From positions 548,919-612,918 of the forward strand of contig JAHPZA010000003.1 of NCBI GenBank assembly GCA_019058445.1: 64,000 bases of DNA. Direction: 5' to 3'. Source of the DNA: Promethearchaeota archaeon (GTDB lineage Archaea > Asgardarchaeota > Lokiarchaeia > Sigyniarchaeales > SOKP01). Each line of letters opens with the position of its first letter. The stretch's first letter is position 1. The position numbers and the translations under genes were made by a program. The notes under the pieces are model-generated. The model was given only the letters and a program-made list of their open reading frames with translations, did not search any database and was not told the DNA's origin. This document shows, one piece after another, positions 1-64,000 of this stretch.

Positions 1-155
1 TAATGAAAATTAGAATTATATTGTTATTTTGATCGTCATATTTCTTAAATTATCTTTTTATTTTGTTCATTTGAAAATTTTATTAAAGATATGAAGTATA
101 AATCCAATGTTCAAATAAAGGAATTCTTAATTCCTATATATTAAGAATAGGAAGA

Positions 156-380
156 TTATTTATTTGCTTTACATATCGCTACAGCTACATTTGAATCTGC
201 ACATCCATAATAAAGTAACCATTAATCTTTGAAATATATTATTCCTCCAATAATAACCGTTCCTTCAGTGTATTGTCTAATTATTTCGTAAGGTTCCTCT
301 AGGTTGAAAAATGCTTTTACAGTTCTAGCAATAAGTTGGGTAGGATCCTTTTTATTAAATAAAGCTTGTCAAACGCTATG
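156..380 (-). pseudogene. Remnant of the C-terminus of a GH130 (DUF377) mannoside phosphorylase/mannosidase, with two in-frame stops
   Basis: Manual translation: HSV*QALFNKKDPTQLIARTVKAFFNLEEPYEIIRQYTEGTVIIGGIIYFKD*WLLYYGCADSNVAVAICKANK*. This resembles the GH130 C-terminal pattern (QALFD..DPT.LIAR...EEPYE...YYG.ADS.VAVA). TGA at 369-371, TAA at 222-224, no start codon. Confidence 0.7.
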
Positions 381-415
381 AGAACAATCTTTTTTTATTT
401 TTATAAGGTTTATAC

Positions 416-3028
416 TTATTTTTTTAATAAATCATATAATGAACCTATTCTAATTGAATCTTTAATATTTTGATCTGTGAATTCAGTATTGGAATCTAAT
501 GGATTGAATTCATTCAGTATAATAATGCGCGATTCATTTGGTTCCATTGAGAAAAAATTATCCGAAGCAATAAAATCAAACTTATCAGAATCTATAAAAA
601 CATAGAGAGCAATACCCTTACTTTTGATAATAAAGTTAAAAGTGTTAATCTCGTTGGAAGCTCTTTCGCATGCAAAACTCAACCCAGGATCGCTAATCTT
701 GAAATGTTTTGGTGAATCAAACAACCGAAATCCGTGGTAAATTATTTCATTTCCTTTTAGCTTATCCCTTAATTTATAGAAAATGATATTTTGTTGCATT
801 TTTTCCTTTTCTTGATTAATATCACTTACATCTATAGTTTCACATTTCAATGAAAAACAGGGAGATATTTTTGTCTCATAAAATCCCTTCTTAAGGATTT
901 TACCTTCTGAATCCAGAATTTTCCATTCAAAATTTACTTCCTTTGGGATTGCCAAGTCATTTGTAATCCAAAATTCTACATTTTGTATATCTTCTTTTAC
1001 ACTAGGAAATAAAGGTTGGTAAAAACGTTTAGCATAATAATGCAGTGCCTTCCAGCGGCTAAAATAATCAATAGAACTCCAACTTGCTACAGGCCAACAA
1101 TCATTTAATTGCCAGTATAGTGATCCCATACAATGAAAATCATTTCGATTCCGGCGCCAGTGTTCTACTCCATATTCAATTGCTTCTGCTTGAGTAATTT
1201 GAGATAATATTACTTGTTGCTCAAATTTCTTAGGAATTGTAAATCTTCTTCTCATATATCTCATTATTTTTTTATTACCGGCAGAGTTTTTTTGGTGGTT
1301 TTTCATAATAGGAGAGAAGAAATCAAATTGTTCGGGTGGACAGAAAGTTCTTATTGTTTTTATTGAAGGAAAAGATTCAAATCCATATTCGGACATAAAG
1401 CGTGAATTAAATTTTCTATATTCACTAAAAGGAGCACCACCATGCCAAACATTCCAGAAATGTGAATCACCTTTATCAGGGGAATTTGGGTCCATATATT
1501 TCTTTTGACTGCTAAAACCAACACTTGAGGGTGAACTTGGCCAATATGAACGGGTTGAGTCATATTTAGCTATTAAATCCGGAAAACTTTTCTCAAACAT
1601 ATTTACATAACTGGATTTTAACTCTTGTATTGTATCTGAGTCATCGATTTTCGATATCGCGAGTAATAACTTCCATAAATATTCAATCTCATTGTTTCCA
1701 CACCATAGAGCAAGACTTGGATGATTTCTTAACCGTTTAATATTTTCTATTAGTTCTTTCTTCACTTCTTCACTAAATTTTTGATATTTTGGATATATAG
1801 CACAGGCAAAAGGAAAGTCCTGCCACACTAATAAACCAATATTGTCACAAATTTCATAGAAAAGATCAGATTCATATATACCCCCTCCCCAAATTCTTAT
1901 TATATTCATGTTTGCTCGTTTAGCTTGATTTAAGGTTTTTTCGTAGAGCCCTAATTTTTTCCCTCTTAGGATAAAATTATCAATCGGAATCCAATTAGCC
2001 CCTTTTGCAAAGATAGGTACTCCGTTTAACAGAAAGTAAAATGTTTCACCCCATTTATCAGAATTTCTTATGAGACGAATATCTCTAATCCCTATTTTTT
2101 GAGTAAATGTATCAATTATATTATCTTTTTCAAGAGAAACTGACAATTCATAAAGATTAGGTTCACCAAGATCATGAGTCCACCAAAAGTGAGGATTGTC
2201 AATATTTAGTTCAATATATTGATTTTTAGATTTAAGCATTGTGTTCTTTGATATTTTATTACCATCAGGAGCAGTCAAATTAATCTTTATGCTATAAGTG
2301 AGATCTTCAAGATCATCTTTATCAGCATCAAATTCAAAATTTACTCGTAAATTGACCGAATTTACCTTTATTGTAGAAATCTCTTCGGGATTTGTAATTT
2401 TTAATGGGTCCTTATTATATTTGAATGTTTGAACAGTATAAATTGAATTAATTTTTACACTATCATAACCAATTAGTTCTATTGGATAAATTGAGATGTC
2501 TGGTAATTGAGGTCCCCAATCCCAGCCAAAAGAATATTGTGCTTTTCGAATATATGGTACCCCTGGAAGTGCCTCCATACCCGTAGTTAATTTTATTCCA
2601 TGTTTTTTTATATCCTCAAGAGCTTTTATAGTCGGACTTTCTATTATTATTTTTAAGCGATTAGAAACTGTTTTTAATTTAGATTTAACCTCAAAATCAT
2701 AAGTAAGGAACATATTATCTGTAGTCCCGAGTAACTCATCGTTTAGATATACTTCTGAGAACGTATCTATCCCTTGGAAGCGAAGAATAATTTTAGAATG
2801 CTCTAAGAAATCGGGATTTACATCAAATTGAGTTTGATAAATCCAATTTGAATTATAAACCCATGACATTTTGTGCTCATTTTCGCCATAAAATGGATCT
2901 TCAGTAACCATATTTTCTATTAATGCTTCGAAGACAGAACCAGGTACTTCTGCATCAATATTAATTGATTTTTCTTCATTTTGTAATTTCCATATGCCAT
3001 TTAAAGTGATTTTTTCAACTTTTTTCAT
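416..3028 (-). CDS. Beta-mannosidase, glycoside hydrolase family 2
   Basis: IRKAQYSFGWDWGP, KGANWIP, IRIWGGG, WCGNNE (acid/base), FMSEYG (nucleophile), YWQLNDCWP. ATG at 3028 preferred over TTG at 3040. No obvious signal peptide. Confidence 0.93.
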   Translation of the reverse strand: MKKVEKITLNGIWKLQNEEKSINIDAEVPGSVFEALIENMVTEDPFYGENEHKMSWVYNSNWIYQTQFDVNPDFLEHSKIILRFQGIDTFSEVYLNDELLGTTDNMFLTYDFEVKSKLKTVSNRLKIIIESPTIKALEDIKKHGIKLTTGMEALPGVPYIRKAQYSFGWDWGPQLPDISIYPIELIGYDSVKINSIYTVQTFKYNKDPLKITNPEEISTIKVNSVNLRVNFEFDADKDDLEDLTYSIKINLTAPDGNKISKNTMLKSKNQYIELNIDNPHFWWTHDLGEPNLYELSVSLEKDNIIDTFTQKIGIRDIRLIRNSDKWGETFYFLLNGVPIFAKGANWIPIDNFILRGKKLGLYEKTLNQAKRANMNIIRIWGGGIYESDLFYEICDNIGLLVWQDFPFACAIYPKYQKFSEEVKKELIENIKRLRNHPSLALWCGNNEIEYLWKLLLAISKIDDSDTIQELKSSYVNMFEKSFPDLIAKYDSTRSYWPSSPSSVGFSSQKKYMDPNSPDKGDSHFWNVWHGGAPFSEYRKFNSRFMSEYGFESFPSIKTIRTFCPPEQFDFFSPIMKNHQKNSAGNKKIMRYMRRRFTIPKKFEQQVILSQITQAEAIEYGVEHWRRNRNDFHCMGSLYWQLNDCWPVASWSSIDYFSRWKALHYYAKRFYQPLFPSVKEDIQNVEFWITNDLAIPKEVNFEWKILDSEGKILKKGFYETKISPCFSLKCETIDVSDINQEKEKMQQNIIFYKLRDKLKGNEIIYHGFRLFDSPKHFKISDPGLSFACERASNEINTFNFIIKSKGIALYVFIDSDKFDFIASDNFFSMEPNESRIIILNEFNPLDSNTEFTDQNIKDSIRIGSLYDLLKK

Positions 3029-3054
3029 AATAATCAGCAAAACTTATTAAAGAA

Positions 3055-3864
3055 TTAAATCCTAGAGATATCATATTTAAATTTACCATCATCAATAATC
3101 CAAGAGCGCATAAAGTCATTTTTCACTCTAGTATCCCATATATTCTCAATATTCTCAATTCCTTTATGGAGATCCTTGAGAAGTTCTAATCCTACAACAT
3201 ATTCCTCATGTGAAGGATAAATTTCAATATATTCCTGTTTTTCACATAAATTAATTAATTTAGATAAGGTAGAAAGAAAGTCTGGTAATAATTTTTTCTT
3301 AGGTAAATATGGAGTACCATAATGTGCGGTATCACCTGTAAATAATTCATTTCGATTGGTCAGTAGACAAATTGATCCCGGTGAATGACCGGGTGTATGG
3401 ATAACTTCAAGAGTAAGATCACCTAAATCTATGATATCTCCATCTTTTAACGGCTTAACAGAATTCGCTGGAGGTAGTGAATAATTATATTTCTCATACC
3501 TCTTGACCACATCTTTAGGAGAGCTTTTCAAAATTGAAATGTTAGTAGGTCTTGAGATTGTCAATTTTTCAATTTCATGTATATAAATCTCATCAAATTC
3601 ATGATTAGAGCCCACATGATCCCAATGACAATGAGTATTCAAGACCTTTAAATCTCTCTTTCCAATCAATTCATTAATGATGGGTTTAAGAGGAAATAAT
3701 CCAGCACCCGTATCAATTAATAATGCTGTTTTAGAGCCAAGGAGTAAAAACAAATTTGTATAATAACTATTATAGCGGGGATCTATTTCAGCTAATTTTT
3801 CGCGAATGATATACAAATCATCTTTATGTTTTATAATCTCAAACCATTCATTATGAGTAGCCAT
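3055..3864 (-). CDS. Metallo-beta-lactamase-fold hydrolase
   Basis: LLIDTG, THCHWDH, HTPGHSPGS, LFTGD and PSH motifs. Confidence 0.9.
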   Translation of the reverse strand: MATHNEWFEIIKHKDDLYIIREKLAEIDPRYNSYYTNLFLLLGSKTALLIDTGAGLFPLKPIINELIGKRDLKVLNTHCHWDHVGSNHEFDEIYIHEIEKLTISRPTNISILKSSPKDVVKRYEKYNYSLPPANSVKPLKDGDIIDLGDLTLEVIHTPGHSPGSICLLTNRNELFTGDTAHYGTPYLPKKKLLPDFLSTLSKLINLCEKQEYIEIYPSHEEYVVGLELLKDLHKGIENIENIWDTRVKNDFMRSWIIDDGKFKYDISRI

Positions 3865-3950
3865 TAATAAAAAAATACTGAAAATTTATTTAATTTTATT
3901 TAATATCATGATGCAATATATTTAACTAAAAAATAAATATAAGAATAACA

Positions 3951-5321
3951 ATGGATCAATACAGACCTTATGGTAAACTAACGCAGAGAGAAAGAATAGG
4001 TTACGCTCTTGGAGCTGCTCCAGGAGGAGTTTTAGCCTATGTTTTCACTTTTAAGTACATCGAATTATTTTTCAACGATTTGAAGTTACTTCCTACGTAT
4101 TTCATTATTGGACAAATAATCTATTTGATAATTAATGCCGTAAACGATCCTCTTTTAGGGCAACTTACAGACAGGACTAATCCTAAGAAATGGGGGAGTA
4201 GGAGAATCATATATATTAAATATGGAGGTCCAATTTGGGCACTTACTTTTATTCTTGTGTGGTTTCCGTGGAGTTACGACAATCAAATCATTATTTTTCT
4301 CCACTATGTAATTAGTATCTGTATTTTCGATAGCATGTTAACTCTCGTTATCATAGCTTGGATGGCGCTACTTCCCGAAATGACAAATGATACAGGGGAG
4401 CGTTCTCTTGTTATTCTCATTGTTATACTTATAGGAATTTTGGCAATAGTTCCTGTACTATACATAATCGGCCCCATGAAACCAACTTCGCAGGATTTTC
4501 AAATATTAATGCTAATAATAGCGGTTGTGTCCTCCATACTAATGTTAATTGTCGCGAGGGAGTGTTTTGAAAGACCAGAATTTCATAATGACCAAATCTT
4601 TGCCTTAGGAGAGTCATTAAAAGAAACTTTAAAGTCGAAATCTTTTTTGATTTATACCGGCTTTAATTTTTGCAATATTTTTTTGGGAGGGATTGGTTTG
4701 AGCTACCTCTTTGTTTATGCTTTAGTATTAGGGGAAAATTTTGGAGAAGCAGTTGGATATTTTATTTTAATAAGCATTGTTGTGGCATTCATTTCAAACA
4801 TCTATTGTGCTCAATTAAGGCCGAAGTGGGGTATGAGAAAAATTGTTTTAAGATTTGGGATATTAAGGGCATTAGGTGCTCTAGTATTATTTGTAATTAT
4901 ACTCAATCCAGTGCCTTTATGGGTAATTTGGACAGGTTTTATTATACACACTTTTCTTGGAGGATATGGAGTTTTTTCAACTCCACTATTGTATTTATCA
5001 ATAGATGAAGATGAATTGAAGCACGGTTCTCGTAGAGAAGGTATGTTTTTGGGTATGAATGCTCTTTTTACTAAACCTGCATTAAGCCTCGGTCCAATCA
5101 TTGCTACTATTATATTAATATCATATGGCTACATTCAAGGTTCAGACAACCAACCCCAATCTGCATACTTTGGAATTAAAATATTGTTTTTTCTAGTTCC
5201 TGCTATTGTCCTTTTTATAAGTATGATATTTATCTATTTTCATCCATTATATGGAGAAATATTAGCCCAAATGGAAGAAAAGCTGGAAACTTTGCATAAA
5301 GAAAAAGCTAAGAGAAGTTAA
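3951..5321 (+). CDS. MFS transporter, GPH/MelB (glycoside:cation symporter) family
   Basis: About 12 hydrophobic segments; NAVNDPLLGQLTDRT...WGSRR and IDEDELKHGSRREG motifs. Confidence 0.9.
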   Translation: MDQYRPYGKLTQRERIGYALGAAPGGVLAYVFTFKYIELFFNDLKLLPTYFIIGQIIYLIINAVNDPLLGQLTDRTNPKKWGSRRIIYIKYGGPIWALTFILVWFPWSYDNQIIIFLHYVISICIFDSMLTLVIIAWMALLPEMTNDTGERSLVILIVILIGILAIVPVLYIIGPMKPTSQDFQILMLIIAVVSSILMLIVARECFERPEFHNDQIFALGESLKETLKSKSFLIYTGFNFCNIFLGGIGLSYLFVYALVLGENFGEAVGYFILISIVVAFISNIYCAQLRPKWGMRKIVLRFGILRALGALVLFVIILNPVPLWVIWTGFIIHTFLGGYGVFSTPLLYLSIDEDELKHGSRREGMFLGMNALFTKPALSLGPIIATIILISYGYIQGSDNQPQSAYFGIKILFFLVPAIVLFISMIFIYFHPLYGEILAQMEEKLETLHKEKAKRS

Positions 5322-5397
5322 AAAAAATAAAGATAAGTTTTTTTATTATTTACAAACTCAACATATTATATAGGTTTTCAAACTGGTAGTGATCGAT

Positions 5398-5958
5398 TCA
5401 CATAGTAATAATATTTTGGACATTAAGGAAGCATGATTTTTTTAATAAATCCTTTAAGTCATCATAGCCATATGCAACTACAGGAAGTCTGAGAGTCTCG
5501 TGTTCTTTCTTATCAACAATTTTACCTCCTAAAGTCTCATAAAAAGCACGATAAGGATTATTTTCTAAAACCCAAACGAGCATATTATTAATCTCCATTT
5601 TTATTAATTCTTCTATTATTTTCCGAGTTAGAGCTTTTCCAATCCCTTGTCTCTGGTATTCTTTTAGAATATATATACCCATTAATTCTCCCTTATAATT
5701 TGGATGATTACTCCTTTCTAACCCTCCGATGGCAAACCCAACGATTCTATCTTTATCTCTTTCAGCAACAAAGAAGTTATTATCTTTCATCATAATCTTT
5801 AGTTGATTTTGCCAAGTTTTATGTTGAGTTCTAATAATGAAACTTTGGATATAATTGTCTGGAACCACTCCTTTATAAGCAGTCTTCCATGTTTCAACAT
5901 GAACGTTTATTATTCCCGTTAAATCTGAGTTTTCTGCATTTCTTATGATTATCTTCAT
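5398..5958 (-). CDS. GNAT family N-acetyltransferase
   Basis: IYILKEYQRQGIGKAL acetyl-CoA motif; WVLENNPYRAFYETLGG. Confidence 0.9.
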   Translation of the reverse strand: MKIIIRNAENSDLTGIINVHVETWKTAYKGVVPDNYIQSFIIRTQHKTWQNQLKIMMKDNNFFVAERDKDRIVGFAIGGLERSNHPNYKGELMGIYILKEYQRQGIGKALTRKIIEELIKMEINNMLVWVLENNPYRAFYETLGGKIVDKKEHETLRLPVVAYGYDDLKDLLKKSCFLNVQNIITM

Positions 5959-5996
5959 AAATTATCTTTTCATTATTTGAAAATATTATTTTTAAT

Positions 5997-7106
5997 TCAA
6001 GACTTAAATATAGGAATAACTTCATTACTTAGGATTCGGGACACATCCCAATAAGTAAATGGAGCATTTTTACTAGAGGCTCCGTTTTGAATCTCTAAAA
6101 CAAAATACTGTGCGCCGATATCGACATATTTCTGAATTTTTTCAATAATTTCTTCTTTGGTTCCAAACATAATATTATTACGAACAACCTCATCAGGAAC
6201 GTGATCAATTATGATTGAGAGTTTATTTAAATCAAATTTACCTATATCCTCACGATCTACTTTTAATAGACTTATCTCCTCACATTTATAGCCTGTTGCT
6301 TCGCAGAATAAGTCATCAAAATCATCTTTCCAATATCCTAATTCCTTTATGACTAATGGCTGCATTACCATTGCCATTTTAACCCCTCTCACTTGCTCAT
6401 CGACTTTTTGCTCATCATCATTCATAAAAACTCGATTAAAAACGCCATATGTAAATTTAGAAGCATCTCGACCCTCTTTTTGTAAAACCTCGTTTATTTT
6501 ATCGATTCCAACTTTATAAAATTTAGTGGAAACTCCCAATGGAAGCCAACCATCAGCTACCTTTCCTGTCATTTCAATCGTTTTCGGACCATTTGATGCT
6601 ACCCAAATGGGGATCTCTGAGATTGGTTTCGGTAATAGCACTGCTTTTTTTGTTTGATAAAAATTACCTTTAAAAGTTATTCTCTTCCCTTTTTTCCAAA
6701 ATTGCTTCATTAATTGTATAGTTTCTAACATTTTCGAGAGGGCATGATCGAAGGGGATGTTGTAGGCTTTTAAGTTCATCCCTTCTCCTGCTCCTATTCC
6801 AAGAATAAATTTCCCTCCAGTGATATGATTAATTGTAGTCGCTATTTGAGCTAAAACTGCGGGATGCATTCGATGAGGATCAGTAACACACGATCCAAAT
6901 GTTTTTTCTTTCGAAATTTCTGAAAATGATCCAAACATCGGCCATAAGCTTAAAAAATCATCTATAGCTGCCCCTGGAATCCCACTTAAATGATCTGGCA
7001 GCCAAATAGAATCCCAATTCTCTTTATTTGCTTCAATAAATTTGTTCCGTATAAAACTATACGATTGAGAGTAAAACAATTGCGTACCAAATTTAATATC
7101 TACCAC
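5997..7106 (-). CDS. Luciferase-like (LLM) flavin/F420-dependent oxidoreductase
   Basis: DSIWLPDH, HPAVLAQIATTINHITGGKFILGIGAG, IPIWVASNGPKT..GKVADGW. Confidence 0.88.
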   Translation of the reverse strand: MVDIKFGTQLFYSQSYSFIRNKFIEANKENWDSIWLPDHLSGIPGAAIDDFLSLWPMFGSFSEISKEKTFGSCVTDPHRMHPAVLAQIATTINHITGGKFILGIGAGEGMNLKAYNIPFDHALSKMLETIQLMKQFWKKGKRITFKGNFYQTKKAVLLPKPISEIPIWVASNGPKTIEMTGKVADGWLPLGVSTKFYKVGIDKINEVLQKEGRDASKFTYGVFNRVFMNDDEQKVDEQVRGVKMAMVMQPLVIKELGYWKDDFDDLFCEATGYKCEEISLLKVDREDIGKFDLNKLSIIIDHVPDEVVRNNIMFGTKEEIIEKIQKYVDIGAQYFVLEIQNGASSKNAPFTYWDVSRILSNEVIPIFKS

Positions 7107-7267
7107 TTTTCAAGTTCCCTTTTATGATAAAATTAAAAGATAAATATAATAAATTAAAGTAAATTTTAATTGTTCATCATTTTTCCTTACAAAATTTTAA
7201 AACACTATTTAATAAGCAGTATTCATTTTCATTTAATTAAATATAGTTCTCAATAGAGTTTAAAACA

Positions 7268-9559
7268 ATGAGCGATAAAAATTCTGACCCTAATAGTGAA
7301 AATATTAAGATTGTAAATACTGGGTGTTGTCATGACTGTGGAGGGCGCTGTGTGCTTAGGGCTCACGTGAAAAATGGAAAAATAATTCGATTTGAGACGG
7401 ATAATAGTGAAGAAACTACATTACGAGCTTGTGCACGAGGGAGAGCATACCGTCAACGAGTATATTCAGATTTACGTTTAAAATATCCATTACGCCGTAT
7501 TGGCGAACGTGGAGATGGTGAATTTGAACAAATATCTTGGGATGATGCACTTGACGAGGTTGCCTCAAAACTTATTGAAGTAAAAGAAAAATATGGGAAT
7601 GCTTCAATTCTTTTAATGGCAGGTAGTGGAAATCAAGGAATGCTTCATGGAATTGTCCCTGTAGCGCTAATGCTCCATCAATTCGGAGGGTATACACGAT
7701 TTTGGGGGGCACCATCCTACGAAGGAGCTCTTTTTGCTTCAATGGCTACCTATGGAACCATTAAGACTGGTAATGCTCGTGAAGATTTGCTTAACACTAA
7801 ATTAATTATCATGTGGGGGTGGAATCCTGCGAATTTGATTTGGGATCCAGAAACCCGTTTGATGCTTGCTAAAGCTCGTGAGAAAGACATTAAAATAATT
7901 GCTATTGATCCTATATACACCGATTCAGCTGCGATATTTGCTCATCAATGGATTCCAATTCGACCAGGTACTGATGCTGCAATGTTAATTGCCATGGCCT
8001 ATGTTATAATTACAGAAAATCTTCAAGATCAAGCATTCATAGACAAATATACCGTTGGTTTCGATAAATATAAGGAATATGTATTAGGTCTTGAAGATGG
8101 TTTACCAAAGACACCTGAATGGGCTGAAAAAATTACTAAAGTCCCAGCAGAAACAATAACGAATCTAGCTCGGGAATATGCAACTACTAAGCCAGCAGCA
8201 CTGATAGTTGGATGGGGGGCTGCCCGAACAGCAATGGGTGAACAATATTCGCGTGCTGGCAATGTTCTTACTGCCATAACGGGCAATATAGGAATTAAGG
8301 GAGGTTATGCAGCCGGATTTATGAGAGCATATTCAAGTCGGGAAACAATAATGTCGAGACAGAAAAAAAAGAAAAAAGAGGGATCTATCGTTGAGAAAGA
8401 GCAACCGTCAAAGCCAAGAGCTCAAGATAATCCCGTCGATTTTGGAGCTCCTCCACGTAAATATAGCTTATATAAACTTCGAGGAGGTACAAATCCCGCT
8501 AGCACTCGTGTTCATATCAATGATCTTTATAATTTAATTTTAAAAGGGTGCGATGGAGGATATCCCGCAGATATTAAGATGGCATATGTAGTGGCAACTA
8601 ATCGCTTAAATCAATATTGCAACACAAATAAAGGAGTTGAAGCTTTAAAAGCTCTTGATTTTATCGTAGTCCATGAACAATTTATGACCCCAACCGCTAA
8701 ATTTGCTGATATTATTCTACCTGTAAATACTTTTATGGAACGTAATGATGTTGCAGTTCCTTGGCTAGGTTCACCATATTATATCTATTTGAATAAGGCC
8801 ATAGACTCATTATTTGATACTAAATCAGATTTAGAAATTTGTCAAGAATTATGTAAAAGATTGGAGCTTCCTGGTGACCTTCTTAATTTACCTGAGGATC
8901 AAATTTTACGTCTTTTAACAGCTCCGAGAAGAGATATAAAAAGTTATAATAAAATGAAAAAAGATGGTTTCTATAAAGTTAAAGTTGCGGAGCCGTTTAT
9001 CGCCTTTAGAGAACAAATAGAAGACCCAGATAATCATCCGTTCCCTACATTATCAGGAAAAATTGAAATTTATTGCGAGCATATGGCGGAGTTGAATCAT
9101 CCCTTAATGCCTCCTATCCCCAAGTATTTTAGCCATAATGAGCATTATGATTCACCAAAAGCAGAAAATTATCCATTGCAGTTGCTTACACCGCATAATA
9201 AACGGCGAACACATTCCAGCTTGCATCATATGCCATGGTTAGAAGAAATCGAGCCTCATGCTGTCTGGATAAGCTCTGTTGATGCTTCCCAACGTGGAAT
9301 TAAAAATAGAGATCTTGTTGATGTGTATAATGATCGAGGAAGGATTCGTATTCCTGCAAAGGTGACTGAACGAATAATTCCTGGTGCTGTTTGTGTTTAT
9401 CAAGGTGCGTGGTTTAATCCTGATAAGGATGGTGTTGATATTGGAGGATGTGCAAATACTTTAACCAACGATAGTTATTCTCCCGGCGGTGCTCTCCCTA
9501 TGAACAGCGCTCTGGTTCAAGTAGAATTATCGCCTAAAACACAAATGGAGGAGTCGTAA
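7268..9559 (+). CDS. DMSO-reductase-family molybdopterin oxidoreductase, catalytic subunit (DmsA-like, no Tat signal)
   Basis: CCHDCGGRC...CARG Fe-S motif, RLKYPL, ISWDDALD, IRPGTDAA, TAKFADIILP and a C-terminal molybdopterin-dinucleotide domain. Confidence 0.9.
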   Translation: MSDKNSDPNSENIKIVNTGCCHDCGGRCVLRAHVKNGKIIRFETDNSEETTLRACARGRAYRQRVYSDLRLKYPLRRIGERGDGEFEQISWDDALDEVASKLIEVKEKYGNASILLMAGSGNQGMLHGIVPVALMLHQFGGYTRFWGAPSYEGALFASMATYGTIKTGNAREDLLNTKLIIMWGWNPANLIWDPETRLMLAKAREKDIKIIAIDPIYTDSAAIFAHQWIPIRPGTDAAMLIAMAYVIITENLQDQAFIDKYTVGFDKYKEYVLGLEDGLPKTPEWAEKITKVPAETITNLAREYATTKPAALIVGWGAARTAMGEQYSRAGNVLTAITGNIGIKGGYAAGFMRAYSSRETIMSRQKKKKKEGSIVEKEQPSKPRAQDNPVDFGAPPRKYSLYKLRGGTNPASTRVHINDLYNLILKGCDGGYPADIKMAYVVATNRLNQYCNTNKGVEALKALDFIVVHEQFMTPTAKFADIILPVNTFMERNDVAVPWLGSPYYIYLNKAIDSLFDTKSDLEICQELCKRLELPGDLLNLPEDQILRLLTAPRRDIKSYNKMKKDGFYKVKVAEPFIAFREQIEDPDNHPFPTLSGKIEIYCEHMAELNHPLMPPIPKYFSHNEHYDSPKAENYPLQLLTPHNKRRTHSSLHHMPWLEEIEPHAVWISSVDASQRGIKNRDLVDVYNDRGRIRIPAKVTERIIPGAVCVYQGAWFNPDKDGVDIGGCANTLTNDSYSPGGALPMNSALVQVELSPKTQMEES

Positions 9560-10116
9560 TGAGGCAACTTGGATTTTATTTTGATCAATCCCGATGTATC
9601 GGGTGCTATACATGCTCTGTTGCTTGTAAAGATTGGCATGATATTGATGCAGAACCCGTTAATTGGAGACAAGTAAAAATTATTGAAAGAGGGACTTTTC
9701 CTACTCCATTTGTAGCATATTTATCAATCAGCTGTAATCATTGTGAAAATCCTCCGTGTATACGGGTTTGTCCTGAAAAAGCTATTTCTAAAAGAGATAC
9801 CGATGGAATTGTAGTGGTAGATCAGAAAAAATGTTTGGGCAATGAAGCTTGTGAAATGCATTGTCTTAAAGCATGCCCTTGGAACTGTCCGCAATTTAGC
9901 ATAGAGAGCAATGCAAAAATGCAAAAATGTAATTTCTGTGTTGACCGATTAGAGCAAGGTCAAAATCCAATCTGCGTTGAGGCATGTCCTATGTATGCGT
10001 TAGATTTTGGGCCATTGGATGAACTGATGGAAAAGTATGGAAATACTGTAGAAGCTGAAGGATTTGAATATAAAGATAAATTCAAGCCCTCTATCATATT
10101 CAAACCGAAAACATAA
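9559..10116 (+). CDS. DmsB-like 4Fe-4S electron-transfer subunit
   Basis: CIGCYTCSVAC, CNHCENPPCIRVCP, KCNFC..CVEACP; TAATG stop/start overlap with the upstream gene. Confidence 0.92.
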   Translation: MRQLGFYFDQSRCIGCYTCSVACKDWHDIDAEPVNWRQVKIIERGTFPTPFVAYLSISCNHCENPPCIRVCPEKAISKRDTDGIVVVDQKKCLGNEACEMHCLKACPWNCPQFSIESNAKMQKCNFCVDRLEQGQNPICVEACPMYALDFGPLDELMEKYGNTVEAEGFEYKDKFKPSIIFKPKT

Positions 10117-10176
10117 TGTAAATACATTATTTTTATAAATCCTAATAATAATGATTTTAAAGAAGAGTATTCATAA

Positions 10177-11547
10177 ATGGTCGAAAATTTAAAAGTTGTA
10201 AGAGAAAGAAACTTTAAATCCATATGGCGTCTATATTTTATGCTAGCTTATTGCCTAGGGATTTTACCTGTAAATATTGAAAACCTATTGATCTATCTAC
10301 CAGGAGCTACTCCATCTGGGATAGGATTGGCAGCAGCTAGTCGTTTAGCCGTTGGAATCGTTAGTGTTTTGGTCTTTGGATATTTTGGAGAAAAATTAGC
10401 TGAAAAATTTTCAAGAAGAAAAATTTTCCTATGCACAAATTTAGTATGGATTATTTCATATGGGCTGATTTCTATTTCAATAGACTTCAATTTCTATTTT
10501 ATTTTAGTAGTAATATCTGCCATTGGTGCCGGAGCTTTTGTACCGATTGGATTCTCAATTTTAGCAGACTCATTTGAACCAAAAGAAAGGGGAAGTAAGT
10601 ATGGTCTTATGTCATTTGGTATGATTATTGGTGGTGGAGCTGGAATTATATTTGGGGGTTTATTAGGAAATTATGCTGGACCTCTAGGTTGGCGACTTGC
10701 CTATGCCTTGGGAGGTATAATAGGAATTCTAGCCCTAATTAGTTATTATAATTCTGCAATAGATCCGGAGAGGGGTCGTATAGAACCAGAATTTAAAGAT
10801 TTTGAAGGTTCAATTAATTATAACTATAAAATCACTTATCATCAAGTTACTCAATTATTAAAGAAGAAATCAATATTAGGGTTATTTCTATATGTGTTAT
10901 GTGCTGGTATTGCAAATACTACTTTAGGTATCTGGGCTATTTTCTATATATCTACTAAAATTAATGATATCAATGCGGGATTATATGCCACTACTATTTA
11001 TATATTCGCAGGAATAGGTGCAATTCCGGGAACCATATTGGGGGGAAAATTTGGTGATTCCTTATATCATTCTGGAAAATTACGAGGGCGCGTCATAATC
11101 TCATCTATTGGTATAATAGTGGGGACATTATGTTTCTTAGGATTTTATTTAATCCCTTTTAAAATGGATACCCCTTTAGAAATCGCATTATCTTGGATAT
11201 TTTTTATAACAATTGGTTTTTTTGGATTTTTTCTTACGTCTCTCTGTAATGGAAATATCTTTGCAATATATTCAGAAGTTTGTGTTCCCGAGGCGAGAAG
11301 TACTGCCAATTCCTTGAACGGTTTGATGTCAAATTTAGGCGGAATTATTGGAAATTTACTTCTCTCAGCCTTGATCATTAACGATTTAGGGGTACTTCCT
11401 TTTGCAATAAGCTTGTTATTATATATTTGGTTATTATCATCAGTTCTATGGATTATCCCTTATATTTATTATCCGAAAGAATATAAAGAATGCCGAGAAT
11501 TAATGTCAAAAAGAAGATTTGAGATGGAGAATAATAAAAAATATTAA
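10177..11547 (+). CDS. MFS transporter
   Basis: About 12 TM segments; ILADSFEPKERG, GWRLAY, VPEARSTANS; related to the 50703-52124 transporter. Confidence 0.85.
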   Translation: MVENLKVVRERNFKSIWRLYFMLAYCLGILPVNIENLLIYLPGATPSGIGLAAASRLAVGIVSVLVFGYFGEKLAEKFSRRKIFLCTNLVWIISYGLISISIDFNFYFILVVISAIGAGAFVPIGFSILADSFEPKERGSKYGLMSFGMIIGGGAGIIFGGLLGNYAGPLGWRLAYALGGIIGILALISYYNSAIDPERGRIEPEFKDFEGSINYNYKITYHQVTQLLKKKSILGLFLYVLCAGIANTTLGIWAIFYISTKINDINAGLYATTIYIFAGIGAIPGTILGGKFGDSLYHSGKLRGRVIISSIGIIVGTLCFLGFYLIPFKMDTPLEIALSWIFFITIGFFGFFLTSLCNGNIFAIYSEVCVPEARSTANSLNGLMSNLGGIIGNLLLSALIINDLGVLPFAISLLLYIWLLSSVLWIIPYIYYPKEYKECRELMSKRRFEMENNKKY

Positions 11548-12329
11548 TCTCCTTTATATTTACCTTGACGTTTCCTAAAAAAGGCTCTCACACCCTCTGC
11601 AAAATCTTTTGATCCTAATGTTAAGAGCAATTGATCCATATCCATATGCATGATGGCTCGATCTAGTGCGGAGCTAATATGATTTATGCTTTTTTTAATC
11701 ATTTGCGCTGGAATCGGTGGCATTGCTGCGTATTGTTTCGCGATTTCAATTGCCCGGTTGATTAATTGATCTTTAGGGACCACCTCACTCAAAAAACCCC
11801 ATTTTAAAAGAGTGCTTGCATCATTATTTTTACCTAAAATTACCATTTCTTTTGCATATGTTGGCCCAATTAAATGGACAACTGAGGGAAGTGAATTCCA
11901 ACTTAAGCTCATCCCCAATCTACTCTCTGGAAAGCCCGCATAACAATTTTCCTCTCCTATTCGAAAATCTAAAGCTAAAGCAATACATGCCCCTCCTCCA
12001 AAAGCGCCCCCATTTATGGCAGCGATTGTAATTTGCTCGATCTCTTGAAGTTTGTGAAACATACGTGGACCGATTTGCCTATCTCTTTGGCTTCCTAGTA
12101 AGGTTGTTTGAGGTTGATGCTCAGTCAAATCTACTCCTGCACAAAAGTGTTTACCTTCTCCTGTGAAAATTATCACGCGGGTTTCTAAATCCTCATGAAA
12201 TTCTTCAGTTACACGTTCAATTTCCCTCATTAATGCAGAATTAAGAGTGTTAAGATTCTCAGGACGATTTAACCTCACAATAGCTATATGGTCCTCCCGT
12301 TTTTCTATGATAAGATGTTCATATTTCAT
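11544..12329 (-). CDS. Enoyl-CoA hydratase/isomerase (crotonase) family protein
   Basis: LNRPENLN, FCAGVDL, IAAINGGAFGGG, GFPESRLG. Confidence 0.92.
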   Translation of the reverse strand: MKYEHLIIEKREDHIAIVRLNRPENLNTLNSALMREIERVTEEFHEDLETRVIIFTGEGKHFCAGVDLTEHQPQTTLLGSQRDRQIGPRMFHKLQEIEQITIAAINGGAFGGGACIALALDFRIGEENCYAGFPESRLGMSLSWNSLPSVVHLIGPTYAKEMVILGKNNDASTLLKWGFLSEVVPKDQLINRAIEIAKQYAAMPPIPAQMIKKSINHISSALDRAIMHMDMDQLLLTLGSKDFAEGVRAFFRKRQGKYKGD

Positions 12330-12486
12330 GTTTATTTCTCTTAATACAATTCTAAATTTTGAAATATAGAATATTCTCTACTATTTAAATCGCTAAGTTA
12401 TCAATTACTTAAGATTTTTTAGAATAAAATAAAAAAAAGAGGAAGTTAAAACTATTAAATCATCAATAGCTTAGATAATATCTTAT

Positions 12487-13176
12487 TTATTCTCCAGCAA
12501 TCATTTCTATAATAATCATAAAGATTCTTATAATTACGTTTATCATATCTAAAAAGATATCTATCACTGCGATCATCCAATATCCCTCTTCAATAGTATT
12601 GGGCAGCCTGCTTCCATCCCAGAGAATTACTGCGAAAAACCAAATCAATACAAGAATACTGGTAATTAATATATACGGATTATATCCAAAAATTAATATT
12701 AAAGACAATTCTATTCCAAAAAGCAAAATTCCAAACAAAACTAAAGGATAAATAAGCTTATGACTGATTTTTCCTCTAAAAAGTAAACCTAGAATCAATA
12801 ATCCAACCGTGACCCCAATTCCTATAAAGAACGCAGCAAAGAAAATACCCAATACCAAATCTATTCGGATTATCGTAGAAGCATAAATTAGCAATGTCGA
12901 ACTCAGTAATCCTGAGGTGATGCTGGCCCCAAAAAATGAAATCATTGAAAAAAGATTTTGCCTCTTAAAGGCAAGAATAATTGTTAAAATCCAAAAAAAT
13001 AAATAAAGTACTACAGAAATAATGATCACTGTAAATGTTAACGAAATGGCTGAAGCACCTAAGAAGCCACTAAATAATAGTGTAAAAACTGTCCATAGAA
13101 TAATACCTACTGTAAGTACCGGTAATGTCTTATACCAAAAATCATTTCCTAAAATTCTTTGACTCAAGATAATCAA
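12487..13176 (-). CDS. Bax inhibitor-1/YccA-like 7-TM membrane protein
   Basis: About 7 TM helices; C-terminal ILWDGSRL...IAVIDIFLDMINVIIRI fits the BI-1 di-aspartate pattern. Confidence 0.7.
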   Translation of the reverse strand: MIILSQRILGNDFWYKTLPVLTVGIILWTVFTLLFSGFLGASAISLTFTVIIISVVLYLFFWILTIILAFKRQNLFSMISFFGASITSGLLSSTLLIYASTIIRIDLVLGIFFAAFFIGIGVTVGLLILGLLFRGKISHKLIYPLVLFGILLFGIELSLILIFGYNPYILITSILVLIWFFAVILWDGSRLPNTIEEGYWMIAVIDIFLDMINVIIRIFMIIIEMIAGE

Positions 13177-13322
13177 CCAACTAAATTTTTATTTCGTTGA
13201 AATTCAATATTATGAAATATATGTAATTTTAGATATATAAATTTACAATTCGCAAGAAAAATTAAAAATTATAATAAATTTGCTTATTAAAATTACTTTA
13301 ATTTCTATAATAATCAAGAATT

Positions 13323-14141
13323 ATGAACAAACTCAAATTACCTAATGGAGAAGATATATTTTATATTGATGAGTTAACTGCGTTATATGTATATAATGAA
13401 ATTTTTGTTGAAAATGAATATTTAAGAAACGGTATAGCTGTTAAAGATGGGGATATTATCTTTGATGTGGGGGCTAATATCGGGCTTTTTACTCGATTTA
13501 TTGCCAACCAAGCCCAAAACTTGAAAATCCTTACTTTTGAACCCATTAATACTATTTTTGAGGTCCTAGAAGCCAATCTTGCAGGTCTCCCTCATGAGAT
13601 CAAAGATTATAACATTGGTTTGTCAGATAAGAACGAGAGTATTGAGTTTTTTTACTATCCTAAGGTAAGTGCAGATTCGACTGCCATTCCCTTCGATTGG
13701 GATTTGAAAGTGAATCAATATGTTAAAAACTATAAGGAAGCAGTATGTAAGGACATACCAATTGCCCGAATTGTGCCAAAATTTTTGCGAAAGCGCGTAG
13801 TGCGAGCAGGACTTAAAAAAATTTATGAAAGTGAAAAGGTATTATGTCAACTAAGACCACTAAATGAAATTATAAAAGAAAATAATTTAGAGCGAATTGA
13901 TTTGTTAAAAGTTGATGCAGAAAACTATGAACGACACGTTCTAGCGGGCATATCTGATAATGACTGGGATATCATTAGTCATATATCAATGGAAGTTCAT
14001 GAGCATATAAAGGGTGGGGAAAACTTGTTAAGTGAAATCATTGAATTATTAGAAAGTAAAGAATTTGAAGTTACTACAGGAGAAGAAAACCTTAGTACTA
14101 GATTAGGTGTTTATATGGTATATGCCATAAAAAAAAATTAA
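13323..14141 (+). CDS. FkbM family SAM-dependent methyltransferase
   Basis: YNEIF, IFDVGANIGLF, FEP, IDLLKVDAENYE, MEVH. Confidence 0.9.
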   Translation: MNKLKLPNGEDIFYIDELTALYVYNEIFVENEYLRNGIAVKDGDIIFDVGANIGLFTRFIANQAQNLKILTFEPINTIFEVLEANLAGLPHEIKDYNIGLSDKNESIEFFYYPKVSADSTAIPFDWDLKVNQYVKNYKEAVCKDIPIARIVPKFLRKRVVRAGLKKIYESEKVLCQLRPLNEIIKENNLERIDLLKVDAENYERHVLAGISDNDWDIISHISMEVHEHIKGGENLLSEIIELLESKEFEVTTGEENLSTRLGVYMVYAIKKN

Positions 14142-14190
14142 GTAATTAGGGAAAAAAATGAAAAAAATTGTTAAAATTCATAGTGGACAT

Positions 14191-15279
14191 TCATTTAACT
14201 AAATTTTCTTCCAGCATTTTTTTATTAACTTCTACTCCTAAACCTGGTTTATCTATTGCTGAAACCCAACCCTTTTCTGCTTTTATTGGTTCTTCAAGCA
14301 ATTGATATTCATCAGGAATAAATGGGAATTCGCACCAATCGCACCTTGTTGACATGACAAGGTGGAGGTTCGCAGCTAAAATATGGCCAAAGCCAAATAT
14401 ATGGGGTATGCAACGTACACCTTTCACTTCAGCCATTGCATCAATCTTTTTTAATTGTAAATATCCACCGCTTCTAGTTACATCGGGTTGGATAATATCA
14501 AAACTCTCTGTTGATAAAATATCCTCAAAGCGAAACATACCAAAATCATTTTCACCGCCAGCTATCTCAACCGGTGATTTTTCTCGAATCTTTGCAAGAC
14601 CTTTGAGATTATCTGTGGAAATGGGTTCTTCCAACCATGCAACTCTGTATTTATCGCAAATATTTGCGACTTTAAGAGCCTCACTAACGGAAGTATATCC
14701 TGAATTTGCGTCCACCATGATATCTATATCAGGAAATGCATCTCTCACGTTTTTTATTATTTCTTCGTCTTTTTTGGGACCATTTCCGATTCGAAGTTTA
14801 ACGGCCTCGAAACCACCTAGTTCGGGTTCTAATGCCGCTTGTACTGCTCCAACAGCCGCTTTTGCAGAATATCCTCTGGGCATTGATGCATATGCTTTAA
14901 TTTTGTTTTTCCTTCCTCCTATAAGTTTATAGATAGGTTGTTTCGTAGCTTTTCCAATAATATCCCAACATGCTATCATAATCGCAGACGTTGATTGGGG
15001 AATACCAAACAAAATGCGATTGGTATTTTGGTATAGTTCTTGGAAAATTTCTTCAATCATGAAGGGATCTTTTTTTATTACTAGTCTTTTTATAGCTTCA
15101 TCAATAAATTGTTTTTGTGCTAAATTACTTAAATTCCAGTGGGATAATGCCCAGCCATCTATGCCCTCATCAGTAATAATATTAGTATATAATCCGGTTG
15201 CTTTAAACCTCGGCATTGAACCGATTTTAATTTTAAAATCAAGCTCTAATAAATATGTCTTAACATCGGTTATTATCAT
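14191..15279 (-). CDS. Mandelate racemase/muconate-lactonizing enzyme (enolase superfamily)
   Basis: WDIIGKATKQPIYKLIGG, KLRIG, MVDAN, WLEEP, AGGEN, IIQPDVTRSGG, PGLGVE. Confidence 0.92.
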   Translation of the reverse strand: MIITDVKTYLLELDFKIKIGSMPRFKATGLYTNIITDEGIDGWALSHWNLSNLAQKQFIDEAIKRLVIKKDPFMIEEIFQELYQNTNRILFGIPQSTSAIMIACWDIIGKATKQPIYKLIGGRKNKIKAYASMPRGYSAKAAVGAVQAALEPELGGFEAVKLRIGNGPKKDEEIIKNVRDAFPDIDIMVDANSGYTSVSEALKVANICDKYRVAWLEEPISTDNLKGLAKIREKSPVEIAGGENDFGMFRFEDILSTESFDIIQPDVTRSGGYLQLKKIDAMAEVKGVRCIPHIFGFGHILAANLHLVMSTRCDWCEFPFIPDEYQLLEEPIKAEKGWVSAIDKPGLGVEVNKKMLEENLVK

Positions 15280-15399
15280 CGTAGTTCATTTTAAGATATT
15301 TTTATTATTAATTATGATTTTATAGTTAAACTTTTAGAATAAGGATTATTAATTTTTTTGTTCCTATTAAAATCAAATTACTATGTGATATGGTACCCA

Positions 15400-16434
15400 T
15401 TGGTCGACCTTAATAACTCTAAACACTCAGAAGAGAAACATATAGAAGAAGTTGTTATAGTTTATGTGTTGTATTTTGATGAGGCAAGAGGACATATACC
15501 ACTTTTGATTTATCCAGATGATAAATATAAAGATGACAAAAAATATATGCGACCAGTTAAATATCATAGTATCTGGTTTTTATCTTCTGATGACCTATCT
15601 GCTTTAGATCACATAGATTTAGAATATAAGGGTTTTACTTATTTTGGAAAGAAAATCTTCACAAAATCAAAACGCAAAAAAAGAAGAGCGGGGCTTGAAG
15701 AGGAAACTCCTGAGACCATTGTAATTATTGTCTCCTTGCCAAATGACATTGAAATCTTTGGGGACGGGCTCATCCGAAAATTAACTGAGGAAATTCAAGA
15801 AAAGTATGATGAGCAGTTATATAAGATTATTGAATGTGAAATTGCTAAAGAGCAGGTAATTAAAACCGAAAAAATAAAGAGTTGTATTCAAGAGGGAACT
15901 ATAATAAAAGAAGAATTAAGATCGTTAATTTCCAAACTAATTAATGATTATTTTGCCTCAGTGGTAAAGCAAAAAGATAGCACCTCAATTAAACAGCAAA
16001 AAGCCATCTCGTTTCTTTCCCTTATAGGGCATGATGTGTCCCATATTATAAGTGGTGTCAGTGATTTTTCATTTTCGAATATTAAGTTATTCGATCCCTC
16101 AAAGTCTGAATCTGATAAAGGTGAGTTGACCCTTAAAGTCCCTCTTTCAATTTCGAGTATTCATATGATCGAAGATAGTAAAGAAATTGAAATCATCGTA
16201 GAAAATAAAACTGACAAGGAATTCAAGAATGTAAGAGTAAAAATCACGCATGTAAAAGAATTTTTTGAAAAAGAAATAATGGATCAATTCATTGATATTT
16301 GGTTTCCACGAGAAGAACTTTTATTTATATCTCCTATTTTACCACAAATAAATGAATACCTCTTTTTTATTATTGATGATAAAAATAAAGATAGATTACT
16401 CTCAAAAAGGATAGATATAAATTTATTAACTTAA
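15400..16434 (+). CDS. Hypothetical protein with a uDENN/longin-like N-terminus and a beta-rich (Ig-like) C-terminal domain
   Basis: VLYFDEARGHIPLLIYP resembles the uDENN 'FD...G......YP' start; the C-terminal ~90 aa alternate like beta strands (IEIIVENKTDKEFKNVRVKIT). Start uncertain (TTG 15400 vs 15358). Confidence 0.6.
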   Translation: MVDLNNSKHSEEKHIEEVVIVYVLYFDEARGHIPLLIYPDDKYKDDKKYMRPVKYHSIWFLSSDDLSALDHIDLEYKGFTYFGKKIFTKSKRKKRRAGLEEETPETIVIIVSLPNDIEIFGDGLIRKLTEEIQEKYDEQLYKIIECEIAKEQVIKTEKIKSCIQEGTIIKEELRSLISKLINDYFASVVKQKDSTSIKQQKAISFLSLIGHDVSHIISGVSDFSFSNIKLFDPSKSESDKGELTLKVPLSISSIHMIEDSKEIEIIVENKTDKEFKNVRVKITHVKEFFEKEIMDQFIDIWFPREELLFISPILPQINEYLFFIIDDKNKDRLLSKRIDINLLT

Positions 16435-16460
16435 ATAAAAATAAAGTAAGGGAAAAAAAT

Positions 16461-16958
16461 ATGGAAGAACAAGACGAGGAATATGTTGACAAACATGATA
16501 TTATAATCAGAAATTACAGAACTTCTGATTATCAAGCAACATTAGAAATTTTAAGGCAACTCCATAATACATATGATATAGGTTTAAATGAACAAAGATG
16601 GAAAGAATCGTCAGGTCTCCGACAGTTTAAACCAAATCTAAAAAGAATAACACTCATAGCAGAATATAAACCTAATGGCGAGGTTGTTGGAATGGGCATG
16701 CTTGAGGCTGTAAAAAATAATTTAGGTCAATATATTGGTTATTTAGATAATTGGGCTACGAAACGGGAATATATAGGCAAACGAGTAGGCGAAATTCTTG
16801 CAAAACGAGCAATATACATTTTAAAATCATGGGGTTGTGAGTCTGTACGCATTAATATCGGCTATAATGCTGATAAAAAATTAATAAATGTTATTGGAAA
16901 AGTAGGTTTCAATCCAATACTAATTGTACTTGAGAAGAAAATAACTGAAGAAGACTAA
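16461..16958 (+). CDS. GNAT family N-acetyltransferase
   Basis: IIIRNYR, GYLDNWATKREYIGKRVGEIL, KVGF; starts 26 nt after the upstream gene. Confidence 0.75.
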   Translation: MEEQDEEYVDKHDIIIRNYRTSDYQATLEILRQLHNTYDIGLNEQRWKESSGLRQFKPNLKRITLIAEYKPNGEVVGMGMLEAVKNNLGQYIGYLDNWATKREYIGKRVGEILAKRAIYILKSWGCESVRINIGYNADKKLINVIGKVGFNPILIVLEKKITEED

Positions 16959-17183
16959 TCATTATTATCTTTTTTTATAATTTTTAACTATTTTTTGTAT
17001 TTAAATCTCACTTCTAAAAGATTTCGTAAACCAATTAACAATTATCAATTGAAATTTAATAACTTTCGAAATTTTGTTGTCATTTAAATCAAAAGAAATA
17101 TTTTTATCATTTAACATTTCGATTTAATACAATTAAAAATTTTAAATAAAAAATTAAACGTAATCAATAAAAGGTGAAAAATT

Positions 17184-18623
17184 ATAATCGGTATTAAGTC
17201 TTGGGGCGCTTACCTTCCCCGCTATCTATTGCCAAGAGATTTAATCAGTAAAGCATGGGATTTCCCAGCGGTGCCTGGCACTAAAGCAGTTGCCAGTGCT
17301 GATGAAGACTCTATTACAATGGCGGTAGAAGCTGGCTTAGATTGTTTGGTTGGGATTGATCCCAAGAGTATTGATGGTTTATACTATGCTACCACTACAC
17401 AAGTCTACACTGAAAAAGATTCAGCATCACTGATTGCCACTGTACTAGATATGAGGGAGGATATAATAACTACAGATTTTACAGATTCTCTGAAAGCAGG
17501 AACAACTGCTGTATGTAGAGCTGTAGATACAATAAAAGCAAATAAAGATATTAAAAGTATCCTCATACTTGCAGCAGACACGAGAAAACCAGAGCCCTCT
17601 ACGATGTGGGAATTTGGATTTGCTGACGGAGCTGCAGCACTTCTTGTTGCTGAGGGAGACGTCTTACCTGTCTCAATAGAGGATTATTACTCCATTTCTG
17701 CAAATTCGACTGGTCCGTGGAAAAGGACTGAGAAAGACTCATTTATAAGAACTTTTGAGGTAAAAGTGGATGCCCGAATCTATTCCGAAAATATAACTAA
17801 AGTCATGTCTGAACTATTAAAAAGAAATAATTTACAACCAGGAGATATCGGAGCCGCTGCTTATTACTATAATAATCCAAGATTACATGGTAGAATTGCG
17901 AAAATGATGAAATTTGCTGGGGGAGTTGCTCAAAATAGTGTGTTCTTCCAGTTGGGAGACCTTGGAACTCCTATGTCTTTTATTCTTCTAATCTCAGCAT
18001 TGCGAAGACCAAAGCCTGATGCAAAAGTGATTCTAGCAGGATTTGGAGATGGCGCGGATGCAATCTTACTTCAAGTTCGTGATAGAGCCATGTTAAAAGA
18101 TGTGAATAAAAACAGAATGGGTGTTTCAGCACATCAAAAATCAATGATTACCCTCAATAATTATGATTGGTATCTTGAAAATAAAGAACTTCTCGAAAAA
18201 GATAGATATTCTAGAAAAAGCTCAGCCGTTATCCATTGGCGAGAGGCCCCATCTCTTTATAAAATGTACGGAATTAAATGTACAAATTGTGGAACAATCC
18301 AATATCCCCAACAATTCCGATCTTGCTATAAATGCCGTGCAGATGACCAATTTGAGCCAGTAAAACTATCATTAAAAGGCACAATCTTTACGTATACTTT
18401 AGATCATTTAGTCGGTGGAAACTATTATGACACACCTGTACCTCGTTGTGTCATTGATCTTGATGGAGGTGGACGGATTCTCTTAAATATGACGGAAATT
18501 GAAAAACCACAAGAAAATGTACAAATTGGTATGCGCGTAGAATTGGTTTTCAGAAAACAACATGAAAGTGCCGATTTTGTCAATTATTATTGGAGTTGTA
18601 GACCAGAAAGAGGTAGAAAATAA
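17184..18623 (+). CDS. HMG-CoA-synthase-fold (non-catalytic) domain fused to a DUF35 Zn-ribbon/OB-fold domain; thiolase partner
   Basis: DEDSITMAVEA, ADTRKPEP, FADGAAA, GFGDGADA; C-terminal CTNCG..QYP...CYKC, GTIFTYT, IGMRVELVFRK. The conserved N-terminus IGIKSWGAYLPRY lies upstream of the TTG at 17229, so the start is probably ATA 17184 or ATT 17181. Confidence 0.85.
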   Translation: MIGIKSWGAYLPRYLLPRDLISKAWDFPAVPGTKAVASADEDSITMAVEAGLDCLVGIDPKSIDGLYYATTTQVYTEKDSASLIATVLDMREDIITTDFTDSLKAGTTAVCRAVDTIKANKDIKSILILAADTRKPEPSTMWEFGFADGAAALLVAEGDVLPVSIEDYYSISANSTGPWKRTEKDSFIRTFEVKVDARIYSENITKVMSELLKRNNLQPGDIGAAAYYYNNPRLHGRIAKMMKFAGGVAQNSVFFQLGDLGTPMSFILLISALRRPKPDAKVILAGFGDGADAILLQVRDRAMLKDVNKNRMGVSAHQKSMITLNNYDWYLENKELLEKDRYSRKSSAVIHWREAPSLYKMYGIKCTNCGTIQYPQQFRSCYKCRADDQFEPVKLSLKGTIFTYTLDHLVGGNYYDTPVPRCVIDLDGGGRILLNMTEIEKPQENVQIGMRVELVFRKQHESADFVNYYWSCRPERGRK

Positions 18624-18624
18624 A

Positions 18625-18629
18625 GGAGG
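18625..18629 (+). promoter_or_regulatory. Shine-Dalgarno (GGAGG) of the thiolase gene
   Basis: GGAGG 7 nt upstream of ATG 18637, immediately after the stop of the upstream gene. Confidence 0.7.
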
Positions 18630-18636
18630 GATAAAA

Positions 18637-19824
18637 ATGGTTAAAAAAGGTATTGCAAATCAAGTTGCCATTATTGGTTGTGATATGACCAAATATGGTG
18701 AATTATGGGATAAAAGTCAATATGATCTGCTCTTCGAAGCTGTTCAAGGTGCTACGAAAGACGCCGGAATCGTTAAAGATGACATTGATGCTGCCTGGTG
18801 TGGTATATTTTATTATTTTACAGGCATGTCAGGGGCAACTGTTGAAGATATGCTAAGATTAGATGGGAAACCAGTTACAAGAACAGAAAATTACTGTGCA
18901 TCGGGAATGGACGCGTTTCGTAATGCTTGTTTTGGTGTTGCAAGTGGAGCATATGATGTAGTACTTGCTTGCGGTGTTGAGAAATTAATGGATGAGGGAA
19001 GCTCTGGATTACCGGGTTTTAAGATTTTTGGACATCCAGTCTTACCTATTCCTTCGGCCCCAGCGATGTTTTCCATGGCCGCAACAAGGAGCTTTCATGA
19101 ATATGGGTGGAATAAGGAGGATTTAGCAAGAGTAGCGGTTAAAAACCATGACAATGGTTCTTACCATCCTAAAGCTCATTTTCGAAGCAAAATCACCATT
19201 GATCAAGCACTAAGAGCTCCTATGATTGCTGACCCACTTGGAAGATTTGACTGTTGTGCTATGAGCGATGGATCAGCAGCTCTCATATTAACAAGAGTGG
19301 AAGATGCTCCCAGCTATGCTCACGGTGATGATTATATCGTTGTAAAAGCAAATGCGATTTCATGCTATACAAATACTCCTTGGTATGTTCCACAAGGTGC
19401 CGTAGGTTGTGATTTTACCCACTTTCCTGCGACAGAAAAGGCAGCTGCAGCGGCTTATAAAGAAGCAGGTATTACAGACCCAAGAAAGGAAATTGATTTA
19501 GCAGAAGTTCATGATTGTTTTACTATCACTGAATTACTAAATTGCCAAGATTTACAATTTTGCGACCGAGGTCAAGCAGCTGAGGAATTAAAGAACGGAA
19601 CTTTTAATTGGGATGGAGAAACAGCTGTAAATCCCTCCGGAGGATTAAAATCTTTTGGTCATCCCATCGGTAGTACTGGCTGTAGAATGTTAACTGAAGT
19701 TACTAAACATCTCCAGAATCGAGCCGAGGGTAGACAAGTTCCTGATGCAAAAATCGGTTTAGGTCATAATCTGGGTGGAGCATTTAGTGTGTGCAGTGTA
19801 AGTATTTTAGGACAAGCTAAATAA
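18637..19824 (+). CDS. Thiolase, SCP2/archaeal type (acetyl-CoA C-acyltransferase)
   Basis: ENYCASG, VKNH, DCCAMSDG, EVHDCF, NPSGGLKSFGHPIGSTG, HNLGG; ATG 18637 has an SD. Confidence 0.93.
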   Translation: MVKKGIANQVAIIGCDMTKYGELWDKSQYDLLFEAVQGATKDAGIVKDDIDAAWCGIFYYFTGMSGATVEDMLRLDGKPVTRTENYCASGMDAFRNACFGVASGAYDVVLACGVEKLMDEGSSGLPGFKIFGHPVLPIPSAPAMFSMAATRSFHEYGWNKEDLARVAVKNHDNGSYHPKAHFRSKITIDQALRAPMIADPLGRFDCCAMSDGSAALILTRVEDAPSYAHGDDYIVVKANAISCYTNTPWYVPQGAVGCDFTHFPATEKAAAAAYKEAGITDPRKEIDLAEVHDCFTITELLNCQDLQFCDRGQAAEELKNGTFNWDGETAVNPSGGLKSFGHPIGSTGCRMLTEVTKHLQNRAEGRQVPDAKIGLGHNLGGAFSVCSVSILGQAK

Positions 19825-19838
19825 TCTTAATTCTTAAC

Positions 19839-19870
19839 TCTTTTTTTCTTTTTTTTGTTTATCTTTTTTA
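19839..19870 (+). terminator. Oligo-T archaeal terminator after the thiolase operon
   Basis: Several T runs of 6-8 nt just downstream of the stop at 19824. Confidence 0.55.
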
Positions 19871-20464
19871 TTAAGCGAATTTTCAACATTATCACTTGTC
19901 GTGTTAATCGGTATTTTATGAATATATCCTTTAACTATAACATAATGGTAATTAGTTTGCTTTGTCATGAGTTCTTAAAAATAAAGATAATGGTTTAAAG
20001 ATTAGGAGGGTTAAAAATTTGAGAATAAATTGATAATTAAAATTATTATATTAATAGATCAAATATCAGAAATTATGGCTTTATTCTCTTGTTTGAGTGA
20101 AAACTTTCTTACAAGCATATTATAAGAAATACATTTCATCCAGAACATTAAATAAATCTATAATTCCCCGATATAATAAGAATTGATTAACATATCAATA
20201 AGTTTTAGATGTTTAAATCTTAATATTATTATTTAAATAGAAATTCGTGTAACTATATTTTAACAAATCAGAGCTGCAATTATTGCTAATCAAAGGATAA
20301 AAAATTATCCCCTTTTTTTTGAATGGCTTAAAAGTAAGAATTTTAAATCTTTGGTTATTTTGCTATTTAGTATAAAAAATAAGAAATTAATCTTATATTT
20401 CATAGTAATTAATACATATAATATCAAAGCTTATCTAATTTATAAAAGAGGAAAAGTGGAAAAA

Positions 20465-20674
20465 TTGCCGAATTGTTATTTATGTGATAAACCTGCTGAA
20501 ATAATGTGTCTTAAATGTAATCAGGATGTGTGTAAAGATCATTTTACCCAAATGGGTATTTGTACAGACTGCTATGAAAGGAGATTAAAGCAAGTAAAAA
20601 ATGTTATGACTGCCATCATTATCCTTGCTTTAATAGGAATTCCCGTGATTTTATTTAGTGTATTTTTTCTTTAA
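20465..20674 (+). CDS. Small B-box-like zinc-finger protein with a C-terminal transmembrane anchor
   Basis: CYLC-x7-CLKC-x4-CKDH-x6-CTDC followed by a hydrophobic C-terminal helix; TTG 20465 preferred over 20351. Confidence 0.7.
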   Translation: MPNCYLCDKPAEIMCLKCNQDVCKDHFTQMGICTDCYERRLKQVKNVMTAIIILALIGIPVILFSVFFL

Positions 20675-20823
20675 ACATAATTGTAAGAATAAAAAAATTA
20701 TATTTCTATCCTTTAGATCTCATTAGAATTCAATCTAACTACATTAGTTTATATATACTCCCTACTAATTATCTTATAGAAAGTTAAGGTTTTTATTATC
20801 TTAAGTTTAATCTGAAAATCGTA

Positions 20824-21330
20824 ATGAGCATGCCTGATTGTAGGTATTGTGGTAAAAATACGGGATATTTACCATTTATATGTAAATTTTGTGGTATGTC
20901 CTTTTGTAAATCGCACAGATTGCCAGAGAACCACGATTGTCCTTTCGATATCATGTCAAAAGATGGGAATGTTGACAAAAACTATATTCTTTATCAAGAT
21001 GCTTTTGAATTAATGAATAATGATCTTACAATAGATAAGATCTTTTATTATGTCCAATCTAAACAATTAAACAAGAAAGAAGCTACGCACCTGTTAAATT
21101 CGTTTCTAGAGAATAGTAATGAGGTCGAAGTGCGAAAAATATGTCTCATGGCAATTAAGTTACTGGAGCTTAAGACCGATAAAGCTTATATAATTCTTGA
21201 AAATTGCTTATTTTCTGATGAAGATCCCGAGGTGAGACGTGTAGCAGCACGTGTATTAGCATCTAATTTTCCCAAAAAAAGCAAGGATGCCTTAAAATGG
21301 GCTTATGAACATGATAAAAGCCTTTCTTGA
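20824..21330 (+). CDS. AN1-type zinc finger plus HEAT-repeat protein
   Basis: CRYC...LPFICKFCGMSFCKSHRLPENHDC (AN1); EVRKICL and DEDPEVRRVAARVL (HEAT). Confidence 0.85.
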   Translation: MSMPDCRYCGKNTGYLPFICKFCGMSFCKSHRLPENHDCPFDIMSKDGNVDKNYILYQDAFELMNNDLTIDKIFYYVQSKQLNKKEATHLLNSFLENSNEVEVRKICLMAIKLLELKTDKAYIILENCLFSDEDPEVRRVAARVLASNFPKKSKDALKWAYEHDKSLS

Positions 21331-21447
21331 ATAAAAAATCGAAAATTTGGGGTAGTCAGTTGATTTTATAACCATAAATCATTTTTTTACAATGCGAGAG
21401 TTTTCAATTTCATATCTAATGTAAAAATTCTGAAATTATAGATACAA

Positions 21448-21744
21448 ATGATAAAAAAACATCGTTCTGGTAAAATTAAGCTACCGGTATTTGAATATAG
21501 TTGGTCGAAAGAGATTGATAAAGAAGTACCTAATATCAAGGTGATTCAAGATCAAATAAATACTTTTTTATTCGTGATTCAAAAAAAAGAGAACTTTAAG
21601 ATAAATGATTTAAGAAATGAGTTTAAATCATTTGTGAAATTAATGGTTAGGCGAGGTCATATAACAAGATTAGAAGAAAACTATCAAGATAAATTTTTAG
21701 AAATAACTAACTTTGTAAAAGAATATTGGTATAATAAAACCTAA
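21448..21744 (+). CDS. Hypothetical protein
   Basis: 98-aa ORF with ATG start that fills the gap; no recognisable motif. Confidence 0.55.
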   Translation: MIKKHRSGKIKLPVFEYSWSKEIDKEVPNIKVIQDQINTFLFVIQKKENFKINDLRNEFKSFVKLMVRRGHITRLEENYQDKFLEITNFVKEYWYNKT

Positions 21745-21762
21745 AAATAGTTGTAAAGCATG

Positions 21763-22317
21763 TTATTGAGCGCTTAGTCCCTTATATTTATGATATAATT
21801 CTTTAATAAGAGTTTGGAACGCTTTAATAACGTCTTCCCCTGTCTTAGCAGAAGTTTTATAGTACCCTATAAACCCATATTTCTTTAGGATTTTTAGAAC
21901 TTTTTTTTCTTTCAGTTTCTTTTTATCTATTAAATCAACTTTATTTCCCAATAAAATAATTGGTACATCACCACAATATAATTTGATATCCTCGTACCAT
22001 TCGTCGACATGTTCAAAACTTTTCTTTCCATGACTCGAATCTTCAATAGAATATACAACGATTGCCGCTCTACTCCCTTGATAAAAAGCAGGACGTAGGA
22101 AATGAAACGTATCTTGACCTGCTATATCCCAAAAAAATAATTCGATTTTATCTCCATTTATCTCATCCTCAAAGCTTGATAATTGCGCACCTATCGTCTG
22201 AATATAATTTTCTTGAAAAGTGCCTTGAGTAAACTTCATAATTAATGAAGTTTTACCTACTGCGGAATCTCCAACCACGACAATTTTGAAAACAAATTTG
22301 TCTTTATTATCAGTCAA
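21763..22317 (-). CDS. Rab-like small GTPase (Ras superfamily)
   Basis: G1 GDSAVGKTS, G2 TIG, G3 WDIAGQ, G4 GNKVD, G5 TSAK; no C-terminal prenylation cysteines. Confidence 0.95.
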   Translation of the reverse strand: MTDNKDKFVFKIVVVGDSAVGKTSLIMKFTQGTFQENYIQTIGAQLSSFEDEINGDKIELFFWDIAGQDTFHFLRPAFYQGSRAAIVVYSIEDSSHGKKSFEHVDEWYEDIKLYCGDVPIILLGNKVDLIDKKKLKEKKVLKILKKYGFIGYYKTSAKTGEDVIKAFQTLIKELYHKYKGLSAQ

Positions 22318-22534
22318 TAAATCACACTTCTAAAATTGTATCATGAAAATTTAAGTATTTGAAATACAAATTATTTTTTAAATAAAGTTAGATAACATTG
22401 ATAAAAAAAATCTTTTCTTTCTTAAATATTTATAAGACTGTTTTCTTGGCTATTTATTTATTTGTATTCATTTTATAAAAATAATTGAAACATAAAAACG
22501 AAAGATCTAATTTAGAATAAAAAAGGGATGGTTT

Positions 22535-23305
22535 ATGCCAGAAAGATTAAGTTCAAATATGGAAGTTTATTTTGGTTTATTTGGGGCTCTTACAACAGCG
22601 ATCTGTGTATTCACTGCTGCGCTTCTTACGCCCGATTATGATTTTACCATATATTATGTAAGCGATTTAGGATCCATGCAATTTAAATCATTATTCAGTA
22701 TTGGGTTTGTTATTGGTGGTGCATTAGGGATCCCATTTTTTATTTACCTCGAGAGAGAATTGATTAATGTAAATCATTCAATTAGAAGACTGGCGACTGG
22801 CGCGTCTATATTTACATCTGTTTGTGTTGCATTAGTAGGAATCATACCTGATGAGACCTATCTTCAGATTTTTCTCATATTTCATGGCTTTGTTGCATCC
22901 ATTGCCTTTATTGGCTCTTGTATTTACATCAGCCTTTATAGCTATTTAATGTATAAGGGTCCTAAATCTAAACTGTACACAGGCCCCATGTTTAAGAAAA
23001 TATTAGCCTATTTCGGTTTCAGTATTAATATCCCCTTGGTTCTCTTTTATATGACCTGGTCATCTGTGATAGAATGGATTTTGTTTGTTGTAATATTTTT
23101 GTGGGTGGTACTGACAGCGATTACATTATTAGAATTCCGGTTTTTCAATATCGCAGGGGTTTACTATAGACGTGGAAAATTCCCCGAGGCGCTCGAAAGG
23201 TTTGAAGAATCTCTCAAAATATTGAATAAGTTAGACTTAAAAGAACATCCAATAGCAGAGACAATTAAAGAAAATATTGAATATCTCAAGAAAAAAGTAA
23301 CCTAA
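22535..23305 (+). CDS. DUF998/Frag1-DRAM-like membrane protein with a C-terminal TPR segment
   Basis: About 6 TM segments, YVSDLG, HGFVA and IEW motifs; tail NIAGVYYRRGKFPEALERFEESLKI is TPR-like. Confidence 0.7.
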   Translation: MPERLSSNMEVYFGLFGALTTAICVFTAALLTPDYDFTIYYVSDLGSMQFKSLFSIGFVIGGALGIPFFIYLERELINVNHSIRRLATGASIFTSVCVALVGIIPDETYLQIFLIFHGFVASIAFIGSCIYISLYSYLMYKGPKSKLYTGPMFKKILAYFGFSINIPLVLFYMTWSSVIEWILFVVIFLWVVLTAITLLEFRFFNIAGVYYRRGKFPEALERFEESLKILNKLDLKEHPIAETIKENIEYLKKKVT

Positions 23306-23421
23306 TAATAATAAACCTTCTTTTTCAATTAATTTCAGCAAAGATTATTTGAAAAACGAATTCTTTTTAGGAATTATTACAATAAAGCTTAATATTGATA
23401 ATTTCTCATTAAATTCTTGGA

Positions 23422-24336
23422 ATGATACAATTTGTAATAAACAACTTTCTCTGTCTAAAATTAGAAAATAATAGAACAAATATTTATGTCAATAAAGAAT
23501 TGTTTTTACAATGTAAATATCTCTTACTTAATCTATCTGAGAGTGAATTAAAATCCACTACTTTAATAAATTCTATCGATGAAGCGGCAGGATTATTAGA
23601 TAAGTCCTTAGAAAGGCATAATCATTCTATTGAGTTATTAACTCCAGAAGCTCAATTTTGGGGACATTGCTCAAATTTACAGGCATGGTATGAAAATGAT
23701 TATGATACACGTTTACTTCATAGTAATTTAGCATTTCCGTTATTAAAAAAATTGGCCGAAGCGGGTGACACACGAGCAAAAAAAGTTTTTAAAGATGAAA
23801 TTGCTAAAAGATTTGAGAAAGGAAACTTAAATTCAGTTAGATATTTCCTTGAAAATGGTTATTTAACTTACCTAAATAAAGAAGAATTGGAATGTCTCTT
23901 GGAACAAACAACTTTTAATTTAACTGCTAATATTATCATTGAGCTCCAATCAGTATGGGATGAACTTTCAGATAAAAAGTATTTGAAAATTGGAAGCATT
24001 ATAGAAATTCTCTTATTTTTTGCTTTAAAATGTAATATAAATAATTTTTTTCAAATCATTGAACGCTTACCAGAAAATATGAAAGAAGAGTTTGTAAAAC
24101 GAATAATACTTTTTTTAAATTACCAGGAATTTGACCATTATAAAGTTCCCTATGGTAGATTTTTTCTTTTTTTTGAAAAATTTCTAAATTATGTCTATGA
24201 TAATTTTCCAAAAATCTATAAGTACCTCAATTTAATCAATAGTGGATATCTTAATGGCACACTTTCTAAAGATGATAAATTTACAATTGGTACTAAATTC
24301 TCTTATCCCTCTAATAGTTCACTTTCAAATTATTGA
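23422..24336 (+). CDS. Lokiarchaeal conserved-domain protein (FWGHCSNLQAW family)
   Basis: LKLENNRTNIYVN..FLQCKYLL, SIDEAA, FWGHCSNLQAWYENDYDTRLLHSNLAFPLLKKL...AKKVFKDEIAKR; I recall this as a multicopy Loki domain often fused to LRRs. Confidence 0.7.
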   Translation: MIQFVINNFLCLKLENNRTNIYVNKELFLQCKYLLLNLSESELKSTTLINSIDEAAGLLDKSLERHNHSIELLTPEAQFWGHCSNLQAWYENDYDTRLLHSNLAFPLLKKLAEAGDTRAKKVFKDEIAKRFEKGNLNSVRYFLENGYLTYLNKEELECLLEQTTFNLTANIIIELQSVWDELSDKKYLKIGSIIEILLFFALKCNINNFFQIIERLPENMKEEFVKRIILFLNYQEFDHYKVPYGRFFLFFEKFLNYVYDNFPKIYKYLNLINSGYLNGTLSKDDKFTIGTKFSYPSNSSLSNY

Positions 24337-24391
24337 ATTTTTATTAATTATTGTCAAAAACTATTTAATTTTAAAATAATTTGTTTTAATT

Positions 24392-25246
24392 ATGAGTAAT
24401 ACTGAGTTTAATCAGTTCAAGGGGAATGTTAACACAGAACGAGTTCGTTACATTGCCGATCCTCAGTTAAGAAATATTGTCAACGTCTCTATCGCTCTAG
24501 CGAGACCTCTTCTCGTAAAAGGGGAACCAGGTACAGGAAAAACATTATTATCTCATGCTATAGCGGAAGCCCTCGGTAAGCAATTGATCATTTGGAACAT
24601 AAAGAGTACAACTGAAGCAATTGACGGTTGCTATATGTACGATACAGTCCAAAGATTAAATGACAGTCGATTTGGGTGCGAAGATAGGGATGTTGATAAC
24701 ATTAAAGACTATATTACCCTTGGACCCTTAGGCGAAGCATTTGTGTCAGACGAACAGGTTGTTCTTTTGATTGATGAAGTTGATAAGGCAGATATCGAGT
24801 TTCCAAACGATTTATTACAAGAACTTGATGTAATGGAATTCTATATTAAAGAAACCAAAGAATTTATAAAGGCGAAACATAGACCTATCGTGATCATTAC
24901 ATCTAATAACGAAAAAGAGTTACCTGATGCCTTTTTAAGAAGATGCGTATTTCACTGGATTGAATTTCCCTCAAAGGAATTTATGGCTGAAATTTGCAGA
25001 TTGCATTATCCGAATTTGAAACAAAATTTACTGGATCAATGTCTTAAGAATTTTTATCTTTTAAGAACCATAACCAAACTTAGAAAAATGCCATCTACAT
25101 CAGAATTACTGGATTGGATTGGAGTGCTCTTGAAATCTGGTATAACTGTCGAAGAATTGAAAAAAGGTATACCTTTTCTAGGTGTTTTAATTAAAAAAGA
25201 AAAGGATTTGGAAATTGCCATTGAAAAAGCTAAATTTCCTTCTTAA
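24392..25246 (+). CDS. MoxR/CoxD-like AAA+ ATPase
   Basis: Walker A GEPGTGKT, Walker B LLIDEVDKAD, FPNDLL, ITSNNEKELPDAFLRRC, PSTSELLDW. Confidence 0.93.
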   Translation: MSNTEFNQFKGNVNTERVRYIADPQLRNIVNVSIALARPLLVKGEPGTGKTLLSHAIAEALGKQLIIWNIKSTTEAIDGCYMYDTVQRLNDSRFGCEDRDVDNIKDYITLGPLGEAFVSDEQVVLLIDEVDKADIEFPNDLLQELDVMEFYIKETKEFIKAKHRPIVIITSNNEKELPDAFLRRCVFHWIEFPSKEFMAEICRLHYPNLKQNLLDQCLKNFYLLRTITKLRKMPSTSELLDWIGVLLKSGITVEELKKGIPFLGVLIKKEKDLEIAIEKAKFPS

Positions 25247-25291
25247 TTCTTTATATTTTTTCAAATAATTAAATAAAAGAAGAATTTTTTC

Positions 25292-26632
25292 TTAAATTTT
25301 AAATTCCTCAGCTTCTATTTCTCCTTTTGCAAAAACTTCCGGATAGGCTTTTATATCGATAAATACAAGCATTAAAAGGATGACAATAGTAAATACACAT
25401 GTTAATCCAATCAGGAAATAAGCATCGAAATCGAATCCCATAGAAGAAACCATCCAAATTTCTAAATACCAATATGCTAATAAAGGGGCAATAATTTGAG
25501 CAATCGACATCATATTGACGGCATACCCTGATACTAACCCTTGCTTATCCTCATCTACTGCTTTAGAAAGATTTGTCATAAGTATAGAACGTGTGAAAAT
25601 GTGCGAAATCATGTAAGGAACAATGAAAATATAGAGATACCACAACTCATAGAGGAAAGGATAAATCATAAATACTGCCATTGCCAAAAGTAGGGCAAAT
25701 AGGAGCGTTATTTTCTCGCCGAGTTTTTTTACTGTTGGTCTTATTAGAAATCCTCCTGTAATAATCATTATGATCCCGGCAATTGATGCAAATAATCCAA
25801 TCACAGCGACGTTTGCGTTATACCGCAGCGTCATTACTAATGGAAAGCTTGAATTTATAATAATAAACGCAAAGATCAGCAGAAACAATTCTGCTAAACG
25901 GAGAACAACGACTTTTGTGAGCACAGGAGATTTCTTACCGCCATTTTGTTCTTTCTTTAACATCCTCCGCTCTCTCAAGTCCGAAACCCTCTGCTTGGGC
26001 ATACTCTCAACCAGAAATTTAGAGGTAAGTATTATTGTAAGTATTGAAAGTAAGCATGCAACAAATACAGGATACCGCCAATTAAGTATTCCAAGTAAAC
26101 CCCCTATCGCAGGTCCGAATATCATGCCGAAAGCCATTGCAGCTGTAATTTTACCAACTTCAGTGGACCGAGTTTCCTCATCAGTAATGTCCATTATATA
26201 CGCTCTAATAACAGGGATGTTTCCTCCAAAAATACCGTCTAATATTCTTGAATAAAATACAATTTCAATTGAATCAGATAACCCTAATACTAAAAAGGCG
26301 GCAAGAGTTCCTGCTTGAGATATAATTAGTATAGGTTTCCTTCCGTATCGATCACTTAACTTTCCCCAAATGGGGGCAAAAATAAATGCAAATAAAGCAT
26401 TGGAAGCAATTAGGAGACCGATCGTGAAGTTTGTCGCTCCAAAGGTCTTTAGTGCAATTGTTGGGAGTAGTGGTAATATCATAGAATAGCCTAATACATC
26501 AATAAATATTGCAAGCATTATAGTGAGTTTTGCTATTCTTTTGTCAATATTGTACATTTTCAGTTTTTCTTCATGATTCATTTTTTTAGCTGGTTCGTTT
26601 TCCTTTAAATTATCCTTGGGGTGATTTTCCAT
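25292..26632 (-). CDS. MFS transporter, DHA1/TetA-like
   Basis: FIDVLGYSMILPLLP, WGKLSDRYGRKP, SRILDGIFGGN, GPAIGG; ATG 26632 preferred over the ORF-track start at 26707. Confidence 0.88.
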   Translation of the reverse strand: MENHPKDNLKENEPAKKMNHEEKLKMYNIDKRIAKLTIMLAIFIDVLGYSMILPLLPTIALKTFGATNFTIGLLIASNALFAFIFAPIWGKLSDRYGRKPILIISQAGTLAAFLVLGLSDSIEIVFYSRILDGIFGGNIPVIRAYIMDITDEETRSTEVGKITAAMAFGMIFGPAIGGLLGILNWRYPVFVACLLSILTIILTSKFLVESMPKQRVSDLRERRMLKKEQNGGKKSPVLTKVVVLRLAELFLLIFAFIIINSSFPLVMTLRYNANVAVIGLFASIAGIIMIITGGFLIRPTVKKLGEKITLLFALLLAMAVFMIYPFLYELWYLYIFIVPYMISHIFTRSILMTNLSKAVDEDKQGLVSGYAVNMMSIAQIIAPLLAYWYLEIWMVSSMGFDFDAYFLIGLTCVFTIVILLMLVFIDIKAYPEVFAKGEIEAEEFKI

Positions 26633-26770
26633 TTTCTTAATCCCAATATTATTTTTGTACCTAACGGTTTTGCAGTAAAGGTTAGCAAATTTAAAATATT
26701 TTATCATATTTTTTATAAAAAAACCCCATATATGATAATTTTATTAAAAATTAAATCCATTTTCTCTAAG

Positions 26771-28177
26771 ATGAATAATCTCCAAAATGTTATGGAAAGT
26801 ATTGAAAAAGCGAGAAAAATTACAAAAAAATGTCCATTTCGTCCTAAATTCCACTTTTTGGCGCCTGCAAATTGGATGAATGATCCTAATGGCCCTATTT
26901 TTTATAAAGGGGAATATCACCTTTTCTATCAACATAATCCATATAATGATGATTGGGGATACGTACACTGGGGCCATGCGAAAAGTAAAGACTTGGTCCA
27001 CTGGGAACATCTTCCTATAGCGTTAGTTCCTTCAAATGAATTAGGTGAAGAACATTGTTATTCTGGGTGCTGTGTCGATAATAATGGCGTTCCTACTATT
27101 ATTTATACCAGTATTGGTCCTAAAAAATTACCATCAACAGGTGCAGAGCAATGGCTTGCTACGAGTATAGATGATATGATTACTTGGCAAAAAACTCCTT
27201 ATAATCCAATTATGACACTTGATTTACATGGAGAGTTAGATGTACGGGAGTGGAGAGATCCTTATGTTTGGAAGGAAGGGGATTATTGGTATATGACGTT
27301 AGGAGGTCATATTCATAACTCTCAAGCGGGAATTGCATTATTATATCGATCTTGTGATCTTTTGAAATGGGAATACTTAAATCCTCTATGTCAAGGGGAA
27401 AAAAAAAGTAAAATGACAGGGTTGAACTGGGAATGTCCTAACTTTTTTCCTCTTGGAGATTATCAAGTATTAATTATATCTCCCCATAGAAAAGTAGTTT
27501 ATAGTGTAGGAAATTATAAGAATCATACCTTTTCAGCTGATTATTGGAGGTATTTAGATCATGGTCGAGCTTTTTATGCTCCAAACACGATGTTTGATAG
27601 ACAAGGGAGGGTAATTATGTGGGCTTGGATACAAGGTGGGGGAACAGGTGGATGGAATGAATGTTTATCTTTACCCCGGATTTTAACTTTAGATAATAAG
27701 AGCAAATTACAAATCCACCCTGCTCCCGAACTTCAGATTCTACGAGAATCTCATATTCATATGGAAAATATAAAGCTATCACCCCAATCAAACTGTATTC
27801 TAGAAAATGTGAAAGGAAAATGTTTGGAAATTATTGCAGAGTTCGAAGTAAACACTCCAACGTCCTTCGGGTTTAAGGTTTTTCAATCAAACAATCAGAG
27901 AGAATTTGAAACCATTGGATATGATAATGAGAAAAATAGGCTTTGGGCAGGCAAAGAAAAGGGTAAAATTGATTATCCCCCAAACAAACCACATGTACTT
28001 TTTCATATATTTATAGATAAATCCGTAATAGAAGTATTTCTTAATTATAGTGAATGTTTAACGAGTCGAATATATCCAAAATCAGATGATTCAGAGGGAA
28101 TTGATCTTTTCGCTTCAAATGATGATATAAAACTGACACGTTTAGATATATGGAAATTAAAATCTATTTGGAAATAA
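26771..28177 (+). CDS. Glycoside hydrolase family 32 (beta-fructofuranosidase/sucrose-6-phosphate hydrolase-like)
   Basis: WMNDPNG, WGHAKSKDLVHW, WRDP, WECP, FYAP, IDKSVIEVF; ATG 26771 avoids overlap with the divergent MFS gene. Confidence 0.93.
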   Translation: MNNLQNVMESIEKARKITKKCPFRPKFHFLAPANWMNDPNGPIFYKGEYHLFYQHNPYNDDWGYVHWGHAKSKDLVHWEHLPIALVPSNELGEEHCYSGCCVDNNGVPTIIYTSIGPKKLPSTGAEQWLATSIDDMITWQKTPYNPIMTLDLHGELDVREWRDPYVWKEGDYWYMTLGGHIHNSQAGIALLYRSCDLLKWEYLNPLCQGEKKSKMTGLNWECPNFFPLGDYQVLIISPHRKVVYSVGNYKNHTFSADYWRYLDHGRAFYAPNTMFDRQGRVIMWAWIQGGGTGGWNECLSLPRILTLDNKSKLQIHPAPELQILRESHIHMENIKLSPQSNCILENVKGKCLEIIAEFEVNTPTSFGFKVFQSNNQREFETIGYDNEKNRLWAGKEKGKIDYPPNKPHVLFHIFIDKSVIEVFLNYSECLTSRIYPKSDDSEGIDLFASNDDIKLTRLDIWKLKSIWK

Positions 28178-28285
28178 AAATTTTGAATTTATTTGTTAAT
28201 CTAGAAAAAAGATTTTTAATTCCTCAAGATAAATTATTATATCGTTCTATAATTTAAATTAAAATTGATAATTTGGTGAAAAAAT

Positions 28286-29968
28286 ATGGAATTACCAGAA
28301 TATATAAAAAATCCTATTTGGAAAGATCATATGCCACCTGGGCTCACTTTAGAAATAGATCTGCCTGAAGACATGTCTTTAGGGGATGTATTTAAAATGG
28401 GAGCTGATGATTACGGAGAAAAGGTTAACATTGTATTTGCGGGGAAAGAGTATACCTTCCAGGAGGTATATGACCTCACTATAAGGTTTGCAAATGGTTT
28501 GCTAAACTTAGGAGTTAAAAAAGATGATGTAGTGGCAATTTGGTTGCCTAATTGTCCCCATTTCGCTATTAGTTATTTTGCTACTTTAAGTATTGGAGCG
28601 ACTGTTACTGCCATTAGCCCATTATATGTCGGTCGAGAAATGGCCTATCAGGTTAAGGATTCAGGAGCGGAATACGTAATTGTAATTGATAGATTTATAA
28701 AGCAGTATAAGAAGGCAGAAAAAGAACTGCAGCTAAAGAAGACAGTTATTGTAAATATAGAAGGAGGAGTACCGGAAGAGCCAGAAACGGATAAATTAAT
28801 CCATTTTAATACCATAATGAATGAGAATCCAGACCCTAAACCGCTTCCTGAAATTAAGGTCAATCCCAAAGAAGATGTAGCTGTTATTCAATATACAGGT
28901 GGAACAACAGGACTTCCGAAGGGGGCGGAGTTATCCCATTATAATATTGTATCAAATATTCTCCAAATTAAGCAGGTTTCTGTGTATATGAAAGAAAATT
29001 ATTTAAAGGAAGACATAGTTTCTATATCCGTACTTCCTTGGTATCATATTTACGGACAAACTTGCGAAGTAGCACTTGCTCCATTTATCGGATCGAAAGG
29101 ATTTATCCTTCCGACTTTTGATATGGGAAGAATCTTTGAAATTATGAAGAATCAAAAACCAAATACAATGCTTGGAGTACCTACTATGTTCCTCAATCTT
29201 TTAAATTCACCGCTAGCTAAGGATGCTGATTTTTCTTGTTTGAAGTATGTCAATGTAGGAGCTAGTGCTATGCCAATAGAGGCAGCTAAAGAATGGGAGA
29301 AAAGATCAGGATTTGCTATGGGCGAAGGTTATGGTCTTAGTGAAACTAGTCCCGGAGTAACGAATTCTCCACCATGGGCAAAGAAAAAAGATGGGAGCTG
29401 CGGCACACCAATGGCAAGTACCTTTGTTGGGATAATAAATGAAGACTTAGAATTTTTACCAATAGGTGAAGCAGGTGAACTTGTTGTATCCGGACCACAG
29501 GTTATGTTAGGTTATCATAACAGACCAGAAGAAAATAAACTGGTATTTTTTGAAGCTGGAGGGTATAGATGGTTAAGAACTGGAGATTTCGCTAGACTTG
29601 ATGACGAAGGATATATCTTTATCTTAGATAGAGTCAAGGATTTAATCAAATATAAAGGACATAGTGTATATCCTAGAGAAATTGAGGAAGTTCTTTACGA
29701 ACACCCCGCTGTTCAAGAATGTAGCGTTATTGGAGTGAAGGATCCTGTTAAAGGGGAGGATATTAAAGCATATATTATTCTTCGAAAAGAATACCAAAAG
29801 AAAATTACAGAACAGGAAATTATTGACTGGTCTAAAGAGAATCTTGCAGCTTATAAATATCCTAGGATGGTAGAATTTGTTCGTAGTTTGCCAAAAAGCT
29901 CGGTAGGTAAGGTTTTAAGAAAAAATCTTAGAGAAAAAGAAGCAAAAAAGAAAAAAAAGAGTAAATAG
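28286..29968 (+). CDS. Long-chain-fatty-acid--CoA ligase (AMP-forming)
   Basis: QYTGGTTGLPKG, EGYGLSE, WLRTGD, DRVKDLIK, LPKSSVGK. Confidence 0.92.
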   Translation: MELPEYIKNPIWKDHMPPGLTLEIDLPEDMSLGDVFKMGADDYGEKVNIVFAGKEYTFQEVYDLTIRFANGLLNLGVKKDDVVAIWLPNCPHFAISYFATLSIGATVTAISPLYVGREMAYQVKDSGAEYVIVIDRFIKQYKKAEKELQLKKTVIVNIEGGVPEEPETDKLIHFNTIMNENPDPKPLPEIKVNPKEDVAVIQYTGGTTGLPKGAELSHYNIVSNILQIKQVSVYMKENYLKEDIVSISVLPWYHIYGQTCEVALAPFIGSKGFILPTFDMGRIFEIMKNQKPNTMLGVPTMFLNLLNSPLAKDADFSCLKYVNVGASAMPIEAAKEWEKRSGFAMGEGYGLSETSPGVTNSPPWAKKKDGSCGTPMASTFVGIINEDLEFLPIGEAGELVVSGPQVMLGYHNRPEENKLVFFEAGGYRWLRTGDFARLDDEGYIFILDRVKDLIKYKGHSVYPREIEEVLYEHPAVQECSVIGVKDPVKGEDIKAYIILRKEYQKKITEQEIIDWSKENLAAYKYPRMVEFVRSLPKSSVGKVLRKNLREKEAKKKKKSK

Positions 29969-29999
29969 ATTTTATAATTTTTTTTTAAGTCATTTTTAT

Positions 30000-30374
30000 T
30001 TAAACATCGAGTCCCATTCTTGTTGCAAGTTTGACTATTATAAAGATTACGAAAGCCACAATTACAAAAGTTATCACAACCCCTATAAAATGCCCGACTC
30101 GAAACACACTAATTGTAATTTCTTCCCAAGCAACACCAGGAACAAATAATTCCACAATAGGCATTATCATATCATCTACCAGTGCCTGTATTACAGCACC
30201 AGTATAGATTGCCATAATAAATGCTACGGCAAGCGCTAACACACGATACTTTTTGATAAAAATTTTAAATTCGTCAATGAAATTTTTAGGGACAGGTTCG
30301 GGCGGTGGAGTAAGTAGCTTTCTAATTTGTTTTAATTCCTCTAACATATCATCTTCTTTGGTCATATCTCCCAC
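30000..30374 (-). CDS. mscL: Large-conductance mechanosensitive channel, with the bundle helix at the N-terminus
   Basis: FIDEFKIFI..VLALAVAFIM, ALVDDMIMP, GHFIGVVITFVIVAFVIFIIVK; start at GTG 30374 or ATG 30365. Confidence 0.88.
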   Translation of the reverse strand: MGDMTKEDDMLEELKQIRKLLTPPPEPVPKNFIDEFKIFIKKYRVLALAVAFIMAIYTGAVIQALVDDMIMPIVELFVPGVAWEEITISVFRVGHFIGVVITFVIVAFVIFIIVKLATRMGLDV

Positions 30375-30502
30375 TATTTTTTGATAAAATTAGGATAGTT
30401 TAGATAACATTAGAAATTTCTACGTTAAATCTGAGATTTTATCGTCTAAAAACTTATTTAAATCTTATTCTTAGAAATTATAAAAAAAAGTAAAAAATAG
30501 AG

Positions 30503-31918
30503 TTAAACCCTCATTTTCTTTTCTTCATGAAGTTTCTGAAGTTTTTCCTTTACGGATTGTAAATACTCGCCATCTAAAGGATATTTATAAATTGCTAAAA
30601 TGGCAATAACCAATGCTATAATCGGAAAGATACACATTAACATTCGAAGCCCAAAGATAACATCTGGGGTTACGTTCTCAGGTTCGTACACAGTCCATCC
30701 TACATTAGTAAACACGAGATTTATGGCTAAAAACACAAAAATTGTAGCTGTTCTTTGAAAGAATATCAATACTCCATAATAAGATGCTTCCCTTCTGGTT
30801 CCAGTATTTACCTCATCCTCATCAATAATATCAGCCACAATTAAATCATAAATATATAGTGACCCAGCTAATCCAATTCCTATAACAAAGAATACAATTA
30901 ATCCGGACACTAAATCTCGAATAAACAATAATGGAATAAGAGTTAAAATCCAAATCGATTTCGAGATAAGCCACGTTTTTCGAAGTCCGATCTTTTGTAC
31001 TACAGGTTTCCATAGAATATTCATAAAGAGTGCTGCAGAAATAAATGTTAATCCTAGCAACAATGCTAAGAATATTGATTCTCCTTCACCTATACCAAGG
31101 ACAAACTTACCATATAGAGGGACAATAGTAGGGAGCATCCCATATACAAACCAACTCCCGATTTCTATCGGCAAAAACCACCTGAAGCTTTTGTTTTTAA
31201 GGCATAGTTTAATTGATTTCCCGAAGCTTGGAGCACTTTTATACTCATCTTGAAATTCGGCTTTTTCTTTTGGTGTGAATTTTAAGAAAATAATACCACC
31301 TAAAACTATAATAATCGCAACGGCAATTCCATAAAGTTGGTAGTTTATTAAATATTTTCTATTAGTTAAATCTGGAATAAATAAAGTTGGCAAAACAAAA
31401 GCAAAAATCAATCCGATAATAGCAAATGTTTGTCTAAAGTTATTTGCCCTCGTTCTTTCTTCAGTAGTAATAAATACTTCCGGAAGCAAGGATATGTAGT
31501 TGATATCAAACATAGAAAAAAACAATTCAAAGAGAATAATGATTATCATAAAGTATAAAAAATTAGTCATCTGATCTTCTGTGCCAAAAGTAAGTGGTGG
31601 AGTAAATAATAAAACCATAATGATTGCAATAGGAATTAAAGAAAACATAAGCCAAGGAAGACGACGCCCCCATCTGGTATGAGTCCTATCTGACAACGTA
31701 CCTAAAAATGGGTCATTTGCACTATTCCAAATTGACCATATAATAAATCCCAAAGTAATTAATACGACATTAAGTCCCACTACCGTAAAATAAAATGTAA
31801 ATATGAGAAATGTAAATCCTTGGTACGATATTATAACCGGTAATTGACCAAAACTATAGGCGGTTGCTTTTTTATTTGAAAAACCGAGATCTTCAATTTT
31901 TTCTTCTCTCTTACTCAT
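30503..31918 (-). CDS. MFS transporter, GPH/MelB family
   Basis: NSANDPFLGTLSDRTHTRWGRRLPW; ADIIDEDEVNTGTRREASYYG. Confidence 0.9.
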   Translation of the reverse strand: MSKREEKIEDLGFSNKKATAYSFGQLPVIISYQGFTFLIFTFYFTVVGLNVVLITLGFIIWSIWNSANDPFLGTLSDRTHTRWGRRLPWLMFSLIPIAIIMVLLFTPPLTFGTEDQMTNFLYFMIIIILFELFFSMFDINYISLLPEVFITTEERTRANNFRQTFAIIGLIFAFVLPTLFIPDLTNRKYLINYQLYGIAVAIIIVLGGIIFLKFTPKEKAEFQDEYKSAPSFGKSIKLCLKNKSFRWFLPIEIGSWFVYGMLPTIVPLYGKFVLGIGEGESIFLALLLGLTFISAALFMNILWKPVVQKIGLRKTWLISKSIWILTLIPLLFIRDLVSGLIVFFVIGIGLAGSLYIYDLIVADIIDEDEVNTGTRREASYYGVLIFFQRTATIFVFLAINLVFTNVGWTVYEPENVTPDVIFGLRMLMCIFPIIALVIAILAIYKYPLDGEYLQSVKEKLQKLHEEKKMRV

Positions 31919-32066
31919 AAAATTACCTTTATGAATTTAATTTTTGGATTATAAATTGTGCTTAACATATACTTTATTGCCAAGTTATATAAATTTTTAA
32001 TTTATTGTGTTAGATATATAGAGACAAAAATTATTTAATGCTCTCTTATTTCATTACCTATCTTAG

Positions 32067-33305
32067 ATGTTTGTTGAATATTTTTTTTATCTGAAACAGA
32101 GGCTCCCAGTTAGCATTATAGAGTATATGACCTTAATAGAAGCGCTTAATCAAGGTCTAATTCGAAATATGGTAGATTTTTATTATATCTCTCGATCGAT
32201 TTTATGTAAGAATGAACATCATTTTGACTTATATGATATAGCATTTGTGAATTTTTTTAAAGATGCTGGGCTTAAATTTCCTGATGAGATAAAAGAAGAA
32301 CTTTGGAAATGGTTAGAAAAAAATTTAACAATATTGCATCTTCCCTTTGATCTCGGAGAACTGACTCGGTACTTCGATTCAGAAGATTTAGAAAGGCAAT
32401 TTAGGAAACTATTAGGAGAACAAGATCAAGAGCATAATTTTGGAGATAAATGGATTGGTACTCAAGGAACCTCGCCTTTCGGACATTCTGGCAGGAATCT
32501 TGGGGGTATGAGGGTTGCAGGTGATTATAGTATACATAGTGCCATAAAAATTGCACAAAAGAGAATTTTTAAAGATTATAGAAAAGATCTAACCCTCGAT
32601 ACTCGCCAAATCAAAGTAGCTTTAAAAAGGCTTAAGAGATTAGATGACATTGGGAAAAAGGATGAGTTGGATCTGGATAAAACGATTGATGAGACCTGTA
32701 AGAATGGGGGAGATATCGAATTAATCCTTAAAAAAAGGAGAAAAAACAATGTAAAAATTGTACTTTTAATGGATGTTGGCGGGACGATGGACCCCTATAC
32801 GCATATGGTCAATCTCTTATTCTCTGCAGCGTATAATTTATCCCATTGGAAAGATTTTAAGTACTATTACTTTCATAATTGCATCTATAATAAATTATAC
32901 TTTAATGCACGGCGAAATGCAGATGAATCCATCGATTTTGAAGATTTCTTAAGGAAATTCGACAGTTCATATCGAATAATTATAGTAGGAGATCAGACAA
33001 TGCACAGGAGTGAATTGAAAGATCCTCGTGGAGCCATTTACGATGGAGCTACCAACAAAAAGCCAGGTATATATTACATCAAAAGACTAGCACGCCATTA
33101 TAAAAAAAATATTGTTTGGTTAAATCCCGAAGATTTCTCGTTTGAATGGATGACATGGACAAGATTAGTTATATCTAAAATTATTCCTACATTCGGTTTG
33201 ACAATCCAAGGGATTGAACAAGCAATGGACTTTTTGAGAAATAATGGAAAAAATATCTTTAGCTCTGTAGACATGCTTAAAGGTGTAAAATTAGCTTATT
33301 ATTAG
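32067..33305 (+). CDS. VWA-domain protein, CoxE-like (MoxR partner)
   Basis: KWIGTQGTSPFGHSG, LDTRQIKVALKRL, MIDAS-like LMDVGGTM, YYFHNCIY, VGD, VWLNP. Confidence 0.88.
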   Translation: MFVEYFFYLKQRLPVSIIEYMTLIEALNQGLIRNMVDFYYISRSILCKNEHHFDLYDIAFVNFFKDAGLKFPDEIKEELWKWLEKNLTILHLPFDLGELTRYFDSEDLERQFRKLLGEQDQEHNFGDKWIGTQGTSPFGHSGRNLGGMRVAGDYSIHSAIKIAQKRIFKDYRKDLTLDTRQIKVALKRLKRLDDIGKKDELDLDKTIDETCKNGGDIELILKKRRKNNVKIVLLMDVGGTMDPYTHMVNLLFSAAYNLSHWKDFKYYYFHNCIYNKLYFNARRNADESIDFEDFLRKFDSSYRIIIVGDQTMHRSELKDPRGAIYDGATNKKPGIYYIKRLARHYKKNIVWLNPEDFSFEWMTWTRLVISKIIPTFGLTIQGIEQAMDFLRNNGKNIFSSVDMLKGVKLAYY

Positions 33306-33412
33306 GAAGCCGTTAATTTCTTTTGAAAAATTAGAAAAAGATTATTTAATTCATTTAAATTTAATTAACATAAGAATATAATATTCTTAATTAAAAATTT
33401 TTTAGATAAAAA

Positions 33413-34837
33413 ATGTTCGTAGAATATTTTTACTACCTCAAAGATCGCTTGCCTATCAGTATTACAGAATATATGACTCTTATGGAAGCCCTCGATAAGG
33501 GAGTTATACATAACATGGTGGAATTCTACTTTGTATCAAGAAGTATTCTCTGTAAAAATGAGCACCATTTTGATATTTATGATATTGCCTTCGCAAATTT
33601 TTTCAAGGATGCTATGGTAAGCTTTCCAGAAGACATCAAACAAGAGATCTGGGATTGGCTTAATAAAGAAATGACTCTTCAAGAATTAGCGATGGGTTTA
33701 CAAATGATGATGAGTCAATATGGTCAATATATTATCGTCGAAGATCTAAAGAAATTTCTGGAAGAGCTATTGAAAAAAGAAGGAGTCAAAATGGATGGAA
33801 AGATATTAATAAGCGATCCAAGTCAAATAACAGATGAAATTTTAGAATGGCTTCAGAAAAATATGAGTCCTGAAGAATTATCCGGAAGTTTTCAACAACT
33901 TATAGATGGGAAATTTGACTTAGAACAAATGCAGAAACACTTTGAAGAGCTTTTAAAAAAACAAGACGAAGAGCATAATTTCGGGCATCATATGATAGGT
34001 ACCCAGGGAGATTCCAGGTTTGGGAATATGGGGCAAAACCCAATGGGAATGCGGGTTGGTGGTTCTTCGGGAATGCGTATGGCAATACAAATAGCTCAAA
34101 AACGAGTTTTTAAAGATTATCGTAAAGATATTGTATTGGATACGAGGCAAATTAAGGTGGCACTCAAACGACTTAAAAAACTTGAAGAAATTGGAAAAAA
34201 GGACGAGTTAAATATCGATAAAACCATCGACCACACTGCAAAAAACGGTGGAGATATTGATATCATCTTCGATAAACGGCGAAAAAATGATGTAAAACTC
34301 TTACTATTAATGGATGTTGGAGGGAGTATGACTCCTTATGCGCATTTAGTCAACCTTTTATTTTCGGCCGCGAATAATATGTCTCACTGGAAAGACTTTA
34401 AACCATACTACTTTCATAATTGCATCTATGAAAAGTTATTTTTCAACGCACAACGCAATCCAGATGAATCAATTGATTTTGAGGATTTTTTAAAGAAATA
34501 TGATAACAAATATAAGGTAGTTATGGTAGGAGATGCCGCAATGGCCAGCTATGAGCTTACCGAGCGGTATGGATCAATTTATTATTATCATAGAAATGAA
34601 ATGCCTGGAATCCATTATATCAGAGAGCTTGCATACCACTTTAAAGACAATATTGTCTGGTTAAACCCTGAGCTTATAAGAGATGAGTGGCAACCTTGGA
34701 CCAGAAAAATTATATCCAGCGTGATTCCGATGTTCAATTTAACCATCGAGGGGATTGAGGAGGCAATGGATTTTCTGAGAAAAGGTGGAAAAAATATGTT
34801 TACATCTGTCCAAAAACTTAAAGGATTTACATATTAA
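33413..34837 (+). CDS. VWA-domain protein, CoxE-like (tandem paralogue)
   Basis: Same motifs (LMDVGGSM, YYFHNCIY, VGDAAMASYEL, VWLNP); about 60 aa longer than the upstream paralogue. Confidence 0.88.
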   Translation: MFVEYFYYLKDRLPISITEYMTLMEALDKGVIHNMVEFYFVSRSILCKNEHHFDIYDIAFANFFKDAMVSFPEDIKQEIWDWLNKEMTLQELAMGLQMMMSQYGQYIIVEDLKKFLEELLKKEGVKMDGKILISDPSQITDEILEWLQKNMSPEELSGSFQQLIDGKFDLEQMQKHFEELLKKQDEEHNFGHHMIGTQGDSRFGNMGQNPMGMRVGGSSGMRMAIQIAQKRVFKDYRKDIVLDTRQIKVALKRLKKLEEIGKKDELNIDKTIDHTAKNGGDIDIIFDKRRKNDVKLLLLMDVGGSMTPYAHLVNLLFSAANNMSHWKDFKPYYFHNCIYEKLFFNAQRNPDESIDFEDFLKKYDNKYKVVMVGDAAMASYELTERYGSIYYYHRNEMPGIHYIRELAYHFKDNIVWLNPELIRDEWQPWTRKIISSVIPMFNLTIEGIEEAMDFLRKGGKNMFTSVQKLKGFTY

Positions 34838-34982
34838 AAAAACATAATAAAATCTTAATTCATATTTCATTAAGTTTTATCTTTTGTCTCAATTTCTTAG
34901 CTCATCTTTTCTAATTGTAAAGAATTAAAAGAGATTAAACGTTTGGAAAATATATTATTACAATAATTCAAAATAACCGGCC

Positions 34983-35663
34983 ATGAAGTATGAAGCGATA
35001 ATCTTTGATCTTTTCGGCACTTTAGTTGATAATCCTACATTTCAAGAATATCATCAATTATTATCTCAAATGGCTTCCATTCTTTCGATATCATCTAAAG
35101 ATTTTTCTCGTCTTTGGCTCGATACTGCTAAAGAGAGATCCACTGGGATTTTTAAAACAATTGAGGAAAATATAAGATATATTTGTAATGAACTCCAAGT
35201 CAATGTGAAAGAAGATCAAATAAATAAAATCCTAGAATTAAGACTAAATCTTATTCGAGAAGATTTAGCGCCTAAATCTGATACGATAGATACATTATCC
35301 GAACTAAAGAAACGAGGTTTCAAAATAGGGCTCATTAGTAATTGTTCTTCAGATATTCCAATTCTTTGGAATAGCACTCAATTCGTCAAATTTATAGATG
35401 TAGCTATATTATCATGTTCTGTAGGTTTGAAAAAACCAGATCCTAAAATCTATAAAATCACCTGCAAGAGATTAAATGTTTTGCCTCAAAATTGTTTATA
35501 TATTGGTGATGGAGACAGCAATGAATTAGCAGGCGCATCTCAAGTAGGAATGGATGCTATTTTGATTCGGGACCCATCTCAAAAAGATCCTTATTATATT
35601 GACAAGGAAGAATGGAATGGTCAAAAAATATCAGCTTTGAATGAGGTTTTTAAATTTTTATGA
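34983..35663 (+). CDS. HAD-superfamily hydrolase
   Basis: IIFDLFGTLV, LISN, KKPDPKIY, YIGDG..ELAGA. Confidence 0.92.
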   Translation: MKYEAIIFDLFGTLVDNPTFQEYHQLLSQMASILSISSKDFSRLWLDTAKERSTGIFKTIEENIRYICNELQVNVKEDQINKILELRLNLIREDLAPKSDTIDTLSELKKRGFKIGLISNCSSDIPILWNSTQFVKFIDVAILSCSVGLKKPDPKIYKITCKRLNVLPQNCLYIGDGDSNELAGASQVGMDAILIRDPSQKDPYYIDKEEWNGQKISALNEVFKFL

Positions 35664-35680
35664 GATATGAATGAGAAAAT

Positions 35681-37210
35681 CTATCTCTCCTTAGCTTTAA
35701 TTTCTACTCCATCCACAACAGTAACACTGGTTGTTGAGATTCCTTCTTCTTTCATATAATAGTCTAAAGTTCTTTTATCAACTTCTTTCATATAATTTTT
35801 CAATTTTCCATCTATGTCAGGCGATATTTTAAATTCATTAAAGTTTTCAAGAATATCATTAACCTGTTCTGTCGCTGTTGCTATCATATCTTTTGCTCCC
35901 TTTTTGAACCATGTAGTTCTACGATTTCGATCGACAAGCTTAGGAATAAATAACTCGTTTTTCATGAAGTTTCTTGTATGTTTTTCCCCTAAGAAACTTA
36001 CCCCTTTCTGAGTGCTCGTTGCTACTTTTCTAATGACATCCAATCCAATTGTATCTTCATTTACTTCAATTCCTTCAAATGCTCTTTTAACCATTCCTGC
36101 TAATTCATTATCAATTGCCGTGAGTTCTAATGCTCCTGCAAGAGTTGCCTCGTATGTTCCAGCACATGTGATAAAATTAATACCCGCTTGTGCTGCGAAC
36201 ATCAGTGTCAGAAATCGTTCAAATCCATTTTGAATATCGAAACATTTTGAATCAGTTACTCCCGCTACAGCTCTCGAGGGGATATTATAAAATTTGGATA
36301 ATTGTGCGATGCCAGTAGTAATTAACCCTGTTTCAATCGCTCCTATCGCAAAATTTCCAGAGCGCATATCAGTCATATGAGAAACAGAACCATAAAAGAC
36401 TGGTGATTTAGGATTATAAATTTGAGCAAGTATTATTCCTGCGAGAATTTCGGCATTAGTTTGTGTTAATAAGCCGGCTAAGGTAATAGGTGCAGAGGTA
36501 CCTCCTAAAGCTTCTGGTGCAATGACAACAGGCTGTTTATACTTACCAAATACTTTTAGACCATTTGTCATTATTTTTGGTAATTGTAATGGACTTGTAG
36601 GGTTGAAAATTCCAAATAATCGTGGTCGTTTAATCAGCTCATTTTCCCCTCCAGCAATGATTGACGCCATTTTAATAGAATCTTGACTGACTAACTTGCC
36701 AAAAACTCCATGTCCATAAGGCTTGTGTAAATTCTTCATCCAATGATATAAACATACTACATGTAAAGTGGTATATTTCACATCACTTGGCCAATAATCA
36801 ATTTGAGAAGCAAATAAGTGTTCAGAGCTGTCTACCACTCGCATTTGATTTATAGTGTCTTGTAGAATGGATTTCCTTACCCCTTTTTTCCGAGAGGGGT
36901 CATACATTTTTACAGGAGCACCAATCGGAAGAAAGTAAATATTTTGAATATTAACTTCAATATTATATTTCCCATCTGGTCCGTGTAATTTAAAGGAATT
37001 TGGAACTAATTTTAACTTTTCTTTGACTATTGATTCTGGAAATTTCACAAAATCCGAACTTTGTTCGCTCATTGCCCCATTTTTCTCGAGTAATTTTCTT
37101 GTTTCCTCGCAATCTATTTTAATTCCAACCGTTTCTAGTAGTTTCAATGTGGCAGAATGGATATCTTTTATTTCATCTTTTGAGAGCACTTTAGTTTGAT
37201 TTAGTTTCAT
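35681..37210 (-). CDS. Trimethylamine methyltransferase (MttB) superfamily protein, non-pyrrolysine
   Basis: IHSATLKLLETVG, NPTSPL, GGTSAPITLAG..NAEILAG, DMRSG, TDSKCFDIQNGFE, IDNE; no in-frame TAG. Confidence 0.9.
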   Translation of the reverse strand: MKLNQTKVLSKDEIKDIHSATLKLLETVGIKIDCEETRKLLEKNGAMSEQSSDFVKFPESIVKEKLKLVPNSFKLHGPDGKYNIEVNIQNIYFLPIGAPVKMYDPSRKKGVRKSILQDTINQMRVVDSSEHLFASQIDYWPSDVKYTTLHVVCLYHWMKNLHKPYGHGVFGKLVSQDSIKMASIIAGGENELIKRPRLFGIFNPTSPLQLPKIMTNGLKVFGKYKQPVVIAPEALGGTSAPITLAGLLTQTNAEILAGIILAQIYNPKSPVFYGSVSHMTDMRSGNFAIGAIETGLITTGIAQLSKFYNIPSRAVAGVTDSKCFDIQNGFERFLTLMFAAQAGINFITCAGTYEATLAGALELTAIDNELAGMVKRAFEGIEVNEDTIGLDVIRKVATSTQKGVSFLGEKHTRNFMKNELFIPKLVDRNRRTTWFKKGAKDMIATATEQVNDILENFNEFKISPDIDGKLKNYMKEVDKRTLDYYMKEEGISTTSVTVVDGVEIKAKER

Positions 37211-37352
37211 AATTGAACCATTTCATAAAATTTGACTAACTTTGAGAATAAGATAATTTATAATTAATTATATAAATAATGAAAAGAAAAAAACAATTAT
37301 AAGTTCTAATATAAATCGAAACTCAAATTAAATAATAAAATATGAAAGAAAA

Positions 37353-39032
37353 ATGAAAGACTATTCAGAATGGGAACCCATTATAGATTATGAAAATGAC
37401 TCTCCGTGGGTGGATCCAAATCGACCGTGGTTAAAAGCTCGGCCACCTACTGTACCTAAAACAGTAAAATTTGACCCAATACCAGTTCATGAATTCATAC
37501 GACAATCTGCTCTCCAATTTCCTAATAATGTGTGTGTATACCATAAACCAACTGATAAAAAATATACATACAGAGAATTGATTCATTATGCTGATAGAAT
37601 TGCTCATGCTTTACATGATTCAGGAGTTGGAAAAGGTGATGCCGTAGGTATCATGTCGGGAAATTGTCCTGAATTTTTATTTTGTGTTTTGGGAATTTTA
37701 GAAACAGGAGCCTCGGTAGTACCAATTAATCCGCTACTCAAGGAGACGGACGTAACTCATATTGTTAAAGAGTCTGGAAATATCAAGGCCATATTTGTTA
37801 CAAGGGCTAATTTTCGAACTATCAAAAAAACCAGAAAGCAAGTTGAAGTTCCGGAGGTAATAATAATTGCAGATGAGGAGGGCAAGGAAGGTGCTGTCAC
37901 ACTTACAGAGTTTATAAATGATTTTGCTCCTAAGAAGCCTGATGTAGATATTGATCCTGATAACGATATTGCGGCATTATTATTCACAGGCGGTACCACA
38001 GGTTTACCCAAAGGTGTGATGTTATCCCACACCAATTTAGTAGCAGATGCTCTTGTAACCATTTATCAAACAGAGGAACCACTGGAAGAACTAGAAGCAA
38101 CTGCCGGAACAGGTGTAAATTTATCAATATTGCCATTATGCCACACATTTGGATTTACTGTAGTGATTATCGCAATGCGAGCAGCTATGATGCTCGTGAT
38201 GTTCGCTTCTTTTGATCCCGCGGAAGTTCTTGAAGCTATTGAATATTATAAAATTGAATTATTTGTGGGCGTACCTGTAATGTTTCAAATGGTTATTAAC
38301 TGCCCTGACTTTACGGAACGGGATCTCTCTAGTCTTGAGAGAGCTGCCTCTGGATCGGCGGCATTGGCACCTGAACTCGCGAGAAAATGGGAGGAAGTGG
38401 TAGGAACAAAAGTTGGTCAAGGATATGGACTCACCGAAACCTCACCCATTACACATGGAGCTGTACTCTGGATGGATATCATTGCAGAGAGTATAGGAAT
38501 TCCTTATATCGATACGGATGCGAAAATTGTTAATCCAGATACCTTAGAAGAGCTTCCACCTAATGAAGTGGGAGAGTTATTAATCCACGGACCCCAAGTA
38601 ATGAAGGGTTATTGGAAGCATCCTGAGGCAACAGAAAAAACAATTGTTAACGATTGGTTAAGAACAGGAGATTTAGCAAGAATGGACGAAAAAGGATATT
38701 TTTATATCGAGGGACGTACTAAGGATATGGTAAAGTATAAGGGCTATAAAGTAATGCCACGAGAAGTTGAAGAAAAACTAATGGAACATCCAGCAATTCT
38801 AGAAGCAGGTGTGGCCGGTATTCCCGATCCTAACATTGGCGAAACTATTAAGGCATGGATAGTTCTGAAACCTGAATATAGAGATAAAGGAATTACCGAG
38901 AAAGAGATTATAGAATGGTCTAAAGAACGACTAGCAGGATATAAATATCCGCGTCATATAGAGTTCATAAAGGCATTACCACGAACAGCAGTAGGAAAAA
39001 TATTTCGCAGGAAACTTCGGGAAATGGAATAA
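37353..39032 (+). CDS. Long-chain-fatty-acid--CoA ligase (AMP-forming)
   Basis: LFTGGTTGLPKG, QGYGLTE, WLRTGD, GRTKDMVK, LPRTAVGK. Confidence 0.92.
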   Translation: MKDYSEWEPIIDYENDSPWVDPNRPWLKARPPTVPKTVKFDPIPVHEFIRQSALQFPNNVCVYHKPTDKKYTYRELIHYADRIAHALHDSGVGKGDAVGIMSGNCPEFLFCVLGILETGASVVPINPLLKETDVTHIVKESGNIKAIFVTRANFRTIKKTRKQVEVPEVIIIADEEGKEGAVTLTEFINDFAPKKPDVDIDPDNDIAALLFTGGTTGLPKGVMLSHTNLVADALVTIYQTEEPLEELEATAGTGVNLSILPLCHTFGFTVVIIAMRAAMMLVMFASFDPAEVLEAIEYYKIELFVGVPVMFQMVINCPDFTERDLSSLERAASGSAALAPELARKWEEVVGTKVGQGYGLTETSPITHGAVLWMDIIAESIGIPYIDTDAKIVNPDTLEELPPNEVGELLIHGPQVMKGYWKHPEATEKTIVNDWLRTGDLARMDEKGYFYIEGRTKDMVKYKGYKVMPREVEEKLMEHPAILEAGVAGIPDPNIGETIKAWIVLKPEYRDKGITEKEIIEWSKERLAGYKYPRHIEFIKALPRTAVGKIFRRKLREME

Positions 39033-39122
39033 ATAACTCTAAAAGTTTTACATAATTTCAATTTTTTTAATTTTTTTTTATGTTAGCTGAAAAGTACCAA
39101 TAATTAAGATTTAGTTATTTAA

Positions 39123-40799
39123 TTAGGAAATTTGTGTTAGGTAATTATCATCTATAGATATTTTCAATGATTCATAGAAGATAGAGCCATATTTCTGATA
39201 AAAATCTCTCTTACTCTTCATGATAAAATCTTTATTCTTAACTTCTACGTTTCCCTTTGACCAAAATATTTTACCTTGATGATTTAAATTGATTTTATCA
39301 TTCTGTTTAATGATTTCTCCAGATTTTATTACATATTCTATATTGGATAATGAATTTCTAAAAGTTTCATGATCTTTAGAAATATCAATTTCATTAATAC
39401 TGAGATCTAAAATATTGAGATCTGCATCTGCCCCTTCGCAGAGAGATCCTTTAATATTTCCTAATCCTAATGATTTTGCTGGACTTGCACGAGTTAAAAT
39501 GATATATTCGTTAAAAGTCAATGTTTTATCGTTTTCCTGTAAAACACTGTTAGTTAGGAAATCCTTATTCATTCCATCCATAAATTTGTCTCTCGCATCT
39601 TTGCTTACTAGCCATGTGGCAATCTCTGGTACATTGTGGATATTAGCATAGTTAGGATAATTCACAGAGAATTGTAATTGCCATTTATTCTCTACGTTAA
39701 GCGCTATGTCAATCCCATTTGCCCATAGAATGCAATCTTGAATATTTTTTTTATCAAATTTTCTTAATATTGCAAAAACATCGCCCTCAAATTCTACTGC
39801 TGAGCTAATAAGAGTTTTCTCATTCTCACTTCCATTGCCTTTCAATATAGATTTAATTAATCTTCGATCTGATGTAATGCAAGGATTTATTTTATCAAAT
39901 CCTACAAATCCTAAGTCAACATCAATAGTCTTATTTTCATTTAAATTATTAATCAATTCACTGTTATTCCCATCTATATTATAAGCACATGCATGAGCCA
40001 TATGAAAGATTTGTGAGCGCTGTAATTCAGGATCTAAATGGGAGTTAGGTTCCAAGCTTAATGATTTTACCTTATCTATTATTGTAAACAAATTATTTTT
40101 TGCTTTAATTTGTTCATACCCTTCTATATGAGCATGTACAGAATGAGGCATTCCCAATTGTTCATTAGCTTTTGTTAAATTTTCATATACATCCAAAGCA
40201 GAAAAATTATATAATCTCCCCTTAGCCGATACATCTTTTCTTAGGGTTTTAAAATTCCAGCTCTCAGATTCGAAAGGATTATATACTTTAAATCCGAATC
40301 CTTTGGTCATTAATAGTAGATCTGATAAAAACACCGCAAGATTATCTATCTTTCCTTTTTGATATTCTAATTCTAATGGCCAGAGGTTACTTACATTCAA
40401 TAACATAGCTTTATCTAAAACGGGTAAACTCTTAAAATTAAAGATAGTGTACCTTGCTAAAGAGGGAAAGACGTTCGCTTCAAGAATGAATGTATAACCG
40501 TTAGCGATATAAGATCTGGCAATGTAATCCAATGTTAAGCCATTCCATATTTCTTTAAATTCAGTGTTATTCGCTCCAATTAGCCGAGCCCAGTTAACTT
40601 GTTGCGAAGCAAAATGGCCATGAATATCTAAAGCACCGGGTATAACAGTTTTATTATTCGCATCAATTATTTTAATATTGTTCTGATTTGAAAATTTTTC
40701 TACGATTTTTCCATCTTGAATAAGGATATCCTTTATTTCTCCCTCAATTTTCCCTAAGGGATCAAATATTAATCCATTTTTAATCAATGTTTTTGGCAT
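39123..40799 (-). CDS. Formylmethanofuran dehydrogenase subunit A-like amidohydrolase (divergent)
   Basis: LIKNG..FDP, PGALDIHGH, GYTFILEA, GFKVYNP, LGMPHSVHAH, TRASPAKSLGL, KGSL..GADAD. Confidence 0.85.
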   Translation of the reverse strand: MPKTLIKNGLIFDPLGKIEGEIKDILIQDGKIVEKFSNQNNIKIIDANNKTVIPGALDIHGHFASQQVNWARLIGANNTEFKEIWNGLTLDYIARSYIANGYTFILEANVFPSLARYTIFNFKSLPVLDKAMLLNVSNLWPLELEYQKGKIDNLAVFLSDLLLMTKGFGFKVYNPFESESWNFKTLRKDVSAKGRLYNFSALDVYENLTKANEQLGMPHSVHAHIEGYEQIKAKNNLFTIIDKVKSLSLEPNSHLDPELQRSQIFHMAHACAYNIDGNNSELINNLNENKTIDVDLGFVGFDKINPCITSDRRLIKSILKGNGSENEKTLISSAVEFEGDVFAILRKFDKKNIQDCILWANGIDIALNVENKWQLQFSVNYPNYANIHNVPEIATWLVSKDARDKFMDGMNKDFLTNSVLQENDKTLTFNEYIILTRASPAKSLGLGNIKGSLCEGADADLNILDLSINEIDISKDHETFRNSLSNIEYVIKSGEIIKQNDKINLNHQGKIFWSKGNVEVKNKDFIMKSKRDFYQKYGSIFYESLKISIDDNYLTQIS

Positions 40800-40810
40800 A
40801 GTTTCAGCAC

Positions 40811-41191
40811 CTATTTTTCTTTACTTTTAATAGATTTTAAGATTTGATTAAAGCTAGTTATAGGATCTCTTGTTGCTTCTACATTTACAACTATATTCTT
40901 ATATTTAATGTCATTAGATTCACAGCTAGTAAGTTGATTAGCCCAAATTGAGATAGGCATGAGAATGGTCCCTTGAGGTATATTTTCATCTTTCTCAACT
41001 CGTAAAATGACATCTCCATTGTTATTGGTCACTTTTATATGTAAACTTGAAGTTAAATTCAATTTATCAAAATCTTTCGGATTAAGCATTCCGATTGGAA
41101 TATTTTCTTCCAAGGATTTTTCATCTCCAAACGCAAGCTCACGAGCTTGGTCATGATCAAACATTCTCATAGTATTTAATATCATATCCAT
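40811..41191 (-). CDS. FwdD-like molybdopterin-dinucleotide-binding subunit (divergent)
   Basis: ILNTMR, MLNPKDFDKL, VTNNNGDVIL, IPQGTILMPISIWAN; lies between the fwdB- and fwdA-like genes. Confidence 0.8.
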   Translation of the reverse strand: MDMILNTMRMFDHDQARELAFGDEKSLEENIPIGMLNPKDFDKLNLTSSLHIKVTNNNGDVILRVEKDENIPQGTILMPISIWANQLTSCESNDIKYKNIVVNVEATRDPITSFNQILKSIKSKEK

Positions 41192-41194
41192 TAT

Positions 41195-42505
41195 TCAATC
41201 ACCACCTCCACCTGGATTTATTTTATTAATGATTTTTATTAATAATTCCTCATCAGAAGGTATATTACTTGGAGGATTAAGAATTGTCTTGAGTTCAATC
41301 GGAACTTGATCTAGCCTAATTGCAGTTCCTGAAGTTTCAATTCCCGTAATTGCCGTTGGTAATACTATATCGGCAAGGTACGTAGTGGCAGATTTTTTAT
41401 TATCTATCACAATGATTGGTTTTTTTGCTAGTTTCTGACTCAAATTGCGAGGTAGATGAGAGATAGGATCGGTACCAACGATAATTGAACAGTCAAAATC
41501 TTCGCTATCAATTTTTGAGACGATATTTTGCTCAGAATTAACAAGCTGATGATTCTTAAACTGTAGCCCACCGATTTTACCACATATTGATAAGGATACG
41601 TGATCAAATCCCGCCATATTAAAATGGCCTCCCATCATTATTAAAGAGACTCGTCCTTTTTCTTGTTTGCTATTTATCATTTGTATTAATTCCAACAATT
41701 CGCGAATGATGTTCGACTCAGTTTGAGGTCGTAAAAGACCTTGTCCTAGAATTATAACCCCATTTTCAGCTTCGGATAAGTGTAATAATATTCTTTTTAG
41801 ATCGTCTCTATCGAGACCCGCAACTCCCTCTGAGGAGATGGTATTAGCAACACAACATTCTTCTTTTAATACTCGAATCAATTCCAAGTCCTTATTAGGC
41901 TGGATTTGTAAGGCCAAATCTCGGACACCCATTACATTAAAAGAGGCGGTCTTAACAGGATCGATTATAATAAGGGTTCTGATCTCACGTCCAGTCATTC
42001 GAAATTTACCTCTTGAAAAAAGAATTTTATTTAACAAACGAGGGATTGATTCTGCTGCATTGGCACCCCATAAAACTATTAAATCAGCTTTATTAATGAT
42101 CTCAGTATTAGTTGTTAAGGTTAGTCCCGTGCTTTGAGCAATGTTTAATACTTTTCCTTGACATATTGAGGAATTTGAATCAATAAAGCCATCAATTGCT
42201 TTTGCTAATTCGATTCCTTTTAATTGAGCTTCACAAGTCACATTAGAGAATCCATATAGTAGGGGTTTGGAGGAATTCTTAATGACTTCTACCGTTTTTT
42301 CTAATGCATCCTCCCAAGAGCATTTTTCTAAAACTTCATTTTTTTTTATCAGAGGATTTAAAATTCGATTGTTTGAGGTAAGTTGATCAAATCGTTCTTT
42401 ACCTTTTAAACAAGCTCCTAAAACCTCATCTATAAATAATCCATCACTTCTTACAATAATATCATCACAAAGTAAAGAACATCCCGCACAAGGAACTCTC
42501 TTCAT
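41195..42505 (-). CDS. Formylmethanofuran dehydrogenase subunit B-like (divergent)
   Basis: CAGCSLLCDDI...ACLKG, KPLLYG..TCEAQ, DSNSSICQG, ADLIVLWGAN, GHFNMAG, VGTDP..HLP, GIETSGTAIRLDQVPI. Confidence 0.88.
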   Translation of the reverse strand: MKRVPCAGCSLLCDDIIVRSDGLFIDEVLGACLKGKERFDQLTSNNRILNPLIKKNEVLEKCSWEDALEKTVEVIKNSSKPLLYGFSNVTCEAQLKGIELAKAIDGFIDSNSSICQGKVLNIAQSTGLTLTTNTEIINKADLIVLWGANAAESIPRLLNKILFSRGKFRMTGREIRTLIIIDPVKTASFNVMGVRDLALQIQPNKDLELIRVLKEECCVANTISSEGVAGLDRDDLKRILLHLSEAENGVIILGQGLLRPQTESNIIRELLELIQMINSKQEKGRVSLIMMGGHFNMAGFDHVSLSICGKIGGLQFKNHQLVNSEQNIVSKIDSEDFDCSIIVGTDPISHLPRNLSQKLAKKPIIVIDNKKSATTYLADIVLPTAITGIETSGTAIRLDQVPIELKTILNPPSNIPSDEELLIKIINKINPGGGGD

Positions 42506-42536
42506 TATTATATCTCCAAAAATTATTATTAAATTT

Positions 42537-43034
42537 TTATTGGTAATCTATTTTAACGGCTTTGCGAGGGCAATATGTTTCACAAACTCGACATTCCCGT
42601 TCTCGGCCCTCTGCTTCTAATCGCCGACAGTGCTCTAGATTTAATAGCTCACATTTTCCTCCTTTCACTTGAAATAATTGATGTGATTCAGGGGGGTAGT
42701 CTGGAGCTTTTCCACTTAATGTAGGAGGACAATATCTTGCATTTACTGGACAAATTGTAACACAGATACCGCATCCATCACATAAATCCTCATCAACATC
42801 AATTCTAAGCTCTTTTTTCTTCCCCTCTTCAGCTCCAATTAATTCTTTTAAAGTATCATATTGCTTTTTATATTTTGGTTCTAATAAAGGAGTACAATCA
42901 TCAATTTTTACTTTGCCTTGTAGTAGGTCTAATGCAAAAGCCATACACGTAGGTTTACCACATTTTTTACAATTTGTCTTGGGTAAAAATTTATACAGTT
43001 CCATAAAGTTTGAAACGGGAATTATTATCACCAA
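42537..43034 (-). CDS. Fe-S protein: RnfB/CdhE-type Fe-S-binding domain plus a ferredoxin-like domain (FwdG/H-like)
   Basis: LPKTNCKKCGKPTCMAFA...DCTPL; CDGCGICVTICPVN; CRVCETYCP; first gene of the fwd-like operon; exact start uncertain. Confidence 0.8.
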   Translation of the reverse strand: MVIIIPVSNFMELYKFLPKTNCKKCGKPTCMAFALDLLQGKVKIDDCTPLLEPKYKKQYDTLKELIGAEEGKKKELRIDVDEDLCDGCGICVTICPVNARYCPPTLSGKAPDYPPESHQLFQVKGGKCELLNLEHCRRLEAEGRERECRVCETYCPRKAVKIDYQ

Positions 43035-43215
43035 TAACTATCAAATTTGTCTTATTTCCAAATAAACTAAGTTTAACATACAATTAATTTCTTTAGTTTA
43101 TGTAATATAAATCGACGTTTACTTTATAGATTTTTAATAAATGTAGGTAGTAAGTATCCTTAATGATGCGAAATGCAAGAAAAAAATTTAAAATTAAGAT
43201 TGTTCTATTTCCATT

Positions 43216-43923
43216 ATGACTGAAGCTTTGTATATGAATGATTCCTATTTAAGAGAGTGGGCCGCTAAAGTTATTAGTGTCAAAGACGATAAATATATCG
43301 TCTTAGATAGAACTGCTTTTTACCCAAAGGGAGGAGGACAACCCTGGGATGAAGGATTTATAACTAAAAATGGTCAGAAATTCAAGGTAATATATGTAGG
43401 TAAATTTTCAGGTCAGATCAGTCATGAAGTTGATAAACCGGGTTTAAATAAAGGTGATAATGTATCTTGCACACTAGACTGGGAGCGAAGATACACCTTT
43501 ATGAGATATCATACTGCGTGTCATTTGATTTCTAATGTGCTTTATACTAAAGCCAACGCAAAAATAACTGGCAATCAAATAGAATTGGATAAAACTAGAA
43601 TGGATTTTTCGATGAAGGATTATTCTCCCGAAAAATTAAAAGCCTATGTTGAGGAAGCAAATAGAATTATCAAAAGTGACCTCCCTATTTCGGTTGATTA
43701 TATGTCTCGAGATGAGGTCATAAAAAATCCGGAGTTTGCCCGTTTAGCAAAAGGTCTACCTGAAGTTAATGAATTTCGAATAATAAAAATTGGAGAATTA
43801 GATAAACAAGTTGATGGTGGAACACACATCAATCATTTAAAAGAAATTGGGAAGATCGAAGTCATTAAAACAGCCAATAAAGGTAAAAATAATAGAAGAA
43901 TGTACTTTGTTCTAAAAGAATGA
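43216..43923 (+). CDS. alaX: Free-standing alanyl-tRNA editing protein (AlaX-M type)
   Basis: LDRTAFYPKGGGQPWD, LDWERRY.FMRYHTACH, QVDGGTH. Confidence 0.9.
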   Translation: MTEALYMNDSYLREWAAKVISVKDDKYIVLDRTAFYPKGGGQPWDEGFITKNGQKFKVIYVGKFSGQISHEVDKPGLNKGDNVSCTLDWERRYTFMRYHTACHLISNVLYTKANAKITGNQIELDKTRMDFSMKDYSPEKLKAYVEEANRIIKSDLPISVDYMSRDEVIKNPEFARLAKGLPEVNEFRIIKIGELDKQVDGGTHINHLKEIGKIEVIKTANKGKNNRRMYFVLKE

Positions 43924-44044
43924 AGATAAGTATATGGTGTTTTAAAACTAAGAAATATCTTTTTTAACTTCTTAATCAATTAGTATTTATTAAATTATTA
44001 TCATAATAAATCAAGAATTTTAATATTAAAACGAGAGTTTAAAG

Positions 44045-45445
44045 ATGAGTGAACGTGAGGAAATAACTGAAAAAAAACATGGATTCTTGGAGATCAATTC
44101 TTATAGCATATCTCAAGGACTCATAAATTTTAATATTGGCGCGTTTGGAGCGTATGTATTTTTTTTTTATGAGACAGAAGTTTTGCTAAATGTGGTAATA
44201 CTTGCATTAGCCATGAGTATATATGCTGCTTGGGATGCCATCAATGACCCCTGCATGGGGAATTTAACTGATCGATCCTTTTCTTTTACCGAAAAATGGG
44301 GACGCCGTTTTCCATGGGTTGCCCTTGGAGTATTTCCATGGGCAATTCTATATATTTTCATTTTTACGGTTCCTGACGTTGATCCTAATACAGGGGGATG
44401 GCTAATTTTTACCTATGTTTTAATTATTCTCGTTGCATATGATACTTTTTATACGATATGGAATATTAATTCTGAAGCGTTAATGCCCTTTAAATTTCGG
44501 GATTTTGACGAACGAAGAAAAGTATCAGGTATAAAAGCGATCTGGGGCATCATTGGCTTGGTTCTGGGGATTGCTGTTCCTCCGCTCTTTGTGGAGTATG
44601 GCGACAAGTCAAGTTATGTGATGCAAGGCATTATTCTAGCTATAATTGCTGTAATTCTTGGAGCCTTAATGTTACCTGGACACCGAGAAGATAAAACATT
44701 AATAGGACAATATTTAGAATCCGTACAGGAGCATAAAAAGGATGTTAGTTTTTTCAGGGCTTTAATTGAATCATTAAAGAAAAAAAATTTTCTTATAATG
44801 ATTACACTTCATTTTCTATATAGTATTTTGACAGGACTATTGATCGCATCGGGAAATTATTTTATAAGATATAATCTTAAGGAGGATCCTTCAGCATTTC
44901 TCCTTGTAATGCTATCATACTTAATAGCGAGTTTAGCAACAATTCCAATATGGATAAGAGTAGCCCAAAAAATGAATAATAACAAAAAAATGATAACAAT
45001 TGGTTCAGTGTTTATGGGATTGATGGTATTATTAATCATGTTTGTCAATTCGCTTATCTCATTCATAATTGTTATTGGTTTAGTAGGAATTGGTGGTGGT
45101 ATATTCTTCGTTATGCAAGATGTTATAAATGCAGATGTAATCGATGAAGCTGTTGTTTTAGATGGTGTACGGAGGGAAGGTACATATTTTGGGATTAAAT
45201 TCTTTATTGGCCGCTTTTCAAATGTCTGTGTATTTATTACACTAGCAGTCGTTCACATTGCTACAGGTTTTAATCCCGTTGTAGAAAATCAAACCCCACT
45301 CGCTTTATGGGGAATAAAAATACATATGTCATTAATTCCGGGAATAGCTCTTTTAATAGGGGCCTTAATTTTTTGGAAATGGTATGATCTTAGCACAGAT
45401 CGATTGGATGAAATTCAAGCTAAGATAAAAGAACTAAAATTCTAA
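44045..45445 (+). CDS. MFS transporter, GPH/MelB family
   Basis: DAINDPCMGNLTDR..WGRRFPW; ADVIDE...GVRREGTYFG. Confidence 0.9.
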   Translation: MSEREEITEKKHGFLEINSYSISQGLINFNIGAFGAYVFFFYETEVLLNVVILALAMSIYAAWDAINDPCMGNLTDRSFSFTEKWGRRFPWVALGVFPWAILYIFIFTVPDVDPNTGGWLIFTYVLIILVAYDTFYTIWNINSEALMPFKFRDFDERRKVSGIKAIWGIIGLVLGIAVPPLFVEYGDKSSYVMQGIILAIIAVILGALMLPGHREDKTLIGQYLESVQEHKKDVSFFRALIESLKKKNFLIMITLHFLYSILTGLLIASGNYFIRYNLKEDPSAFLLVMLSYLIASLATIPIWIRVAQKMNNNKKMITIGSVFMGLMVLLIMFVNSLISFIIVIGLVGIGGGIFFVMQDVINADVIDEAVVLDGVRREGTYFGIKFFIGRFSNVCVFITLAVVHIATGFNPVVENQTPLALWGIKIHMSLIPGIALLIGALIFWKWYDLSTDRLDEIQAKIKELKF

Positions 45446-45657
45446 TTATTCTTTTTTTCACTTTATTTTCATTCAATATATGGAATTGTTCTTCTATAAA
45501 AAATAAGCTCAAATGAAAAGAAAAATATAACCAAAACTGATAAAAAATTCATAAACAATAAACAATAGAGTTATTTTGAAAAAAGCTCTTTATTATATAC
45601 AGAATAAATTAAAAACAATGATATAAAAAAACTATTAATGAGAGTGGAGTTAAAATT

Positions 45658-46509
45658 ATGGAAAATGAAGAGGTTACGGAAAATGCAGTAAAAGAGGCAA
45701 TGATGGATCAGAAAATGTTAGCCATTAAGAAAAATATGGCAAAAATCAAGTATAAAATTGTTGTTATCTCAGGAAAAGGAGGAGTTGGAAAGACCACCGT
45801 AGCTGTCAATCTTGCAATTAGTCTTGCCAGTTTAGGTTTACGTGTTGGAGTATTAGATGTAGATATCACAGGCCCAAATGTTGCTAAAATGTTTGGAATA
45901 AGTCCAGAATTAAAACCGAGAGTCGACCCGGAAGCAAAGAAGTTTTATCCAATTAATGGTCCTTTGAATGTAAAAGTAATGAGCATGGCCTTTCTTACCA
46001 TAAATCCAGATGAACCCGTTATTTGGAGGGGCCCTATGAAAATGGGCGCTGTTCGTCAATTTTTAGGCGATGCAATTTGGGATGAACTTGATTATCTTGT
46101 GTGTGATTTACCTCCGGGAACTTCAGATGAAACATTGGACATCCTTCAACTTATTCCTGATGAAATTATAGTTGTTGTCTCGACTCCCCAAGAAGTTGCC
46201 ATAATGGATGCACGAAAAACAATAAAAATGGCAATGGTAATGGAAAGAAAAGTGCTTGGCTTAATTGAAAATATGAGTGGATTTAAGTGCCCTCATTGTG
46301 ATGGATACATTGATCTTTATCCTCCAGGAGGCGGTGAAAAAGCTGCTAAAGATTTTAACATTAAATTACTCGGAAAGATTCCTTTCGAAGCCGAAGTTGG
46401 ACAGCAAGGAGATCAAGGCTTACCCTTTGTACTTAAATATCCTGAATCAGAGAGTGCGAAAGCATTTAAAGAAATTGTAAACAAAATTAGAGGAATTTTG
46501 GAAACCTAA
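45658..46509 (+). CDS. mrp: Mrp/NBP35 (ApbC) Fe-S cluster carrier ATPase
   Basis: SGKGGVGKTT, DVDITGP, VIWRGPM, DLPPGTSD, TPQEVA, IENMS.FKCPHC. Confidence 0.93.
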   Translation: MENEEVTENAVKEAMMDQKMLAIKKNMAKIKYKIVVISGKGGVGKTTVAVNLAISLASLGLRVGVLDVDITGPNVAKMFGISPELKPRVDPEAKKFYPINGPLNVKVMSMAFLTINPDEPVIWRGPMKMGAVRQFLGDAIWDELDYLVCDLPPGTSDETLDILQLIPDEIIVVVSTPQEVAIMDARKTIKMAMVMERKVLGLIENMSGFKCPHCDGYIDLYPPGGGEKAAKDFNIKLLGKIPFEAEVGQQGDQGLPFVLKYPESESAKAFKEIVNKIRGILET

Positions 46510-46801
46510 CGAATTTTAATTTTCTTTTTTTCAATTAGTAAAGAATAATTCTATATTCACTTAGCATTCACAATTAATTAAAGTATAATCTTGTAAATGG
46601 AATCACGATTTTAATAATACTAAGGCGTTTTAAAGAAATATTATCAATCAAATAGCTAAGGGTTTTTCATATGAGCGGTCAAGAAAAATCTATAGATTAT
46701 AGTATCATGAAAGCTATTGTAATGCCTCAAGAAAGTTATAAAAGTTTGAAATTTGTATATACTTATTTTAAAGAAGGTTAATCCTAAAAAGAAAAAGATT
46801 A

Positions 46802-47284
46802 TTATTTAGTTCCATTTCGCAGTTTCCGAATTGCTTCTGTGAAAAATCCAAAATCCTGTATTGGAGCTTCTTTTTCTTTATCTTTTAGAATGTTAAAATA
46901 ATCTTCAATCTGTATATATAATAATTTTCTAAACTCATCAAAAATCGAGACATCTAGGCATTCTAGATTACCAAGTTCTTTTACATATGAACTATAAAAC
47001 ATATCTAATGCTTTTTCAACCTCATCTCGTAAGTGGTCGAGTTTTACTCCATGAGTTAAAATTGCGATTAAAATCAAATTATATTTATAGACTATTACCA
47101 TGTCCACATCTAATCCTTTGATATTAATCTCTTCAATTTTCCCCAAATTATCCTTACCAAATAAAGATAATGCCCCTACAAATGAAGATAATAATACGGG
47201 ATTAATCTCTGTATCTAAGATAAGATCGAGTAAATACTCTCCGCTCTCTTTACAAATTATAATACCCTTTATAAATTCCCTAAT
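46802..47284 (-). CDS. Longin/roadblock-like (profilin-fold) domain protein
   Basis: The frame stays open upstream of TTG 47146 and reads IREFIKGIIICKESGEYLLDLILDTEINPVLLSSFVGALSLFGKDNLGKIEEINIKG, the Asgard longin-like pattern. There is no ATG/GTG/TTG before the in-frame stop at 47318-47320; ATT 47284 follows GAGGT. Confidence 0.7.
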   Translation of the reverse strand: MREFIKGIIICKESGEYLLDLILDTEINPVLLSSFVGALSLFGKDNLGKIEEINIKGLDVDMVIVYKYNLILIAILTHGVKLDHLRDEVEKALDMFYSSYVKELGNLECLDVSIFDEFRKLLYIQIEDYFNILKDKEKEAPIQDFGFFTEAIRKLRNGTK

Positions 47285-47497
47285 TTTTAAAACCTCTACC
47301 TTATTATCATTCTTAGCTTACTTTCTGATAATAAATATATAAAAGTACCTTATTTTATAATCTTATATAATATTCTACTATTATGTTTCGAAAGTGACAA
47401 CAAAGTTAATTATCTACGATAATTCTTTTATGAACTCACTTACAGAAACAATATCCTCCTCTTAGATTATGTTTGTATTAAAAAAATTGAGAATTTT

Positions 47498-48394
47498 TCA
47501 AAAATCAGCGGTTTTCTTCTTAAAAATTAAATCTCCAATTTTTACTTTAAATATTCTCTCCATTAGCACACACTTGGCTTTCAATAAATAATAAACCTCT
47601 TTATTAGGTATTTCCATTCCATAGAGCGTTTCAAAATTACCTTGTCCCTTTGATAAGATAATCCCATTTTTTTCATAAAAATATGTTTTAAACTCATCAG
47701 TAGCACTCGGGATATCTACTCCTGGTACAGGATTGCTTTCAATAACTTTCACTATCTTTGTCAATCCAATGGATTCAGCATCCTTCAGTGTTGCATCATT
47801 TATAATCGGTTTTGAACGTACAGCAACGATAATCTCTATGTCAGAGTAAAGATTTTTAATTGTTTCCACTAAAAGTTTATCAAATACAATTTCTCCACAA
47901 TTATCAGCCAAAATTAACAACTGTCCTTTATTTTCATTAATTCTTTCTATTGAAGCTTTAAATTCATTATAGTCGTTAATTTTAAATTTATTTGAGGAGA
48001 AGTTTTTAATGTCATTAATAAGATCTATTTCATGTTGCGAAGCAAAATCGACTGTATTTCCTAGAGCTGCTGCTGCTATAGCCTCGAAGAGAGGGTCTTC
48101 GGTGTGATTGACAATGAATTTGACATCATCGTAATATTCTAAAGCAAGCTTATTATATTTATCTTTAAGATGTTCATAGGGATCTTCTATACCCAACATC
48201 TCCGCAACAAGATTGTAAGAGAAAGTGCCAACTATTGGAGCAGAAATTTCGTTTATATCACTTTCAATTAGGTATTCCATAACCCTTTTCTGGGCTGAAA
48301 TAACCGTTTCACGTGAAATATCTGGTTTAATTATCGTAAATGCTCTTAATATTTGGTTAAAAAGGCATCCAATGCATTCTGGCTCTAATTTCAT
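47498..48394 (-). CDS. DUF89/ARMT1-like damage-control metal-dependent phosphatase
   Basis: ECIGC, DPYEHLK, LGNTVDF, LADNCGEIVFD, PIINDAT, SKGQGNFETL, LKAKC. Confidence 0.92.
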   Translation of the reverse strand: MKLEPECIGCLFNQILRAFTIIKPDISRETVISAQKRVMEYLIESDINEISAPIVGTFSYNLVAEMLGIEDPYEHLKDKYNKLALEYYDDVKFIVNHTEDPLFEAIAAAALGNTVDFASQHEIDLINDIKNFSSNKFKINDYNEFKASIERINENKGQLLILADNCGEIVFDKLLVETIKNLYSDIEIIVAVRSKPIINDATLKDAESIGLTKIVKVIESNPVPGVDIPSATDEFKTYFYEKNGIILSKGQGNFETLYGMEIPNKEVYYLLKAKCVLMERIFKVKIGDLIFKKKTADF

Positions 48395-48524
48395 CTTTAA
48401 ATAAAAGATATTTATTTTTTAAGAAAAAGAGTAAATTCTCTAAGATAGAAAAATGAGGAATAATTTTAAATTCTTTTAAATAAAGATAAGAAATAACTAA
48501 CTAATTTAAAAAAACTTGATTCAA

Positions 48525-49829
48525 ATGACAGAGTATGAAATACAAGAAAAATTAGATATTAAACTTACTTTCCTCATAGGATTCGCTTTTTTCTGCACCT
48601 CGATATCTTGGTCGTTATATAATCAGCAAGTGCCAATTAGTCTTTTAGCATATATAAGCAGTATTGCAATTGTTGGTTTAATAATGGGGCTTGATAATCT
48701 TGTTGGCGTAATTGTTCAACCAATAATGGGAAATGTCTCAGATAACACGAGAACAAAATGGGGAAGAAGGATGCCTTATATCATGATTGGCATTCCTGTT
48801 TCAGCTATATTTTTTGCTTTAATTGCTTTTGAAACATCTTTATTTAGTCTATTATTTTTTATGTTTTGTTTCATCATTGCAATGTCTTTTTACAGATCTC
48901 AAACGGTCGCTTTAATGCCGGACTTTATACAGCCGCAACATAGAAGTAAGGCCAATTCAATCATAAATATGATGAGTGCCATTTCATTAGTTGCTGCTTC
49001 GCTCATCAGTCTTTTTTTGGTCGATCTTAGCTTGCAACTTGCTTATATAACAGTTTCTATAATTATGATTATCGGTTTGATTGTATTAATATTAACGGTC
49101 AAAGAAAAAAATGCGTACAGCTATCAATTACTCTTAATGGCAGAGGCAAGTGGGGCTGAAAAAATTGTAGAAATGAAAGAAAAAGTTGGTTTAAAAGCAA
49201 GTTTTAAAGACGTACTTGAAGAAGATGATAAAAGTACCATTACCATGTTGTTTGCAATATTTTTCATCTCCGTTGGATGGGCTGCTCTAAACGCTTTACT
49301 CACTCCTTATGGAGTAATAATCTTAGGTTTAACAAGAGGACAAGCAGGAGGATTAATGCTTTATGGAGCAATAGCTTTTCTGGTTTCTGCTTTTCCTTTA
49401 GCTGTTTTAGCTGAAAAATATGGAAGAAGATTGTTTATTAAAATCGGACTCATGATATTTAGTGTTTCTTTAATACTAGGTTTTTTCATTCGAGATATAT
49501 TATTGGTTTCAATCCTAATTTTATTTATAGGGATTGCATACGCTTGTATCATCGTTAATACGATAGTAATCATATGGGGATTAGCTCCCTCTGAAAAGAA
49601 AATCGGCACCTATACTGGAATGTACTATTTATTCACCTTCTCAGCTGAAATATTTGGACCGGGATTAGTAGGTTTAATAACAGACTTAACTGGCTGGGAA
49701 TATTTCTTTCTAAATGGAGCTATTTTTCTCATTATTGCTTTAATTTTAATGTTTTTTGTCAAAAGAGAAGAAGCTGAGCTCACAGAAGCAGAAAAATTAG
49801 CGAAGAAAAAAGCAATTCAAGAAATCTAA
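48525..49829 (+). CDS. MFS transporter (sugar/maltose-type)
   Basis: GLDN..VQPIMGNVSDNTRTKWGRRMPY, VALMPD, RSKANS, GTYTGMYY. Confidence 0.88.
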   Translation: MTEYEIQEKLDIKLTFLIGFAFFCTSISWSLYNQQVPISLLAYISSIAIVGLIMGLDNLVGVIVQPIMGNVSDNTRTKWGRRMPYIMIGIPVSAIFFALIAFETSLFSLLFFMFCFIIAMSFYRSQTVALMPDFIQPQHRSKANSIINMMSAISLVAASLISLFLVDLSLQLAYITVSIIMIIGLIVLILTVKEKNAYSYQLLLMAEASGAEKIVEMKEKVGLKASFKDVLEEDDKSTITMLFAIFFISVGWAALNALLTPYGVIILGLTRGQAGGLMLYGAIAFLVSAFPLAVLAEKYGRRLFIKIGLMIFSVSLILGFFIRDILLVSILILFIGIAYACIIVNTIVIIWGLAPSEKKIGTYTGMYYLFTFSAEIFGPGLVGLITDLTGWEYFFLNGAIFLIIALILMFFVKREEAELTEAEKLAKKKAIQEI

Positions 49830-49938
49830 TATTTAATCATTTATTTTTTTTTCTATTTTAATATAATGGGATATTAATAGAAAGGAAACCATTTATAAAA
49901 AAAAAGAGAAATTGATTTTGCATATATTAAATTTTAAT

Positions 49939-50376
49939 TTACTGATACATATCTGATGAACGTTTATCTTTCTTTTCCAGGTCCTCTTTCTTTTTCATAA
50001 ATTCTTTTAGCAATTTTGAGCCTGTTTCATCCCGTTTAAGTACAATTTGGGTTAACACATTTTGCTTTCTTTGAAGCTCAAGTAAAGTGTTAGCGATATG
50101 GTTCATAAGTTGAAATTGGGTCTCGCACATATTTACCAAATCTTCATTAGTGCACTCATCACAGTGTTCAGCACAATTCCTCCAATCTTGAAAAAAAAGA
50201 TCAATATTAATATCATCAACAGTTAAGAGGGTTTTTTCACATTCTTCGCAATTCTTTTCCGCTCGAATTTTCAAATCTCCAATGATTTTTTTTAAAGTCT
50301 GAATCAAATTCCACTTATCTTGATCTGAGAGTTCTTTAAACTCTTTTTCGGTTAAAAAATCGATCTCTTCTGCCAT
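49939..50376 (-). CDS. Hypothetical Cys-containing coiled-coil protein
   Basis: CEEC and CAEHCDEC...C motifs between helical segments. Confidence 0.65.
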   Translation of the reverse strand: MAEEIDFLTEKEFKELSDQDKWNLIQTLKKIIGDLKIRAEKNCEECEKTLLTVDDINIDLFFQDWRNCAEHCDECTNEDLVNMCETQFQLMNHIANTLLELQRKQNVLTQIVLKRDETGSKLLKEFMKKKEDLEKKDKRSSDMYQ

Positions 50377-50424
50377 AACTCATCAATTTAAATTAATTAA
50401 AGATTAAAAAAAAAGATAATTGAT

Positions 50425-50577
50425 TTATAATCCAATCTCGATCTTAATAGATTTCTTATCTTCTGGGACACCCTTAGCTGATTTTATATATCCAAGAATT
50501 AAGTTAATTAACATTTCTCTCATAAGATCATTTAAAGGAATTTCCTTATCATCAATTATTAATTTGACTTCCGTCAT
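50425..50577 (-). CDS. Small protein (50 aa) resembling the MobB C-terminal domain; not in the ORF track
   Basis: MTEVKLIIDDKEIPLNDLMREMLINLILGYIKSAKGVPEDKKSIKIEIGL; ATG 50577, TAA 50425-50427. Confidence 0.7.
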   Translation of the reverse strand: MTEVKLIIDDKEIPLNDLMREMLINLILGYIKSAKGVPEDKKSIKIEIGL

Positions 50578-50702
50578 AAGTAAATCTTAGATAATTTAAG
50601 TTTTAAACCTTCAGTTAATAATTTGAAAATATTGAAGAATTTCTTAAAAAATTGTTGTAATTCTTAAATCTATTATAACTTTTATAATGTATATAAGTAA
50701 AA

Positions 50703-52124
50703 TTAGCCGCTATTTCGGGAATTTAGAATTTGTGCCCTTTCAGAAAGAATTTTACTAATATTTTGGTGATCTTCTTCAAAATATTTTAATGCAAGAACCC
50801 ATAACAAAATTCCCGGTATTGCAATTACTCCAATTAATATAGCCACTAATTGATAATCATAGCCAGTAATAGAAATCAATATTCCTGCGATTAAAGGTCC
50901 GGAACCAAAAGCTATTGTTTCTAACAAACGATTCCAAGATGTTATTTGTCCTTGTGCCTCAGGTAAATTAATATCTTGTAAAACTGGTGGTTGATTTATC
51001 TCATATAATGAAGAAATCGCCCTAGAACTGAGATAAATACAACCAAATAACCATATAACTGGAAAAGAGAACAGTAAAGCAATATCTTTTCCCTGTTCTA
51101 CCGTTAAATAGGGTAATGGGAGAAAAAACATAATAACGAAGGCAAACGCACCGTATGATAGGGCTACAATAATAAAATACAACCGGCGTGTATGGTTTTC
51201 TTGCGATACTTTATCAGAAAATCTCGCTAAGATTACTTGACCGATGACTCCCCCGCTTAGCCCAAAGATTGCTAAAAAAACACCTGTAGCGAAGGGTGAA
51301 AAATTATGAGGTTCTGTTTGCATATAGGGGAGAATTATAATTATTAAACTTCCTAAGAAAACGCTAGTAAAAATACCCTCGATCAAAGCAACCAAATTTG
51401 TCTTACTCAACATTGTTTTTTTCATCATTTCCCTATCAATTTGAAAATCGTATTTCACGGAATCTTTCTTAAGCACATCCAATAACTCTTTATGTTGGGC
51501 ACCCCTTTTAGGTTCTTTTATTTTGAAAACCATTATCACTCCTGAAATTAAAATTGCTAAACCCATTCCACTAAAGACAAGTCTCCAAAATCCAATTTGG
51601 ACTAGATAGCCTGCAATCACAAAACCAACTAATTGAAAAGAATGTCTCGAAACTGAATAGATTCCAAAGAATCTTGAACGATGTGTTTTCGGTATAATAT
51701 CATTAGAAAGTGAAATTACACTAGTATAATTTCCTCCTGCGAAGAATGCAAATATCATTATAAAGAAAAAGAAATACCACCAAGTTTCCATTCCCCTACC
51801 TTCATTAGCAAAGCTCAGCATAATAAAGCTAAAACCTCTAGCAAGAGCTACTATGAAAAGAATGTATGTGCGTTTAAAATTATGATTATCTATAAACTTG
51901 CCAAAAAACACCCCAGATACCGAGGTTACCCACAACATTGATGTGATGAGAAGTCCCATTTCAAAGGCATGAAACGGTTCTCCGGGCCAAAATAAAAAGG
52001 ATAAGGGAACAATTAGAATGAATATCCCGCTAAATGACATAGAAAAAAATCCAGTTAAAACATAGAAAGGCCATATCGTTTTAACAAGATTAAAATCAGA
52101 ATCTTCGTGATTTTTATTAGTCAT
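50703..52124 (-). CDS. MFS transporter
   Basis: About 12 TM segments; NDIIPKTHRSRFFG, EPKRG, DINLPEAQGQ. Confidence 0.85.
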   Translation of the reverse strand: MTNKNHEDSDFNLVKTIWPFYVLTGFFSMSFSGIFILIVPLSFLFWPGEPFHAFEMGLLITSMLWVTSVSGVFFGKFIDNHNFKRTYILFIVALARGFSFIMLSFANEGRGMETWWYFFFFIMIFAFFAGGNYTSVISLSNDIIPKTHRSRFFGIYSVSRHSFQLVGFVIAGYLVQIGFWRLVFSGMGLAILISGVIMVFKIKEPKRGAQHKELLDVLKKDSVKYDFQIDREMMKKTMLSKTNLVALIEGIFTSVFLGSLIIIILPYMQTEPHNFSPFATGVFLAIFGLSGGVIGQVILARFSDKVSQENHTRRLYFIIVALSYGAFAFVIMFFLPLPYLTVEQGKDIALLFSFPVIWLFGCIYLSSRAISSLYEINQPPVLQDINLPEAQGQITSWNRLLETIAFGSGPLIAGILISITGYDYQLVAILIGVIAIPGILLWVLALKYFEEDHQNISKILSERAQILNSRNSG

Positions 52125-52233
52125 AAGATTATTGGGGCTAAAGCCAAGTTTTTATGGTTATTAGAATGAGATTTTTTTTATTAATTTATTGAAATAAAAA
52201 AAAAGGGAATTTATACTTTAATTTTATCGCATC

Positions 52234-52629
52234 CTACATTGTTTCTCGATAATAGACATAGATGTTAAGCACTGTTAATACGATAAGAATTGCATTAGCA
52301 ATCCAAGTCCCTACTTGAGCTGTTGCTGTACCTGGAATCGCGAATGCGCCCCATATACCTATGATTACCATTAGGATTAACCATATGATTGCAATTTCCC
52401 AAAATATTTTTGCCTTTTCTAAATCATCTCGCTTAATAGCCAGTACGTTACCAATTCCGAGAACTAAAATACTTGCCCCAACTTGCCGTAGATTGATCGG
52501 ATTAAATATTTCTGCTTCGGTTATTTGAGCATATGTATCTGGGATTACTAAAAAAAGAAACGCATAAATAAAAGCGGGAATTGCATTGATAATAAATACA
52601 ATTTTTACTTCCTTTGAGAGTTCTGCCAT
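52234..52629 (-). CDS. Small 4-TM membrane protein (paralogue of 55681-56076)
   Basis: MAELSKEVKIVFIINAI...FLVIPDTYA...FNPINLR; four hydrophobic helices; ATG 52629 chosen by comparison with the paralogue. Confidence 0.8.
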   Translation of the reverse strand: MAELSKEVKIVFIINAIPAFIYAFLFLVIPDTYAQITEAEIFNPINLRQVGASILVLGIGNVLAIKRDDLEKAKIFWEIAIIWLILMVIIGIWGAFAIPGTATAQVGTWIANAILIVLTVLNIYVYYRETM

Positions 52630-52901
52630 ATAATTTACCATTTCTTTATTTTTTACAATTTTTTATTGGAATTTCCTTTTCGAAAAGATAGCTAATTAAT
52701 TTAGGAAAGAATTTTATATAAATTTTACAGATCTGTCAATTTATCAAAAAATACTTATTCAAGTTTATGGGCACACTAAAATGTTGGTTGTGAGAGAAAA
52801 ATAATAAGGATGGAGGAGTAGTTCCTATTTTTATATTTATGTTTTTAGTCAATTTAAAAAAAGTTAACAATCTCATTATCTTTATGCTACAATTTAAAAA
52901 A

Positions 52902-55595
52902 ATGGCTCAAGACAAATTAGGTTTAAACGAGACTGAAGCGCTCTGCTATGAACTGCTTCTTATTAAAGGTAAACTTACTGCTGGAGAAGTCTGTATTTAC
53001 GCTAAGCTTGATGAAGAAACTGATTATGAGACAATTAAGGGAATATTGCATAACTTTGTTGAGAGAGGTCTTGCGCAAAAACTCCCAAAAGCTAAGGGAT
53101 TAGTCGATATTTACACGGGAGTTCCTCCGTTTGAAGGATTAATAAACCATTTAGACGATTTTTCCAAAGAGATTGGAGATCTGAAGAAAGAAATCGACAC
53201 TTCCTTGCAAAATCTTAGAGAGGAGGCGCAAAAAGAGGTATCAGAAATCCGTACCAATGTAGAGACAATAATTAATGATGAGAAAGCTGCTATTGATAAT
53301 GGCGTTTCTCAAACCAATATCACTTTATCTCAAATTGTTGAATCTTCTACTTCAGAATATACTGGAGCTTCAGATAAAAGCAAGCAAAAAGTCGAGGAGA
53401 TTACCAATACATCAAAAGCAAAAATTGGAGTAGATTTAGAGAAATTCGAGAAAGCGAGTGTAGATAATATTAACATATTTAAAGAAGAATCAATAAATCG
53501 GGGCAATGAGGCAAAAGATACAATTATTAGTAAATTTGGAGGTTTAGATGAGGAAGTAAAGAATCTATTCACCCTTTCAAAAGACAACTTTGCTAGTACA
53601 TTAAATTCAGCTAAAGATAAATCCATTGCTGATAATAATTCACAACAAGAACAATCCTTGGAGAAAATAAATAATTGGAAAACTGAAACTTTTACTGAAT
53701 TTGAGAATTTGTCAAAAACAACAGGAGATCAATTAGATATAAATCTAAGCAATTTGAAAACAAAAAATCTAGAAAATGCAAAAACACTTAAAGAAAGAAT
53801 AATAGAGCAAAGAAACAGTTTTAAAACAAACATCGATAATAATATTACTTCAAGCCGTGATAAATTAAACGAAACCCTCACAAAGCTCGGTGACGAGGCT
53901 GTAAAGAATTTATCAGAACTTCAAAATGGGCTATCACAAGCATTAGAACAAGGAAATTCAACGTTAAACAGCACTTTAGAGCAGCAGAAAAATTCTCTTA
54001 ATGAATATCTCACTCAAACTTCTACTGATTTAAATTCCAGTTTCAATAATCAAATTACCTCCCTAGATTCGGGCCTAAATGAACAAAAAGATGATTTTAG
54101 CAGCAAAATGAATGACCAATTAGTAAAATTCTTAGAATTTGGAAAAACATTTTTCAATGAAACCAGAGATCAATTCGCAGGTAAAATTAAATCTGTTATT
54201 GAATTTGTCAAAGAAAAGTTTAAAGAATTTAAAGTGGCCACTCAAAATCAGTTTGATACAATCAAGAGCGAGGTAGATACGAAATTTAATGAATTCTCAG
54301 GAAATGTTGCTACTGTTATTGAGAACCTAAGAGAATCGTCCTCATCAAGCATGGAATCAATTGGAAATGAAGTGAAAGGGAAATCGACTCAATTTACTGA
54401 TGAAGTAAAATCGCAGCAGGGAGCTTTGTTAGAAAACCTTGAAAAAGAACTTGCTCAAAATTCAAACAATTATTCTAATCAATTGGATACCGATTTATCT
54501 GAAATCGAAGTGGGTACTGAGGGCGCTTTAAATGAAACAAAAGCAAGTTTGGAAAAGACGATTACAAAATCAAAAGATATAATAAGTGAAATAATTACTA
54601 AGGTAAGTACTGGATTTGAGGTTTTAGCCAAAACTTTTGAGGAAAAAACAAGCAGTAAGGCAGAAGCCGTGATTACAGAAATTTCGACAAAATCGGATGA
54701 AACAGAAGGGAAGTTGACAGATTCTATTGCAAAAGGGACAGAAATTAGCACTGAACACTTTTCAAGTTTCATAAAGAATCTTGAGAGCCCAATCAACTCA
54801 GTTAATGAAAAACTCGGAGCGTCAGTGAATTCATCAAAATCGAGTATAGATTCAAACCTGGATTTATTAATGCAATCCTACTTAGAAACTATTGGTGCTG
54901 CAGAAGATAATTTTGCATCATCCGTTAATGGATTAAAAGAAACTCTTCCAAGTCAAATAAACAGTATCAATTCAGAATTTCAAGGTTCTACTGATAAAGT
55001 TGGGAATGATACTATTAATAAAATTGATGCTCTCACAAATCAAATGTTAGAATCATTTGATAATGCTGTTGCGGGAGTTTCAGATCCCGTGAATAAAGCT
55101 GTTGAAATTGCGAATAACGGAAAAGCTACTTTCGAAAACATTTGGAGTGATGTGAAATCAATGGAGCTTCTCACAGCAGAAGGGACATGGCAGATTGCAA
55201 CACAATACACGATTATGGCTTATCTCGAGGCTATGATAAAAAGGACAAAAGCACATCTATTAATTGTAGTTCCCACTATGTCATTATTACCTCTAAATGC
55301 CATATTAAAGACTAAAATGATGCAAAAAATTACCATTGCATGCAAAATAACTGATAAAGAAATGGCCAACAAACTTACTGCAAAAGACAACGTAGATCTA
55401 CGTTCTATAACCGAGATGATTGTCTCCGCTATAGGGGCCAATCGAGATCAAGAAGAAGCTTTTTATGGACCCTATACCGAAAATCCAAAAGAGATGGTCT
55501 GTACGATAACCCAACAAGACGAACTCATCAGAATAATTGCTGAAATGCTGTCAAGCTTTTACAGAGGTCGTTCAGTAAAATATACTAAAGATTAA
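52902..55595 (+). CDS. TrmB-type wHTH, ~650-aa helical rod with 11-residue repeats, and a TrmB-sensor/PLD-like C-terminal domain
   Basis: LGLNETEALCYELLL..GKLTAGEV...LVERGLA...YTGVPP (TrmB HTH); long Pro-poor amphipathic region; C-terminal IKRTKAHLLIVVP...ANRDQEEAFYG. Confidence 0.75.
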   Translation: MAQDKLGLNETEALCYELLLIKGKLTAGEVCIYAKLDEETDYETIKGILHNFVERGLAQKLPKAKGLVDIYTGVPPFEGLINHLDDFSKEIGDLKKEIDTSLQNLREEAQKEVSEIRTNVETIINDEKAAIDNGVSQTNITLSQIVESSTSEYTGASDKSKQKVEEITNTSKAKIGVDLEKFEKASVDNINIFKEESINRGNEAKDTIISKFGGLDEEVKNLFTLSKDNFASTLNSAKDKSIADNNSQQEQSLEKINNWKTETFTEFENLSKTTGDQLDINLSNLKTKNLENAKTLKERIIEQRNSFKTNIDNNITSSRDKLNETLTKLGDEAVKNLSELQNGLSQALEQGNSTLNSTLEQQKNSLNEYLTQTSTDLNSSFNNQITSLDSGLNEQKDDFSSKMNDQLVKFLEFGKTFFNETRDQFAGKIKSVIEFVKEKFKEFKVATQNQFDTIKSEVDTKFNEFSGNVATVIENLRESSSSSMESIGNEVKGKSTQFTDEVKSQQGALLENLEKELAQNSNNYSNQLDTDLSEIEVGTEGALNETKASLEKTITKSKDIISEIITKVSTGFEVLAKTFEEKTSSKAEAVITEISTKSDETEGKLTDSIAKGTEISTEHFSSFIKNLESPINSVNEKLGASVNSSKSSIDSNLDLLMQSYLETIGAAEDNFASSVNGLKETLPSQINSINSEFQGSTDKVGNDTINKIDALTNQMLESFDNAVAGVSDPVNKAVEIANNGKATFENIWSDVKSMELLTAEGTWQIATQYTIMAYLEAMIKRTKAHLLIVVPTMSLLPLNAILKTKMMQKITIACKITDKEMANKLTAKDNVDLRSITEMIVSAIGANRDQEEAFYGPYTENPKEMVCTITQQDELIRIIAEMLSSFYRGRSVKYTKD
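53916..54146 (+). repeat. Protein-level 11-residue (hendecad) periodicity
   Basis: ELQNGLSQALE/QGNSTLNSTLE/QQKNSLNEYLT/QTSTDLNSSFN/NQITSLDSGLN/EQKDDFSSKMN/DQLVKFLEFGK: position 6 is always L/F, position 10 mostly L/F/M. Confidence 0.75.
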
Positions 55596-55680
55596 TTTCT
55601 TTCTTTTTTATTTTATTTAAACTCCAAATAGATTATTAATAAAAAAAAAAGGATTTTGATTTAAAAAATTCTTTTTTATT

Positions 55681-56076
55681 CTATTTTAAATCTCTATTAT
55701 AGAAATAGGCGTTAAGTATAATTAATACGATTAGTATTATACTATCAAACCACGTTGTTTGTGTATATGTAGGAGAAAGTGGAAGTACAATTAATTCCCA
55801 TATGTTTAGCGCAAGGATTACAACACACCACAATATTGCAAATTCAATTATAAATTTGACCTGTTCGACTTCTGCTCTCTTTAAAGCAATCAGAGCCATA
55901 ATAGCAAGCACTAAAAGTGTTCCTCCAAATGCCCTCCAATAGTAAGGATCAAACACTAATGGATCGACTAAACTGGCATAGGTTTCCGGGATTACTAAAT
56001 AGAGAAATGTAAAGATAAGCGCGGCAATAGCATTAATAATTAACACTATTTTCACTTCTTTTGATATTTCTGCCAT
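55681..56076 (-). CDS. Small 4-TM membrane protein (paralogue of 52234-52629)
   Basis: MAEISKEVKIVLIINAI...YLVIPETYA...FDPYYWR. Confidence 0.8.
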   Translation of the reverse strand: MAEISKEVKIVLIINAIAALIFTFLYLVIPETYASLVDPLVFDPYYWRAFGGTLLVLAIMALIALKRAEVEQVKFIIEFAILWCVVILALNIWELIVLPLSPTYTQTTWFDSIILIVLIILNAYFYNRDLK

Positions 56077-56456
56077 TTATAAAATCATCTCTTGAGATTT
56101 TTAAAGTATTTATTGGATTTGGTTTTTTTAAAAAGATTTAATGTAATATTAGATGGATGTTTATTTATATATTTTTAAAACTTTAAGAATAAACCATCAG
56201 AAATTTGGAAAAAATGAGAATTTTACATTATTTCTGATTAATTTTATTCTTTAAAACAAAATGTTAATAAATTAATTATTTTAATATCTTGAAAGTTAGA
56301 AAGTCTAATAAATCATTATCCAAAGAATTATATTTCTAAAAATAAAAGAAATCATGATAAGCTGCTTTTTGATAAGGGTGAATAAATATTTCTTGAATTA
56401 AACCCGATTCAATTAGTTTACCAAAATTCTGCTAATTTTGAAAAAATGTGAATATT

Positions 56457-57497
56457 ATGAAGAATAAATGGATTTTGTATGGAGCATATGGATATACAGG
56501 GAGATTAATAGCTGAAGAAGCATTATTAAGAGGTCATAGACCTGTATTAGGAGGCCGTTCTAGAGAAAAACTTATACCCTTAGCGAAAGAATTGAATTTA
56601 GATTATAGAATATTTAATTTAGAAAATAAAGAGAACCTATATAAAACGATTTCAGAATTTGATTTGGTTTTTCATGCTGCAGGACCTTATATCCATACAA
56701 GTAAACCAATGGTTCAAGCATGTTTAAAAGCAGGAATAAACTATTTGGATATAACTGGTGAAGTACCCGTGTTCGAACAGAACTTTAGATATGATGAGGA
56801 GGCCCGTGAAAAAGGGATTGCTATAATTTCAGGAGTAGGATTTGATGTTGTACCCACAGATTGTATGGCAAAGTATGTAAGTGAACAAATTAGTAATCCA
56901 TCGCAGTTAGAACTTGCTATTGCTGGTGAAGGAGGGATAAGTCCTGGTACCCTTAAAACAATCTTCGAACATATTTCTACAGGAATATTAATCCGTGAAA
57001 ATGGCCAACTTAAAAATATATCTCTTGGAAAGGGAACACGTGAAGTGACTTTCTCTGATAGAGTACGAGAAGTAACACCAACAGTCTGGGGAGATCTAGC
57101 CTCTGCTTATCTTACAACAGGAATTCCGAACATAAGTGTTTATATGCCTTATTCGAAAACTCTTGGAGATTTAATGAAAGCCACAAGGTTAAAGAAAGAT
57201 AGAGTTAATGAGTGGATCGAAAAAAATATTCAAGGACCTGATGAGTTTACAAGAAACACCGCACGATCATATATATGGGCTCAAGTAACTAATAATAATG
57301 GTCAAGAGGCTCAAGCTTGGTTAGAAACAATGGAAGGTTATAAATTTACTGCTCTTGCTAGTGTAAGGAGCGTTGAAAAAGTTTTTGAATTATCTCCGAA
57401 AGGTGCTTTAACTCCTGCTTTAGCATTTGGAAAGGACTTCGTTCTAGAACTCCCCGAGACAAAGCGTCTCGATAATATTGAAATATTGGTAAATTAA
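56457..57497 (+). CDS. Saccharopine-dehydrogenase-like NAD(P)-binding oxidoreductase
   Basis: LYGAYGYTG, GGRS, AAGPY, YLDITGE, GVGFDVVPTD, GALTPA. Confidence 0.88.
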   Translation: MKNKWILYGAYGYTGRLIAEEALLRGHRPVLGGRSREKLIPLAKELNLDYRIFNLENKENLYKTISEFDLVFHAAGPYIHTSKPMVQACLKAGINYLDITGEVPVFEQNFRYDEEAREKGIAIISGVGFDVVPTDCMAKYVSEQISNPSQLELAIAGEGGISPGTLKTIFEHISTGILIRENGQLKNISLGKGTREVTFSDRVREVTPTVWGDLASAYLTTGIPNISVYMPYSKTLGDLMKATRLKKDRVNEWIEKNIQGPDEFTRNTARSYIWAQVTNNNGQEAQAWLETMEGYKFTALASVRSVEKVFELSPKGALTPALAFGKDFVLELPETKRLDNIEILVN

Positions 57498-57618
57498 GTA
57501 AGATTTTTCGTTTTTTTCCTTATTTTTTTGTTATAGTTTATTTGAATAGTGTTAAATTGTTTCGAATCTATAATTTCTTAATAGCTATCTTTAAACATAA
57601 CTTTATAGTTGGTTCAAT

Positions 57619-58470
57619 ATGGTTTTCGAAACTCTACTATTTGAATTAAGGGATGATGGGATCGGTATTTTGACACTCAACCGACCTGACAACTTAAATG
57701 CAATGTCCTTTCAAATGTTTGAAGATCTTAACCACATTTTTGATGATTTGATGATAAACTTAGATTGCAGAGTTGTCATCTTAAAGGGTCAAGGACGGGC
57801 TTTTTGCGCCGGTTTAGATTTAAATGAAATGAATGTGTTGAATACTAGAAGAAAACCAGAGGAATACAAGAAATTTTATTATTTAAATATTCCCGAAGTA
57901 TTAAAAAACAGAGTTTACTTTCAATCAAGGTTAAGTCGAGTGATTATGAAAATGAGAAAAATCAGCCAACCAATAATTTCTATAATACATGGTCCAGCTA
58001 CGGGTGGTGGATTTGCACTAACTTTAGCATCTGACATAAGAATTGCAGGAGAAAAAGCAAAATTTAATAATGCGTTCATTAAATTAGGGCTTTCTGGATC
58101 TGATGTGGGTACTAGCTATTTTTTACCTCGTCTCATTGGAGTATCTAGAGCTACGGAAATTCTGTATACTGGTAGATTTGTCGATGCCGAAGAAGCAGAG
58201 CGAATAGGTCTTGTTTGCAAAGTGGTAAACGGGAATCAAAATGATTTATTAGCTGCTGCAATGGAAATTGCCGAAGAACTACTCACCAAAAGTCCACTCG
58301 GATTAAGAATGACAAAAGAGGCTATCAATTTATCTCAAGATTCACCGAGTTTGGAAACAATGATCCAGTTAGAAAATCGAGCACAAATGATAGCTAGTGC
58401 ATCAAATGATGTGTTAGAGGGTATGTTAGCCTTTTTTGAAAAAAGAAAGCCGAAATTCCCTAAGCTTTAG
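57619..58470 (+). CDS. Enoyl-CoA hydratase/isomerase family protein (tandem copy 1)
   Basis: LNRPDNLNA, FCAGLDL, HGPATGGGFAL, SDIRIA, SYFLPRLIG. Confidence 0.92.
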   Translation: MVFETLLFELRDDGIGILTLNRPDNLNAMSFQMFEDLNHIFDDLMINLDCRVVILKGQGRAFCAGLDLNEMNVLNTRRKPEEYKKFYYLNIPEVLKNRVYFQSRLSRVIMKMRKISQPIISIIHGPATGGGFALTLASDIRIAGEKAKFNNAFIKLGLSGSDVGTSYFLPRLIGVSRATEILYTGRFVDAEEAERIGLVCKVVNGNQNDLLAAAMEIAEELLTKSPLGLRMTKEAINLSQDSPSLETMIQLENRAQMIASASNDVLEGMLAFFEKRKPKFPKL

Positions 58471-58568
58471 GAATGCTTTAAACAAATGAATCTTTAAAAT
58501 GTTTGAAACTTTTAATTAAAACTATAGGATATAATCCTTATAAAAAAAATGTAGAAATTGATAAAAAT

Positions 58569-59429
58569 ATGGAACTTGAAACTCTATTATTTGAATTGAG
58601 GGATGATGGTATTGGGATTTTAACTCTCAACCGTCCTGAAAAATTAAATGCTATGAACTTTCAAATGATTGAAGATCTTCATCAAATATTCGATAATTTG
58701 ATAGTGAATTTAGATTGCCGGGTTTTAATTTTAAAAGGTGCTGGAAGGGCGTTCTGTGCAGGATTAGACCTAAGAGAGTCTGCAATACTTCAAACGAAGA
58801 AAAAACCCCCGGAACTGAAAGAAAAGTTTTTCTATGCAAGAGCTCCTGATAAGGACATAATTAAAGCAAAAATGTATGGCCAATGGAGAACTTCTCATTT
58901 AATTCCTAAGATGCGAAAAATCAGCCAACCCATTATAGCAGTTATTCATGGTCCTGCTACGGGAGCGGGATTTACATTTGCTTTAGCCTCTGATATTCGA
59001 ATTATAGGTGAGAATGGAAGGTTTGCTAATTCTTTCATAAATATTGGATTTTCAGGATCAGATTTGGCCAGCAGTTACCATCTACCTAGATTAATAGGTA
59101 TGTCCCGAGCTGCCGAGATTTTATATACTGGACGATTTGTTAATGCCGAAGAAGCCGAAAAAATAGGGCTAGTTTTTAAGCTAGTAAAAGGTGATGAAAA
59201 TAAATTATTAGCAAGTGCAATGGAAATTGCTGAAGAACTTCTTACAAAAAGCCCACTAGGCCTTCGGATGACAAAAGAAGCTATTAATTTAACTATGGAT
59301 TCACCCAGTTTAGAGACCATGATGCAAATAGAAAACCGATCACAAATGCTTTGCTCAACTTCTGCAGATCTTATGGAAGGAATAAATGCTTTCTTTGATA
59401 AAAGGAAGCCTAAATACCCAAAGTTATAA
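58569..59429 (+). CDS. Enoyl-CoA hydratase/isomerase family protein (tandem copy 2)
   Basis: Same motifs; ATG 58569 (MELETLL) aligns with the paralogue starts. Confidence 0.92.
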   Translation: MELETLLFELRDDGIGILTLNRPEKLNAMNFQMIEDLHQIFDNLIVNLDCRVLILKGAGRAFCAGLDLRESAILQTKKKPPELKEKFFYARAPDKDIIKAKMYGQWRTSHLIPKMRKISQPIIAVIHGPATGAGFTFALASDIRIIGENGRFANSFINIGFSGSDLASSYHLPRLIGMSRAAEILYTGRFVNAEEAEKIGLVFKLVKGDENKLLASAMEIAEELLTKSPLGLRMTKEAINLTMDSPSLETMMQIENRSQMLCSTSADLMEGINAFFDKRKPKYPKL

Positions 59430-59449
59430 TAAATCAAGAGGGATGAAAT

Positions 59450-60295
59450 GTGGATTTAGAAACTATGAAATTTGAACTGCGCGATAATGGGATAGGAATC
59501 CTCAGTCTCAACCGCCCAGAAAAATTGAATGCGATTTCATTTCAGATGGAAGAAGATTTCCATCAAGTTTTAGATCATTTAATGGTGAACTTGGATTGTA
59601 GAGTTCTTATACTGAGAGGAGAAGGGCGAGCATTTTCTGCGGGCACAGATCTTCAAGAAGGATTAACGTTAAATTCTAAAAAAACCCCCGAGGGGTATGA
59701 TAGATTCTATTTTTTAACCGTAAAGGAACCTATAAAAAGGAAGATGTATCATCAATGGCGCATTACTCAAATTATTGTTAAGCTACGCAAAATATCACAA
59801 CCCATTATTGTTCTTGTTCAAGGAGCAGCAGCTGGCGGAGGGCTTGCTTTCGCATTGGCATCAGATATAAGAATTGTAACGAAAGATGCAAAATTTATTA
59901 ATGCTTCAATCAATATTGGGCTTACAGGAGCTGATATGGGGGGGAGTTATTTTCTTCCCCGATTAATTGGAAGAGCTAGAGCTTCTGAAATTCTAATGAG
60001 TGGTAGAGTTGTTGATGGGATTGAGGCAGAAAGCATAGGATTAGCAGTAAAACTCGTCGATGAGGCAGATTTGTTAAATACTGGACTAGAAATCGCAGAG
60101 GAACTATTAACTAAAAGTCCACTCGGATTAAGGATGACAAAAGAAGCTATAAATCTTTCTTTAGATTCCCCAAGTTTAGAAAATATTGTTCAGTTTGAAA
60201 ATAGTTCAATTATGATTACATTTTCCTCCAAAGACGTCAATGAAGCTTCAAGTGCATTCTTTGAAAAAAGAAAACCGAAATATCCATTAAAATAA
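59450..60295 (+). CDS. Enoyl-CoA hydratase/isomerase family protein (tandem copy 3)
   Basis: LNRPEKLNA, FSAGTDL, GAAAGGGLAF, SYFLPRLIG. Confidence 0.92.
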   Translation: MDLETMKFELRDNGIGILSLNRPEKLNAISFQMEEDFHQVLDHLMVNLDCRVLILRGEGRAFSAGTDLQEGLTLNSKKTPEGYDRFYFLTVKEPIKRKMYHQWRITQIIVKLRKISQPIIVLVQGAAAGGGLAFALASDIRIVTKDAKFINASINIGLTGADMGGSYFLPRLIGRARASEILMSGRVVDGIEAESIGLAVKLVDEADLLNTGLEIAEELLTKSPLGLRMTKEAINLSLDSPSLENIVQFENSSIMITFSSKDVNEASSAFFEKRKPKYPLK

Positions 60296-60403
60296 TCTTT
60301 TCTTTAACAACTTGAAAAAACTTTTTTTTGATCGATAAACATTTTATATGCTCTTTTTCAACGATCAGTTATAACTAATTCAACTTAAAAAGGTAGATTA
60401 TAA

Positions 60404-61519
60404 ATTACATCAAATAAATTATGGTATAAAGTGGCTAGAGCAATAATTAAAGCTGGCAGTTTACCCATCCCGATTGTGGATACCTTTTATGAATTACTTA
60501 AGCTATTATTGACTGAAGAGCAAGCCGAGTTTATCTTGATATTTAGCAAAAAACCATCGCTAAATATGGATGAAATTAGAAGTAAAACTGACTTAGATGA
60601 TAATGCGATACATAAAATGCTGAATGATTTAATGTATAACGGCATAATTACAGGAACACGTAGTAATCGTTCTGGAATTAGAGTTTATCGGTTATTACCT
60701 CCATTTCCAGGGATTTTTGAAGCCCAATTTATGAGGGGAGAGAGGGGAGAAAAACAAAAGAATTTAGCGAGAGTATTTGATAAGTTATTCGATGATTGGA
60801 GTAGCGGTATTCAAATGAATTATGATAATATGATCCCTCAATTTAAAAATGCACCTCCAATAAATAGGATTGTCCCGGTTGAAGAGGAAATAGACATAGG
60901 AAATGAAACCGTACTACCCTATGAAGTTGTCCAAAATATTATAGGGCGGCATGAATTTATTGCTGTAACAAATTGCTATTGTCGTCATGAGAAAAGTCTT
61001 ATAAATGAGCCATGCAAATTAGATGCTCCAATACAAAATTGCCTTTTGTTTGGGAAAAACGCTCAATTCTCAGTAGAATACGGGTTTGCTAAGCAAATAT
61101 CTAAAGAATCAGCTCTGAAAATATTAAAAGAAGCAGAAGATTATGGCCTCGTTCATAAAGCATTTCATACCCACCAAGATATAGAAAGAGGTGAGGAGGC
61201 CATTTGTAGCTGCTGCAAGTGTTGCTGTGGCGTATTTCAACTCCATTATAAAGGGGTTGCTCCAATCCATACTGTATCTTCCTATATCGTAATGTTAAAC
61301 AAAGAAAAGTGCATTGGCTGTGGGATGTGTATAGAAAAATGCCCCATGGAAGCAATTAATTGGTACAATTCAGATGTAGAAATACTTGAAAATAGATGTA
61401 TTGGTTGTGGTGTATGCGCCTACCATTGTCCTGAAGACGCACTCAAATTAGTAAAAATTCAATCAAGAAATATATTTATTCCCCCTCCAAAACTTCTTAA
61501 AGAGTTAAATAATCTTTAG
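60404..61519 (+). CDS. Cys-rich 4Fe-4S-binding protein with an N-terminal wHTH-like region
   Basis: NCYCRH, GLVH, ICSCCKCCCG, CIGCGMCIEKCP, CIGCGVCAYHCP; start at GTG 60431 or possibly ATT 60404. Confidence 0.85.
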   Translation: MTSNKLWYKVARAIIKAGSLPIPIVDTFYELLKLLLTEEQAEFILIFSKKPSLNMDEIRSKTDLDDNAIHKMLNDLMYNGIITGTRSNRSGIRVYRLLPPFPGIFEAQFMRGERGEKQKNLARVFDKLFDDWSSGIQMNYDNMIPQFKNAPPINRIVPVEEEIDIGNETVLPYEVVQNIIGRHEFIAVTNCYCRHEKSLINEPCKLDAPIQNCLLFGKNAQFSVEYGFAKQISKESALKILKEAEDYGLVHKAFHTHQDIERGEEAICSCCKCCCGVFQLHYKGVAPIHTVSSYIVMLNKEKCIGCGMCIEKCPMEAINWYNSDVEILENRCIGCGVCAYHCPEDALKLVKIQSRNIFIPPPKLLKELNNL

Positions 61520-61665
61520 TTTCCAGTATACTTGAATCTTATTGATTAAATATTTCAAATCTCTTTTTTTTCCAACTGATAACAACTTGTATTTGATCGA
61601 ATAATGTTTAAAAAGTGTGAATATTGTTTTTCTCAAATTCAAGATATAAAATAAAATGAATAAAT

Positions 61666-62601
61666 ATGGGAATGTTAGAAGATAAGGTTGCTATTATAAC
61701 TGGTGCTGCCCGAGGGATAGGGCGGCAAGAAGCACTAAGTTTTGCGAAAGAAGGATGTCATCTTTTAATTAATGATTTAGGGTGTTCTCTAGACGGTTTT
61801 GGAAGTGAACGAATTGCAGATAACATTGTTAAAGATATAAAAAAAATTGGGGTTAAAGCAGTTGCTAATTATGACTCTATTTCAAACTTTCAAAAAGCAA
61901 AAGAAGTAGTAGATCAAGCGATTTCTGAATTTGGTAAATTAGATATTGTAATCAATAATGCAGGAATTTTAAGAGATCGGATGAGTTATAATATGACCGA
62001 AGAAGAATGGGATGATGTTATATCAGTTCATTTAAAGGGAACTTTTAATATGTGTCGGCATTCTGCTGCCTATTTTAGGGAACAGGGAAAGTCAGATAAA
62101 AAATTTTCTGGCAGAATCATTAATGCGATTTCAGATGCGGGAGTATTAGGAAATCTTGGGCAATTAAATTATGGAGCCGCCAAGGCTGGAATTGCTGCAA
62201 TGACTTTAATATTATCTAGGGAATTAAAGAAATATGCTACTGTCAATAGTGTAATTCAAATAGCAAGAACCAGATTCACCTTAAACTCTAGTGCGCAAAT
62301 TGCTAGACTTATGAACAAAAAGGATGAGAAGGGTTTTGATATATTTGATCCTGCTAATGTTATTCCAATTGTAATCTTTCTTGCTTCGAATAAAGCTAAA
62401 AAGATTAGTGGAGAAGTATTTCGAATTGCAGGTGATAAATGCTGGATTTTACGGGGATGGCATTCTGTAAACCGAATAGATAATAATAGTAAAGCGTTTT
62501 CTCCCCAAGTTCTTGGTGAAAGAATAAAACAAGAATTATTAAAAGGTATTCCCAAAAAAGAGACAGTGATGGAAATCTTTAGTCAATTGGTAAATATGTA
62601 A
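61666..62601 (+). CDS. Short-chain dehydrogenase/reductase (MFE-2-like 3-hydroxyacyl-CoA dehydrogenase type)
   Basis: TGAARGIG, INDLG, NNAGILRD, VHLKG, NYGAAKAG. Confidence 0.92.
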   Translation: MGMLEDKVAIITGAARGIGRQEALSFAKEGCHLLINDLGCSLDGFGSERIADNIVKDIKKIGVKAVANYDSISNFQKAKEVVDQAISEFGKLDIVINNAGILRDRMSYNMTEEEWDDVISVHLKGTFNMCRHSAAYFREQGKSDKKFSGRIINAISDAGVLGNLGQLNYGAAKAGIAAMTLILSRELKKYATVNSVIQIARTRFTLNSSAQIARLMNKKDEKGFDIFDPANVIPIVIFLASNKAKKISGEVFRIAGDKCWILRGWHSVNRIDNNSKAFSPQVLGERIKQELLKGIPKKETVMEIFSQLVNM

Positions 62602-62611
62602 CAAGATTAAT

Positions 62612-63496
62612 CTATTCAAAGGCACTAAATATCCATAAATTTAGAAATTTTTTTCTTAGTTCTAAGGCTAATTTTGGATCTAAGACATTCAAACACGCGA
62701 AAATATCTGAAGGATTTAACGGATTTTGAAGTTTTAAAATTACCCTTTCCTTATCAAATATATCGTAGAAAGTGGGTATTCTTTTAAAAGTATATTTTAT
62801 CTCCAAACCATTTTTTTTTGGAGATATGTTAAAGAAATCTTCAAATTTGCTAATAAATTCATTAAATAGCTTTATATTATTTAATTCATTCTGCTCAGGT
62901 GAGATTTCTTGATCCGGGTCAAACGAACATAAATATTTTATATTAACACCCCGATCTAACACCGTAGACATCTCTTTAATAATACGTTTTAAGAAGGGAA
63001 GTCTTTTAACCGAATTAGGGTTTAAAGAAACATTTATTAATAATTCTTCCTCTAATTCCTTTATACTATTAATATAAAGGGATTCAATGGAAATATAGCC
63101 TAAGGCTGTAGACCAAAAAACTCTTGAGGTTTCACTTCTCTTCATTAAATCAGATTTGTATAAATCAGATTCTAATTTTTTTGCTATATTTATTAAGGAA
63201 GTAATTTTTCTCTGATTTTCTTCCGTTAAATGAGAGATTAAATTGTGAAACGCTAGATTCGGAGGGATGGCTATATATTTTTTTGGTCGAGATTCTTGAA
63301 TTCTTATTAATCCCTTTTCTTTTAAGTCTTCTAGTACTTCATAGATTCTTCCACCTGGAACACTTGATCTTTTACTTATTTCTTTAGCTGTTAAAATATT
63401 TGTAGGTAATAGTGAGATATAAGAAGCTATAGCATATGAGGATAACTTCATATTTTTTAGAAATTCCTTTAATTCTTCAATTAAATTATTATCCAT
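62612..63496 (-). CDS. TrmB family transcriptional regulator
   Basis: LSSYAIASYISLL...TAKEISKRSSVPGGRIYEVLEDL..KGLI...RPKKYIAIPP; C-terminal YDIFDKERV effector domain. Confidence 0.9.
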   Translation of the reverse strand: MDNNLIEELKEFLKNMKLSSYAIASYISLLPTNILTAKEISKRSSVPGGRIYEVLEDLKEKGLIRIQESRPKKYIAIPPNLAFHNLISHLTEENQRKITSLINIAKKLESDLYKSDLMKRSETSRVFWSTALGYISIESLYINSIKELEEELLINVSLNPNSVKRLPFLKRIIKEMSTVLDRGVNIKYLCSFDPDQEISPEQNELNNIKLFNEFISKFEDFFNISPKKNGLEIKYTFKRIPTFYDIFDKERVILKLQNPLNPSDIFACLNVLDPKLALELRKKFLNLWIFSAFE

Positions 63497-63693
63497 TAAT
63501 TATCAGCTTTCTATTGAACCGAGTATTAGCAGTATATTACTATCTGTAAAAGAATATAAATATTTACAGAATAATAACAGTGTATTTCTTTCGTTAGAGG
63601 AATTTTAAAACAAATTAAAAAAGAGGGATTTATATTAGATATTTAAAATTATCATTTTACTATTATTTTAATTACAAATTTAGGCGGGAGAAT

Positions 63694-64000
63694 ATGATCG
63701 AATTTGTAAAATCACTAGATTTATCGGATAAAGCAATCTCTCTTTATCAAGCTCTTTACGGTAAAAATCCATTAACAATTAATGAAATACATTTATTAAA
63801 ACCTAAGTTGTCAAAAAAAGAGCTAATTGAGATTATTAATGAATTGTTTCAAACAAAATTATTAATTAAAATCAGTTCTAAGGATGCTTCAATTATAGGG
63901 CATTATATTGCGATACCACCATTTTCTATTTTAGGTGATTTAGTTTCTCAAATTAAAGATTCGCTCGTTGGAAAAGAAGGATCTGCCACGAAATTTGAAA
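63694..64000 (+). CDS. 5' part of a TrmB-wHTH protein, probably a paralogue of 52902-55595; runs off the window
   Basis: MIEFVKSLDLSDKAISLYQALYGKNPLTINEI...IINELFQTKLL...HYIAIPPFSIL; ATG 63694 preceded by GGGAG. Confidence 0.7.
   Translation, partial: MIEFVKSLDLSDKAISLYQALYGKNPLTINEIHLLKPKLSKKELIEIINELFQTKLLIKISSKDASIIGHYIAIPPFSILGDLVSQIKDSLVGKEGSATKFE

Follow-up and report, generated by a model that had tools for sequence, protein, structure and literature searches.

A TrmB-type head divided by a giant hendecad rod in a protein of a Promethearchaeota archaeon

In the window, a stretch of 64,000 nucleotides from a Promethearchaeota archaeon, one gene encodes a TrmB-type head that is divided by a giant hendecad helix. 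The original prediction of a three-part architecture at 52902-55595 was confirmed, with a TrmB-type winged helix-turn-helix (wHTH; Pfam), a hendecad rod (Fourier analysis) and a PLD-like C-terminal domain (Foldseek, VIA). The protein belongs to a family of TrmBL2 relatives whose pairing helix has grown into a giant rod, and no description of this Asgard family was found in the literature searched. It is best explained as a TrmB/TrmBL2-family protein of the cytoplasm, whose expanded pairing helix would form a hairpin of about 50 nm and serve as a spacer or tether held by the head. This explanation as a whole is held with middling confidence.

A single open reading frame on the plus strand (52839-55595) spans the gene. 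The ATG at 52884 (MLQFKK...) is the probable true start, because the homologues begin with M[EL]QFKK..DKLGL, and the whole gene thus covers 52884-55595 (+) with the stop codon at 55593-55595. The start used earlier, 52902, is the next ATG; residue numbers of the rod protein (P0003, 897 aa) are counted from it.

The N-terminus (residues 1-77; 52902-53132, +) ends with YTGVPPF and is an extended wHTH of the TrmB type, as had been proposed. Pfam TrmB (PF01978) matched residues 5-63 with 26.1 bits at a cut-off of 25.6 and was found in 35 of the 39 members of the rod family. When the N-terminal profile of the family was compared with the PDB, TrmBL2 (E 3.1e-9) and TrmB (E 5.7e-9) were on top, with MarR (E 1.6e-3) far below. 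DSSP assigned helices at residues 10-22, 27-33 and 39-55 and strands at 58-63 and 68-73. The domain is acidic (net charge -3, pI 5.0; family median -1), which is also the case in 80% of the family members. Helix 3 starts ETDYETIKGIL instead of with the usual basic R-x-Y, in whose place LDEETDYETIKGIL stands. The R-x-Y is present at the start of helix 3 in TrmBL2 (PRTY) and in the ordinary TrmB paralogues of this genome. The wing R-Y is kept in most members of the family; in the orthologue group of the rod protein the wing Arg is missing and a Lys-rich wing insert, QKLPKAKG, is found. Judged from the acidic domain and the loss of both the R-x-Y and, in this group, the wing Arg, DNA binding by the head appears doubtful.

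The C-terminus (residues 753-897, 145 aa; 55158-55592, +) folds as a PLD-like alpha/beta domain of the TrmB/TrmBL2 type, in agreement with the original prediction of a TrmB effector-like fold that lacks the HKD motif. The AF2 model of this domain has a pLDDT of 90.8. A Foldseek search with it returned TrmBL2 first (E 2.7e-9) and TrmB (2f5t) with 1.2e-7, and in VIA TrmB 2f5t reached a Z of 16.2 (131 residues at an rmsd of 2.2), NucT 15.0 and TrmBL2 about 14.4. At the sequence level, a search of the domain against the PDB returned nothing relevant, and NCBIfam gave no match to the rod protein. The catalytic motif of PLD enzymes, HxK(x)4D, had no match in the domain, and its sole histidine, H785, is not followed by x-K. 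The polypeptide ends after the PLD-like domain, as in TrmBL2, and carries no sugar-binding subdomain like that of TrmB and TrmBL1. This C-terminal position was seen in 81 representative clusters. Invariant columns of the family alignment form the motifs TW, RTK, IVVP and GA(N/D)RDQEEAFYGP, and the strong conservation of these polar motifs suggests that the domain has a binding site.

It had also been proposed that the ordinary TrmB protein at 62612-63496 has the same two end domains joined by a short helix. A clear TrmB wHTH and a pairing helix are indeed present, which supports this part of the claim. A common C-terminal domain found no support at the profile level: that of the ordinary protein is assigned to Pfam DUF7436 and does not resemble the C-domain of the rod protein. 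The hhalign comparison, in which the rod-family C-domain was set against those of nine ordinary TrmB paralogues from this genome, gave a probability of 0.1%, so sequence alone does not link the two groups.

Between the end domains lies the rod (residues 78-752), which consists of 675 residues with only 3 prolines (630, 683 and 729) and has a net charge of -41. An insert of about 650 nearly proline-free residues with an 11-residue period had been described. Fourier analysis, proposed as the means of telling hendecads from heptads, showed one sharp peak at 3.67 residues with a power of 652, compared with a maximum of 125 in 200 shuffled sequences and a power of 14 at 3.5, and the rod is therefore hendecad. 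About 62 hendecads are stacked with hydrophobic residues at positions a, d/e and h and one +1 register slip near residue 529. The resulting seam is narrow, taking up about 3 of every 11 positions, and consists of Leu, Ile and Phe. In all long members of the family the period peak falls within 3.65-3.68, and no other ORF of the 4.6-Mb genome has a hendecad signal as strong as those of this gene and its paralogue. To our knowledge, about 62 uninterrupted hendecads are exceptionally long and place the rod among the longest such coiled coils. Its N-terminal arm (residues 78-410; 53133-54131, +) contains about 30 hendecads in one continuous helix in the AF2 model, and its C-terminal arm (residues 416-752; 54147-55157, +) about 31 hendecads in the predicted helices 416-585 and 590-752. 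Both arms are supported by the Fourier analysis and the stacked rows. Between them lies an aromatic motif, KFLEFGKTFF (residues 409-418; 54126-54155, +), which is conserved in the proteins P0003-P0006 and coincides with a break in the AF2 helix; we propose it as the apex of a hairpin.

Periodicity of 11 residues is typical of amphipathic helices of the apolipoprotein, perilipin or LEA kind, and a helix of this kind was considered that would lie flat on a membrane or lipid body and couple the lipid state to the head. The rod protein exceeds the gathering cut-off of Pfam Apolipoprotein (PF01442; 99.2 versus 90 bits), and 39 of 39 members of the rod family match this Pfam entry. With apolipoproteins A1, A4 and E and apolipophorin III (PF01442, PF07464) the rod shares an amphipathic periodicity of 11/22 residues, and it is this periodicity, together with the composition, from which the match arises. 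Unlike the apolipoproteins, however, the rod protein is not secreted, is acidic, has a narrow seam that is unpunctuated by proline and bears TrmB domains at its ends; moreover, whereas the class A helices of apolipoproteins, in proline-punctuated 22-mers, place Lys and Arg at the polar/non-polar interface, the rod shows no enrichment of these residues at its interface positions 2 and 4 (16% and 8%). A role as a lipid sensor is thus disfavoured and seems very improbable.

The rod had been estimated at about 100 nm if extended and about 50 nm as a hairpin. The SMC-like scale was supported, and the hairpin of about 50 nm is favoured by a turn at the midpoint and by balanced indels, which makes a fold-back of the rod most likely. 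Geometrically, the midpoint lies at residue 415, and the AF2 helix is broken at 411-415 (pLDDT < 50 at 413-415), with arms of 333 and 337 residues on the two sides. The FGK motif is the only conserved motif of the rod and the only central break of the AF2 helix. Among 40 non-redundant members, the rod prolines cluster at the relative position 0.40-0.50 (29 of 134, versus about 5 per bin elsewhere), and 11 mirrored proline sites were counted where 6.8 ± 2.05 were expected (p 0.04; direct-shift control 0). In alignments with homologues, the indels are shared evenly by the two arms in L003/L004 (+11/+8), P0013 (+59/+59) and P0007/P0008/L009 (+33-33 in each arm), a balance that depends on the MAFFT placement in repeats of 25-35% identity; the rest of the difference is inserted at the centre of the rod. 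Tandem duplications of 105 aa are centred on the apex, with two units in P0005 and four in L008, and a Gly/Pro junction is located at the resulting midpoint. The midpoints of the paralogues carry Pro-rich or acidic loops.

The structure models are consistent with the fold-back, as the two end domains are placed next to each other in the AF2 and the ESMFold models. Single rigid superpositions of the AF2 model take in residues 24-77 together with residues 759-897. In the independent ESMFold model of the homologue P0004 (Atlas), residues 6-900 align onto TrmB-like proteins of 265-295 aa. The full AF2 model is of moderate quality (pLDDT 70.9, pTM 0.36), and monomer predictors by default fold long amphipathic helices back, so these hairpins could be monomer artefacts.

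This caveat would suit an extended parallel dimer, which was demoted from the first reading to a rival by the midpoint and indel tests. Two chains in register would extend over about 100 nm, with the winged helices at one end and the C-domains at the other, and C-domain tetramerisation as in TrmBL2 would yield a DNA-DNA bridge of about 200 nm. The helix that follows the wHTH promotes dimer formation in TrmB and TrmBL2 (PMC4877046), and the hendecad seam is unbroken over about 62 repeats, both in line with such a dimer. The same applies to the mirror symmetry of hendecad strength, for which 38 proteins showed no preferred centre (8% within 0.47-0.53 versus 13% expected). The mean mirror correlation of 0.025 versus -0.067 for the direct shift (Wilcoxon p 0.011) came with a z that was not significant and is not counted as support. 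An antiparallel homodimer of extended chains would produce equal symmetry. On the other hand, a parallel dimer requires neither a conserved Gly turn at the exact midpoint nor the loops at the paralogue midpoints, nor arm-balanced indels and duplications centred on the apex, and we regard it as unlikely.

For the folded rod, we propose that the single amphipathic pairing helix between the wHTH and the PLD-like domain was expanded to about 675 residues in hendecad (11/3) geometry. Most likely, the helix turns at the conserved aromatic FGK motif at the exact midpoint of the rod, and the two halves pair antiparallel, giving a coiled coil of two strands that is about 50 nm long and essentially straight. 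The wHTH and the C-domain would thereby meet in a TrmBL2-like head, which corresponds to the arm plan of SMC and Rad50 minus the ATPase. Less securely, the C-domains may mediate pairing of heads, as they do in TrmBL2, and the heads may grip nucleic acid or a partner. The rod might then be a stiff spacer or a tether, with a variable tip that contacts a second tip, a membrane or a filament, among other options.

In the proposed plan, a head formed by the two ends, an antiparallel coiled coil of about 50 nm and a turn at the tip, the protein is like the arms of SMC, Rad50 and MukB. In Foldseek, the full model could be aligned from one end to the other with Smc5/6 (E 7.6e-4 over 866 columns) and also with condensin. 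However, these proteins have an ABC ATPase head, a hinge or zinc hook and mainly heptads, whereas the rod protein has none of these and is built of hendecads, and the likeness is one of form, not of homology. As originally stated, the protein is no SMC: Pfam and NCBIfam revealed no ATPase family. A lone GxxxxGKS string at residues 488-495, within the rod helix, resembles a Walker A motif, but P0004 has an E in place of a G there, and this lack of conservation marks the string as a product of chance. The tip consists of a 5-residue turn inside KFLEFGKTFF, and neither a hinge domain nor a CxxC zinc hook was found; cysteines occur only at residues 15, 31, 814 and 867.

A survey of Asgard genomes, which had been suggested, found the architecture throughout the phylum. 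The C-domain profile matched 381 of 400 genomes with 1-9 copies each, nearly all in frames of 600-1800 aa, and about 1100 matches were listed in all. Members occur in 87 of the 90 high-quality genomes and in 81 of the 85 genera. Rod lengths range from about 330 to 1500 residues. The named members are all Asgard, from Loki-/Promethearchaeia, Hel-, Thor-, Hod- and Atabeyarchaeia, and are all annotated as "hypothetical"; P0004 has the precomputed Pfam assignment PF28217. A related-locus search with one alignment returned only 6 close orthologues.

The gene is flanked by two genes on the minus strand for small membrane proteins of 135 aa (52234-52641) and 131 aa (55681-56076), which are paralogues of each other (46% identity, E 1e-34) and are conserved as neighbours only inside the genus. 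Across the whole rod family no conserved neighbour was found. TrmB regulators usually adjoin transporter genes under their control, and both rod paralogues in this genome adjoin an MFS transporter. A TrmB-type regulator of nearby genes, whose rod senses temperature, crowding or another state, would account for this. Such a regulator is likened to long coiled-coil repressors. However, no relationship exists between the two adjoining MFS genes, at least 25 MFS genes occur in the genome and the adjacency is lost outside the genus; it is probably due to chance. The near-universal conservation with variable rods is also unlike a local regulator, and the recognition helix is acidic; we rate this role as quite improbable.

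The same folded rod could instead belong to a protein that does not bind DNA, with the head re-used as a protein- or ligand-binding module of a cytoplasmic structural, ruler or scaffold element, for example as a link to the cytoskeleton or to membrane remodelling. In six genomes (G123-G128), the rod homologue shares a tight operon with the gene of a STAND NTPase-TPR protein and lies beside a gene for a V4R-Roadblock/LC7 protein. This context points to such a scaffold, as do the mostly acidic wHTH that lost the helix-3 R-x-Y, the conserved polar motifs of the C-domain, the ruler-like variation of rod length among paralogues and the near-universal, multi-copy occurrence. Yet the nearest relatives of both ends bind DNA, and the wing R-Y of most members and the Lys-rich insert of this orthologue group are retained features that speak for DNA. 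A scaffold of this kind is possible, though it is a minority reading; the protein would then be a universal structural element of Asgard archaea. The role of a DNA-binding tether, in turn, is based on homology and is weakened by the acidic wHTH and the missing R-x-Y. If the head binds DNA, ATP-independent long-range tethers would exist in the lineage that gave rise to eukaryotes. Tentatively, Asgard archaea may universally possess several ATPase-free, SMC-arm-like rods with a TrmBL2 head, acting as nucleoid tethers of fixed lengths between 25 and 110 nm. Their targets might be another DNA segment, the membrane or the cytoskeleton. Should this be true, the closest prokaryotic relatives of eukaryotes would possess a level of chromosomal or cellular organisation that has so far gone unrecognised.

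In Thermococcales, TrmBL2 is one of the major chromatin proteins; it is a tetramer of high abundance and forms a filament on DNA. Its structures (PDB 5bpd, 5bpi, 5bqt and 5box) show the same order of extended wHTH, amphipathic helix and PLD-like C-domain without a sugar-binding subdomain. TrmBL2 has about 264 aa, of which a few tens make up the pairing helix, whereas the rod protein has 675 hendecad residues, probably folded back, and the two share only 12-14% sequence identity. A TrmBL2-type head thus bears a rod of SMC dimensions. According to a 2025 paper, SMC-made chromosome domains in Thermococcales are shaped by a roadblock protein (PMC11840125). TrmB (PDB 3qph, 2f5t) has a similar wHTH, and its effector domain contains a PLD-like N-subdomain that scored best in VIA; TrmB differs by its C-terminal beta-barrel sugar-binding subdomain and by the absence of an inserted rod.

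Long coiled coils next to a DNA-binding N-domain are known from KfrA of plasmid RK2 and TlpA of Salmonella. These are bacterial proteins with shorter, parallel tails and no PLD-like domain. Tetrabrachion forms a hendecad coiled coil with the same a-d-e-h core, which is parallel, much shorter and has other end domains. The peripheral stalk of rotary ATPases shares with the rod an a-d-e-h core, 3.67 residues per turn and straight to slightly right-handed coils (PMC6131620, PMC3293630), and it is likewise parallel, much shorter and differs in its end domains. The paralogues of the rod protein constitute a natural series of rod lengths, which is of use for coiled-coil biophysics.

The gene lies in a single open reading frame on the forward strand (52839-55595 in the ORF list of the window). 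Its limits in the original prediction, 52902-55595, fall in this same frame, but the start probably lies further upstream: homologues begin with M[EL]QFKK[IL]A.DKLGL, and translation therefore probably starts at ATG 52884, with 52902 as the next ATG. Residues of the encoded 897-aa protein (P0003) are counted here from 52902. The stretch TTTTTATATTTA, 45-56 nt upstream of ATG 52884, could be a candidate archaeal TATA box. The G+C content of the gene (about 32%) matches the remainder of the window.

The rod occupies residues 78-752. Fourier analysis of its hydrophobicity gave one sharp peak at 3.67 residues with a power of 652, compared with a maximum of 125 over 200 shuffles and with powers of 14 at 3.5 and 18 at 3.6, so that the predicted 11-residue periodicity is clearly hendecad. 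With the sequence stacked in rows of 11, about 62 consecutive rows have Leu, Ile, Phe or Val at positions 3, 6 or 7, and 10 or 11, with a single +1 register slip near residue 529; read from the sequence, these positions are the a, d/e and h core of hendecads. The rod is nearly free of proline, as predicted (3 residues), carries a net charge of -41 and is rich in Ser, Asn, Thr, Glu and Lys.

It scores 99.2 bits with the Pfam Apolipoprotein model (cut-off 90), which we take to be a consequence of its period and composition; apart from this score, no membership test placed the protein among the apolipoproteins. The hydrophobic seam is narrow, covering about 3 of 11 positions with large aliphatic and aromatic residues, the interface positions show no enrichment of Lys and Arg, and the rod as a whole is strongly acidic. 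These features are consistent with a two-stranded coiled coil and speak against a helix that coats membranes or lipids, which disfavors the originally proposed apolipoprotein-like lipid-binding sensor. The likeness to SMC and Rad50 proteins is one of form only. Smc5/6 and condensin aligned with the full-length model in Foldseek (E about 1e-3), but SMC proteins have an ATPase and a hinge; the rod protein has neither and did not group with them in membership tests, in agreement with the original prediction that it is not an SMC. A Walker-A-like string, GNEVKGKS, is found within the rod helix (54363-54386, residues 488-495). It is not conserved in a 78%-identical homologue (P0004) and was rejected as a chance match.

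Both ends of the chain point to the TrmB family. The N-terminal winged helix (residues 1-77) narrowly exceeds the cut-off of the Pfam TrmB model PF01978 (26.1 versus 25.6 bits), and 35 of 39 rod-family members match this model. With a profile built from 14 N-termini, the top PDB matches were TrmBL2 (E 3.1e-9, over 92 residues that take in the start of the helix) and TrmB (5.7e-9), followed by a MarR protein at 1.6e-3. The C-domain (residues 753-897) was modeled with AlphaFold2 from a 16-sequence alignment (pLDDT 90.8). Foldseek ranked TrmBL2 first for this model (E 2.7e-9), then the TrmB sugar-binding domain and then proteins of the PLD superfamily. VIA-align gave a Z score of 16.2 for TrmB 2f5t (rmsd 2.2 over 131 residues), 15.3 for TrmB 3qph, 15.0 for NucT and about 14.4 for TrmBL2. 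No HxK(x)4D motif was found in the C-domain, which sets the protein apart from the PLD enzymes, and no model in the Pfam and NCBIfam copies searched matched this domain. The predicted wHTH and the TrmB/PLD-like fold lacking HKD are thus both recovered, and each end indicates TrmB/TrmBL2 independently. TrmB-family proteins consist of an ewHTH, a dimerisation helix and a domain at the C-terminus, and only TrmB and TrmBL1 carry an extra sugar-binding domain (PMC4877046). Since P0003 stops at the end of the PLD-like domain, as TrmBL2 does, we conclude that it is a TrmBL2-type protein with its helix lengthened about twenty-fold. Structural membership tests assign it to the TrmB family. No description of the rod family itself was found in the literature searched.

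At 0.15 nm per residue, an arm of 335 residues would measure about 50 nm, and the original prediction had left open a hairpin of this size or an extended rod of about 100 nm. The extended alternative would be a parallel dimer about 100 nm long. The full-length AlphaFold2 model has helices at 78-410, 416-585 and 590-752, and its only central break, at 411-415, coincides with the geometric midpoint of the rod (residue 415; arms of 333 and 337 residues). The sole rod segment conserved among orthologues, KFLEFGKTFF, lies at residues 409-418. Among 40 non-redundant members with very different rod lengths, 29 of 134 rod prolines fall at relative position 0.40-0.50, compared with about 5 per 0.05 bin elsewhere (the rod/C-domain junction excepted); at this very position, several paralogues carry loops that are Pro-rich or acidic. 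Proline sites mirrored about the center (x, 1-x) numbered 11, with 6.8 +/- 2.05 expected (p about 0.04) and 0 in the direct-shift control.

Relative to P0003, the two arms appear to have gained and lost similar lengths through indels (+11 at 279 and +8 at 557 in loci L003/L004; +33 and -33 within each arm of P0007/P0008/L009; net +59 per arm in P0013), although the placement of indels in repeats of 25-35% identity is soft; the leftover extra residues form a central insertion every time. A central 105-aa unit, composed of a helix, an F..FGK.FF-like motif, a helix and an NPNL-like junction, occurs once in P0003, in two tandem copies in P0005 and in four in L008 (3510-7157, reverse strand, genome G276; autocorrelation peaks at offsets 105 and 210). 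These duplications are centered on the apex, with the new midpoints at Gly/Pro-containing unit junctions (GLGNNPNLE in P0005, AEPNL in L008), and the arms stay equal only if a duplication is symmetric about the tip.

The chain ends are predicted side by side by two predictors: in the AlphaFold2 model residues 24-77 and 759-897 co-align in single rigid-body superpositions, and in the Atlas ESMFold model of P0004 residues 6-900 align onto TrmB-like proteins of 265-295 aa. However, folding such helices back is the default behavior of monomer predictors, the quality of the full-length AlphaFold2 model is moderate (pLDDT 70.9, pTM 0.36), and a scan for a mirror-symmetry center of hendecad strength did not prefer the midpoint. 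The same symmetry would arise if extended chains paired as an antiparallel dimer. Taken together, the midpoint break, prolines, indels and duplications favor the hairpin over the 100-nm form, and we consider it fairly likely that the rod is folded back, or at least antiparallel and midpoint-symmetric.

As judged from the sequence, DNA binding is less well founded than homology suggests. The wHTH of P0003 has a net charge of -3 and a pI of 5.0; across the family this charge has a median of -1 and does not exceed 0 in 80% of members. In ordinary TrmB paralogues encoded by this genome the wHTH is mostly net positive, and helix 3 mostly opens with a basic residue and Tyr (for example GRIY, RTTIY). 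The opening reads PRTY in TrmBL2 and EETDYE in P0003. Most rod-family members retain the wing Arg-Tyr; P0003 has Ile-Tyr and a Lys-rich insert, QKLPKAKG. A structural role without DNA is a serious rival. The C-domain contains invariant polar motifs (TW, RTK and RD.EE..YGP), which suggests a conserved putative binding surface. The best account would be a head-anchored stiff spacer or tether, whose heads would pair as in TrmBL2 and bind nucleic acid or a partner, and whose tip would vary between paralogues, being aromatic in P0003 and a Pro-rich or acidic loop elsewhere.

When 1.84 billion representatives were searched with the C-domain, 81 clusters were obtained at E<1e-3. The long matches (proteins of 350-1800 aa) nearly all have the domain at the extreme C-terminus; for almost all of them the strongest period is 3.65-3.68, and an N-terminal wHTH is present in many. 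Named sources were Promethearchaeota/Lokiarchaeota (including Ca. Harpocratesius repetitus), Helarchaeota, Thorarchaeota, Hodarchaeota and Atabeyarchaeia, always annotated as "hypothetical protein" or "helix-turn-helix domain-containing protein", and the look-alike clusters in the Atlas came from Promethearchaeota without exception. Within the phylum of the window, the C-domain profile matched in 381 of 400 genomes (87 of the 90 high-quality genomes; 81 of the 85 genera). Each of these had 1-9 matches, most of them within open frames of 600-1800 aa. For P0004, PF28217.1 is among the precomputed Pfam entries; this accession postdates the Pfam copy used and may represent part of the rod family in a newly curated model. 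The window's own genome (4.6 Mb, 10 contigs) encodes two rod members, by far its strongest two hendecad ORFs: P0003 and a 751-aa paralogue (G000:C10:567314-569569, equal to L029:8315-10570, forward strand; wHTH net charge -5, hendecad power 251). Four more of its proteins have the C-domain and lack the hendecad rod.

Gene context is of limited help. The genes flanking the rod gene are conserved within the genus only. On either side lie two small membrane proteins on the opposite strand (135 aa, 52234-52641; 131 aa, 55681-56076), which are paralogues of 46% identity; within the genus, both are present in one genome (L005) and one only in another (L006). An MFS protein is encoded nearby at 50703-52124 (reverse strand), and the 751-aa paralogue has, 165 nt upstream on the same strand, an MFS_2 sugar-type transporter; the two MFS genes are unrelated, and the adjacency is lost in other genera. 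In six related genomes, G123-G128 (L010, L012, L013, L016, L017, L020), the rod homologue (1048-1130 aa) is translationally coupled to a STAND-type NTPase of 625-650 aa (AAA_16, ATPase_2) that has TPR/SNAP-like repeats and is encoded upstream on the same strand; the two genes are no more than 20 nt apart or overlap by 7 nt. A V4R and Roadblock/LC7 protein of about 305 aa also adjoins the rod homologue, and together these neighbors hint at a partner system in this clade; no homologue of the NTPase-TPR protein was found in the window's genome by blastp.

Just downstream of the rod gene, 56448-62601 looks like a cluster for fatty-acid or acyl-CoA metabolism, with a saccharopine-dehydrogenase-like NAD(P) protein (56448-57497), three tandem enoyl-CoA hydratase/isomerase genes (57619-60295, forward strand) and a 4Fe-4S protein with a short-chain dehydrogenase (60431-62601). 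An 802-aa protein with a TrmB-like wHTH starts at 63694 on the forward strand, is open at the 3' end of the window (64000) and continues to G000:C3:615020, so that three TrmB-like genes lie inside 11 kb. Its residues 268-459 form the rod-family C-domain, after which the chain runs on for about 340 residues; it has no long hendecad rod, and the strongest period in it is 3.61.
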